From Octopus sinensis (lineage: Eukaryota), in assembly GCF_006345805.1 (NCBI RefSeq), contig NC_043009.1:68448001-68512000 (forward strand): a stretch of DNA of 64,000 bases. The letters are read 5' to 3'. Below are positions 1 to 64,000 of this stretch, one piece after another. The notes under the pieces are model-generated. The model saw only the letters and a list, made by a program, of their open reading frames with translations. It did no database searches and was not told where the DNA came from. A program made the translations under genes and the position numbers. How positions within the stretch are numbered: the first letter of the stretch is position 1; the number at the start of each line of letters is the position of its first letter.

Positions 1-1297
1 ATTATATATTCATCTTACTTGTGGACCCCGTCATGACTACAGTCACTGGGTTATCCCCCTTCACCCCTTCCACCATTAAATCGCGAAAACCCAGCAAAGA
101 GTTTAACCAAAACCACATAGAAACACACAAACACATAAACGTTTAAACAGAGGCTTAAGGGTTCCGGCACCGCCCAACACCTCCATTCTCCAAAATCTCT
201 ACACATATAAACCCATACACACATTCCAACCCTACACAAATACCAAACTCTACCCACCCCACCCCACTACATATATTTTCTCCAGACTTTTGCCGCCTTG
301 CAGCGTCTCAGATACTTCTAGAGCCAAGGGACAGAACTCTTAAAGCTCTTATCCAGGGCGCCTCCCACAACTTCGTTACATCTTTCTCGGCAGCATCCAC
401 AAACTGGATGTAACACTTTTCGCGTCCAATAACAAAGAGCAGTCACCATATATTTTACATGCCTGTCATCTCTGAAGAGTACGTGGCACTACTTAACCAT
501 GCTGTTATATAATATCCGGCTATTTAATATCCAGTGCAAAACCGATTGGTAAGATTGGCTGAAATGGATCTACGTTACAGAACCACACTCTTTCACTGTT
601 TTTCCCTGGAATATAATTTACATGAAAGGCATAGCTTTGACAGCTTCAGACTCAAAGCTAGGGATAAAACACTAAACTTTAGCATTGCGCAGTGTCGTCA
701 TTATTAGCAGTTGCAATCGTAATAATTTTATTAAGCTTTCATTCTGCGGAGGTTTATGTTTTTTTTCCTTTAAATATTTTGTGATCCTCACCACTCTCGC
801 TTGATTTGAAGAGATAATATCGGGTCCTTTTGATACAGCACATGAAAGATGAAGCTCACTAATTGTTTTTTTTTTTCTGCTTCTTTGGTTTTTGATTGCG
901 TATATAAAATGGCAGTGTCTCCATCTCTCAACACACACACACGTTTACGAAAAACAACAACAAAAGACGAAGACAGGTGGTGTACAAAACAAACATGTAT
1001 TAGTATAACACTCAGGAATGGAAAAAGTCTTTTACGTTTCGAACCTACGCTCTTCTACAGAAAGGGACACAGAAAAAAACAAGGTAAGAAACAAAGAGAG
1101 AAAAAATGTGTATAGTGGCTAACGATCTATCATGTACATTGTCGTAATACAAATTAAGTACCAAATGCATTATTATTATTATATTTGCGTAATAATCATC
1201 TTTCTTCTTCTCTGACTGCTAAAGCACAGTTATTTACTGAAGCTTGCTTTTAAGAGGGAAAACAAAATAAATACATCAGACATTTATTTTTTCCCTG

Positions 1298-1477
1298 CAT
1301 CATCATCCTTATCGTTTAACGTCCGTTTTCCGTGCTGGCATGGGTTTGACGGTTCGACAGAAGCTTGCAAAGCCATGAGCAGCACCAGGTCTCGTTATCT
1401 GTTTTGTCATGGTTTCTGCAGCTGGATGCCCTTCCTAATGCCAACCACTCCGAGAGTGTAGTGGATGCTTTTACGTA
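1298..1477 (-). mobile_element. SINE family A (core GGTTGGCATTAGGAAGGGCATCCAGC, (GAT)n tail), partial
   Basis: Shared core and tail with many copies (approx. 2048-2405, 4953-5180, 7679-7903, 15135-15315, 19683-19880, 30478-30666, 56420-56660, 62993-63200 on -; 17085-17350, 17555-17740, 32640-33135, 57409-57621, 61425-61858 on +). Core resembles the MetaSINE domain from memory. Confidence 0.75.
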
Positions 1478-3299
1478 TGTAAAGAAGCTTTTCAGATATT
1501 TGAGAATTGTTTCTCTTTTTCCAGAAATATATTCAAACCAAAATGTTATTCAAATAAATTTAGATAGATGTTTTATAACATGGCTGACCGATCCGTAAGA
1601 ACAATATATTACTTAGGTATTTTGTATCATTAATCTCTGAATTATGAAAAACAAAGTCAGCTCGAATCTAGAAAGATGACCCCCCCCCCCGCCAGTGTGG
1701 ACAGGTCTATCTCAACACACAACCGTCTGAGCTGTAAGAAAAATATGAATTGGGAAGGTAAGGGGTTCGTTGATTATGGTAACCCTGGCACTTTGTCAAA
1801 TTCAGAAGAATGAAAAGTAAATGACCTTAGCAGCATTTGAACTCAGAATGTAGAGCGATGTACATAAATACCACAAGATGTTGTGTGACACTAACAATCC
1901 AACTAATACACCAACCCTTAAGAACTGACTTCCGTACTCAAATGGTACTTCAATCAACGCCACTGACCCCAGCACTTGACTGGTATTTATTTTATCATCT
2001 GGTAGAAGGAGTCAGCAGCGGTGGCAGGGCTTACTTAATCTGCACAATATCATCATCATCATCATCAACAGCATCAGTTAATGTCCACTTTCCTTGCTGG
2101 CATGGGTTGAACGGTTTGAAAGGGGCTGGCAAGGTCAGAGAACCGTTCCAGGTTCCATTACCTATTTTGGTATTGTAACTACAGCTGCATGTCCTCCCTA
2201 ACACCAACCATGTTACAGAGTGTACAGGATGTTTTTTACATGGTGCAAGCACCAGTGCTTTTTACATGGCACCAACACCGGGGACTTTTTAAACGATGTC
2301 AGCAACAGGGCACCTGCACCAGTTCTTTTTTCACATGGTACCAGCACCAGGGCATTTTATGTGTACACCAGCACTGACAGGGTCACCAGGTACTTCGCAA
2401 GACAGGACAGGACAAAAACAAATATCAGATTAATAATTATTTTATGTATCATGAAGAAGATGAGATGTGAAAACAACTCGGGAGACTTGGAATTCTGAAT
2501 GCAAATGAGACACAAGGAAATAAAAGATATTTTGACCAACCTTCTACTGAGGAGATGGCCATCGATGCTGGCATCACCTTTGATGGGCTGCCTTAAGCAA
2601 ATGTAAGCTGCTGAATCTGTTATCACCTGATATAAGAATTTTACTGGTTTTAAAAACCTCAACTTTTCTGAAGTTTGAGGGGAGATTTTTTTTTTTTCGG
2701 CTCCAAGTTTTAGGCTTCTCTGAGTTAAATTGGCCCCCCAATGCTAGGGGTCCCTGAGCCATGACCCATACTGGCCCATTCATAAATCTGGCCCAGATCC
2801 CATCCTACTCAGACTTGAACTCAGAACATAAAGGGACGTATCTACAAAACTTTCATGTCAAGGAAGTAATTCTGTCATTCCGCAGAAGAGAGAGAAGGAG
2901 AAGGAAAGAGAAAGAAAGAAAAATGAGAGCAACATTCGTAAACTTAATAAACCAGCAATAAATAAATCAAAAAAGAAAAATGTAATAATATATAAAAAAA
3001 AAGTAAATCTACAATGGAAAAACAAGCAAACAAACAAAAATAAACAATAAATAAATAAGATAATAAAAGATGTTGGAATTTCTTTGGTAAACTGAAAACT
3101 TTTGCAGTTATTTGCTAAACAGAAAAGAAAACAGAAAAGAAAACAGCAATGAGAAGATAAATAAAAGTGATGGATAAGTTAAGTTGGAGTCTCTGGGTTT
3201 TGCTGCTCAAAATCGTTTTTTGCTTCAGACATTTTGGATGAACACGTCTGAAGTTCAAACATCAATGATTCTAACAAGAGGCTTGGATGTTGTTGTTTG

Positions 3300-3361
3300 T
3301 TTGTGTGTGAATGTATGTATATCAATATATCCACGTCTATACATGTGTGTGTGTGTCTACA

Positions 3362-3404
<43 letters not shown>

Positions 3405-3980
3405 CTGTGTAGGTATGAGAATCTCTGAAGGTAGGTGTATACGTGTCTATGTACGTTGTATGTGTATGTATCTATATAGGTGTGTGAGTGTGTATGTATA
3501 TCAATATATGTAATATATGTATGTCTATACATGTGTGTGTGTCTACATAGGCGTGTGTGTGTGTGTGTGCATGTGTCTGTGTAGGTATGAGAATCTCTGA
3601 AGGAAGGTGTATGCATGTCTATGTACATTGTATGTGTATGAATCCATATAGGTGTGTGTGTGTGAGTGTGTATGTATATCAATATATGTAATATATGTAT
3701 GCCTATACAGGTGTGTGTCTACATATATGTGTGTGTGTGTATGTGTGTATGTAGGTATGAAAATCTCTGAAGGTAGGTGTGTGCGTGTCTAAGTACACTG
3801 TGTGTGTATCTATATAGGTAGGTGTGTCTGTGTATGAGTTTATACAAACGCATTTATGTTTCCGTAGGAGTGTGTATCTATGTAGATGTATATGTCTATG
3901 TTTTGTGTGTGTGTGCATGGATATCTATGTAGATTTGTGTGTATGCAAACAGAGGTGTGTGTGTGTGTGTGTGTATTTGA
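3300..3980. repeat. compound GT-rich tandem repeat, about 172-bp unit x3-4
   Basis: gtaggtatga(g/a)aatctctgaagg recurs at about 3409, 3581 and 3751. Confidence 0.8.
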
Positions 3981-4457
3981 AATAGAAATTCATTAAGGAA
4001 GCTGTTGCCAGAGGCTGCATGGAACAGAAGTTTGGCATCAGAAGTTGAAGTCTTAAGCCAACAAGAAAATGTGTCATTCAGGTTACATTTAGGATGACAA
4101 CAACAACAAATACAACAACAACACCAACAACTGTGGGTGAACACATCAATTATCTGAGAATAAAAAAGAAAAAAAAAGCTTATTTAATGGAGAAGAAAAA
4201 TTTTAAAAAAAGGCAACAGAGACAAAAAATACATTAATGGATTTTTTTGGTTTTTGTTTTGTTTTCTTTGCTTTCGATTCGTTTTCTCTTTCTTTTTCTT
4301 TTCTTTTAAAATTGTTTTACATTCACAAAAAAAATCCAAAACCGGTAATGAACTATGAGCTTCAGCAAATTAATAAGCAGTTAGGAAGAGAGAGACCAAA
4401 CAAAGAAAGACTGTATTTTAAAGAATCATAGAAGCATGAGGCATAAAACCACAAGTT

Positions 4458-4489
<32 letters not shown>

Positions 4490-5565
4490 GCATGAATGTA
4501 AGAGGAACTGAAGAGAAATGGGCGTAACAATCCAAGGATCCAAGTGTAGCAAGTTAGTAAGCTTCAACCCTGTATGGCATCCAGTAGAGATGAGAAAGGG
4601 TGGACAATGTACAATAAAACACGCAAGTCACTTCTTTCCATATTGAAATCAAAAGCAATTCCAATAAGCTGGCTGTGTATATTGTAACTTATGCAACGAG
4701 CATTGCTTTGCTATGAAACAATTGTAAAGCGCATGAGTACATATAAAAATAATTCATCCCAGAATGGAGATGATGGCATTACATCCATTTCCTCATCACC
4801 TCAACTATTACATTTACTGTTTTATAGTCTGGGACTAACAAATCATTCCTGGAATTACAATTTCTATACAATTTCCTTTAAGGAAAACTGTCTGCTTCTA
4901 TGCACTCTGTTGGCCAGTATTCACTCAGATTCCTAAATCCTCTTTAATCTAATCCATCATCAGCATTGTCACACAATGTCCATTTTCCATGCTGGCATGG
5001 GTTGGATGGTTTTCAAGAGCTGGTAAAGTCAGAAGACCATGCCAAGCTGCACTACCCACTTTGGCAAGGTTTCTATAGCTGGATGCACTTCCTAATGCCA
5101 ACCACTTTACAGAGTGTGGACTAGGTGCTTTTTATGTGGCCCCAGCGGCCATGAGGTCACCAGATAACTCACAAGGCACCCCAACTGAGTGGGAGGGGAG
5201 GGCAGGAGTAATATTGAGGAAGGTGGCTTTGTGCCGGGTGATGAGAGGTTCGAGTATGGGTAGATGGATATTCACTTGAACTTCTCTCCTTTAACATCTC
5301 AAACATAAGATCACTTCACTGGAGGCGGAGGCTTATCTCATCCTATGATGGAATCAATCTACAAACATTATTATGGACTGCCAAACCCTCAAGAAACAGC
5401 TGTTGGATTTGTAATACTTTTCCTCAACCCCTTTCATTCTCTGTATCATTTGTTTTCTGTGGGAGTCGAACCTTTTTATATGTAAACATGTCTGTTATTT
5501 TTATATTTCATGTATTCAATATACTCTATGTATTGATCTAACTTGCTTATCCTTACATTTACTTC

Positions 5566-5610
5566 ACACACACATATACACATATATATATATATATACA
5601 TATATACACG

Positions 5611-5656
<46 letters not shown>

Positions 5657-5742
5657 TACACATACATATACATATATATACACATACATATATATATATA
5701 CACACACATATATATATATACATATATAAACGCACATACACA
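5566..5742. repeat. (TA)/(CA) compound microsatellite
   Basis: Seen directly. Confidence 0.9.
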
Positions 5743-7489
5743 AGCCACTTAACCGCACCGCCACACCTATACCCGACATCCTGCATATTTTAGCTTCAAG
5801 ATATTCGTTCTTCAACAGTTCCTCTGTTTCCTACTCCACAATATTTTGGCCAGAAAGCACCAAGATGTCTCTCAAGGTCCATACATTCCCATTCCTGTCC
5901 ATGATAATTACATCTGCATGGCTTGCCTTGGTCTCTTGACGCTTTGGACATTAACTAGGTCCTAACTGTGCACCAATTGCTACGGGCTTCTGCCCCTTCT
6001 CGTTAATTTTTACAGGGAAGTCATGGCATCTTACCCAGTGGACTTAGGAAATCCCCCCTTAGTCATGTCTGTGTGTGTATTTGAACTTGGTCACAGCTAC
6101 TCCCAGCAATCACGTGGTGAGCTATTTCATTCCATTTGTTGTATAGTTTTCCCTTGATGATTACATCCTGTCATTATTTTATTTTTGTTAATTATTTGTG
6201 GGCAGGTTTTTTGAGTGACTCCTGTCTTTCCCTCATTTTATTTTGTCTCTGTTAATATTGTGGAGTACTGGCCATAAAGAGGGTTTTCTGCTCGTTATAA
6301 TCGTTATCCCCTTATTATTGGGTACAAAAGTGAGGGTGGAGAGAGAAGAGTTCTCTTCCCTTCCAGTGAATTTACCAAAAGTTGGGTGACTGGCAAAAAG
6401 GATTAGGATGAATGGGCCTGCTCTAAGCCTACACCTTTAAAATGGAGAACAACAGATGCAGGAGAACTTGTGCCCTTAATGGTTAAGAAGATGTTGGATC
6501 TGTAGGGTTCTTGGATTAGCCTTAGTATACTTTGACTACCTTTATCTCATTTTCCAATCCTTATGCTTTCTTTTCCTCACCTTTTATATAAATGTGCAAG
6601 AGCAATGGCCCAGTGGTTTTGATTCCCAGACAGGGCGTTGTGAGTGTTTATTGAGCAAAAACACGTAAAGCTCCATGAGGCTCCGGCAGGGAGTGGTAAA
6701 ATCTGCTATACTCTTTCACCACATCTTTCTCTCACTCTTTCTTCTCGTTTCTCTTGTATCTGTATTTCAAAGGCGCCAGCATTGTCACACTCTGTGTTAC
6801 GCTGAATCTACCTGAGAACTACATTAAGGGAATGTGTGTCTGTGGAGTGCTCAGCCACTTGCATGTTAATAAATGAGCAGGCTGTTCCAATGATTGGATG
6901 AACTGGAAACCTCGTCGTCACAACCGACAGAGTGCCATGATTTTATATAAATATAATGTAACCCGCACCCACATACACAAATTATAAACTCTTCCCTAAA
7001 ACATCCCCTCTCATCTGGTACCTGTTTGGCAAATAAAAGATATCCTTATTATCATCATCCTCATCAAAGTAGTGAACTGTCAGAAGTAGTTGAGTTCCAG
7101 ATTGGATGCCCCTCGCAGCATTTAACTGCATTTCTTTACATTCTGAGTTCCAATTCTTTTCTCCTCTAGGTACAAGGTCTGAAATTCTTGGGGAGGGGGC
7201 CAGTCGATTAGATTGACCCCAGTATGCAACTGGTGCTTAATTTATCTGAGTTCCAGTTCTGCCATGGTAAAATAATACTTTCATCTTTCTAAAACATCGA
7301 TCAGCATTTGGGGAATACAAATGGCTTCAATATTTGACATCAGCACTTTGTTTTAGACACTCTAGAAGGACAAACATTGAAAGAGGACTTCAGCAGAATT
7401 GCAAACAAAAAACGTAAAGAGATCAAACAAAAAAAAAACCTGCTGGTGTTTGATTCTGACAATTTGGTAACATCAATAATTATAATAAT

Positions 7490-8765
7490 CCTTTCTGCTA
7501 TAGGCGCAAGGCCTGAAATTTTGTGGGAGGGAATAAGTCGATTACATCGACCCCAGTGTGTAACTGGTATTTATTTCATTGATCCCGAAAGGATGAAAGG
7601 CAAAGTCAACCTCGGTGGAATTTGAACTCAGAACGTAGCGACAAGCAAAATGCTGCAATAATAATAATAATAATAATAATCATCGTTTAGACGTCCACTT
7701 TCCATGCTGGCATGGGTTGGATGGTTTGACTGAGGATTGGCGAGCCAGATGGCTGCACCAGGCTCCAATCTGATCTGGCAAAGTTTCTGCGGTTGGATGC
7801 CCTTCCTAATGCCAACCACTCCGAGAGTGTAGTGGGTGCTTTTATGTGCCACTGGCACAAGAGCCAGTCAAGCGGTACTGGCAACAACCATGCTCAAATG
7901 GTGTTAATAATAATAATAAGGGTTTCTAGTTTAGGAATAAGGCCAGTAATTCTGAGATGAGTGGGGTTTAGTTAAAATCAACATCAGTACTTGACTGGAA
8001 CTTTATTTAATCAACTTTGAAAGGTAAAGTGGAGTTCAGAAAGGGGCTAAACACAGAGGGGACAAACAAGGACAGACAACGGGATTAAGTCGATTACATC
8101 AACTCCAGTGTGTAACTGGTACTTAATTTATCAACCCCGAAAGGATGAAAGGCAAAGTTGACTGCGGCGGAATTTGAACTCAGAACGTAATGGCAAATGA
8201 AATACTGCTAAGCATTTCACCCAACGTGCTAACGTTTCCGCCAGCTTGCTGCCTTAATGTTTCTGCCAACTTGCCACCTGGCTGATGATGATGATAATAG
8301 TAATACTCATCCTTTCAGCTCTAAGCACAAAGCCTGAAATTTGCAGGTGGGGTTGGGGTGATTGGGGTGATCAGTCAATGACATCAAAGTCAGTGCTTCA
8401 TTGGTAGTTATTTCATTGATCCCAAAAGATGAGGCAAAGTCAGCCCTGGCAGAATTTCAACTCGGAATGGAAAGATGGATGAAATACCACTGAGCATTTC
8501 GTCAGGCATGCTAACGATTCTGCCAGCTCACCACCTCAATAATAATAATAATAATAATAAAGGTTTCAAATTTTGTCACAAGGCCAGCAGTTTTTTGAGG
8601 GGAGGGAGAAGTTGATTACATTGACCTCAGTACTTGACTGGTATTTATTTTATCTACCCTGAAAGAATGAAAAGCAAACTCAACCTCAGCAGTATTTGAA
8701 CAGCCAGAAGAAAAGCTGCCAAGTAGGTTGTCTGGCAGGCTAACCATTCTGCCAGCTAACCAGCC
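7490..8765 (-). mobile_element. cluster of SINE family B copies (tRNA-derived head, core GCCTTTCATCCTTTCGGGGTCGATAAA) with one family A copy
   Basis: Repeated gaaaggatgaaaggcaaagtc...ggaatttgaactcagaacgt blocks at about 7590, 8140, 8430 and 8665, separated by (AAT)n; other copies at about 12665-12830, 21655-21812, 36552-36740, 41815-42025, 48080-48205. Confidence 0.75.
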
Positions 8766-8843
8766 AATAATAATAATAATAATAATCATCGTTATTATAA
8801 CAATTATAATTTTCAAAAAATAGATAAGAAAACAAATGGTAGA

Positions 8844-8895
8844 TCTTACCTGAAACAAGATGGAAAGAAACATAAAAGAGATAAAAGAAAAAATA
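8844..8895 (-). other. candidate recursive splice site (3'SS AG abutting 5'SS GTAAGA)
   Basis: Minus strand reads ...cttttatctcttttatgtttctttccatcttgtttcAG|GTaaga; junction between 8850 and 8849. Confidence 0.5.
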
Positions 8896-9048
8896 CGAAT
8901 ACAGTTTTCAATTTAAGCTATATTTTAGTTGTTTTCAAAACAAATGAGGAAAAAAACATTTTTTTCAATAATACATTGATTGTCATATAAACACAACATG
9001 AATGAACATTTAGTTTTCACACACACATGCAGACATACACACACACAC

Positions 9049-9079
<31 letters not shown>

Positions 9080-10497
9080 TACACGAGGTAAACTCTCAGC
9101 TTCAGCAACATGTATTTCATGTTTAATCAACCCAGTTACCTTTTCATCGGAGTGTAGTCATGCTGGGGCACCACCTTGAAGGGTTCTAGTCACAAAAAAA
9201 TAAATAAATAAAAACATCCCCAATACTGGTTTTTAAACTCTGGTGCTTATTTTATCAGTCCCTTGCAGAACTGCTAAGTTACGGAGATGTAAACAAACAC
9301 CAATCGACAATTGGTGGCAAGGACAGATACACACAAACAACACACGCACAGAGGCTTCTTTCAGTTTCCATCTACCAAATCCATTCATAAGGCTTTGGTT
9401 GGCCTGAGGCTATAGTAGAAATCATTTGCCCAAGGTGCCATGCAATGGAAATGAACCTGGAGCCATGTGCTTGGGAAGCAAGCTTCTTACCACAGTCACA
9501 ACTGCACCTATACACCACACACACATACACAGAAGCTTCTTTCAGTTTCCATTTACCAAGTCCATTCATAAAGCTTTGGTTGGTCTGGGGCTACAGTAGA
9601 AGACACTTCCCTGATGCAGTGCTATTGAATCTAAGACCATAATGGTTGAGAAGCAGACCACTAATCACACAGCCAGGCCTGCAGCCATTCATTTCAACAA
9701 TGAATTATAATATCAATGATTGTTTCACAGACGCATCGTTACAATTAATTGGTCTCTCAGGCAGAAGTAATACAACACAGTGTGTGACAATGCTGGCTCT
9801 TTGAACTACTGATGTATGTAGCCTGTCTGACAGACTACCACATTTCTTTTTTAACCATTCCTAGTCACAAGGCTACGATTGTCTCACAGTAGAAGACGAT
9901 TACCTAAAGTAGTAAAGCCATAACCTTATGGTTGGAGAGTAAACTTCTATCACAGTCACCTATATTTTTGTAGTTTTTACAGGCCACAGTCATTGGATTG
10001 CAGTCATGCTGGGGAACTGCCTTGCAGGGTTTAGTAGAACAAACCAACCCCCCAGTACTTAATATTCAAAGTCTGGTGCTTATTCTGTCTCTTTTGCCAA
10101 ACCATTAAGTTACAGGAAACATAAACAAACCAGCACCGGTTGTCAAGTGGTAATGGAAAATAAGCACAAAGAGACACACAAATATATATATGATGGGCTT
10201 CTACACAGTTTCCATTCACCAAATTAATTTACAAGGTCCAGGGTAATAGCAGAAGGCATTTGCCCAGGGAGCCTTGTCATAGGACTGAACCTGGAACCCT
10301 GAGGTTCTTGACCACACAACCATGCTTGCGCCTATTGTATATGTAATTACACAGAAAATTGGTCATCATTTTGATAATTCACATTTAAAGAATGGATGTA
10401 GAACCTGAGAAAGTCCTTCTAATGAAAGATCACTGAATGAATACAGATGCTACCAAAAAAAGCAAAGGGATGGGGCCTTGATAATCACACACATTTA

Positions 10498-10770
10498 CCC
10501 TTTAGCATTTAAAGCACCCATATCCAATTCAAATATCCTACCTGTTTGACATGGAGACAGGCCGGGTCAGACCTCTCACGCCTACACTACAATGTCATTC
10601 TACAAGTGAGAAATCACATTATCAAAATCACAAAGCTCTAACACAATGCGTAGTTATTCCAAAACAATGTGAATAAATAAGCATTGCATTTGACAGAGAA
10701 ATCCAAATGCTAAAGGACCGAATGCTAAAGGACCAAATGCTAAAGGACCAAATGCTAAAGGACCGAATGC
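10498..10770. mobile_element. second copy of the piggyBac-type MITE (opposite orientation) with tandemly amplified right TIR
   Basis: Left TIR CCCTTTAGCATTTA; internal homology to 25958-26165; 15-bp unit CC(A/G)AATGCTAAAGGA x about 4.5 at 10703-10770. Confidence 0.75.
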
Positions 10771-10972
10771 TTTCTAGAGGAGTTGTTTGTAGTTTATGGC
10801 ATCTGGTTTCTGTGGGCACCAATACAATCCCCAATTCAGTACATTACTGAAATCATGCAGAAAAATATGAAAGGTTTCAATTTTCTATGCATTCTTCTAA
10901 ATTATGTTCTTAAATATATTTTCAGAATGGAGTCCAATAATTTATATATTCCCTGCAATGCACCAGACTCAC

Positions 10973-11033
10973 CAAATTTGGATTCTCCTCTTCTCAAACA
11001 TCCTCTCCAGATTTATGCAATCTCTTACGAAAA
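10973..11033 (-). other. candidate 61-nt exon downstream of the BLTP1 stop
   Basis: Pyrimidine tract gcttttttccccacttttcaatatttaccag|, purine-rich body, donor TTG|gtgagt. Confidence 0.45.
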
Positions 11034-11439
11034 CTGGTAAATATTGAAAAGTGGGGAAAAAAGCAACAAAACTTCACTGAAACACACACAAACACATATG
11101 TTATCAAAAACAGAGGCTTCCTTCACTTGCAACTCTTAAGTTTTTGGCATGCTTTTCAAGGCAATTCTGCAAGGCACTTTGGGCAATTTTTGAAGCGCCC
11201 TGAAGTGTTGCCTCAAAAACATGCAAGAAACAAAGGGAAGAGCAAGTGTAATTAACATCTGATGAGTAGTAGGGGAATAAACACTTCCACATGTGTATTG
11301 AGTACTTTCTTCTCATTTGTACAACCAAAATGCATATAATGTACACACATATCCATACACAACATCTTAATCTTCTAGTTCCTAACAACAGAAACAACTC
11401 CACAAAGCAAATATTCACACTGACCGACTCAATTTTGGG

Positions 11440-13131
11440 GTTTTGTTATATATTTTTATTAGAGTCATTCATATATATTTATTAATTTTTTTTTTTTACT
11501 TTTACTTTTCTTAAAAAATATCTGGCTATAATTTTATTTATTTATTTCCTAAATTTAAACATCAAACAACATTGGATGTTGGTCACCGTGACTCGACAAA
11601 ACACAACAGCACCATGGCAACAGAAACTAACTTATTGGAAATATGGCAGGAAAAAGATGACATCGGTTTTTTTCTTTTTTTGTTTATTAATATTATTAAT
11701 ATTTTTCACTTTGAATTATCATATATTTTATAAACATCAGTGTGCACATATGCATATGCAACAAAATGCTATATATATATCTATCTATACATACATACAT
11801 GCATGTATATATGTATATATATATATATATACATACACACACACACACGCACATATACAACCACATACATCATATTTGCAGCTAGAAAAATCGTGAGTGT
11901 GTGTGTGTTTATGTAATGTTATGTAAAGAAAGAAGAGCCCAAACACTTCAACAGTAACTGAAATACTTTCACTCAACACACTAAATAAGAGTATCACATT
12001 TACTTCTGGGTGGGAAAAGGTTGACAGTAAGGGTGAAAAGATTCGACCAGTCAATGGGTGGCGCAAGGACCAGAAACAGTTCAAAGCTACTGCGAACCTT
12101 TTAAAAATAAAACAAGCACACACAAACACACACACACACACGTATAAATTGTGTGTGTGTGTATATATATATATACATGCAATTGCATTCATCATGTGCA
12201 TGTATGCTTGTTTGTATAGGGACACACTTATAACTTATAAACACAAGTATGTTAACTGACTCTTATAAGATTTTGAGAAACAGATTTCTGCACTGCTAAG
12301 CAAGCTACAGACACTCTCTCTCACACACACACTGCTTTTCCTGAAATTCTTAATACCCATATGATCCCAAACACCAAAACACTAGTTCTGTCTGTGTCAC
12401 AAACATTCAAATTCACAAACTCCTTCCATCCCGTTTTATTCCAATCCAGACTTAAACAAAAAAAAACAACACACACACACACACACACACACACCCTCCA
12501 AATTCTCACACGATTCGTTTACTGCCAGCTCCCTCTACTTCTTGCAGCATTTAATGTTTTGGTAGAAACCATTCCACAAAACAATTAAAAATGCTTTCGT
12601 TCATTTGTTCTTTAACTGGCTTCTTTTATTGGACTGTGGGCCATGCTGAGGCCTCACTTTCTAGGGTACAGTTGATTACATTGACCCTAGGACTTATTTT
12701 TATCAACCTCGGGGTGATAAAGGACAAAGCGAACCTAAGCAGGATTTGAACTCAGAACGTAAAGGATTGTTTGTTACCAAATATCACAAGGTATTTTGTC
12801 TGATGTGCTGCTCTCAATTCTGACACCAACCTGCTTCAAGGCTGATTTGTTTTCTTGTTTTGTTGCTTCAAATCATTGAATAAATGACATGCCTCTTTAG
12901 TATATCAAAATTATTATTATTGTTCTTGTTGTTATTGATATTATGAGATGATGGTGGTGGTGATGATGATGATGATGATGGCTGCTGTTGTGGCTGTAAT
13001 GATGATGAGGAGGAGGAGAGGTAAAATTATTACACTTCAGTGAGGCACAGCCATTGTATGTTCATGTGATTCAGATGTGATTCAAGTCATTTTGTCAAGT
13101 CTCCACAAGACAAGACACTGTCCGGTTTGTC
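11440..13131 (-). other. probable BLTP1 3' UTR (end approximate)
   Basis: Follows the stop codon; clustered minus-strand AATAAA hexamers (tttatt on +) around 11455-11546, and one near 12625. Confidence 0.4.
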
Positions 13132-13339
13132 TCAAGTGTCCTCGTCGGCAGCGTTTGGTTTGTCTCGGAGCACAATCATTAACTTATTGACAAGGACTGC
13201 CAACATTTTGTCCATGGGATCCATGAAACCACGCTGCATCCATTTGGGGATTGTGACACGGGCATGAGAAAAACCGAGCTTCTGTAAAATATAGTCAACT
13301 CCAATGGGATCAATCTGGCGACTAGCCCAATGCACCAAC
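13132..13339 (-). CDS. BLTP1: BLTP1 terminal coding exon (LVHWASRQIDPIGVDYILQKLGF...AADEDT*), 208 nt
   Basis: Acceptor ctctctttcag|; TGA at 13134-13132; highly conserved C-terminal motif. Confidence 0.94.
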
Positions 13340-13449
13340 CTGAAAGAGAGAGAATTGGGAAAATGAATAGGGTCGAAGGAGAATGAGAAGAGGGTAAAGT
13401 TGGACAACGGGAAGAATGGGAAGGAGAAAGTTAGATGAGAGTGGGGTCG

Positions 13450-13812
13450 GATGGGAGAGGGGGGAAGCCAGACCAGAGGGGAGGAACCGGACCAGAGGGG
13501 GCAGCCGAACCAGAGGTGGAGCTGGACCAGAGGGGGGGAAGCCAGACCAGAGGGGGGAAGCTGGACCAGAGGGGGAAGCCGAACCAGAGGGGGAGCTGGA
13601 CCAGAGGGGGGGAAGCCAGACCAGATTGGGGAAGCCAGACCAGCAGTGGGGAGCCAGACCAGAAGGGGGAGCCGGACCAGAGAGGAAACCAGACATGGGG
13701 GGAAGACGGGCCGGGGGAGCCAAACAAGAGGGGGGAAGCCGGACCAGAAGCAGGGAAGGCGGACCAAAAGGGTGCAGAGTCAGACAAGAGTGGGGGAGAT
13801 CCAGACCAGAGG
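13450..13812. repeat. G-rich minisatellite, 17-20-bp unit GGGGAAGCC(A/G)GACCAGAG, about 19 copies
   Basis: Recurring gaccagag(g)n and aagccagac units. Confidence 0.88.
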
Positions 13813-14567
13813 AGAAATAAATTTAAATAAGAAGAAATTGGACAAGTTGGATAGGGGCAGATGTTAGACAAGAGGCATTTGGGACAAAAAGCAAGGCTAC
13901 ATCAAAAATGTTATAATTTTTAAGCTCATCTTTTTCTATTTAGACCATGAGAGATTTAATCTTTATTTCAATCTTTCCCTGGATAACAGACCAGTCTGTA
14001 ACAGATAGATCAGCTGGAAATACAGGGTACTTCTTGTTTGCTCCATTTACATGAAGTGAGAAAGTGCATAAAGAAATGTTCTGAACAGAGACAAACAGAA
14101 CATGGATTTGATCTCACAACCCATGAATCACAAGTTCAACATTTCATATGAGAAGGACTTACACAGAAACAAACAAACAAGAAAAGACTATTCTAATAAT
14201 TAACTCGGCTGAAATATAAATAGCCATAGAAGCTATTATTGTCCAGTAACAATAATAATCGTTCCAAACAGAAGGCCTAAAGTTTTAAGGGAAGGAAAAA
14301 GAAATCAATTATATTGACCTCAGTATTAGTACTTTATTCTGACCCCAAAGAAATGAAGAGCAAAAGTAACCTTGGAGCAATTTGAACCCAGAATGTAAAG
14401 AAACAGCTTCTATGTTCTCAGTTTGAACCCTACTACAATCCCCTTTTTTTCCTCTCATCTTTTCCAGGTTCACAAAGTACCTTGTCGTCTGTTCCCCTTC
14501 ACAATAAAATGTGTAACTTTGCACCCATTGTTTATTAATTAGAATTCCTGTATTTATTCATACATAC

Positions 14568-14724
14568 CGAACTGTAGGTTCTAAGTGCCAAGTCTTGCAT
14601 TCAAACTGGCGCCAGTCTTGCTTGAGAGCCACAGTTGGAACAATTAATTTCTTCCTCTCCATCTCTGGAGACTTGATTCCACTATTGGCTTTCGTTGAAG
14701 CGTTGAACCCGAGACGAGCTGTAC
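14568..14724 (-). CDS. BLTP1: BLTP1 penultimate coding exon (STARLGF...DWRQFECKTWHLEPTVR), 157 nt, phase 1-2
   Basis: Acceptor ctccctag|, donor |gtatgt; DWRxF and WHLEPT motifs. Confidence 0.92.
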
Positions 14725-16290
14725 CTAGGGAGAGAGGAAAAATGCAAAGATAAAACATACATCAAAATGGAACATTATACATCATTGTCTTTTAACATCT
14801 ACTTTTCCATACTTGCATGGGTCAGACTGCGTTTATTGAGGCAGATTTTCTAAAGCCAGAACCCACGCAGCTGAGAAGCAACCCTCTTCATCTCTGTACT
14901 TCTATATATTCCAAATACAGTAAGATACAGGGTGGCACAATAAGATAAGAGTTAGGCTTGTAAAGCAGCAGAGACGATTCCTGGTTGAGACTGGAGTAGA
15001 AAACGTAAAAGTGGTGATGGAGGTGGTGGTGGTGTTGATGGGCTTCGAAAGAATAGAAGGTTGAAGTGTTAGACAGTCTTTGACTGATGTCAGTTTGGAA
15101 AACAGCCATTAAATGAGATAATGGGAATGTTCAGACAGTTTGACAGGATCTGGTGAGCCCAGCGTTGCATCATGCGCCAATGTCAGTTTCTATGGCTGGA
15201 GCCACACTGGGCTCCAGTGTCTGTTCTGGTATAGTTTCTACAGCTGGATGCCCTTCCTAATATCATCCCCTTTACAGAAGGTACTGAGTGCTTTTTATGT
15301 GGCACCAGCACCCGACACAATGATGGTTATGGTGATGATGATGATTTACTGGTTAAGCCTATGACCCACATTTCCATAAGCAATTCCAATTTCTTTTATT
15401 GACACAAGGAGGATCTTCAAGATAACAAATGATCCCCCCCCCAACTTCATCGTTTCTTATGACTTTGAATAAGACAAGCTAACAAAACGAATTTCATGAA
15501 GTCGCTCCACCCGTTAGAAACAGCAACCAGTCAACCTCAAATGACAACCTACCCTCTTAAAAAGGGGAGGACACATTGGACAATGTAGTCTTAGATACAC
15601 AAGATCAGGTGCCTCAGTTTAGCTCCATGTCAGTAGCCCTGGCCAAGCAGACCTACATGGAGGGGGAATGGGTTCCACAATACATTCTTCCTCTTATAAT
15701 CACCAAAAAATAATAACATGAATGATCAAGGCACAACTGAGCATGTCCCTTTCCAAATGGTAATTAACTGCTGTGAATGTGTGTGTGTGAGAGAGAGAGA
15801 ATGTGTGTATACTTTCTTTATACACACCTATGCTTCATAGACTTCATTTATACATGCCAAATTCCAGCTCCACAAATAGAATATCTTTTGGCAATCAATC
15901 ACATCATCATCATCATCATCAGTTGATGAGAGATGTCCTGGCTTGTTGTTGTTGTTGCTGCTGGTGCCAATTCCGAGAGCTGAGTGTTGCAGATACGGTC
16001 CTACCAACTGAGAGACCCAGTCTTCATCACAAAAGGTTAAAGGTGAAAAGTGTTTGAACTCTGACCTTTCATGAAGGTATTTGGTCAAAGGCTCAACACC
16101 AACACAACAATCAAAATAAACATTTAGCTTCAGTTTGATGTAGAGTATCTTGTGATTTCCTACATGTGTATATAAGCATGCACACATGAACACATACATT
16201 ATATACACACACACACACAGACACATGTATGCAATATAATTCAAAATGTGCCACCATTAATGCAGACATACTTTTTCTCTCACCTCATTC

Positions 16291-16326
16291 CTTTCTGAAG
16301 AAGAGCACAGGCTCAAAGCATCAAAG
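16291..16326 (+). ncRNA. decayed minimal hammerhead motif (different PLE-like family)
   Basis: CUUU-CUGAAGA-A-GAGC(acag)GCUC-AAAG-C-AUC-AAAG; stems I and II intact, GAAA and GUC mutated. Confidence 0.45.
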
Positions 16327-17084
16327 ACTTCTTCCATTTTCCCTGACTGTCAGACTAATACACCTTTGTGGTTCCTTTGCCTGTCTCTGTCTTTTATACA
16401 CTTTTGAACTATACACACACACATGCATGCGTGCATGCACTTGATGTGGTTAGATTCCTAGCAGGGATCATAAACATATAGCAATGGAATCATCCATGAC
16501 TATATTTCCTTAAACATAGATTTAGAAAAATCCTTTATCTTCCCCTCCTCCTCCCTGACCCACTCTTGCACCTTTCTTTTGCTCCCTCCCCCCACCACCA
16601 CTGCATCCATCTCAATCACCATCTCTAATCATCTGTCATACGCATTTCACATTCTTCCAAACTTACCCTTTCTCTCTCTCTCTCCTCTGTGCTGTTCCTC
16701 ACCATCAACACCTCGCTTATACACAATCACCTACTACATTGACCTCATATATTTACTGCAACCCCTCTCACCTCGACCCCAAACCTCTCCTATATTTCCC
16801 TCCATCATTTGCTAGTCCCTTCTCCTCCTGTCCACTCACCCGATCCCAAACCTCTGTACCACCTCACTTATTATCATCACCCTAAATGTCCCTCAAAAAC
16901 AAATCCTCACATCTTTGCCATTATTGCTCTCTCTTCACCTTACTCTCCAAATCACTCTCCTTTTGTTTCCCAACAGGCTTATCCATGTACCCACCCAGCA
17001 ACACGATGCCTACCCCTGTCCCTCTACATTTTCAATCTCACGACTGGCACAAAGCCATCCTCTCCTCAGTTCATGTTCTCCACT

Positions 17085-17350
17085 CCCAGTTGAAGGGGTT
17101 TTGTCTTGCAAGATTACTTGGTGAGTGATAGTGATGGTGCTACTTCAAAAGTGATGGTGTCACTTAAAAAGTGATGGTGCCGCTTAAAAAGCACCCAGTG
17201 CACATTGTGAAGTGGTTGGCATTAGGAAAGGCATCCAGTTTTAGGAACCAAGCCAAAACGGTCTATGGAGCTTGGTGTGGCTCCCAGCTGCTGTCAAACC
17301 ATCCAACCAATGTCAGCATGGAAAACAGACATTAAATGACAATTACGATG
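17085..17350 (+). mobile_element. SINE family A copy
   Basis: aaaagcacccagt...gtggttggcattaggaaaggcatccag...cagcatggaaaacagacattaaatgac. Confidence 0.7.
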
Positions 17351-17925
17351 ATTACCCACCCAACCACTATATCCCTATTCTCTCTCAATAGACATGTTGT
17401 ACCGTAAGAGTATGCCCTCACCAACTCTCTCTCTCTCTTTCCAGCTGATAAAGCCATACATCTCCCTCTTCAACAAGACACTCGTTACTCTTCCTGCATC
17501 ATACTTCCACATCATTCAATACTACTCCCCCATTCAGTAGAAAAGTCTTGTCACATTGCAAGTTCCTTGGGGACCTCACCAGTGCCTGTGCCACAAAAAC
17601 TGCCCAGCACACTCTGTAAAGTGTTTGACGTCCAGCTGGAGCACCGGAGCTCAGCACAGTCCTCTGGCTCATCAGTTTCTATCCAACTGTCCATGCCAGC
17701 ATGGGAAACAAAATGAAGGTGGCGATGATAAGGATGGTGATGGATATTTGAATAGCAAGTCGTTTTACAGTTGCCTCTTCTGATCATCTTTCTGTCACTA
17801 ACCACATCATAACGAAGTAGGAGGGATGCCTCTATCTCATAACCAAACAGACAGAAGCCGGCGGCTGGCTAATGTACCTTACTAATTAAATCCACAACAT
17901 AATGACAAGCCACCTACTGCACATG

Positions 17926-17968
<43 letters not shown>

Positions 17969-18220
17969 TAAATCCAGTGTGGATGTACAACTGACTAATT
18001 ATATTACAAATATAAGAGTAGCTCAATGAAGATAACAAATACAGCTTTTATTTGTGGGCTTAAATTATGCAACAACTGCAATGGTAATCAGTGCATACAA
18101 TCAATAGCTGTGATAAGAGAATTTCCCATTAACCATTTCATAGAGGAAACACGATTGACATAACATTAGAAGTCTCTCATGATCAAAGACAAAGTGTACA
18201 AAAGCACTTAAACTAGGAAG

Positions 18221-18261
<41 letters not shown>

Positions 18262-18671
18262 AAAGGACGCCAATAGAGTTTTCCTTCCTTTTCATTTTTT
18301 GGGGTGTTTTTTTTTTATGTATTTTTATGTATTTTTAACAACCTATATTGCATTAATCTGTTGAGTATCAAGAGATTACCACCATGATTTATTAGGTATA
18401 ACAGATAATAGCAAGGTTGAAGTAGTAGATTAACCATGTATACCAACACAGGTGTGGTAAGTCTACGAGATACTGTAGGACCGAAGCAGGTGATACATGT
18501 ACCCGACATAGTAGTAGTAGTAGTAGTAGTAGTAGCAGCAGCAGTAGCAGAAGGTATACGAAATACGCAAGATCTAGCAGTGCTGATTTTAGTAAACATA
18601 GGAAATGGCTGTGTCTGGAAATTTTGACACGATGCAGATTCACCGATTTCGACAATGATAAAGTGTATTGT

Positions 18672-19075
18672 TCTTTTATTCTTTCACTTGTTCCAGTCAT
18701 TTGACTGCGGCCATGCTGGAGCACCACCTTTAGTCGAACAAGTCAACCCCCAGGATTTGTTCTTTTGTAAGCCTAGAACTTGTTCTATCGGTCTCTTTTG
18801 CTGAACCACTAAGTTGCAGGGATATAACTACACCAACATCGGTTGTCGACTGATGGTCAGGCGAAAACAAACACAGACACACACACATATATATATATAG
18901 CTATAGATATGACAGGCTTCTTTCAGTTTCCGTCTACCAAATCCACTCACAAGGCTTGGGTCAGCCCAAGGCTATATAGCAGAAGACACTTTCCCAAGAT
19001 GCCACGCAGTGGAACTGAACCCAGAACCATGTAGTTGGGAAACAAGCTTCTTACCACACAGCCACTCCTGTGCCT
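18672..19075 (-). mobile_element. SINE family C, near full length (tRNA-like head GGCTGTGTGGTAAG...GGTTCAGTCCC, CORE-like CCTTGGGCAAGTGTCTT, internal microsatellite)
   Basis: Homologous to copies at about 9150-9680, 9980-10335, 26935-27090, 31050-31325, 41423-41783 (-) and 28034-28390, 39875-40095, 42403-42772, 55490-55835 (+). Confidence 0.78.
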
Positions 19076-20163
19076 TATATCAGCATTTTTTGAAATAAAA
19101 AAATGATAAAAAGTTTTATAAAAGCATTAAATAAGTCTTTATTCAACATGAAACATTAACGAAAACTTGATGATGTCATTTAAAATGAATTTCCCTACAG
19201 CAAAAATGCTTACGGTGACATTTCCTATAACCAGATATACCAGATCTGATTGGTATATCAAATATACCAGATCTGATATACAGCACTGATGAAGTAGATA
19301 GCCAGATACACCAGGCTTAACAATATTATTGATGTGCCAGATATATTAGGTCTAGTAGTTTTGGTAGGTGTGCTAGATGTATCAGCTGAACAGGTAGATA
19401 TACCAGATGTCACATTGTAGAAGATAAAGGACAAATGAAACAAACTGAACAGTGATTATGTTGTTTTTTTTGTTGTTTTTTTCTAATAATTTTGAGGAAG
19501 AAAGGCATCTCTCAATCCTTTTCACAACTTTTAATACAGGTGAGATGAGAGGGAAATTTACCTGAATAAAGTTCACTCAACTTGCTAGAAATAGAAGCCA
19601 AATCTCTCCACACACACTCAGAATCACATAGCTAACATCCGGGAAAAAAAGCAGGATACAATGGACAATGAAGAGGATAATGATCATCATCACCATCATC
19701 ATCATTTAACGTCTGTTTTCCATGCTGGCATGGGTTGGACAGTTTGACTGGGGACTGGTAAGCCAGAGGCCTGCCACAAGCTCGACTGTCTGCCTTGGCA
19801 TGGTTTCTATGACTGGATGCCTTTCCTAATGCCAACCACTTTACAGAGTGGACTGGGTGCTCTTGACATGGCACCAGTATTGGTAATAGAAAAGAATGGA
19901 TAGTTATGGCTGGAATCTCTGATCTGAGCCCTAAACAACATTTGCAAGAGTGTCTGATGAATCCTACACCCACCCACAATGCCACTGCAAATGTTTTAAT
20001 ACCAGAAAGTGAGAAAAAAAGAGAAAAAAAAAGTGAATTGTCATCAATCAGAAATGAAGAGGAAAACAAGTGTTTCACAGGATCTTCTCCCTGCTGAGAG
20101 TCAGCCTTGAAGGTGAAGATGTGACTGGAAAATCTGAAAAGAATAGTTCCATGCAGGACTTAC

Positions 20164-20292
20164 TTTTATCTTTTTCTTTAATATAGGAGGAGACCAAGTC
20201 GTGTAGAAACCAGATCACTTCAGCATCCATAGCAACAGAAATATGGTCTTCAAATTCTGTGATGAAGCTGCATTCAACAATAGGTTTGTCTT
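20164..20292 (-). CDS. BLTP1: BLTP1 exon (EDKPIVECSFITEFEDHISVAMDAEVIWFLHDLVSSYIKEKDK), 129 nt, phase 1-1
   Basis: Acceptor ttgcag|, donor |gtaagt; VECSxxTEFxDHI and FLHDLVS motifs. Confidence 0.93.
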
Positions 20293-21047
20293 CTGCAAAA
20301 ATCAACAACAAATCAAACATTAGCAAAAGATTACATGAACACAGAATGGGTCCACAGTAAAGCTGCACAGGGGCCAACCGGGCTGTGGACAGCTGTGTTT
20401 ATAGAGAGAGGTGTTTATGCATATAGGAGTCTGGTAGGTTTGAATATGTTGTTACTATGGATGTATAGAAGAGTATTTTGTTGTTGATGTCTGTATTATT
20501 GGAGTAGAAAAGACAGCACCCATCACTTTGGAAGTTAGTCTTAGACTGGACTTAACCCAAAGGCTTGTTTACTCCAAGGCTATAGGAGAAGACAATTGCT
20601 CAATGTGTCGTAGAGTCGATATAAAGCCATATACTGAAAAAGCAAACTTCTTAGCCATAACGCTGTAATAATGTGCGTGTATGCATGCGCATGCATGCAT
20701 GTGTGTGTAGGGACTTTGGGTATTTGTCAAGACTCAGTGGTCAAACGTTTGCAGCTGGTCAGCTCATATCATGCTAGGACTTCAATCAGTGGTTTTAGTG
20801 CAGCTACAGTCATCAGAGGTAAATGCACTTGGAAATGATTTGAAAATTCTCATGGAGTTTGCTAACAGCCTTCGATAAAAGTTCTTCAAAGAGGGCTTTA
20901 AAGCTGGCAGAAGAAAGTCAATGCTTAAAGGAATGTGATACCTCAGGAGCTGTTGGTGCTTCAAAGGAATACGGTCCTCTGTGTGTGTGTGTGTGTGTGT
21001 GTTCACGCAAGTGTAGGTCTGCATCTAAGTGTAAATGTGAATATGTT

Positions 21048-21083
<36 letters not shown>

Positions 21084-22892
21084 ATGGATGTCTGAATGAC
21101 TGAGTGGAGATATCTAAAGAAAAAAATACAACAAAAACAAAAAGGCAAATAAGTCTTTGATAATAAAAGAAAACTAAATAAAAAAAAGCAAAGCAGAATA
21201 AAAAAAAAATCAATAGCATCAACATGACCTCCAAAGTGACATGAGAGGAGCAGCAGCAGCAGCAGCAGCCAGTGTAAGAAAAGAAGTTTTTGAAGGTTGC
21301 ACCATAAATAAACAGATGAAATGTCTTCTTCAAGTGATTCTTCAGCAACCTTTTTTTTTTTTTATTTCTATCTTGACAAATAATCATTTGAAGTAGAGTC
21401 ACAGAGAGTATTTATTAGAGAGAGAGAGAGAAGCCATGGAGTGGCCCGAGGGCCAAGCACTGAGATGAGCAGAGTAGGTAACAGTTGAGAGGTAAGTAGT
21501 GCAACAAATTAGTTATTAAGGTGTGTGTGTGTGAAGGAGATGTAGACAGTAACAAGTGCTGTCCTAATTGTTGTGGGGATATTGGTACATGGCCCTGAAG
21601 GCTGACACTAGTACTAAATTACTAACTAACTTAACAATAATAATGATGATGATGTTTTCTGTTATAGGCACAAGGCCTGAAATTGGGGAGGATGTAGGGC
21701 TAGTCAATTACAGTGACCCCTTCCCCATCCCCTAATAGTACTTATTTTATTGACCCTGAAAAGATGAAAAGCAAAGCTGACCTCAGCAGAATTTGAACTC
21801 AGAACATAAAGACAAAATGAGAAGAGGAAGAAGAAGATAGTAGTGGTAGTAGTGGAGGTGGTAGGAGGAGGAGGAGAGAAAAGTGAAGAATATTAGAGTG
21901 ATACATAACAGGGGGAGGGAGACAGACAGACAGACAGACAGACATGGTTGAAGAAAGACATTTATTTCTCATCTTTTGAGGTAACAAAGATAAACACAGA
22001 AATAAAGAGAAAGAAAACAAGAGGGAAAATAGAGAGAGAAGAGGAATGAATGGGAAGGAAGGTGGGAAGGAAAGAAGGAAGAAGAAGAGCACAGAGAAAG
22101 TAAAAATTGGGAAAAAGAGGAGAGAGAAAAGAGAGGGTGGAGAAAGGAGAGGGAGGGAGAGAGACAGAGAGATGAGAAGAGGAAGAGGTAGCTAAAGAGA
22201 AATGAGAAGAGGAATCCAAGAGAAGAAGTTGTAGGATGCTGTTGATGATGATGATGATGATGATGACAACGGCAGGAAAAGAGAAAACAAGACAACAACA
22301 GAGAGAGAATAAGGTTAAAGAAAGAGTAAGGGTGGGAGAAGGAAGAAAAAAAGTAAGGATTGAAATTAAAACGACAGGGAGCAGAACCCAGACTGAATGA
22401 TCGGTGGGGGTCAAAGAGATCTTTAAGGATCCTAAAGACAAACCGCCCTCACTCACCACCTCATAATTCTACCAGATTGATATATTCTAAATCCAAAGTG
22501 ACACCCATTACAAGAAGGTTTAACATAGAAATTGGTCCATTTGCATATAAATTGGTCCAGTAAGTCTTTCTACAGCTGACCATTCTTAGGACTGACCATT
22601 CAACTGTGAAATGAGAGTTAATACATGTTTTAAAGAATGCAGTAGAGTCTCATGCTTGTAACATAAAGGCTAGTTGAGGAACTTGGAATATCTGCAATTC
22701 ACAGGCAAAAACTCCCTCTGAGACTCAATAAAATCGTGGAATCAAAATTTTTGTAAAGAACAAACAATGCAGAGGAGAGTGAATTATGTGTTTAAAACAA
22801 CCAATTGATGAAAACCAGGGACATGTTTCAGTCTTATTTAACCTCCTCAATGAAGCAAGGCTTAGAGGTGATAAGCATACACACACACACAT

Positions 22893-22960
<68 letters not shown>

Positions 22961-23406
22961 CACTCCCTTGAGCACTATCTTTATTTTGTCAAAAATTCAG
23001 TTTCCTTAGCTTTTATTTATTAGTGTGGGACCCAAATTTTCTTTTGGGGTGCAACCCAAGTTCCCGGGCCTTTGCTTGTATTTAGAATACAAAATCCTCT
23101 AGAGTTTTGTTTTGGTCTATTATCATGACTTCCTCTGCCTATTAATGTTAGATGTTTCTTTTCTCCAAAGTTATTTTACACAGGAAAACTGCAAGACATT
23201 CTAAATGGCACACCAATGAAAAATTTCCTTGAAATATTTTAGTAGTGCAGCCTGATGATGAGCCATGTCTCATGGGTCCTCTGCTGCCTCCTCCTCCTCA
23301 TACTTTACACACTTCATTTATTTGGTACAGTTCTATATTCAAGAGATGAGGAATTATGTACATTATTTACATTTGATGGATATTTGTCCTCATCTTGTTT
23401 GTTGTT

Positions 23407-23452
23407 AACACAACGTTTCGGCTGATATATCATCCAGCCTTCATCAGGTGTC
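23407..23452 (-). ncRNA. minimal type I hammerhead ribozyme (Penelope-type)
   Basis: GACAC-CUGAUGA-A-GGCUGG(augauaua)UCAGCC-GAAA-C-GUU^GUGUU: stems I and II pair; stem III is the loopless palindrome typical of PLE dimeric hammerheads. Confidence 0.7.
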
Positions 23453-23499
23453 TTGGAGAAATTTCGAACCTAGGTTCTCATTCCTAAGGTATTTTTCGA

Positions 23500-23537
<38 letters not shown>

Positions 23538-23834
23538 TCACTGCCTGGAATCGAACTGGGAATCTTGGGGTTAGTAGCCCGTGCTCTTAGCCACTACACC
23601 ATATGCCTTGCCTGTGGGCAATTACGGAGTGAATTTTTAGGGCTTATAAATCTAATGTTTTTCTATCCTTCCTTAATACCAGTTCTAACATACCACTCAT
23701 ATCTGCACTCAGTCTGCACTCGAGAATGAAGTTAAAATAACAGAATGCCACTGGAAAATACGAAAACTAAAAGAAGCAGCACATATGATAGGACACAACA
23801 ACTCCAAGATTCCGAGTTCAATTCCAGGCAGTGA

Positions 23835-23914
<80 letters not shown>

Positions 23915-23940
23915 TAACCCAGGTTCGAAATTTCCCCAAC

Positions 23941-23995
23941 ACACCTGATGAAGGCTGGAGGGTATATCAACTGAAACGTTGTGTTAACAACAAAC
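23941..23995 (+). ncRNA. second hammerhead copy with a weakened stem II
   Basis: ACAC-CUGAUGA-A-GGCUGG...UCAACU-GAAA-C-GUU-GUGU. Confidence 0.55.
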
Positions 23996-24650
23996 AAGGT
24001 GAGGACAAATATCCGTCAAATGTAAATAATGTACATAATTCCTCATCTCTTAAATATAGAACTGTATTCCACTAGAATAGTTTCATAGTTATAACTTTCA
24101 GAGAGAGAGAGAGAGGGAGAGGGCGTGGAGGGAGGGATGAGGAGAGAGAAGGAGAGAGAGAGAGAGTGAGAGAAAGAGGATGCAGGTTTATACAGTTGAA
24201 TGGCTACAGTTTCCAGAAAGTTGAATCTAATTCAACATCAGTGTGGTTGGAATCACACATACTTAGACGTAATTTCGTAGTCGGATTGTTTGTTTTATCA
24301 GTCAATATCCAGGAGAAATTACCTGGTCAGTGTAGATTAATGAACTGGTACAGGAGATGAATTATGTCACACTCCATAAAGCAGAGGATTTCACTGGAAG
24401 GAGATATATTACTTATTGGAATATACTGTTCGAAAACAATTTCCAGGTTAAAACCTTGGAAGAGACGGTGTTCTGTGATGTTCGACATAATTATTCCTCT
24501 TAACACTAATTGCCAACTTTACTCTGCATGGATGACTTATTCTCAATACAAACTGACACAGGAGTTAAACAATGAGACGGATCATAAGAAGGGTTGGAAT
24601 TGTGACCCTTTTGTAGTCAGGAACCTACGTTTTTAACCCTAAAATTTTAT

Positions 24651-24681
<31 letters not shown>

Positions 24682-25112
24682 TGCATACATACATACAAGA
24701 ACACAATGGGATTTAAAATTTACTACAGCTGTTTTGGTAGCACCTTATTGATGTCTTCACAGATGACATCATAGGGTAAATCCACCAGGTAAAATTTTCA
24801 ACAGGTAAAAAGAGCTGTGGTAAAACTTTTTCTGATGTCCTACGAGTTGATGTGCTTAGATTCTAATCACTTCTATAACTAATCAACACACACACAGATG
24901 TATGTAACTATAAGTATTATTTCCTAATGAAGACATGGGAGGGCTACATATACGGCCTATGCTAATGAAGATACTTCACTAATTACAGTGTCCAATGGGT
25001 ATAGAGCTGTGGCACCTGACAACATTCCAGGTGTGAGGTGCTCAACCTATACCTTCACTTGACAATGACTTGAAATAATAAACACGGTCAGACAAAGACT
25101 CAGGTTACATAC

Positions 25113-25289
25113 CTTCCATGGAGGGTTCATGTTCCCCTTGGAAATGTTTCGTCTTGAAATGCATTTGCATTGAAGGGAAAGCAAAAATAATTTCTCGATC
25201 ATGACTGTAGTCCTGGGTTTTCCGTGATTTTTTATGTTCCGTTGGACTTTCCGGTTTGTCGTGCTGGATGGCAGGAAACGTGTCAAGAT
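25113..25289 (-). CDS. BLTP1: BLTP1 exon (DLDTFPAIQ...HDREIIFAFPSMQMHFKTKHFQGEHEPSME), 177 nt, phase 1-1
   Basis: Acceptor tttcag|, donor |gtatgt; EIIFAFPSMQMHFKT motif; in frame. Confidence 0.91.
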
Positions 25290-25957
25290 CTGAAAGTAAA
25301 CAACATTGCTTCATTAGAAAGTGGAAATAAAAAAGGAGAGTTACAGTTATGATCTCAATAACGACCCTGTCTGTTTCTTAATTACAGATACTCTCTGTAG
25401 ATACGAACATGTTAAGTTTTATAGCATGGATACCGTTATTTTAGTCAGAGAGGAAAGGTAGCAGCTTTGACTTTTGCAGGTCATCCTAGTCTGATAAGAT
25501 AGGTGCTGCATCGAACCAACGCAGGAAAACTGTGGGCAGAGTAGGGCAACCAAAGGTTTGGTCCACTAAAGGCACACAACAACTAGGTATTTCTCCGTCT
25601 TATTTTTAATTTCATTCTGGAGGAAGGTGCTATACCTATGGCTTTCACAGGCCCTCTCAGATGCATCAGAAACAGATGCAGTTAGCATTTCACTCTTTGA
25701 GTTTGCTGTGTCTGTTGACTTGCAATCGTTTATGTAGAAGGAAGGAATCTCAAAAAGGCCAATGTTCTGAAGAGAAAGGACAAGGCTTAGGGTTTTGAGT
25801 TTAATGTGGAACCTAAGAGGTGAACGTGATATGGGTGATGAAAGAAAGAGACCTGAATGAGTTGAGAATGCCTGAAGAGAGGGTAGCATGTGATTAACCA
25901 TCTCCAAGGGGCAGAGGACATTGCAGTAACATAAAAACTGGAGGGGGGGATATTTAA

Positions 25958-26165
25958 CCCTTTAGCATTTAGATTATTCTGTCAAATGTAAGGATTATTC
26001 ATTCCCATTGTTTTGGATTAATCATGGATTATCTTGTAGCTTTGGGAAATGATGTCATTGTTTATGTTTAGGATGACATTGCAAGGTAGGTGTGAAAGGT
26101 CAGATGTCGACACAAAACAAGTAGAATATTTGGGTTGGCATATGGGCAGTTTAAATGCTAAAGGG
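25958..26165. mobile_element. piggyBac-type MITE, 208 bp
   Basis: TTAA target duplication (25954-57 and 26166-69); perfect 14-bp TIRs CCCTTTAGCATTTA / TAAATGCTAAAGGG. Confidence 0.88.
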
Positions 26166-28033
26166 TTAATGTTTATGGATTCACAGAGAGAGGAAGGAGA
26201 CTGAGATGAAGAAAAAGACAAAACAGAAGATGAAGTGGGGAAAGAAGAGGAGAAGGAAGAGAAAAGAAAACAGGTAAACTAAGGTAGACAAGTAGTGAAA
26301 TGTGATACAGGTTGTGTTCTCCAGATGTGTCCACCTCTTCAGAGCAGGCAGCGAGTTACTTAGAAATGGTTAGTAACATCAATAAAACTGTATTATGATA
26401 TTTGTTTACATGGAGTCTCAAAGAATAGTGTGTGTGTGTGTGGGGGGGGTATGCGTGTGCGTGTGTGAAGCTGAATAAAGTACATCATTATAAGAGTGTG
26501 TGATGAGCAGGAGAGGGATGAGTGAGTGGGAAGAAGAGAGAAATGAGTGAAGAGGGAGAGAGGGAAAAATGAGAGAGAGAAAGAAGATAGGAGAAAAAAC
26601 ACTTCTAAATGTCTTTATAAAACCTTGTAGTGTTTATCATCCATACATGATACGTCTTGAGAAGACTGTGAAATGCAGTCCAGAAATGGACAACGGATGT
26701 AGGATGATGATTGATGTATGCATTTATGCATATGGTAAGTATTGTGGAAGTCAGCTCCTGCAAAGCCTGTTCCACAAAACTGTTTCCAGTCCCAGGCTGC
26801 CAACACTTCCCCTCACTTCAGACCTGAATGTGACATCGCATATCAAGTGGATTACCACAAATCACAAGATTCTTAGCATGTGTTCAATACCCAACCGATT
26901 TTGATTTTTGCCTTTGATCAAGTCAATAACCACGAGTCAGTTTCCGTCTACCAAATCCACCCACAAAGCCTTGGTTGGCCCACGGCTATATTAGAAGACA
27001 CTTGCCCAAGGTGCCATGCAGTGGAACTGAACCTGGAACAATGTGATTGGGAAGTAAGCTTCTTACCACACAGCCAAGCCTGCACCTATGTGCACAGGAT
27101 GAAGGTGCAGACATCCACCTGCTCAAATCAGATGCATGTTTCCTTAACCACTTTACCCCCCCCCCCCCCCACATCATTAATGGACTCAATTTGGCTTAAC
27201 ATCACAAATTCTCATTTATTCCTCCGATCAAATATCTCCGGCTGTGCTCTCAGGAATCCATTTGCCATCAATAAACTGGGTGAAAAATAAAAAGAGCTGG
27301 TTTCTTTCTGCCAGACGGACGGACGGACTCGCCCTTCAATGCCACTGCATGGGAACGGAGAAGTTTTCAACAATTGCTTCTGACAAGCCACTGGAATACA
27401 ACACTAGCAGTAGCGATGGTAGGGGCAGTGGTTGTAGTGGTGGTGGTGGTGGTTTTAATGGTGGCAGCAGCAGCAGCTGTAGTAGTAATAGTAGTAGTAG
27501 TAGTAGTAGCAGCAGCGTGTGCTAGAAGCAGCTAGCCAACAGGTCAGAATATCAATAGAGATTGGTGATGGATTGGATAAACATTGCTTTGCCTAAATGA
27601 ATGGTGTTTGGTGTTCCGTCACACAGCATAAACAGCAGAACAAAGCAGGTTCTGTAGAGAAAATGGAATTGGTACTCAACATGGATCGTACCACCAGAGG
27701 GGGGGAGAGGGGAGACAGGGGGAGACAGGGGAGGGGGGGGGCAAATGGAAATGAGAACTTAGTAAACAGAGGAACAAATTGCACAGCAAAAAGAAAACGG
27801 AGAAACAGTGGGAGAGAGGGGGATTCAGAGAGAGTTGAAGGGGAGGAGAGAGAGAGAAGAAAAAGGAGAGGAAGGAGATGGGGGGGAGAACTATTAAGAC
27901 TAAAATTAAAAGAATATATGATGAAACAGACTCCACTCAAACTAAACAATAAAGAGAAAAGGAAAACTAAAAAGCTGCAAAGGATGGTGGCAGGGTGAGG
28001 GGGGGAATCAATATGTAAAATATAAATATAAAT

Positions 28034-28195
28034 AGGTATAGGTGTGGCTGTGTGGTAAGAAATTTGCTTACCAGCCACATGGTTCCAGGTTCAGTCTCAC
28101 TGCGTGGCACCTTGGGCAAGTATCTTCTACTATAGCCTAGAGCCAACCAAAGCCTTGTGAGTGGATTTGGTAGACGGAAACTGAAAGAAGCCCAT

Positions 28196-28249
<54 letters not shown>

Positions 28250-28390
28250 TGTGTCTTTGTGTATTTGTCCCCCCCCCCACCATATGACAACCAGGCTTTA
28301 CCAAAAGTACTAGGGTCAATTCATGACTAAAATTCCTCAAGGTGGTGCCCCAGCATGGCCACAGTCTAATGACTGAAACAAGTAAAAGAT
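28034..28390 (+). mobile_element. SINE family C copy
   Basis: A/B-box-like head, (GT)n, tail cagcatggccacagtctaatgactgaaacaagtaaaaga. Confidence 0.78.
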
Positions 28391-28489
28391 ATAAAACAAA
28401 AGATATTTGGAATAAAAAAACAACTTTTCCTTCAATTCAATAATAATCAGAAATTACATCCAAGTTATTGTTGTTGTGGACATTGATGT

Positions 28490-28680
28490 TGTTTAGACCC
28501 AGATCTATCTAGACCGAGCATGTTATGATCAAAGGCAATCCAGCCATGACCACTTCATCGTTCCATGGTTATTCAGGACTACATTGTCCAATGTCTCCCT
28601 TTTTCTTTATTTAAGAATGGGGTTGTGATTTGGAGGAGTTCTAGCTGTTATTTCACGCAAATCGTGTGACCACATATAAG
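28490..28680 (+). repeat. dispersed repeat family E (gatcaaaggcattccagccatgacc...ggctgctatttctagc)
   Basis: Related copies at about 15490-15690, 34775-34890, 38150-38270 (-) and 60185-60380 (+). Confidence 0.55.
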
Positions 28681-28847
28681 GATTCATAAAGATCTCGTTG
28701 ATGTTGCTGTTGTTTCTGAGGGATATAACACTCAACGGATATCTACACACGAAATGGAAACGATGCCGATATTGAAAGGCAAACCAAAACATTAGCACAA
28801 TGTTTACTTAGATGGGAATCGATATCACCATAGCAGAGGAGAGGAAG

Positions 28848-28880
<33 letters not shown>

Positions 28881-29119
28881 TAGAAAGGATAGAGAGGGCT
28901 TACAAAGCACAGCAAAAAATAGCAGCAGCAGAGCATGAAGCATGTCTTTGGGGTTGTAAAATATATATCAAGAAGGAGAGAGAGAGAGACAAACAGACAG
29001 ACAGAGCCTGTTAGCAGCAAATAGGAGTAACTTTGTCACAATCGATCCAGCAACTTGCTACACATACCATTGGCTTGCAGTGACAACTTACAACCCACAA
29101 AAAATGAAATTCCTCATTT

Positions 29120-29167
<48 letters not shown>

Positions 29168-29254
29168 CAAATTACATAATTCAGCAATATTCCATTTATA
29201 TTTTCCAATTTTTACATTGTATTGATTTTGCTACAAAATATCCTCTCCCCATCT

Positions 29255-29286
<32 letters not shown>

Positions 29287-29587
29287 GTTCCTTCCTCCCA
29301 CTGCCACCCTGAATTGAAAATGAAACAATTCTTCAAAAATGCAGGGTTTGGTAATGAGAATAGAAAAGAAGACGACTCCAAACTCGGTGCTGCTAATTCC
29401 CGATCGGTGCCGTTCTATGTCAGCAGCCAATAAGCAACTTTGAGAAGATGGATTGAATGGTATTGCAGAGAGGGGGGGGATGGATCGATGACATGCAATA
29501 TTTTAGAAGTTTCATGGAATTTTTACATGTGTGCAAATAAGCGTGTATGATGTGCATGTGTAGATATGTGCGTGTGTGTGTGTGTGT

Positions 29588-29872
29588 GAGAGAGAGAGGG
29601 AGAGAGAAGCAGAGAGAGGGAGAGAGAAGCAGAGAGAGGGAGAGAGAAGCAGAGAGAGAAAAGCAGAGAGAGAAAAGCAGAGAGAGAAAAGCAGAGAGAG
29701 AGAGAGAGAATCAGAGAGAGGGAGAGAGAAGCAGAGAAAGAAAAGCAGAGAGATGGAGAGAGAAGCAGAGAGAGAAAAGCAGGGAGAGAGAGAAGCAGAG
29801 AGAGAGAGAAGCAGAGAGAGAGAGAAGCAGAGAGAGAGAGAGAAGCAGAGAGAGAGAGAGAAGCAGAGAGAG
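29588..29872. repeat. (AG)n-AAGC compound minisatellite
   Basis: Repeated gagagagaagca units. Confidence 0.9.
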
Positions 29873-30669
29873 ATTAAATATGTATTAAAAATCTTTTCTA
29901 AACTGAAATATGCACATGAACACACACACACACACACACCTGTCTCAGTTTCTGATGAAGTTCATATTGTATTCATGCGTGTGTTAGAGAGAAGGCGGGA
30001 ACCAAGAAACTTTATTTATATATATATATATAGAGAGAGAGAGCCATAAACAGAAGTTAGATATTAGATACACAAGTGAGAGAGAGAGAGAGAGAGAGAG
30101 GGAGGGAGAGAGAAAAGCAAAGAGTAAGTAAGATAGAGGAGAGAAGAGAAACTCAAGAGAGAAAAGCGAAAGAGTGACTTTATAAAGGTCATCCTTGATC
30201 ACCAGTTTCAATTTCCCTTCTCCCATGCTGGCATGGGTTGGACGAGAAGCCCACTAGGCGCAGTCGTCGTCCTGCAGTTGAAGAGTTTCAGTGATGCCAA
30301 CACAATGAGGTCCTTTATTGCACTGGTCTTGACACGTTCAGCTGCCAAACTGCAAACCATTCGGCTGAGGCAAAACACACACGTCCCCAGAAACCAGGCA
30401 GTGTCCATGCAAAGACATGCAAAGACCAGGACATGAACCCTCCCACCAATGCCACAGCCTATTTAATCATTCATTTGTCATCATTCAACATCCGTTTTCC
30501 ATGCTGACAAGGGTTCGATGGTTTCACGGGAACCGGCAAGGCCAGGAACCACAACAGGTTCCGTTGCCTGTTTTGATAGGGTTTCAACAAAGCTGGATGC
30601 CCTTCCTAACACCAACCACTTTACACAATATACTGAAGGCTTTTTACATGGCACCATCACCAGTGCTTA

Positions 30670-30925
30670 CATAAATATATATCATTGCTGTTATGTTAAA
30701 CTGTCGTCTGTCCAAATTTGGCCAAATGCGTTTTTTTTTTCAATATTTATTTTTGCTTGCAACAGTTTGGTCAAACTATCGTATCTCCAGCTATTTTAGA
30801 GGCCAAGATATGAAGATTGTCAAAGTGTAGTAGAACGGGTTAGCATTTTCCAAAAGTGTAATAAGTTCCACATACAACAGTTTTGAAAAAATATTTCCGA
30901 CTGAAAATATCATACATGTGTGTCA
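30670..30925 (+). repeat. dispersed repeat, probably a DNA-transposon fragment; second copy at about 35655-35850
   Basis: Both copies share ttatgttaaactgtc...gtccaaatttggccaaatg...gtatctccagct...gccaagata...aaatatcatacatg. Confidence 0.65.
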
Positions 30926-33418
30926 TTGTTCTTAGTAGCACTATGACCCTCCCCTCAGCCCCATTCCCTACCCTGTTGCTGCTGCTCTTGAACCAGACTT
31001 TTTGTACCGTTCTTGTACCATGAGTTACAAGAATGGTACAAAAATCCGGGTTCAAGTGACAGGGACAAAAACACATCAACAGTTTGTCAAGCGATGGGGA
31101 GGGGGACAAACACAGACACAGTGACACGTACACAAAGATAGATATATACATATACATATATATGACGAGCTTCTTTCAGTTTCCATCTATCAAATCCACT
31201 CACAAGGCTTTGGTCGGCCCAAGGCTATAGTAGAAGAGACTTGCCTAAAGTGCCACACAGTAGGACTGAACCCAGAACTATGTGATTGGGAAACAAGCTT
31301 CTAACCACACAGCCATTCTGGCACCTGAACAATATAAATAAATAAGCATTACATTGAACAGAGTAATCTGAATGCAAAAGGGATAAAAAGATGTTTTTTC
31401 CCTTTTAAAAATATAATTTCATGAATTCAGAGCTGAGGGAATTAAATCCCTGAAACCACCATTTCATTTCATTACTTCATGTTCACTGATAAGGACGCTT
31501 CACTAAGGTTAACCACTCAAAATCCTTAGGCAGAAGGAAATAATTTCTTTTTACCAAGACACAGTTACACACACACACACACACATACTTACGCATGCAC
31601 ACACACACAAAGCAATGCTCTAATCACTCCATACATACACCCTTACAACTGACGGCTGATACAAATTTACTTCTTGCATGCCAGACACCAACAGAGAGCG
31701 CTAAGGTCAGTCATTCATAGTTATTATCTCTCTTACAAGTGAATTGGCCATACACAAGCTGTGCAAATATATTACCCACTCGTACTAATACAATTAGCTT
31801 TTGTCAAAATACAACAACAGATAACGGTAAGCTATGTGCTTTCAGTGTTCTGCTACGGTTTGTTCTTTTTGTTTTTTGGTTTTTTCCTTTTACTTCAAAA
31901 AGTTACCAGAAAATTTTCCAACCATTTTTTTGGTTCTTTTATTCAATTATTTAGGATCTTACCCATTTTATTTTTACATTTTGTCTATATATTTTTGTAG
32001 GTTTTATATTTACATTTTTTTCATCTCTCCATATCTTGACCTGGATAGAATGTTGGTTCAGGAAATTTCAAATGCTTCATTCATATTACCGGAGTTAGGA
32101 AGAATTAATTATTTCACAGCTACAAGTCCCCCACACCTTACCTCTGATAAATAGAAACTTGCTTTTTTTTTTTTGTTATCATTATTTATTTTGAAGAAAA
32201 GCAATTCAATGAAAGAAGTCAACTTTGAAATCAGCACAATACGTCAGCCTCTTCATCACAACTGCTGAATCTGGTCTCAAAACTTACTATTTATTTAGGG
32301 ATAATTTTCTTTTTCTTCTTTTTGGTAGTGTTTCCACATGTCCCTCACATATCCTTTTTTTTCCTTCTTCCTCTCTAATACAATTTCCAGTTGGATGCGT
32401 CTAAGAAATAAACACACTCACTCGTAAAGGTAAACACTAGACTGAGAGAAACTAATAGATTATTCTATCTTGTCTAGAGCTGTGAGACTGTCGGGATGAA
32501 CTTAGCAGAGAAGAAGAAGAAGCAGAAATATAACAGCAGAGATGTGGACGTCTGCAACAAGCAACTGCTGTGGATTTTATCCGAGTCCAAAATGATGATG
32601 TATAAAACTTACTTGAGCATTATCTGACTTCAAGACTGATCAGGCTGGAGCCTGGTGCAGCTTCCTGGCATCCCGGACCCCAGTTGGACCATCCAACCAA
32701 TGCCAGCATGAAAAACGGACGTTGAACAATGATGATGATGATGCTGATGACTACAACTTTACCATTCTTCCCAGCTATTTCTACCTACCTTTACATAATG
32801 CAAGGTAGCCATGTATCTCCTTTATAAAAAGACACCAGTCCTGTCCCCTTCAACACCTCACATAAAGCCACCTTCCTCTCTGCCCCACTTTCCACTTAGT
32901 CAAGTGGGTTACCTCTTTGTAGTGCAAGTACTTAGCAACCTCACTATTGTCAGTGCTGTGAAAAAAATCGCCTCATGCTGTAAAGGGGTTGGTGTTAGGA
33001 AGGGCGTCCAGTCATAGAAACTATGCGAATACAGTCATTGGAGCAGGGAGCAGTTGTCCAATTTGCTGGATCCTAAAGAACCATCCAACCCATGTCTGCA
33101 TGGAAGAGACAGATGGTGAATGATGATGATGATGGTAATGTCATTTTCGTATATTAGTACATACATACACACACACACACATACATGTATATATTTTTAT
33201 ATATAGTAAAAACTATATTCAATAAAAACACAAAATAAAAACAGCAAAAATCTGTCAACATCCACTTCCGATGTATCTATAAAGAAGGCTGTATATAAAA
33301 AGGTACACCCACATAAATTCAACATAGCCTTGGGCTGACCAAAGACCTGTGAGTGGATCTGGTAGACAGAAACTGAAAGAAGCCTGTCGTATATATATGT
33401 ATATATATGTTGTGTATC

Positions 33419-33651
33419 TTATTTCTTTATTGCTCACAAGGGGCTAAACATAGAGGGGACAAACAAGGACAGACAAAGGGATCGAGTCGATTACACCGAC
33501 CCCAGTGCATAACTGGTACTTAATTTATCGACCACGAAAGGATGAAAGGCAAAGTCGACCTAAGCGGAATTTGAACTCAGAACGTAAAGACAGACGAAAT
33601 GCCGCTAAACATTTCGCCCGGCGTGCTAACGTTTCTGCCAGCTCACCGCTT
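33419..33651 (-). mobile_element. young SINE family B copy nested in a family C SINE (33325-33830)
   Basis: CpG-rich, near-consensus copy that splits a family C element inside its (TA/TG) microsatellite. Confidence 0.75.
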
Positions 33652-35623
33652 TCAAATATATGTCGTGTATCTGTGTTTGTCCTCCCCAACATCGCTTGAC
33701 AACCGATGCTGGAGTGTTTAGGTCCCCTAACTTAGTGGTTTGGCAAAAGAGACAGTGGGGTCGATTTGATTCGACTAAAGGTGGTGCTCCAGCATGGCCG
33801 CAGTCAAATGACTGTAACAAGTGAAAGAATACACAAACACACACACAAAATCATTCTCCATAACACTCTGCCAAAATAGGAGGAGGTCCTTCGTTATTGA
33901 AATAGATATCTGATAGCGTAACGAGGAATTAATTCCGAAATGCTCTGACAGTATCAATATACATCATTATTGATAGGTTCAGGATTAAACAGCAGTGTTT
34001 TATTGCTATTAAACACCCACACCACACACAGATCGATGATGTATTGCGCTAAACTCCAAAAGCTGATTGCTACAAGGATGGGACCTTAAGAATAACCAGA
34101 AATAACTGGCATTCCTTTTATTACAAAATAACATTGTCTTCAATACAAACACATCAGTCAGTGTATTCACACACACACACGAACGGACAGCATCGGAGCA
34201 TGATAAAAAGCAATATTCAGTCAGTTAACAACAAGCTCAGAACCATAGAAATATTGCTGATAACTGATAAGCATAGATGGACTTAATTTGGGGTAGGCCA
34301 GGGAGGGTTGGCCTAATCCAGTAAAAAGTCGGTTTTTTCAAGCTGAGACGGAAGAAGCAATGATGAAGAAACAGACGAAACACACAAATAATAAATCCAT
34401 CGAAGCAGCTTTATCGGCAGATAAGGTTGCTGCTCTCTGTCCAAGCAATTACTCAATTCACAAATAAAGTCTATCATTCATTCCAACAATCCTAATTGAA
34501 TTGCAAGAACTAATCCCGAAAAGTTGAAAGGTTGTGTGCATGCGTGTGTGTGTGTGTGTGTGTGTAAAAACTGAAAGTTGTTAATTATGTAGAATTTTAA
34601 TGTTTTGTTTGTAGGTTTTTATAAGGGTATCCATCATGGTTTGGAAAATATCCAAATGATAATATTTATTTGAAATAGCATATCAGTTTAAAGTCATTTA
34701 TAGCTTTAATCATGCACTAAAAGCCAGGATGCAAACCAGCCAGCCAGCAAGGGAGTCTCAAAGCAAAAAAAAAATGACCTGCTAGAAATAGCAGTCAAAT
34801 CTCCCTATATCATAGAAGAGATTGTATGATCAAAACTGGGGCAGGTTTCAATATGATCTGCTCAATTAAAACTGACCTGGGGTTAAACAACAACTGCAAC
34901 AACAATAACCAGGCTGCAAACTCAGTCCACTTAAAAATCTCAACTCTTTTTAAGGGGACAGGTTTAATCAATTCAACTGAGCCTAATACTTGACTGCTGT
35001 TTTATTTTATCGACCCCAGCAGAATGAAGGATAAAATTGACATCAGCAGGATTTGAACACAGTATGTTAAGAGCAGATATATCAATGGTTTTTGCCAATC
35101 CACTATCTTTGGTTAATTACTTTCCCAATTAGTCCCCTGGCTATTAGTAACACCCATGCTTGAATAGGCACTGAGATTCTATATATACATCGCTGACAGA
35201 GAAATCTCTGCTATCTACAGCCATGGACGGCTACCAATGACAAGGAAGGATGAAATCACGTGATCCAGTAGCTCCAGTGACGGTAGCGGATGATTATCTA
35301 CTGCTAGCAATATAGACATGAGTGCTTATTTGCACCACAAAGTCCAGCTGAGAGGTTCTCTCATAGAAAATAACGCAGTATTCTGTGTTCCAACACAACA
35401 TCCACTTTTAACTGGGGATGAATATTATGTTTCGGTATTAAAACCACTTCTATCACTGATAATTATTTTTTAAATAAAAAGACATCGAACATCGGTTGAT
35501 ACAAGGATGGTAGGGAAGATTATATTCAAATGGAAAGGCTGTAGCACTTTGTTTTACCATTATAAGAGATGGCATGCTACACAGGAGGACAAAACACAAA
35601 CTTACTTAGGTACATTATATGTA

Positions 35624-35654
<31 letters not shown>

Positions 35655-38396
35655 TGTTGCTATTATGTTAAACTGTCACGTGTCCAAATTTGGCCAAATG
35701 TGTATTTTTTTTTCATATTTAATTTTTCTTGCAATATCCAGTTCTTTTGGTCAAATTATCGTATCTCCAGCTGCTTTAGATGCCAAGATAGCATCACTCC
35801 GAAGTGTAGTAAGTCTCACATATTTCTGACAGAAAATATCATACATGCATGGGATTACGATTTTATGCACCCAACAAAGGTATTATTGTTAAGCTGGAAC
35901 CATTGCAAATATAAAAAGAAATGGAATGGGGAAACTATTTTTTTCTTTTCTGAAAAAGAAACGTTTTGGATTTATAACACTTTTGCATAATAGTAACAAC
36001 ACACACACACACACACGGTGAACTTTCCTGTTGCAAATGACAGATGAGGGTTCAGCAACTTCCGTGGGACACCTGTGTTTACAGTGGCCAAATATTGGTG
36101 CCGCACATTTGATCACTGCCTCCATCGCATCAATGCTGCACGTACACAGGTGCACAGTGTGCCACATGTCAGATGTGAAAGTGATAGCAAAGCAGCATGA
36201 AATTAAATGTAGTGTTTTGCACAAGAACACAATGCAACAGCCAGTCCAAGAATTGAAACCACGACGTTGCAACTGTGAGTGCAACACTAAACTCTAAGCC
36301 ACATGCCTTCATTCACACACACACATACATACATACACACACACACACGTATGAAGTGGCTATTCAAATATGAAAGCCTCAAAGTATTTCAATATCTCAA
36401 ACCGACAGGAATTCAGTGTTAAATTCTTGCTGCTTCAAAGGTTTTACTGGAAGAAGTCTTCCACATTTGCTCATCAGATGCCATAAATCTTTTAATGGTT
36501 CACTTTGTGACATGAATTTTGAAAATGTTTTCTGATTGGCTCAATAGATAATGGTTTTGAATTTTGGCACAAGATCAGTAATTTCAGGAATGATGATGAT
36601 GATAATCGATCCCAGTGCCCAGCTGGTACTTATTTCATTTTATCGACCCCCGGTAGCATTTTAACTCAGAATGTAACTTTGGACAAAATGCTACTAAGCA
36701 TTTCACCCAACATGCCAACGGTTCCGTCAGCTCACCACTTTGTTGGCTCAACAAATACTGGCTGCTAGTCAAGCTTTAATCTAAGCAAGAGCTAGTTAAA
36801 AAATAGTTATTAGCAAGACAGGCAGTATTAATATGGTAATTGCCACAGTAAAGTTACTTTTGACAGAACATTCACATTTAAGTGGGGATATTACTAACCT
36901 AATAGCATACAAGAGTTATTTTTGTGCTCACATTTGGAGAACATTTTCTGTTGGCTTGAAAACATTTATGAATTCAGATATAATTCAGCCAAGAAAAGTT
37001 TATATATTTTGGCACTTTGGTTCTAAGCTTTGGCAGGATCAGTGAAGGGCCATTTACTTCAATATCATTTTCACTCAAACTAAAAAAATATTGACACATT
37101 CTATATTATTTCTGCAAACATTAATATAGAAGTAGAACTGCATCACACTGACCAGGCCAAAGTTTATGTGACAGGTGCCAAAAGATGTGAACTTTGTTTG
37201 GCAGAAAAAAAAAAAACACACATTTCAGTTTAATGGAACAATTCAGAATGCAATGGAAACAAAGTAGACTTAATCTCAAAATGTACCAATAAATATTAAT
37301 ATTACATGGAGAGATTCAATGAGTTATAGTCAGAGAGACAGTGAACCCCCACCCGCCTTTATGAACCTATTACAGGAATACTGTGCATATGGCATAAAAG
37401 ATTTACAGCCTAAATGGAGATCTGGCTGCTATTTCTAGGACTTCATACACACACACACACACACACACCCGTACAAAAAAAAAAAGAAATAAAAAGCAGA
37501 GCAGCTGAAACAACAGAGTCCTGTACTCATCTGTAGTGAAATTCCAAACATTTGAGATAGACCTTGTTTCAGAATATAAAAGAAATCATGCGATGTAATT
37601 CTGTGTCACCTGTAAAGACTGGTAGCCGAGATACATTTAGGTAGATTACCCAACAAACTTGGTATCTACACAAACAAAATGTTGTATAGCACAGCAGAAA
37701 GGATCGACTGAAAATACTTGGATGTGTGTGTGTGTGTGTGTGTGTGAACAGGCACCATGAGTGTTACTGTTTACATAAGAGTGAAAACATAAAAGGTGTT
37801 TTGGTGATGTGCCAAATCAATTAAGGTGTAATCTTTTGGGGGAAATGGAAAAAAAATATATGAAGTAATGAATGTGAAAATGTTGCAGAGGAGATTGAAG
37901 ATGGTAGGTGAGAGCTTGGTCCTCAATTTCAGGCCCCAATTTTAATTATCAATGGTTCTAATTTTAACTCCTTGACATGATTAATATCCTAGCAAAAGAC
38001 ATGAAATCACAAAAATCTCATGTCCTCTTCTGTGAAGGATTTTAAATTTTGTATCAAACCCACCCCACTTTACACTCCACTAAAATACCATGGAAGTTGA
38101 AATAATGAAGGAAATAGACAATTTAACCACATAAAATAGCAGCCAAATCTCCCTCAAATCCCAGCCTACTATTTTCTTTATAGTTTCTAATATACAGAGA
38201 CATGATGGTCATGGTTGAAACCCCTTTGATCATAAGTCTACTTGATTGGGACAGATTTGGAATTAAACAACTTCTGTCCTGGTATTTTAAGATAGAAGTG
38301 AAATGAAAGAACCAAAACTCAAGATCCACAAGAAATAAAGGATGTTGACCAATTTAGCCGCATCGTCTGCCAGATGATATAACAAGAACAACTTAC

Positions 38397-38570
38397 CTTT
38401 AATTTCTGCTGATGCAAAAGCATAGTGAAACCATTCCCGAACACTGGTGAAAGGGGGTGGCATATAATGGCCACGAGATAACTTGCAAATAGTTGCCATA
38501 TTCTTTTCGCTGATGTGTTGAGTGGTGTCGTGTCCAACACGGAAGGTGAGATCTTGTACAATACAAGTTC
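38397..38570 (-). CDS. BLTP1: BLTP1 exon (TCIVQDLTFRVGH...MATICKLSR...PPPFTSVREWFHYAFASAEIK), 174 nt, phase 1-1
   Basis: Acceptor ccccag|, donor |gtaagt; in frame with both neighbours. Confidence 0.92.
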
Positions 38571-40100
38571 CTGGGGAATAATTTGAAAGCAAGAAAGAAT
38601 TAGTTAAGCAGAAGATGTGAATGCATTGGAGAAAAATAACTACATTAGCTCACTTTATATCATATGGCAAGCATGAAGCCTCCATATTGATGTTTGGCTG
38701 GCCATAAATGTAATCCTTTGGCTCGGAGGAATGGACTAAATACCTAACAGTATTTATTTTCAGTTGTCTAGGTTCAACAACATTGGTTTCAAGTTCAGCC
38801 CCAATGGAGAAATTGCTTGAAAATGGGCAAGGGTTGACAACAGGAAAGGAACCCAACCACAGAAAATTTGTCTCAATGGATTCTGTTTGACCCATGCAAC
38901 TAAAGAATGGTGAATGTTAAAATCACAATAATCAAGTAAGTTTTCCCATCCGTCCAGTTTCAATAAGCCACACTACCCAGCGCCATGTTCCAACATGACC
39001 AGCACGGTGGTGGGGGGTTTCTCCACCCATATACTAGCAAGGGGGATGAACACATTCACCTCAGAATCACAGAGGAATACTTCATTCAGAAGAAGACACC
39101 AAGCCTGAACCACTGGAATGAGGAAATATATTTATTGCTTCCAGGACCTCCTTTATCCATCATCAAATAAGAACAAAAAACAAACAATTTCTAACAAAGA
39201 AGGATTGATTTGAAAGCATTAACAAGATAAAACTAACACCAAGCAACAAGGCTCTCTACATGTCACATGCCATGAGAAGAGTAAACTATTAATCTATCCG
39301 TCTATCTATTGACCTGCCCGTCTGTCTGTCTGTCTGTCTTCTTCATCTACCTGCCCATGTCTACATCTACTTCCATATCCATAAACCTTTTATATATTCT
39401 TAATGTCTCACATCCGTGAACCTTTAAAACTTTTATATCCCTAAATCTATCACAAAAATTGAAGCCCCCCCCCCACCTCCTTCTACTCTACTGTTTTTTT
39501 ACTTTTTACTTTATCTTGTTTTATTTTATTTCATTTTATCTCCCCCCCTCCTTTATCTTCCTAACTTCTGCTGAAAGTGTTACCCTCTTATCTTACAGAG
39601 TTAAAAATATATAAACCATGCATTTTCTTCCCAATAACACAGTCTCCCCTTCTAAAGAGAAACTCTATATTTTAACTGCGTTGTTGGAATAATATTTGAA
39701 CATCATGGAAATTTTCTGAATCTTTTAAGACACACAAAATACATAAACTGGTTTCCTTCTTCACTTGTAAACATTTTCGCTACTAAACACTATTTATGAG
39801 AAACTGATGCTGGCTAACGGACTGACAATTACTGTTTATTCTAACACATCATTAATTGCTTTCATATATACATAGTCATGGCTGTGTGGTAAGTAGTTTG
39901 CTTACCAACCACATGGTTCCAGGCACCTTGAGCAAGTGTCTTCTTCTATAGCCAATGTTGGCGTGTTTACGTCCCTGTAACTTAGCAGTTCAGCCAACGG
40001 GACCGATAGAATAAACACTAGGCTTACAAAGAATAAGTCCTGGGGTCGATTTGTTCAACTAAAGGTGATGCTTCAGCATGGCCACAGTCAAAAGAATAAA

Positions 40101-40143
<43 letters not shown>

Positions 40144-40299
40144 GTTGTGTCTGGGGAGAGTCATTTTCTTTTTGTGCCTTATAATATAACACACTCACCG
40201 GTAAAATTTCCACTTTTTTCTTATTTTTATTTTCCTAAACAGAATATGCTTCAACACACAAACTCATATAAAGAATCTTGCAAATCAAATCCAAAAACG

Positions 40300-40343
<44 letters not shown>

Positions 40344-40743
40344 GCACACATACATACAAACATCCATATCATATCATATATCATTCATTATGCAAACACA
40401 TTACTGAGGTGAACACATACACATTCACAGCAGTGACATACACAGACACATACCTACTCACCATAACACCACTGCAATCTACCCATCTAAACACAGCTAA
40501 CACGCACATGAACACACACACATACACAATATGCATACATAATTAATGCACACTTACCACCCCACCCCCTGTTGCTTTTGTGTGTATGACACCTCATTCC
40601 TTCAGAGTCACCACCATTCATTTGACCTGTCATGTGTGCATCCACTCATTTATGCAATTCCTTACTTGAAAATCAGATAAAGGTTATTAACAGGAAGGGC
40701 TCAGAGTTGTAAAACAATGCCTAAATATTAAATCTGTCTAAGC

Positions 40744-41055
40744 CAGGGCTGGCCAACCTGAGGCCCAGACTTTTATCTTGTGGCCTGCTTGATACTTTCT
40801 TGAAATGGATTTATTTAAACAAACGTTTTAAAAATTTTATCAAACATTAAAGATTGTAATGAAAAGTAAAAAAGAAAGATGCTACTGTTTTTGCAATGAT
40901 AACATTTCCTGTTGAATCAACAATCGTTCATCCATTATTGTAATAACAGCACAAGAAAGCCAAATGCTTTCAATTCTGTCAGAATACAAGAGGCCCTCAT
41001 AAAACCCTTCTGTGATTAAAGTGCCCTACAAAGTAATTCGAGTTGGCCAGGCCTG
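40744..41055. mobile_element. hAT-type MITE inserted in a SINE family A-like copy
   Basis: TIRs CAGGGCTGGCCAAC / GTTGGCCAGGCCTG (13/14); 8-bp TSD GTCTAAGC / GTCTAACC. Confidence 0.82.
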
Positions 41056-41422
41056 GTCTAACCCATGCTGGCATGAGAGAATGGATGTAAAAATAAATGA
41101 AAATATATATCTTTTGCTGCTAAAACTGAGGAAACGATTCAACCGCATTACACAACAGGCCAATGGCCTTGCACCAAAGTGCCAATGCTGAAATGTGCAT
41201 ATGTTATATAAAGCTTGAAATGAGCAATTACATTTACTGCAGTTCATATTCACTAGTCAGTGTGGCTTGAACTCCAGACGCTAACCTACCCAGAGATGTA
41301 AAGGGTGCAATCAAGCTACATGGAGTACAGAAGTGGAACCATGTAGCAAAGCTCAAGCCTTTTGGTAACGTGTCGTGCATTCCAGCAGACTTTTCAATTA
41401 CGTTATTCTTTTGATGATGATG

Positions 41423-41783
41423 ACTTGTTTCAGTCATTTTCACTGTGACCATGCTGGAGCACCACCTTTAGTTGAACAAACTGACCCCAGGACTTATTGT
41501 TTGTAAGCCTAGCATTTATTCTATTGGTCTCTTTTGCCAAATAGCTAAGTTACAGGGATGTAAATACACCAACATCGGTTGTCAAGCGATGATGGGGGGG
41601 ACAAACACAAACACATACATAAGGGGCTTCTTTTAGTTTCTGTCTACCAAATCCACTCACAAGGCTTTGGTCGGCCCAAGGCTATAGTAGAAGACACTTG
41701 CCCAAGGTGCCATGCAGTGGAACTGAACCCAAAACCATATGGTTGGGAAGTAAGCTTCTTACCACACAGCCATGCCTATGCCT
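41423..41783 (-). mobile_element. SINE family C copy
   Basis: Reverse complement of the family C pattern. Confidence 0.75.
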
Positions 41784-42402
41784 ATACACAGCCACACTGT
41801 GTATAGTAATAGTAACCCTTTTGTACTATAGCTACAAGGCCTGCAGTTTTGGGGGAGGGAGCTGGTCAATTACATCAACCCTTAGTACTTAACTGGTGCT
41901 TACTTCACCGACCCCAAAAAGGATGAAAGAGAAAGCTGACCTCAGTGGAATTTGAACTCAGAACATAAAGACAAACAGAATGCCACTCAACATTTTGCCC
42001 AGTGAGCTAACACGTCCGCCAACATTCTTAAGGTTTGGTACAGCAAAACTTAGCCAAGTTACTCACAGTAAAGAATTACACCCAATGAATATGAAAAAGG
42101 GATTATTCCCTTAAGCAGATTATTCTAAATATAGAACTTTAATAAGAATAACTCAACCATAGATTGGAAATAGAAAAGCTTGTGGTTTGTCTATGACTGG
42201 AGCATAAGAAATACTTTGCACCAAATTTTGGGTTTCTTTCCTTCTTGTTTTTATAACAATGAGGAATACAATCCTTTCATCAACTCAAAATTCTTAAAAC
42301 TCTTCTTAAAATATAAACTAGTTGACTATTCTAAATATATCACTTGGTTTGAGGTGATACTTCTTGCCAATATTTTCTACTAGAAAATGAAAGTTTCCTT
42401 TG

Positions 42403-42772
42403 TATATGTGGCTGTGTGGTAAGAAGTTGGCATCCCAACCACAAGGTTTCAGTTTCACTACCACAGCATGGTACCTTGGCCAGAGAGTGTTCTATTACAG
42501 CCTCAGGCCGACCAAAACCTTGTAAGTGGATTTGGTAGACAGAAACCGCAAAAAAAAAACCCATCATGTGTCTCTGTGTGTGCGTGTTGGTTTATTTTTG
42601 TATTTGCCCCACCACTGCTTGACAACCACTGTTGGTTTGTTTACATCCCCATAACTTAGTAGACGGGCAGAAAACACCACTAGGATTAGTACTGGGGTGG
42701 ATTTGTTCAACTGGACCTGTCAAGGGAGTACCCCAGCATGGCCATATTCCAATGACTGAAACCAGTAAAAGA
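42403..42772 (+). mobile_element. SINE family C copy
   Basis: gtggctgtgtggtaagaag...cagcatggccatattccaatgactgaaaccagtaaaag. Confidence 0.75.
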
Positions 42773-43180
42773 ACAAAAAACTGCAAACTTACTTTTTTTT
42801 CTTGTTTACCTTTGGCAATTAATTACCTCCATATAAAACATGACTTTGCCAAAGTGTCTGCTGACATTGCCATTTACCTTCAAAGAATATTTATCACACA
42901 CTTCAAAAATCAATCGACTTATTTGAATATTAAAATTTTCAATAACGTTCTCTCCTTAGCTTTCGTTTTCTCTAAGATCTTTTCCTTTGCTGCGATTCTA
43001 CAAACATTAATTATGACTGATTACCTACACACACCTACCTGTATTGATTAGTTGAATCGGGAATTTACTTATATGGTGTCAGCAGTTTTGATATCTATTG
43101 ATTTAGATATTTATAGATTTAATTTTTGATGTGTGTCTGTGTGTGTGTGTTTTCAACTTTTTCTTTAACATCCTAGTGAA

Positions 43181-43500
43181 AGAATGTGGCTTCATGGTTA
43201 AGGTATTTGGTTCATAGTTGTAAGGCTGTTGGTTCGATTCCTAGCAGTGGATTGTGTCCTTGAGCAAGACACTTTATTTCACATTGTTCCAGCCCATTCA
43301 GCAGGGAAAAATGAATAGTCCCTGTATTTCAAAGGGCCAGCCATGGTGTCACATTGTGTGTCATGTTGCATCTCCGTCACAATGTTAAGGTATGTGTGTC
43401 TGTGGAGTACTCAGCCACTTGCATGTTAATTTCACAAGCAGGATGTTCTTTTGATTGAATCAACTGGAACATTCATTGTCGTAAATGATGAAGTGCCAGT
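43181..43500 (+). mobile_element. SINE family D (tRNA head GGTTCGATTCC, TGTGTCCTTGAGCAAGACACTTTA domain)
   Basis: Homologous to about 6597-6937, 47425-47570, 56895-57222 (+) and 36000-36310, 63690-63870 (-). Confidence 0.72.
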
Positions 43501-45193
43501 TTAACATCATCCATTCCTCTGAGCTAACATGGGTCGGATAGGGACTCACTCGAAGCAAGAATTTGCAGCTGCATGCTCTTCCTATCACCAACTCTTACCT
43601 GTGTGTGTGTGTGTGTGTGTTGTGGAAACAAATGTGTGCATGTTTATGTGCATCCATCCAAGCAATAATTTGGAGTAAGAACTCTATACTAGTTTCCCCT
43701 CCTCCTTTCTAACATATTTTTTCCCCTTACTATATTAGTTCCCCCCCCCCCTTTCTAACATATTTTAAACATATTTGAAGTTTTTAAATAATATACATTC
43801 TATTATCAATTGATTTTGTCCCCAACAGAGTTGAGTTGGATGTCCAGCTCACAAGATCAGTTTGATCTGCTCATGGCTGTTGAATTAACAAACTAAAAAA
43901 TTTAAATAAAGAATCCTTCAAACCCCACCAAAATACTGGAAGAAAGAAATTAACTGCTGAACATCTTCAAGATCCCCAATCATAACAATGCCATATCTTT
44001 AAGGAAGACATAAAATGACAGATACTCTCTGGGGGGAGACCTTTCTCCATCTCTCCTAACTGAAACAAGTATTAAATAAGGTTGTGTTCTTGCATTTGCT
44101 GGGTTTCCAGACCCCACTCCTATGTCCCACTTCAGTATTGTTATGATACAAGTATGTCCAACCACCAATGTCTACACATCTGAGCTTTAATAAACTGGTG
44201 ATAACACCGGCAGGGGGCAGGGGCTATTTCAGGCATGTTTGTGACTGCTTATCAACATTTTGGTTAAGAAGGTTTCAGTACAAACTCCACCTGGAATAGA
44301 AATAAGCTCCTCTCAAACTCATGTTCACAATTCAATAGGCCTAAGACAGCATCACCAGATTGGACCATTGATGGCTGTTGATGGTTGTGTATGGAGAATT
44401 GCAGAAAGGAATGCATCCTGCAGGTGGTCCAAGACAGTGATATAATAATCAACTAAAGCAAAAAACCATTCAAAATCTTTACTACTCATTCATCTTTCCT
44501 TATGAGCAATTGAGATCACCCAATTGTCCATTTTGAAAAGAAAATGGTAAGGTGGGTGTGGCTTCTTTGAAAGTAATCATAGAAGGAGAGGCTTCTAGAA
44601 GAGGCCAGTGTAGGAGGGAAGCAGACTTTTGGACCCAGCTGCATCACAATGCCCAGGTCCTTATTGACAGGGTTCTTTCAGATGAACAAACAAACAATTA
44701 GTTTATAAAACAAAAGAAACAAAATAAAATTCCCACAACAAAGATGTCAATGATGCTGATGCTAATGTTCCGAGTTGAAATCCCACCACAATCCACTTTG
44801 TTTTCACTCTTTTACTGTCAATAAAATAAGTACTGGGCTCCATATAGAATCGACCCTAACCCTCCCTGCCCTCTCTAAACTGTGTCTCCTCCTGTCTTTG
44901 TTCATTATTTCCCCATAATTATATGACAATTGAAACCAATCAATAAAACACAATTAGCCAGTGTTTATTATCTCGGACAGCCATTTGTAAATGAATGTCA
45001 GCAAACTGGTCAAATGTTTACCTTTATTACACTTGCTCAAAGATAATTGGATTTCTATTTGAAATTAATCATCTCTCACATCTCCAAGGTACACTGGGTT
45101 CAATGGCTGCTGTTTAGCCCAAGGTTGGCCTTGATCAAGCAGACTCAAGACTATCCAGTCTTTTTTTTTACTTTCCAGGGACCTTTTCTCTCC

Positions 45194-45460
45194 TTAGATG
45201 CCATATTCAGAACGTAGGGCATAGGCAACCATGTCCTTCCACAATTCTCCGTTCTTTGTTTTCTTCAACAGTTCCACTTCTTCCCGATGGTTAAAGCTTC
45301 TTTCTTCCAACCACTTCCTCAAGCTGGACATCCACATCCTCCTCCTCTTCCTTTCTCTGCTTCTTTTCCTTTCAATCTTTCCGGTCAGCATCAAATTCTC
45401 CAGGTTTTCTTTCCTCATCACACAACCAAAAAAATCTCAGTTGCATGGCCCTTATTTCAG
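45194..45460 (-). mobile_element. 3' end of an RTE-clade LINE
   Basis: MRKENLENLMLTGKIERKRSRER...W...LWKDMVAYALR resembles the RTE ORF C-terminus (GKIEGKRSRGR). Confidence 0.7.
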
Positions 45461-46384
45461 GGACTCTATCGTCAAATGTGTTCTTCCTTTTTTAAAATTT
45501 GAGACAGATTTAGCTATCATTTCTAATGATTCAAGGAAGCACATGTATGCTCTTTCCTTGGGTCATCAGGACTGTATAACTCTGTCTCCTGAAGAGTGGT
45601 AAATCTTCTCCAAGAAAACCTCCATACAGAACCCTAATGTTTCAGTAAAACCCATCATTCTTTATCAGTTTGTGTTACGTTCAATGTGCAAATCGATTTT
45701 TTCATGTTTACCAACATTTAAAAGGTGAGTTTTGCAAGCTAACAACAGAATATCTATGATTTGCAAGGTCACTTAACTACGTAGAAGTAGAAACCAAGCA
45801 TTCCTTAATTCACACCTTATTATCTTAAAAAGGAAAGAATAAGGTAATTCCAAACACACTATGTAAAAAAAAAAAGAAAAAAAGGCTTTTGGTTAGCAGT
45901 TTGTTGTGTCACAACTTGGAGACCAAAAAAGCTGTTTTTGTGACATTTCAGACAGACCTTTCATTATAGTATGAGAGGGAGCAAGTAACCACACCCAAAT
46001 GAAAATTGGGAAAGGATGGAAAAGAAAGGAGGTTTGGGAGTGGGGTGCATGAGTGCAACTAAGAGAAAGAGATTACAGGATTCAGAGATAGATAAAGAAG
46101 AAAATTCTGCCATGGACAAATTAATGCCAGCCAGAATCTCAGTTGGTCAAAATTGGGAATCCAGCCAGAAAGTTTGATGACAGCTGCTTCTGGCATGACC
46201 CTAGGGAGAAGGAGCCTGAGGACTCTATCCCCACCCTCCTGGCCTTCCCAGGAATAGTGGCTGGAGATGAAAAATGGATGGATGTATTAAAGACTAATCG
46301 TACAAAACAAATTAAGAAAACCTATCTACTTCAAACCTGTTTTTTTTTAGTTATTGAAATTGGTAAAAAGAAGTTTTCACTCAC

Positions 46385-46645
46385 CTCCTTCAGCACTCTT
46401 TTGAGCTTCTGTAGCAAATATGATGTCAGGTTCATTAATGGTGAAGATGGCCCAAGACTTTGAACGGAAGTTGAAGCCATGGAAACAGGCAAGAGACAGA
46501 TTGTTGCCTTTAAGTGTAACCGTTCCTCCCAAAATAGTACCTTCCTTTGGTAAAGGGGATGGCAACATGGAAAAACTACATCCAGCAGCAACAACCAAGA
46601 CTTTCTGCCAATGTCGGTGATGCCAAACTGAACTGTAGCTTACTC
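46385..46645 (-). CDS. BLTP1: BLTP1 exon (VSYSSVWHHRHWQKVL...LGGTVTLKGNNLSLACFHGFNFRSKSWAIF...EAQKSAEG), 261 nt, phase 1-1
   Basis: Acceptor tgtag|, donor |gtgagt; HHRHW and LACFHGxNFRSKSWA motifs. Confidence 0.93.
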
Positions 46646-47033
46646 CTACAACAAGAATAATAAAAAAAATGTAAGAAACAAAATAAGAAGAAAAAATAAA
46701 CAACATGACTTCAAGATTTCCCTTATTTGGCATTTAGTTTTAATTTTAGGTTTAAGGATATTTTCACACAAATTTTTCAGGTTAGTACACCAACATTGAA
46801 TGAACGACAGAGATAAATCCCATTCTTAAGTCGCAACATATACACATACCATTATTAAAGGAATTTGTAATATTAACTGCATAAACATGAATCATGGCAA
46901 TTGCATAAAAAATAAAAAACTACTAAAACAAAGAAGACTTGGAAACGATATTGTAAAGTCTGGTCTTTTTATTTCAAAATCTGTCCCTTAAAAATTTACT
47001 GAAAGTATATGTAAGACAGTAAAATGAAAATAA

Positions 47034-47397
47034 TTACCCTGCGCGCATAAGCAAAAGCAGGGTATTGTAGTCACTCATCTTAGTGTGTTTGTTTGTGTGT
47101 TTGCAAAATTACAGGAAAACAGTTGAATGGATTTTCACCAAATTTTGCATAAATACTCATTAGGTGAGTGGCTCAAACTCATTAAATTTCGGTTTGATTA
47201 TCTTCAAAATTGGCAGACTGGTGAATCAAAATGTTTTGTTTCTTTGTTATATATGCATAAATGATAAGCAAGGGAAATAACACTTTATGTCATTTTGTTG
47301 AAATATGAATTCATCTGAAAATATATTTATTAAATTGAATTTTATTTTATTTTATCCTTGTGTGCACAGGGTAAGCATCGCCCCTGCAATACCTTTT
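47034..47397 (+). mobile_element. Helentron-associated non-autonomous element (HINE/DINE-1-like)
   Basis: 5' subterminal repeat TTACCCTGCGC with local inverted copy GCAGGGTA, GTTT/GT microsatellite, 3' GCACAGGGTAA followed by a short hairpin and a T run. Confidence 0.6.
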
Positions 47398-47779
47398 TAT
47401 CATTAATTATAAACTGGATAATGTGAAGGCACATGCCTAGTGGTTAGGGTCCTGTGCTCGCAATCGTTAGATCTTGGGTTCGATTCCTAGATTGGACAAT
47501 GTTTTATATTCTTGAATAAAACACTTCATTTCACATTATTCCAGTCCACTCAGCTGTAAATGGATAACCCGGCAAAAGATTGGTCTTCTCTCTCCCTTAG
47601 GTTTGTCCCTTAATGATTTGTGAGACAGATTTTAAAATAAAAATGTTTTCTCACTTGTCACATGTAGAGGTGGATCTTGTAGCTTTTATTTGGGGGTGGG
47701 GAGAAGGGGCATTTGTACATGGAATTGAGGATATTTCTAATGCTGTTGTCACTGTCAATATTGATTTTTTTCTTTCTAT

Positions 47780-48020
47780 TCTTCAATCTGGAGTCCCTGT
47801 AACAAGCTTCTACATTTCTGGCAATCAAGCATTTCAAAACCAACAAGGTTGGCCTTCTTCACAGAATTCTTCTCTATGGAGCCAAAACCTGGACTACAAG
47901 GAAGGGAATATCAACATCACTATGATGGTATATACAACAGGCTCCTCATGGGGGCTCAAACCATCACATGACATGAGCACAAGAACAAAGAGATTTATAG
48001 ACATATTCCACCCATCTCTA
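47780..48020 (+). mobile_element. LINE (RTE-like) fragment
   Basis: attcttctctatggagccaaaacctggactaca = ILLYGAKTWTT, a LLYGxETW-like motif. Confidence 0.5.
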
Positions 48021-48739
48021 TTACTGTTGCTTAATAACAAGTAAGTTTTGCTAGTTACTGCTACTATTTAAAAAATTCTTTATTGTCCACAGGGAGACAA
48101 ACAAGGACAGACAAAGTCGATTACATTGACCCCAGTGCATAACTGGTACTTCTGGTACTTATTTAATTGATGCTGAAAGGATGAAAGGCAAAGCCAACGT
48201 CAGCTATTGTGCTAAACACCAAACCATACCAGATGCTAAATTTTAGATTTCCACACCGTAAGACAGCATAAAAGCCACCACTCAACAACCTACAATTTAT
48301 TGGTACCGACATGTAACATGAGACTGAGACTGTACCAAAGCAATGGAAGAGAGAGGTTCTTGGTGCAGAATGGTGAAATCCATCTGATTTGCAGCTGCTT
48401 GAAAAAAGATATTTTAGCTGCAGCAGATTATCTCAAATACTGGTTAATGTCCAAATAATGAGATCGTCAGTCTATAGAATAAAATGGTATACCACAATAC
48501 ACCCAGTGACCTCACTCCACCCCCAAACCTTCTTGTTATAAACATGTACCGTACAAAACACATCCAATTGCTTTAAGTAACGAGACCAATGGACGATTGA
48601 CAAACGTTTATTGTCAAGTGATTTTTTGTTATTGATTTCTACCATTTGATGGGGCCATGCTACAGCATTGCTATAAAACATTCAGTTGGTTGTATTGTTC
48701 CCCATGTTTTTTGGTAGACAGAAACTGAAAGAAGCTCAT

Positions 48740-48759
48740 ATGTGTGTGTGGGGTGGGGG

Positions 48760-48809
<50 letters not shown>

Positions 48810-48860
48810 TGTGTGTTGTGTGTGGGTGTGTGTGTTGTGTGTGGGTGTGTGTGTTGTGTG
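48740..48860. repeat. (GT)n microsatellite
   Basis: Seen directly. Confidence 0.9.
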
Positions 48861-51723
48861 CATGTTACTTGACATCACACGTTAGTAACAAGTGTCACGA
48901 TCATACAAGTAGTGACCATTTCCAGTCTCCCATCAAAACCTGTCTTGGAAACAGGTGAGGGTTGGCAACAGGAAAAGCATCCAGCAATAGAAATGCAAGA
49001 GGTCACATTAAAATGAAGACAATGATATATATATATATAGTTGTGACTGGCAACTAATAGCAGTCACAGGCATTAAATACTGATCGCTGTAGCTAGCCAT
49101 AAGCTGGAACTCAACTGAGAGCCACCATGGTATCCGGCCAAATAATATCTCCCTCCAAAACCACATTCATATATATATATATATATACACGCACACACAC
49201 ACGTCCACATACCCTCACATGCACAGTGACTGATTAATGCACAGACATGTGTATTCTTAGCAGGATTCTCAAACAAAATGACGAAACACAACAAAGCAAG
49301 GCCTACAAATTACAATCCATCCGATGAGCTTCCACATTTCCCGTATCTACCCACTGTTATTCACCAGGCGTGGGTCAGCCAGAGATGCAAACATATACAC
49401 ACGCTCCTCATATATACACAGACACACACACACCCGCAATGTAATAGATTATTTGTTCTGTGTTTTTACAAGTAATTTCCTGAAGATTACATTTATAATA
49501 AAACAGTAGAAAGATGCGGGTGGGGTGGGGGTGGGTGGGGCTGGCGTTTGAGTTGATGGTAACAATGTTGTGTACAGAGAAGTGTGCAGGAAATTGAATA
49601 TTACTGCCAACAGATAAGACTCCAGTCTAAACGGTTAATCCACTTAAATGGTGACAAAGTGAAACAGAAGTGCACTAACAACCAGTAGATTGGATTGACA
49701 TTAATAGAGTTCTGGCAGATATGCATGTCATGCGTGAGGGGGAGGAGGAGGAGGGGGAAGAACAGAAGGAATGAGGAGGAACAAATAGAGGGAGGTGAGG
49801 AGAGAGAGAGACAGAGAGAGAGAACAGAGAAAAGGGGTGGTGTTTAAGAGAGTGAATGGAAAAGGAGAGACTTGCAAAGTGGGGGGGGTGATGGGGAGAA
49901 AGAGAAATAAAGAAGAAAGGAGGAGAGGAGAAAAAGAATAGAGTAAGAGGGGAAAAGAGAGGGTGGAAGTCAGAGGAGGGAGTGGGGAGAGGGAGGGAAC
50001 AAGTGAAAGATTGAATGAGGGAGGGAGGAGGGGCGGGCTTTAAGTAAATAGCAAGGAACATTAAATGTAAATATTCAACATATATACATATCCACACATA
50101 CATATCTACACAGCCAGGCATATTCATACAGACATACGTAAACATATAGACACATGTAAAAAGGTAGATGCATACACAGGAACAGAAACACCAAAACCAA
50201 CAGCTACAACTTTGGCAGTTGTTCTTATTTCTTTATCTTCATTTTATCGTGGCATTCATTCCTTCATCTTTGCAATATTCTTCTCAACTCGCTGGTATTC
50301 AAACAATACATAAACATACACACCACTCACACACATATATATACATATGCACATATGTTTGTACAGCTTTTATGACAACATTCCATTTGTAAAGTGAAAT
50401 AAAATTCAGAAGAGATGCTTTTTGTTGTGTTTACATTTTTCATTTTAGATTTTAGTTTATATCTTTTTTCTGAGAATTCTTGATTACATAGAAAGTTTCT
50501 CAGCCAACTATGGCATAAAACTAAGAAGTTATACTGTTTTTCCTTGAAACTTGCTTCCATTTATTGGAAAACTAATGCTAGTTTATTTAGGCTGCAAGCT
50601 CAAAATGACAGGTCAGTGAATTAATTTAATCTGATACATACTGCAATAATGATATCAAAAACTTTGTAAATATGAACAAGAGAAAAAAAAAAAAACCACA
50701 GCTTGGAGTGACATGTTCAACTTGGTAATGAGAGAATTTGAGCAATTTAACCCAACTGTAAATTAGTCGAAATTCTTCAAGTAATTTAGCTGCAAGACAA
50801 CATCCTTCTGAACGAAATTATTGGAGAGTTGAAAGAATTTATCTTTACGAGAAAGAAAGTCATTTTTTTTAGTGCACCAAAACAGTGGTATTTTAAACAG
50901 ATTATGAATACTCTGCAAAGAAGAGTTTCTCAGAAGTAAAATTTCTAGGATTTCAAAGGATTAAATAATGATTTCTTACCGGGGAACATCACTAAAAAAT
51001 ATATAAAGGGTGCAATCAACTGAAAAGGACCTTCATATCGGTACTCTTCATGTTGTCCTAAAATTTAATTCTTAGATGTTAGATTCTGCTAACCAAATCT
51101 GTCAAAGAGTTTTCACTATTTCTTGTGTTATGTAATTGGGAAATTTAAGTCTACAGGTCAGACAGAATCTTGAAGCATCATCTTAGGATGCAGAAAAGTT
51201 ATCCAATCTTGAAAGAAAACCACTGCATGAATTTCTTACTCCGAATGAAAGATTCTCATAAAAAGTTATTTTAAAATCAATAAATTTTCTCAAAATTTAA
51301 TGGCCCCTTGCATCTCCAGTCAAAACTGCTGCTACGTACAGTGTTGATGGGAAGGTGATTGCAGGAAACCCATTCGTTGATAGACTTTCCAAGAGAAGGA
51401 ACATACCCATGGCCTTTGCAGATGAGTGAAATGGGTGAAGTTGATGTCTGTTCTGAATATTTGCAAGAAAACACGAGTGATGGAGGAAACAGAGAATCTA
51501 ATTTGAAAGTTTGCAACAGAATAGACACTGCCAAAAGCAACGGGAGACTGGGTGGTAGTGTTAAAATGAAATGCTATTCACGTCTATGTCATAGACGTGG
51601 CAAGTCAGGAGCCTATCATCCCACTAAGAAATGTACAGAGGCACAAACAGTCAAAAACCAAATCTCAATATATACACCAACATCTAGATTGTAATCAAAA
51701 TGAACATCTTGTCAAATACATAC

Positions 51724-51944
51724 CCAAATCTTCTGAGTTTTTGCGTTTGGTTGATGATTTGCTCTTCATTGATCCCCCAATCGGTCCAAAAGCAGAAAGG
51801 ACTCTCTTGCTGTTAGTGAGATAGGTGGTGAAGAACTCTTCCAATTTGGCAGCCATTTTTAATAGGTCTGGTGTAGTTGACCGTGAAATCATGATGTGGA
51901 ATTTATCCCAGTCCAGTGTTCCATGGACAAACAATATTGCTGGT
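51724..51944 (-). CDS. BLTP1: BLTP1 exon (PAILFVHGTLDWDKFHIMISRSTTPDLLKMAAKLEEFF...SEDL), 221 nt, phase 2-1
   Basis: Acceptor tttag|, donor |gtatgt; conserved FVHGxLxWDxF and ISRSTTPDL motifs. Confidence 0.93.
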
Positions 51945-53860
51945 CTAAACCAAAAAAAAAAAATATATATATATATACATATGTTATTGAGATGGTGTAT
52001 AAGATTTTTTACATAACATACAGAATGAGTTTTGTTACAATAACCAATTATGACAAAAGGCAACTTAACCATGCAATAAATAGACATCAATAAAACAAAT
52101 ATGAACATCTAGAATCCCTGCAGATGCTACCCCAGCATGGCCACAGTGCAATGACCAACCAGTAAAAGCAGATAAATTACTCAACTGTGAATAATTCTGC
52201 AACAAATGCTAGATTTTATAATTGCTCGCATGCAATAATGTTGTTCCAACACTAAGAATATTTAGAGTGTCTGTGTGTCAAAGCTTTCATCATATTTTTT
52301 CCCATAAATTCACAGTGTTTGTTTGAAGTATCAACGATTATTGACAATAGGTGGGCGTTATAGGGTTAATGTGCTACTGTTGTGATAATCATTTTTATCT
52401 ACTCGAGAAAAGTAGAAGGCCAAAACAATAAAATCTGTCTCAACTTGAGTTTGCAGACCCATCTAAATGGCATAAAGTTTTTAGTCCAGCACTGCTATTA
52501 GTACCAACTTTGCCAGCTTTTGAGGCTGATGAATAAAAATTACAGCAATTGTTTTCAAAAATGCTTTCACCAGAACATTTCGAAATAGCCACAGAAAGCT
52601 AAACAAAAAAGGAAGAATGAACAGAGGAGAAAGGTTAAGGGTTTCCAGCAGATTTAAAACGATACAGGGAAGCAATATTAATATGTTAGATTGAAGAGAA
52701 AACCAAACAAACAATAATGGATATTCTGTTTCTTTATTAATTCATAGCCACCAACGTTAGCTCATCCCTTTAACATATACAGCATCATCATCATCATCAT
52801 CATCATCAACAGTTGCCATTCCTTTATATAGATTACATGCATTCTGTGTTATAGCCAAAAAATTTTTTTCACATAGTAGAGGAAATGAATTTTTCTTAAT
52901 CTATTTACACAGACTCTGCAAGTTAAGAAGAAGAAGAAGAAACTAATTATTATCACCAGATCAAAATAAACCCCTTTGGTGAAACGAATGATTTTCTTGC
53001 AACAGTTTATTTATTAAAGCTCACAGTCTCCAAACTCGGATCAATAAAAGAAAAAAAAAAGAATCTACCAAAATCCAGTTGTATTATTTCCTTTTAAACC
53101 TGGGAATACCGAGCATTGTCTGAATTCATTGAAGGTTCAAATCAGATTAGAGGATTAAGAGAATGACATGTGTAAGAAAGCATTTGAAATTGTAAAGAGC
53201 TTTTTAGTATTGACGATGATGATGATGATGAGGTGGTGGGGTGGGGGGTGAGAGTTATTCATAAACCTTGGAATGGAAGTTGCCAGCAAGAAAATAGAAG
53301 TGACAAGAAATAAAGGACCAAGCATAACAGAGTTTGGAATGGATGTGGAGGTGGGGGTGGGGGTGAGGTTGAGATGCAGAAAGAGACAGACAGACAGACA
53401 GACAAATATACCACATAGTTCCATTACCATCTGACAATATCACAGCAACAAGGAGTGGGTGGGTGTTCTTATTGAATTTAAAGAAATGTCACTAAAGAAA
53501 TTTCTATTTACTCCATTTTCGTCACAAAGTGGAGTAATATTGCTTTACTTATAAACAGGTGAGGATTGGCAATAGGAAGGGCACCAGGCCATAGAAACAT
53601 CAACCAAAACAAATTCCATCCCGTCCATGCATGTACGGAAAAGCATGGCAGTTAAAGCAATTTTTGCATCAGTTTATTCATATCAGAATTCTCTCCATTG
53701 TCCAAGTCTTGTAAACACTAAATTGGAGATTCTCTCTGCTTTGTGATATTGCTGTTTTGCTTTTGCAGTGTACCTATCACCACAGGTACATGACCACCAG
53801 TTAACAGTTCCCTTACATTCACAAATAACTGTTCCACATCAATGGAAGATCCTTCTAAGG

Positions 53861-54332
53861 CAGCAGTTCTCAACCATTTATTTGGCCTGTAGACTCTCTT
53901 CATCCCTACTCTACTGGATCTCCATAATCATTAAATGTTTTTAGAAATTAGTAAAGAGGCAAGCTGGCAGAATCGTTAGCACGCCAGGTGAAATGCTTAG
54001 CAGCATTTCATCTGCTGCTACATTCTGAGTTCAAATTCCGCCAAGGTCGACTTTGCCTTTCATCCTTTCAGTGGGGTTGATAAAATTAGTACCAGTTACA
54101 CACTGGGGGATCGATGTAATCGACTTAATCCCTTTCCCCAAATTTGAGGCCTTGTTCTTCCAGTAGAAAGGACAAATTAAATATCATTAGGATTTGTATA
54201 GAACAAAATTAAAATACTGCGCATTGTAGGAGCATAAACTGCTTATTGCACCTAAACTTTTACAGCAAAATCATATACGCCCTCCTCCAACCTACCCCTA
54301 GGGTCACATGGACCCCGGGTTGAGAACCAGTG
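53861..54332. mobile_element. hAT-Charlie-type MITE containing a nested SINE family B (about 53955-54172, +)
   Basis: TIRs CAGCAGTTCTCAACC / GGTTGAGAACCAGTG; 8-bp TSD TTCTAAGG / TTCTTAGG. Confidence 0.8.
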
Positions 54333-57300
54333 TTCTTAGGGAACACAAGAACTGGCAGTCATCAGTTTGTAGTGCAAGCTACCACCAACTGTCAAAGTCT
54401 ATTATAAGCATCTGAGAGAAGAGAGAAATTTGTCCGACTGGGATACAAACCATTTTGTGAATGCATTGACAAGCAATACAATGCAACACAGACCCCATGC
54501 TCAACATTTTTCTCTTTGAGAAACAATGCCAGCCTTCAAATGAACAATCAGCCTCACTCAATCAAATAACAAATGGCAGTCGGGTATTTTTCCCCTCTTT
54601 TTCTCTTGGCTTTTTATTTTACACACAGCTGGCTGACTAAGACAATAATTCTGCAGCAAACAAGTTATTTGATAAGGTATTAAGTAACATGATACACACT
54701 AACATTTGCAAGAGAATTAGATGAGTATTAATTATGATAAGTCGTTAACCCTTCTCCAGCCAGAAACTGGAGATAATTTCATTGGCAGCTAAACTTTCAG
54801 AACAGCTGATAAAATCTCAGAAAAAGGCTTTAAGCATGGCAACCCTGCTTCTTGTTTATTTTTGCTTATATTTATAATGCTATTTATACCAATAATTACT
54901 GGGTATCATGCTAACACCTTCTGCCATAACCACTGGTGTCAATATGCAGCTTAGAATCTGCATAAATATTATGGAAAAAACAAAAAAATGAAAAAAGCAT
55001 TGTTTGAAATATCCTCTCGTAGCAACAGCAAAAACACTACAAAACCTTCAGACCCGTGCATGTGTGTGTGTGTGTGCATGTGTGTGTGTGTGTGTGTATT
55101 ATATTCAGTTGCAGTTTACATAAATGGTGTTGAAATAAAATACAAGTATAACAAGAGCTATGCAAATGTATTAACCTATTTCCCTGCCGACCAATATTTC
55201 ATATTGATAAAAACAATGGCTTGTCTGCAACCTACACCATTCACTGCAGCTAAATCATTTCTCTTCCATTATCAATACAAACGGATAAGGCATATTTCAA
55301 TCAATCTTCTAAGTCTTCACACTTCATATTTCGAGGTTTTATGCTTTCTGCAAGTCCAGACTTTCAAAGCCAACCCACACCAGATGATGACTAACAACCA
55401 ATAATACAGCCAAAGAATATTGGATCAATTAAGCTCTCTCTCTCTCTTCATACAAAAAAGGGCGAGGTTCTTAAGAAATTTTCACCATCAGGCATGGCTT
55501 CCCAACCACATAGTTCTGGGTTCAGTCTCACTGCATGGTACCCTGGGCAAGTGTCTTCTACTATAGCACCAGGCTGACCAAAGCTGTGTGAGAGGATTTG
55601 GTAGAAGGGAACTGGAAAAAGCCGTGTGTGTGTGTGTGTATGTGTGTGTCCTGCCACCACCTGACAAGTGATGGTTGGTTTACATCCCCATTACTTTGAG
55701 GTTCAGCAAAAGAGACTAATAGAATAAATACCAGGCTTGAAATAAAAAGTACTGTGGTCAGTTTGTTTGATTAAAAGTTCAATGCTGCGCCCCAGCATGG
55801 CTACAGTCTAATGACTGAAACAAGTAAAAGATAAAAGATCACTGGCATTACTATTCCAACATTAGAAATGGCTAATATTTAACAGAACTATTATCATTAT
55901 CATTCTTCTTCTTCTTATTATTATTATTATAACTATGACGTATAGTTCTGTTCTACACAGTTTCCCCTATGCCTCCCCCATTATAGGGGTTCTAATGCAT
56001 TGCAGGGGCTAAGCACATGTCTGAATAAGACATTAGTCTTATTCCAAAATTATCTCCGAAGCTTTTGAAACCAAGTGAACAACAGTGGACGGCTGAAAGC
56101 TGACTCATATTCCACTGCAGTTATTGTTCTGAGACAAGTCACTAAAGACTATTTCACCAATTCCTCATATCTGTTTACAAATCCAATACTTCTCATTCGA
56201 TCTTTGTTCCGTTACCAAAGAAACCAAAGGCTCAGGCCTGCACAGAGTTTAAAACAATAAGCCTAATGAGTTGTGTGACTATAGACTCTGCCACTGACAG
56301 AAACCATCCGACAAAGAATTACATCGAGAATTAATGAATATGTCAACTGCAAATTGGTTTTAGACAAGGAATGGAAACTCGTGAATGACTGGTAAACCTA
56401 AGAACCATATGTGAAAGAGATCATCATCATCAGCATCATCATCATTTACTGTCCCTTTTTCCATGCTGGCATGAGTTGGATGATTCAAAAGGAACAGACC
56501 AGCAAGAGGGTTGCACCAAGCCCCAGTGTATGCTTTGGCATGGTTTCTACAGCTGGATACCCTTCCTGGTGCCAACGACTTCACAGTGTGGACTGGGTGC
56601 TTTTTTCATGGCACCAATAAAGATGAGGTCGCCAAGGAGTCACAAGACAAGACGCTCTCAACTGAGAGGGGCACAATATTGCAAGATATGAAATTATGAT
56701 ACAAGGACAGGAGCCGGTGTCTTGTTGATATAAATCGAAATGTTAAGAAATACTTTATCGATTTTACCAAAGCATCTGACAGTAAAATATGTTATCTCAA
56801 AATAAAAAAGCAAAAATGTAATGGGAGCAATCAACAGAGGTAAAAAGAGGAAGAATTAAGAAAGGGATTACTCATACATTAAGATGACCTTTGTGAGGGC
56901 ATGTCACCGAGTGATTAGGGTATTCTGCCCATGGTCAAAGGTCATAAGTTTGATTCCTGGTGGCACATTGTGCCAGTGAGCAAGACACTTTATTTCATGT
57001 TACTCCAGTTCACTCAGTTGTAGATATGAGTTGCGATATCACAGGTGCCAAGCTGTATTGGCCCCTTTGCCTTTCCCTTGGATAACACTGGTGGCATGGA
57101 GAGAAGGGAGGCCAGTATGCATGATCAACTGCTGGTCTTCCATAAACAACCTTGCACGGACTTGGGCCTGGAGGGTAACTTTCTAGGTGCAATCCCATGG
57201 TCATTCATGACCGAAGTGGGTCTCAGCATTGAGGCAAGCTTCTCATCCGTGAACAACAATTCATTATATTAACACTTTGAATACGATGCCTTTTTATGAT

Positions 57301-57408
57301 TTAAAAGTAGGGAGCACCAAAAGTTTGTGTCAGTTTCTTTGATATGTCCAAACTTATTAAAAACAGGAAGACATAACAAAAGGATGGAATTAAAGAATAT
57401 GGGAAAAA

Positions 57409-57621
57409 GTGCCGCCTGACTGGCTCCTGTGCTGGTGGCACGCAAAAAGCACCTACAACACACTTGGAGTGGTTGGTGTTAGGAAGGGGCATCCAGCTGA
57501 AGAAACCTTACCAAATCAGATTGGAGACTGGTACAGCCTCCCAGCTTACCAGTTCTCAGTCAAACTGTCCAACCCATGCCAGCATGGAAAGAGGATGTTA
57601 AACAACAACGATGATGATGAT
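57409..57621 (+). mobile_element. SINE family A copy
   Basis: Same core and (GAT)n tail; about 65 bp from the donor of exon 57686-57884. Confidence 0.75.
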
Positions 57622-57685
57622 GTGACCAAACATTAATCAGTTAAATTTAAAGAATTCACGCTTTCATAAAACAATGTTCACTTAC

Positions 57686-57884
57686 CGTTTTGTAGCCAAT
57701 GGCATGTCTGGTTTCATGTCGGCATCAAGGAGCCACTCATCCCTGAAGTGGAGCTTCAGGGAGCTTATACGGGTCATCAGGACACTGGAACCCATGTAGT
57801 CAAGGCGAGCCTCGGCAGCAAACAGGGAAAGACCAGATTGGTGGTCTGGAGGATTTCCTTGTTCGGGATCTTCGAGGACAGTAA
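57686..57884 (-). CDS. BLTP1: BLTP1 exon (FTVLEDPEQ...AEARLDYMGSSVLM...RDEW...PLATKR), 199 nt, phase 1-2
   Basis: Acceptor cttcag|, donor |gtaagt; EARxDYMGSS motif; absent from the ORF track but read manually. Confidence 0.92.
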
Positions 57885-58299
57885 CTGAAGAAGCAAAATA
57901 AACAAGTAAAGCAACACGATCATTAAATACTAATTAATTACTAATCAAACTACAATAAACAAAATTAGCATTTACTCATGAGATTGCAATTTTCATTTTT
58001 TTTCTTTTCTGCCTATTAATTCCATCTTTAGAGAAGAAATTCAATATTTCCATCATCGGTTTTATTGTCAGATATGTACCTAGTGATAATCTGGATTTGA
58101 ACTAATAATCTTTAATTCTAAACCAAACGTAGTAACATTTACCCGTTAGGCCACTAGAGACTTGTTCATCTCTAAAAATGAGAGAAACAGTTTAAAAAAT
58201 TAGAATTTTATTACCAACAACTCATCTCACAGATATTCAAACATTTATTTTTCCTAGTTAACCTTTTAACTCCTTGAAAATCTATTTCCCATCTGGTAC

Positions 58300-59212
58300 T
58301 TGATGCTTATTGTCCTGGCTCATCCGCCACATCCAAAGTCTACTCTCTCCATTAGACTGCCAAGGATTCTACCGCACCCTTTGTGTGTGTCCATAACTTG
58401 CACTGGGTACTCTGCATAGAATTTCTACCTACATCTTTCCTACATGTTGAGCAGGGTGGTTTCCGTGCTTACTAGAACTTTGGTTTTCGCTAAATTAACC
58501 TTAAAGCTCTTTGATTCTAGGTTTTGCTTCAACAGCTAGAATTTCTTTCCTAGTTCTACATCACATCCTGCTATAAGACCAAGGTCATCAACATATAGTA
58601 GATCCCAAGGGCAACCAATCTTAAATTCCTTTGTTATGGCCTGTAGAACTATGATGAACACAAAGAGACTGAGAATCGAACCCTGGTCAACACTTGCCTT
58701 ACACAAAATTCGTTGCTGTACACACTGCTAACTTTCACCCCACTAACAGAAACCCTGTACATGGCTCTAACAAGTCATTCATCAACCTCAGAGACCACCA
58801 AACCACAAAGTGAGGGACCCTTTTAAAGGCTTTCTCTAGGTTGAAGAAAGCGAAGCAGCTCTTAGCTAAATACCTCTCCTACAATTGTCTTACTAGGAAA
58901 AGAGCATCAATACCACACTCCCTGGCACAAAACCAAACTGCATTTTGTCTAGACTAATTCTCTTCCTAATAAACTGAGCTCTCTTTCCATAACTTTCATT
59001 CCCTGGTCCAACAAGCTGATAACTTTGGAACTGCTTCAAACTAAGGCATCTCCTTTACCCTTGTAACAATTATTCAGTATAATGCTGCTGCACCAGACAT
59101 CAGGTTTAACACCTTCATGTATAACCTGATTAACTTTACAGGTGACTGGGCTGCATTCTACTCCAGATATTTTAAGCACCTTAGCAGTAATTCCTTATAG
59201 ACCAGGGGCTAC
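58300..59212 (-). mobile_element. degenerate RTE-clade LINE reverse transcriptase remnant
   Basis: Manual translation gives AFFNLEKAFKRVP, VDQGSILSLFVFIIVL, CPWDLLYVDDLGLIA and FKVNLAKTKVL plus a Cys-rich tail, with stops and frameshifts. Confidence 0.85.
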
Positions 59213-59333
59213 AAACGTGTGCAAGCATGCATGCATGCACATACATACACTCTGTGGGAATCATATGTCTTTCATATGCAGAAAATGAATTTCAATAACC
59301 AGATAACCATCATAAAGAAGAAGAAATAACAGC

Positions 59334-59380
<47 letters not shown>

Positions 59381-60843
59381 GAAGTCATATAGCAAGGCAC
59401 ACAAACACAAAATACAACAAAACACATAATAGGTATAAAAGAAAGAAAAAATAGCTTATAACACTGTTCGGTTCTACTTAAGTCTAATTCTGAAAGCAAA
59501 TATAATATAAATATATATTTATCAACATCAGAGCTGCAATGTTCTTTGACTGAAGCTAACAAAGCAAAGTGCAAAGCAATTTGAGATGGTAGAGAAAAAG
59601 TCTATTTTTAATGATCAGCTTTGTAGACATATGACAATATCTTTGATTCTGTTAACTGGAAGAAGAGATAAAGAAGGGAATTTCAATGGTGCATGTGTTT
59701 AATAAACGGCCCAATACTACAGCCAAAAATGTAACAACATCTATTTTAGTTCCAGTTTTAGAGTTGAGCAATGTTGCCAAACATGGACAAGAAAGAAATA
59801 AAAATACAAAAACTGAATATAAACTAAAATAACTACAATACATCTATTCATAACATTTCTGAAGTGAAACAACTCACAGTAAAACCTAATTGGAGGTGGT
59901 GGCCACCAAAACAATAATCAGAACAATAATTGGTTTGTTTTGTTTTGTTTTGTTTTGACTTTTTTTTTCTTCTTTTTAATATATACAACAGAGCCAGAAA
60001 ATGTGTTCATTTCCCCAGAGGGTAATTTTTACTAACAATGTCTGCATTTTAAGCTTGAAAAAGAATCAACTGGATTTTAAGTGAATTCATTTTGAATCAA
60101 GGGAAATATAAATAGAACAGAGAGAGAGAATGGTACTGGGAAAACTTATAGAAAGGTGAAGAGATAATATCTTGTGATGGTCATTGTGGTAGTTAAGTCT
60201 GACTGCTCTATCAGAACTGCTCTGGAGTTAAGATCAAAAGCGTTCCATCCATGACCATCCCATCTTTATTTCAAACATAGTGTATCTGAGACATTATGCA
60301 ATGTATCATTTTTTCTAACACTGTACAATGGGATTTAAGGAAGATTTGACTGCTATTTCTAGCAGGCTGAATGGTCATTAAGAATCCCCTTCATTAACTT
60401 AGACAATGAAATTTATTACTTTATTTACTTCAGTCTGACTGGCTAATCACAGGTAATATTACCTTCACAGTTGAGTGCTTAAAAATGGTGAGGACAAGTA
60501 AATCAACTGTGAAAATACTTGCTTCAACACTATGCAAATGCAGAAATTCACAAGAGTCTCACTGACACAGGGAAATTATTGCAGAACAGCAATAAGAATA
60601 AAAGAGAAAAACCTTCATCTCAGACAGGCGTCAGCTTTTTTTTCTCCACAAACTGCTATTTATTAAATAGCCACTTCTTTTTACAACCTCTTTCCATCAG
60701 ACTTCTTGAGACTAATCAAAACCATTATTTCACATTGTATAGTAACTGATTTTAAAGACCAGCTGGAAGGATGGTCATAGGCGGAGAGGAGGAAAGGCAT
60801 AAACGCAGGATGCAGACTAGAGGAAGAGAATGGCATTACTTAC

Positions 60844-61001
60844 AGTATGTATGGAGGTCCTGGAGATCAATAGTTCCACCCACAACACCGCCTTTCGAGA
60901 CGAGCATAGAACTGCCCAATCCTGCAGTAACTTTCATGTTTTTATGGCCAAAACTATCAATAGAGAGTCGGCCCTGGCTCTTGATATCTTTGGTGGCCCA
61001 A
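60844..61001 (-). CDS. BLTP1: BLTP1 exon (WATKDIKSQGRLSIDS...KGGVVGGTIDLQDLHTY), 158 nt, phase 2-1
   Basis: Acceptor tatccaaag|, donor |gtaagt; conserved KSQGRLS and SKGGVVGGTID motifs. Confidence 0.92.
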
Positions 61002-62992
61002 CTTTGGATAAAAGAAAAAAAAATAAATTGTAAAAATAACAACAACAACAACAACAGCTGAAGAAACTTGGCTAGACACATTTCATTCCTAAAATTAAAT
61101 AAAAAAAATAAATAGCCAATAGTAGTCCGATTACATCAATAGCAACAGCAATAGTTATGCAAGGCAACTTACAAATGAACCAAAGTATTTTAGCTCAGAT
61201 TGATAATGCAGATGAAATTTTATTCACAGTGTTTATAAAATGCGTAAAAAGTAAAAATTTAAAGAAGAAACGTGTAGGAGGCATTATGTGTGAGAACGGA
61301 GATGGGTGTGTGTATGAGTTAGTATGCATGTGTGTGGTGTTTGGATGCAGAAATGTAAGTTTGCGTAGGGCATGCATCGATATATTCCTGTCTACGCATA
61401 CAGATCTGTATGTGTATATATGTGGTTAGATTGGAGCCTGGTGTAGCCTCCTGGCTTGCCAGTCCTCAGTCAGACCATCCAACCCATGCCAGCATGGAAA
61501 GCAGATGTTAAATGACGATGATGATGATGATGATAGGGCACAGGTACACCAGGAGTGTTTATGGTTTGCTGTGCTTGAGAACACAAGACAAGCGAAGTAA
61601 ATATGTGGTTGTCCTTGCATACAGGCTTGACCCCTACAGCCCTCTTCAGTTGAGCGTTCCTAATCTTGCAGGCTTGTGGGTGTCAGTGCCAAGTAAAAGC
61701 ACCCAGTACACACTGTAAAGTGGTTGGCATTAGGAAGGGCATCCATTCATAGAAACCATGGCAAAACATATATGGAGCCCAGGCAGCTCTCCAGCTGACC
61801 AGCTTCTGTCAAACCGTCCGACCCATGCCAGCATGGAAAAGCGATGATGATGATGATAAGAGACATCTGTAGATGCCTGAATCCAACAAACATAAATGGT
61901 ATATTTCCCAAAGCGAATTTCATTGCAAGTTTCTAGTGTTGCAAACTTGAAGGACAATGATAAGAGACAGACAGACGGACGGATCCACTTCAGCCAGTTT
62001 TAAGTGGACAACAGACAAAAGGTCCAGAGATAATTTCAAATGAATACAACTTTTCTATAAACTGCATTGTGTTACTTCTCATAAAAATTTATTTCTAGCA
62101 ATTTATTCTTATCGCTTATTTCAAAAATTACCCCAGGGGAAATGGAAATCAAAGGCATTGTCTGCCAGCAAGATTTAAATGCAAAACATTGATGGTACAC
62201 CATACTGTAAAGCATCTCATTGGGGTTTCTCAACTATGTCCCCTTTCTAAAATCTCTCTATATAAAAGGGCAAGTCATGTGTCTTTTTTCTTTTCCTTTT
62301 GATTTAAAAAAAAACGTTCTGTCACACACTAAAAATGTGAAAGGAGAAAGAGAAAGTAGTGGCTATACTGAAAGATGTGAAAGAGAGAAAGAATATTCTC
62401 ACAAAAGAGGAAACAAATAGAAAGACTTCTACAATAAAGGAAATTAGAAAGGTAACATGATAAAATAAGAGATACTGCAAGTGAGAGAGAGGAAGAGAGA
62501 GTGAGAGATTTGTGCAAGAGTTTTTCAGCTTTCTTGCAAATGCTTATAGTTTTTGCTCACACACACACACACGCACACACACACACACACACACAAAATG
62601 GACGTCTGCAGCCTCTGGGTATCTTGGTCAACTTGAGGCTGCAGTAGAAGACATTTGCTCAAGATGACATGCAGTAAAATCAAAACGAGAGGCAGCAGAG
62701 CAAAGCGCTATCCAAACCAATTTCTTAACCACGCAGCCATGTTTGTATCCAGAACTCAGAGAAGAAAAGTACTGACCTGGAATAACCTGGAATACACTAA
62801 AACAACCAGCCTTCTTCTGAATCGGCTGACTTAACAATAAATGGAATTAAAACAATAGCACAAGAACTACATCTTTGCTTAAGCATTACAACTGGAAACA
62901 CTAACCAGGGTTCAAACTTTGTTCAACGACCACAGCTGCTACTGTCACTACTGTCAATAGTCAATGATTATCCATGTAATATATCACAAGTC

Positions 62993-63200
62993 ATCATCAT
63001 TTAACATCCATTTTGCATGCTGGCATGGGTTGGATGGTTTGACAGGAGTTGGCAACCCAGAGAGCTGCAGTAAACTCCATCATCTGTTTTGACATGGTTC
63101 CTACAGCTGGATGCCCTTCTTAATGTTACCCACTTTAAAGAGTGTACCGGGTGCTTTTTTATGTGGCACCAGCAAGTAACTTGCAACACAAAGACCTCTC
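62993..63200 (-). mobile_element. SINE family A copy
   Basis: catcatcatttaacatccattttgcatgctggcatgggttgg...ggatgcccttcttaatg. Confidence 0.72.
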
Positions 63201-64000
63201 AGCTGGGAGAGGGAATGTTAGTGAGGCAGTGGCTTTCTGGCAGTTCATAGGTTAAAATACAGGCTTAGAGATAGATGTCTTGCTATAGAGGAGATACCTG
63301 GCTACCCTGGTAGGAAAAGGAGGGAGAAGAGAGAGTTAGAAAGAAAGATAGACAGACAGAATGAAAGAGTGAAATAAATGATGTTGGAGATGTACTGGAG
63401 CTGACCCATAGGATACAGCAGGGGCAATACATGAATCAACCTCTTCCACCAGGTTCTTAGTTGGTGGGGTCCAGCTAAAATACAATCTCCTCATGTCCCT
63501 TTAAGCTATATCCTTGTATATCTCAGCTAAGGACAATATATTTTGAGTGTCGATGCCATCCTTTGAATGTAATAATTGAAAACACTGAATCCAGTGACCA
63601 CACAAACATTACTACTATGACACACGGGGCAGCTCCCACTGACCAGGGATCACCACCACAAGATAAAGATCCCTCTTAAGTCATATAAACTCACAGGACC
63701 ATTTTCCCTGTTTCCATGGCACTGGATGGGACACTGATCCGTTGCAGGATCACACATTTTGGCCAGCTGAGTGGACTGAAGCAATGTGAAGAACACAACG
63801 CATCACCTGGTGCAGGAATTGAAACCACAATCTTATGATCATGAATCCAACACCCTAACCTATGCACCTCCACCACTACAATTACCCCTATGACTGTTAC
63901 CACTACCACCACCACCATCACAATTACCAACATCGCACCAACAACTATTACCACAACCACTACTACCAAACAATGATAACTATCTCAACAACCACACTAC

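What the first reader, a model, noticed from the sequence alone, without database searches (positions are those of the whole stretch)
23328..24064. Fold-back element combining a tRNA-like Pol III head, (AAT)n and hammerhead ribozymes within TA|CAGT ends
Seen: read on the minus strand, the left arm runs A-box TGGTGTAGTGG and B-box GTTCGATTCC (23606-23534), then (AAT)n, then an intact minimal hammerhead (23452-23407), then an AT-rich tail. The right arm is its inverted copy with a truncated head and mutated stem II. The termini look like Tc1/mariner ends (TA, CAGT). Established: Penelope-like elements carry such dimer-dependent hammerheads in pLTRs and often have inverted pLTRs. Inference: a non-autonomous, Pol III-driven ribozyme retroelement (a SINE/retrozyme hybrid mobilised by Penelope), or a MITE that captured one. 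The intact ribozyme is sense to the BLTP1 pre-mRNA, and the arms form a long dsRNA that would mask it and attract ADAR.
Basis: partly seen in the sequence, partly recalled or inferred. Interest (0 to 1): 0.75.

Follow-up and report, generated by a model that had tools for sequence, protein, structure and literature searches.

The report
Penelope retrotransposon with tRNA-type promoter
This hairpin-shaped insert is two back-to-back, cut-short copies of the end repeat of an abundant protein-coding Penelope-type jumping gene; that repeat begins with a tRNA-derived segment at which most copies that reach it begin, so the element likely starts its RNA from a tRNA-type (RNA polymerase III) promoter, which would be unusual for a protein-coding element.

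Summary
The described parts are real, but this is neither a MITE nor a separate SINE. It is a two-armed, 5'-truncated insertion of an abundant Penelope/Poseidon retroelement (about 835-aa RT + GIY-YIG ORF). The spacer is the end of the endonuclease. The 'AT-rich tail' and the TA|CAGT 'termini' are the first ~52 codons of the ORF, which overlap the hammerhead. Across the family, 62 of 64 head-to-head insertions have one long and one short 3' end, and 43 of 64 have ~12-bp target duplications. This locus is the one long+long case and has none. The unusual feature is family-wide: a tRNA-derived head between ORF end and ORF start. 31 of 45 arms that include its A box begin at head positions -7..+10 and none at -8..-30. 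One copy starts there and runs 1.06 kb into the ORF. The sense strand lacks TTTT (modest evidence). Likely a Pol III-type start site, possibly for the whole coding RNA; untested. In BLTP1 pre-mRNA the ribozyme is predicted to be masked. The scan has reported this family before on other DNA of this and another genome.

The parts
23326..23500 (-). Left arm: 5' UTR linker plus first ~52 codons of the Penelope ORF (ATG at 23481); ends at the distal 3' end site (about +156 from ATG)
   Evidence: 96.6% to family majority; same sequence runs on into the ORF in L170, L166, L146, L143
23407..23452 (-). Minimal type-I hammerhead motif with intact core, inside the ORF start; predicted cut 23412/23411; predicted to need a dimer
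   Evidence: Sequence; architecture matches min-HHR of PMC4209133; not matched by Rfam; activity untested
23500..23533 (-). (AAT)n array between head and ORF start, of variable length in all copies
23534..23608 (-). tRNA-derived head with A box 23601-23591 and B box 23556-23547; likely internal Pol III promoter. The family's inferred start site is about 6 nt upstream of tRNA position 1 (this copy has a 4-nt insertion there)
   Evidence: End-to-end alignment to own tRNA genes, best Arg(TCT) 49-50 of 77-79, z 6.6-6.9; 5'-end pile-up
23609..23717 (-). Last ~24 codons of the ORF (stop 23646-23644) and short 3' UTR: 5'-truncated start of the left arm
23726..23802 (+). Piece of the GIY-YIG endonuclease C-terminus (HWKIRKLKEAAHM): 5'-truncated start of the right arm
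   Evidence: 572 first-look candidates in G000
23800..23841 (+). 3' half of the head (from +37, B box with one substitution), joined to the endonuclease piece at a microhomology; about 150 nt of the family sequence are missing
23839..23915 (+). (AAT)n array of the right arm; ATG region deleted
23916..24068 (+). Right arm: ORF start with hammerhead (23940-23985, stem II mutated); also ends at the distal 3' end site
   Evidence: 97.4% to family majority
25113..25289 (-). Upstream BLTP1 exon (context; boundaries read from AG/GT); the insert lies about 1 kb into the following intron

Best explanation
[quoted passage not shown] SHOWN: family order is ORF end - short UTR - tRNA-derived head - (AAT)n - ATG - hammerhead inside the ORF - RT - GIY-YIG; 3' ends fall at two sites in the ORF start; head-to-head insertions nearly always carry one end of each kind between ~12-bp target duplications; 5' ends pile up at the head. 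INFERRED: RNA begins about 13 nt before the A box; the element's protein, probably a dimer as predicted for PAc, nicks both target strands ~12 bp apart and primes reverse transcription from both, at the proximal and distal sites; the two cDNAs join head-to-head at microhomologies. Priming on the 5' repeat yields SINE-like 300-nt arms as by-products, priming on the 3' repeat yields ORF-bearing copies. This locus is atypical (two long ends, no duplication, internal deletion at a microhomology) and likely arose by a deletion or template jump that fused two arms. In BLTP1 pre-mRNA the sense hammerhead is predicted to be sequestered in long dsRNA, so it is likely inert.
For: Order EN-UTR-head in 28 of 29 EN-anchored loci. 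Head followed by linker, hammerhead or tail in 28 of 29 head-anchored loci. Tail runs on into the ORF in L170, L166, L146, L143; full pLTR-ORF-pLTR in L172. Majority ORF open for 825+ aa with YVDD and VY-C-C-YKG; 42% identical to a protein with RVT_1 and GIY-YIG hits. 3' ends: 108 of 238 at +116..131 and 89 of 238 at +151..164; the same two clusters as loose ends in 4 of 4 runs from four organism codes. 62 of 64 pairs long+short; 43 of 64 with TSD score >=9 against 1.2% for shuffled flanks. 5' ends: 31 of 45 arms (tail- or HH-anchored) at -7..+10, 0 at -8..-30, 14 beyond; 35 of 39, 1 and 3 in the head-anchored set. The pile-up persists in loci with no inverted head next to the end: 17 of 27 and 18 of 21. 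L171 starts at head +4, runs about 1,065 nt into the ORF and has a near-perfect 10-11-bp duplication. No TTTT on the sense strand of the majority over about 2.6 kb; P = 0.008 (base shuffle) and 0.03 (synonymous shuffle); copies 0.31/kb against 2.2-2.6/kb in copies of two other PLE families. PAc precedent for two start sites, nicking of both strands, predicted dimer and HH over the ORF start (PMC11167929). Left HH pairs with the far arm with mean probability 0.91.
Against: No transcript, ChIP or activity data. The start region is a small palindrome and a second internal hairpin (+17/+36) also collects junctions, so hairpin-driven stopping or joining explains part of the pile-up. The sorting is crude (some short fold-backs and one internal deletion were counted as 'other'). 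TTTT depletion is weak against controls when only ORFs are compared: 1 in 2,526 nt and 4 in 1,869 nt versus 0 in 2,484 nt, P = 0.11, and GGGG is absent too. Rfam and default ARAGORN do not recognise the head, and only six tRNA isotypes were compared. The one PLE promoter dissected is a TATA-less LINE-like promoter with an intron (PMC2377424). Loci were the best-scoring hits, not a random sample, and the query selects long ends. An uncapped RNA with a ribozyme in its ORF start is a poor mRNA.
Confidence: 0.68

Rival explanations
1. Same Penelope family, but the head is a passenger (an old tRNA or SINE insertion with an AAT tail fixed in the master's pLTR). Transcription is by Pol II, and 5' ends pile up there because of a Pol II start site or because the small hairpin stops RT or lets the two cDNAs anneal.
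For: Junctions also cluster at the internal hairpin +17/+36. Loose-end consensus at the head's 5' side shows a short fold-back. ORF-only TTTT contrast with controls is not significant. D. virilis Penelope has a LINE-like promoter in its pLTR (PMC2377424). PMC10886601 argues that autonomous elements must use Pol II.
Against: Pile-up persists where no inverted head abuts the end, and many ends include the whole hairpin, with a sharp limit at -7/-6 and almost none at -8..-30. The limit sits where a tRNA-type promoter would start (about 6 nt before tRNA +1; recalled knowledge). Both boxes match consensus in the majority sequence.
Confidence: 0.22
2. One reading: the 300-nt head-(AAT)n-hammerhead-tail unit is a separate non-autonomous SINE/retrozyme family that multiplies from its own short copies with borrowed Penelope enzymes.
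For: Most arms start at the head, and solo short copies with target duplications exist (L014, L029). Each short copy keeps promoter and at least one start site. B box is somewhat better kept than the rest of the head (2.7% vs 5.0% non-CpG changes; open to ascertainment).
Against: 88 ORF-linked and 69 head-start arms share one majority sequence; differences are at CpG sites or reflect alignment selection. The 'tail' is ORF sequence. In PAc the minimal template needs 172 nt of ORF, beyond the start sites; short copies here end at +160 or earlier.
Confidence: 0.07
3. A Tc1/mariner-type MITE with TA|CAGT ends that captured a ribozyme unit.
For: At this one locus both ends read TACAGT.
Against: That sequence is codons R-T-V of the ORF. 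62 of 64 insertions have unequal ends, sizes run from 234 to 1,557 nt, and duplications are about 12 bp.
Confidence: 0.01
4. This copy has been co-opted to regulate BLTP1 through co-transcriptional cleavage or an edited dsRNA.
For: The intact core is sense to the pre-mRNA and the hairpin is long.
Against: Both arms carry ordinary decay (3-4% in the ORF-start part). The antisense arm is transcribed first and is predicted to mask the ribozyme. No second sense hammerhead motif of this family lies in the window. Orthologous conservation could not be shown.
Confidence: 0.02

Closest known systems
Penelope/Poseidon EN+ PLEs, in particular PAc of Anolis (PMC11167929, parts 1-2 of 4 read; PMC8557442, passages)
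   Same: Single RT + C-terminal GIY-YIG ORF, CCHH motif, no Cys-rich linker, pLTR partial tandems, inverted 5'-truncated arm, one-sided ~30-nt tail, hammerhead overlapping the ORF start, two RT start sites about +120 and +155.
   Different: The pLTR here opens with a full-length tRNA-derived segment and (AAT)n, and copies begin at it. None of the texts read reports a tRNA-derived or Pol III promoter in a PLE; D. virilis Penelope uses a TATA-less LINE-like promoter with an intron (PMC2377424, abstract and Discussion).
Schistosome SM-alpha/Sj-alpha SINE-like hammerhead elements (seen only through the review PMC6765202, passages; original not held)
   Same: Pol III-type promoter next to a hammerhead in a short repeat.
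   Different: Non-coding tandem repeats with canonical hammerheads; here the unit is the pLTR of a coding element with a minimal hammerhead and head-to-head arms.
TRIMp3: Cassandra, Helenus, Ajax (PMC10886601, part 1 of 6 and passages)
   Same: Small-RNA-derived Pol III promoter inside a terminal repeat, possibly from a SINE insertion.
   Different: Those are non-autonomous LTR elements of at most ~1.3 kb; the author expects their autonomous partners to use Pol II. Here the head sits in a 2.7-kb coding PLE.
Metazoan non-LTR retrozymes (PMC7229834, passages; bioRxiv 10.64898/2026.07.22.740005, parts 1-3 of 5)
   Same: Short hammerhead-bearing units related to PLE pLTRs.
   Different: Direct tandem arrays, no ORF, circular RNA; no Pol III head in the passages read. 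Here arms are inverted or solo and continuous with the ORF.

Membership tests
Penelope/Poseidon PLE | One ORF with RT and C-terminal GIY-YIG endonuclease | tested here: met
   (the decayed copy P0002 itself gives no Pfam hit; its relatives do)
Penelope/Poseidon PLE | CCHH motif with two Cys between GIY and YIG; no CX2-5CxxC linker | tested here: met
   Read from translations against the definition in PMC8557442; the control families do show the Cys-rich linker
Penelope/Poseidon PLE | pLTR partial tandem, inverted 5'-truncated arm, 30-40-nt tail at one end only | tested here: met
   L172/L166; 62 of 64 pairs. The window locus itself is the one long+long exception
Penelope/Poseidon PLE | Minimal hammerhead in the pLTR | tested here: met
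   Motif and stems in the majority and in the left arm; cleavage not tested
Penelope/Poseidon PLE | RT groups with Penelope/Poseidon in a tree | not tested
   No named reference set was in hand; assignment rests on domain features
tRNA-derived SINE | tRNA-derived head with A and B boxes | tested here: met
   not detected by Rfam or default ARAGORN
tRNA-derived SINE | Non-coding family with its own lineage, apart from the partner | tested here: not met
tRNA-derived SINE | Ends in poly(A) or a simple repeat | tested here: not met
   (AAT)n is internal; ends lie in the ORF
tRNA-derived SINE | Transcribed by Pol III | not testable with these tools
   Only indirect signs
Tc1/mariner MITE | Fixed terminal inverted repeats at both ends | tested here: not met
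Tc1/mariner MITE | TA target duplication | tested here: not met
   About 12-bp duplications of unrelated sequence
Non-LTR retrozyme | Direct tandem units each with a hammerhead, no ORF | tested here: not met
Non-LTR retrozyme | Self-cleaved linear and circular RNA | not testable with these tools
   No raw RNA reads were offered

The most novel reading that the evidence does not exclude
An autonomous, protein-coding retrotransposon transcribed over its full 2.7 kb by RNA polymerase III from a captured tRNA promoter, with its ORF selected to avoid Pol III terminators. One element would act as LINE and as source of its own SINE-like copies, and its strict one-long/one-short two-armed insertions with ~12-bp duplications would record dual priming by a dimeric Penelope enzyme.
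Probability: 0.35. Interest if true: 0.85.

Novelty: new variant of a known kind. Interest (0 to 1): 0.6.

Why it matters
Pol III promoters are known in non-coding parasites (SINEs, SM-alpha, Cassandra/Helenus/Ajax); a 2024 paper expects autonomous partners to need Pol II (PMC10886601). A coding Penelope element that starts at a tRNA-derived head would be an exception and a direct route from a PLE to SINE-like copies, and it raises the question of how such an RNA is translated with a ribozyme in its first codons. Separately, thousands of copies give a clean statistical record for an open question, how PLE inverted ends and one-sided tails form: one long plus one short end in 62 of 64 insertions with ~12-bp duplications makes a dual-priming model testable with the existing PAc-type in vitro system. 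The single locus in BLTP1 is of little interest by itself.

Tried and rejected
Rfam and default ARAGORN: no tRNA or hammerhead call; relaxed ARAGORN also hits unrelated sequence, so it was not used as evidence. Pfam on the decayed copies P0001 and P0002: no family; PDB search only weak RT hits, E >= 0.14. RNA: no RNA holder listed; only contigs were available, which cannot show start, strand, cleavage or editing. One search used a reference (L119) that proved mutated just at the start region, so its depth profile and the guessed-RNA runs were not used; only the loose-end consensus is cited. Empty site: no contig joined the two flanks (one search covered the left flank and arm only), so orthologous presence or absence is open. 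Search for sister Poseidon families with a distant query returned the same family in 20 of 20 fetched loci, so no headless close relative was available as control. Core conservation among copies is uninformative: core and neighbouring positions decay alike, as expected of dead copies. Arms of one insertion are as divergent as arms of different loci (8.2% vs 8.3%): no sign of conversion. A script slip duplicated part of the upstream model; counts are from the corrected. The first majority lacked 21 nt missing from its backbone copy; rebuilt on two other copies, still without TTTT. No intron search and no RT tree were done. Literature: eight searches found no report of a tRNA-derived or Pol III promoter in a PLE; Repbase, Dfam, the Zenodo library of PMC13282606, preprint supplements, Ferbeyre 1998, Lunse 2017 and Ohshima and Okada 1994 could not be read, so the family may be annotated there.

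Full report
OBSERVATION. The arms pair over 151 nt (93%) and 73 nt (96%), and the minus-strand RNA folds as one long hairpin (z = -29). The left hammerhead has an intact core, a 5-bp stem I, an unpaired A before stem II and a palindromic two-pair stem III, the minimal form described for PLEs (PMC4209133, parts 1-2 of 4 read); the right one has two changes in stem II. Rfam and default ARAGORN call nothing here. The host gene is BLTP1 on the minus strand (5 of 10 pieces hit PF25040), and the insert lies about 1 kb into an intron. The best named BLTP1 relatives are bivalves at about 70%; with a 2.7-Gb genome the host is a mollusc, probably an octopus (inference; earlier scan notes also say octopus).

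WHAT IT IS. The tail query has 3,335 first-look candidates in G000; one further unit turned up in 333 kb fetched for other reasons, which suggests thousands to tens of thousands of loci. The spacer between the arms is not neutral: it encodes the C-terminus of a GIY-YIG endonuclease, and in 28 of 29 loci found with it the order is ORF end, short UTR, head. Walking upstream gave a 551-aa open RT-EN copy and copies in which hammerhead and 'tail' run straight on into the ORF (L170, L166, L146, L143), one with pLTRs at both ends (L172). The family majority is open for about 835 codons, with YVDD, a CCHH-type endonuclease and no Cys-rich linker, which fits Penelope/Poseidon as defined in PMC8557442 (passages); no tree was built. 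The ATG lies in the linker (window 23481), the hammerhead overlaps codons 11-25, and the 'AT-rich tail' is codons 25-52. A 56%-identical relative keeps a similar peptide over the hammerhead region. The TACAGT ends are codons R-T-V read backwards.

HOW COPIES ARE MADE. 3' ends fall at +116..131 (108 of 238) or +151..164 (89 of 238) from the ATG (the query favours long ends). The same two clusters appear as loose ends in 4 of 4 large runs of four organism codes (one may be the window's own sample). This matches PAc, where RT starts at two sites inside the ORF start and the interval is the 'tail' (PMC11167929, parts 1-2 of 4). Among 113 loci, 64 hold a head-to-head pair; 62 have one long and one short end, and 43 have a target duplication of score 9 or more, mostly 12-13 bp, against 1.2% for shuffled flanks. 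The one-sided tail is known qualitatively (PMC8557442); I found no text giving this ratio or duplication length. Inferred: both target strands are nicked about 12 bp apart and primed, one at each start site, and the cDNAs join at microhomologies; junctions do cluster at internal inverted repeats (+17/+36). The window locus is the single long+long pair, lacks a duplication, and its right arm jumps from the endonuclease to head +37 at a microhomology. One deletion or template jump that fused arms of two insertions would explain all three oddities; this is untested.

THE UNUSUAL PART. The head aligns end to end, with both boxes in register, to this genome's tRNA genes: best Arg(TCT), 49-50 of 77-79 positions, z 6.6-6.9; Ala and Cys are close and only six isotypes were available, so the source is not fixed. 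It is not an independent SINE: 28 of 29 heads are followed by the family's linker, hammerhead or tail, and 88 ORF-linked and 69 head-start arms share one majority. Of 45 arms found by tail or hammerhead that include the A box, 31 begin at -7..+10 of tRNA position 1, none at -8..-30 and 14 further up; in the head-anchored set 35, 1 and 3 of 39. Because the start region is a small palindrome, I removed loci in which an inverted head abuts the end; 17 of 27 and 18 of 21 still begin at -7..+9 (crude sorting). Loose-end consensus in four runs also converges on this spot, with a short fold-back (the reference was poor there). L171 begins at head +4, runs about 1,065 nt into the ORF and is framed by a near-perfect duplication, so an RNA that began at the head contained ORF sequence. 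The sense strand of the majority has no TTTT in about 2.6 kb (P = 0.008 and 0.03 against base and synonymous shuffles), and copies have 0.31/kb against 2.2-2.6/kb in copies of two other PLE families, UTRs included. Against this: in ORFs alone the controls have 1 in 2,526 nt and 4 in 1,869 nt (P = 0.11), and GGGG is also absent. So a start site at the head is well supported, Pol III is likely, and Pol III transcription of the whole coding RNA is plausible but open.

THE LOCUS IN BLTP1. On the pre-mRNA the antisense right arm precedes the sense left arm, and the left hammerhead pairs with it with mean probability 0.91. With a dimer-type ribozyme, low in vitro activity reported for this class and protein dependence in PAc, cleavage of BLTP1 RNA is unlikely. 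Editing is plausible and was not testable.

COMPARISON AND NOVELTY. It is a Penelope/Poseidon element by every feature tested, and fails SINE, MITE and retrozyme membership (see tests). It works like SM-alpha (review PMC6765202, passages) and TRIMp3 elements (PMC10886601) in pairing a small-RNA promoter with a terminal repeat, but those are non-coding. The dissected D. virilis promoter is LINE-like with an intron (PMC2377424, abstract and Discussion). Eight searches found no PLE with a tRNA-derived promoter; two octopus repeat surveys (PMC13282606, parts 1-2 of 3; PMC8967140, passages) do not describe it in the text read, but repeat libraries and supplements were not seen. I had reached this reading; the scan's notes, read, report the same family with the same reading from other windows of this genome and from another genome. 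They are not independent support.

VERDICT. Observation confirmed; interpretation partly supported. New variant of a known kind; interest 0.6. Most novel case, a fully Pol III-transcribed coding retrotransposon: probability 0.35, interest 0.85 if true.

Noticed in passing
L185:1052-1171 (G000:C19): A piece of ORF sequence (about +173..+206) lies directly upstream of a head that starts at -7, in the same orientation; looks like RT jumping from the 5' end of one RNA onto the ORF start of another, a possible route to partial tandems.
   Followed up: no
L010, L014, L026/L027, L064, L083: The family's (AAT)n array is often interrupted by 0.4-1.3-kb insertions or expanded repeats; it seems to be a landing site for other elements.
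   Followed up: no
L259-L308: Two other PLE families with C-terminal EN and a Cys-rich linker (Neptune/Nematis-like by that feature), one young with open frames of 500-750 aa; no canonical hammerhead or A/B-box pattern was matched in their majority sequences.
   Followed up: partly
Family hammerhead, ORF position +39: The free core position N7 is the most variable non-CpG core base (A in 27 of 172 copies), and a loose-end consensus in run X19 shows C there; hints at constraint on the core among master copies, confounded by coding.
   Followed up: partly
Family ORF about +87..+138: A 9-bp stem is predicted to enclose the proximal 3' end site in an A/C-rich loop, resembling the stem-loop where PAc starts reverse transcription.
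   Followed up: partly
window 23190-23290: A separate low-copy repeat just left of the insert (raised contig depth in 4 of 4 runs).
   Followed up: no
L070:1424-1573: Two complete heads in direct tandem in one arm.
   Followed up: no
L225 (G000:C12): A cluster of about seven tRNA-Cys-type genes within 3 kb.
   Followed up: no
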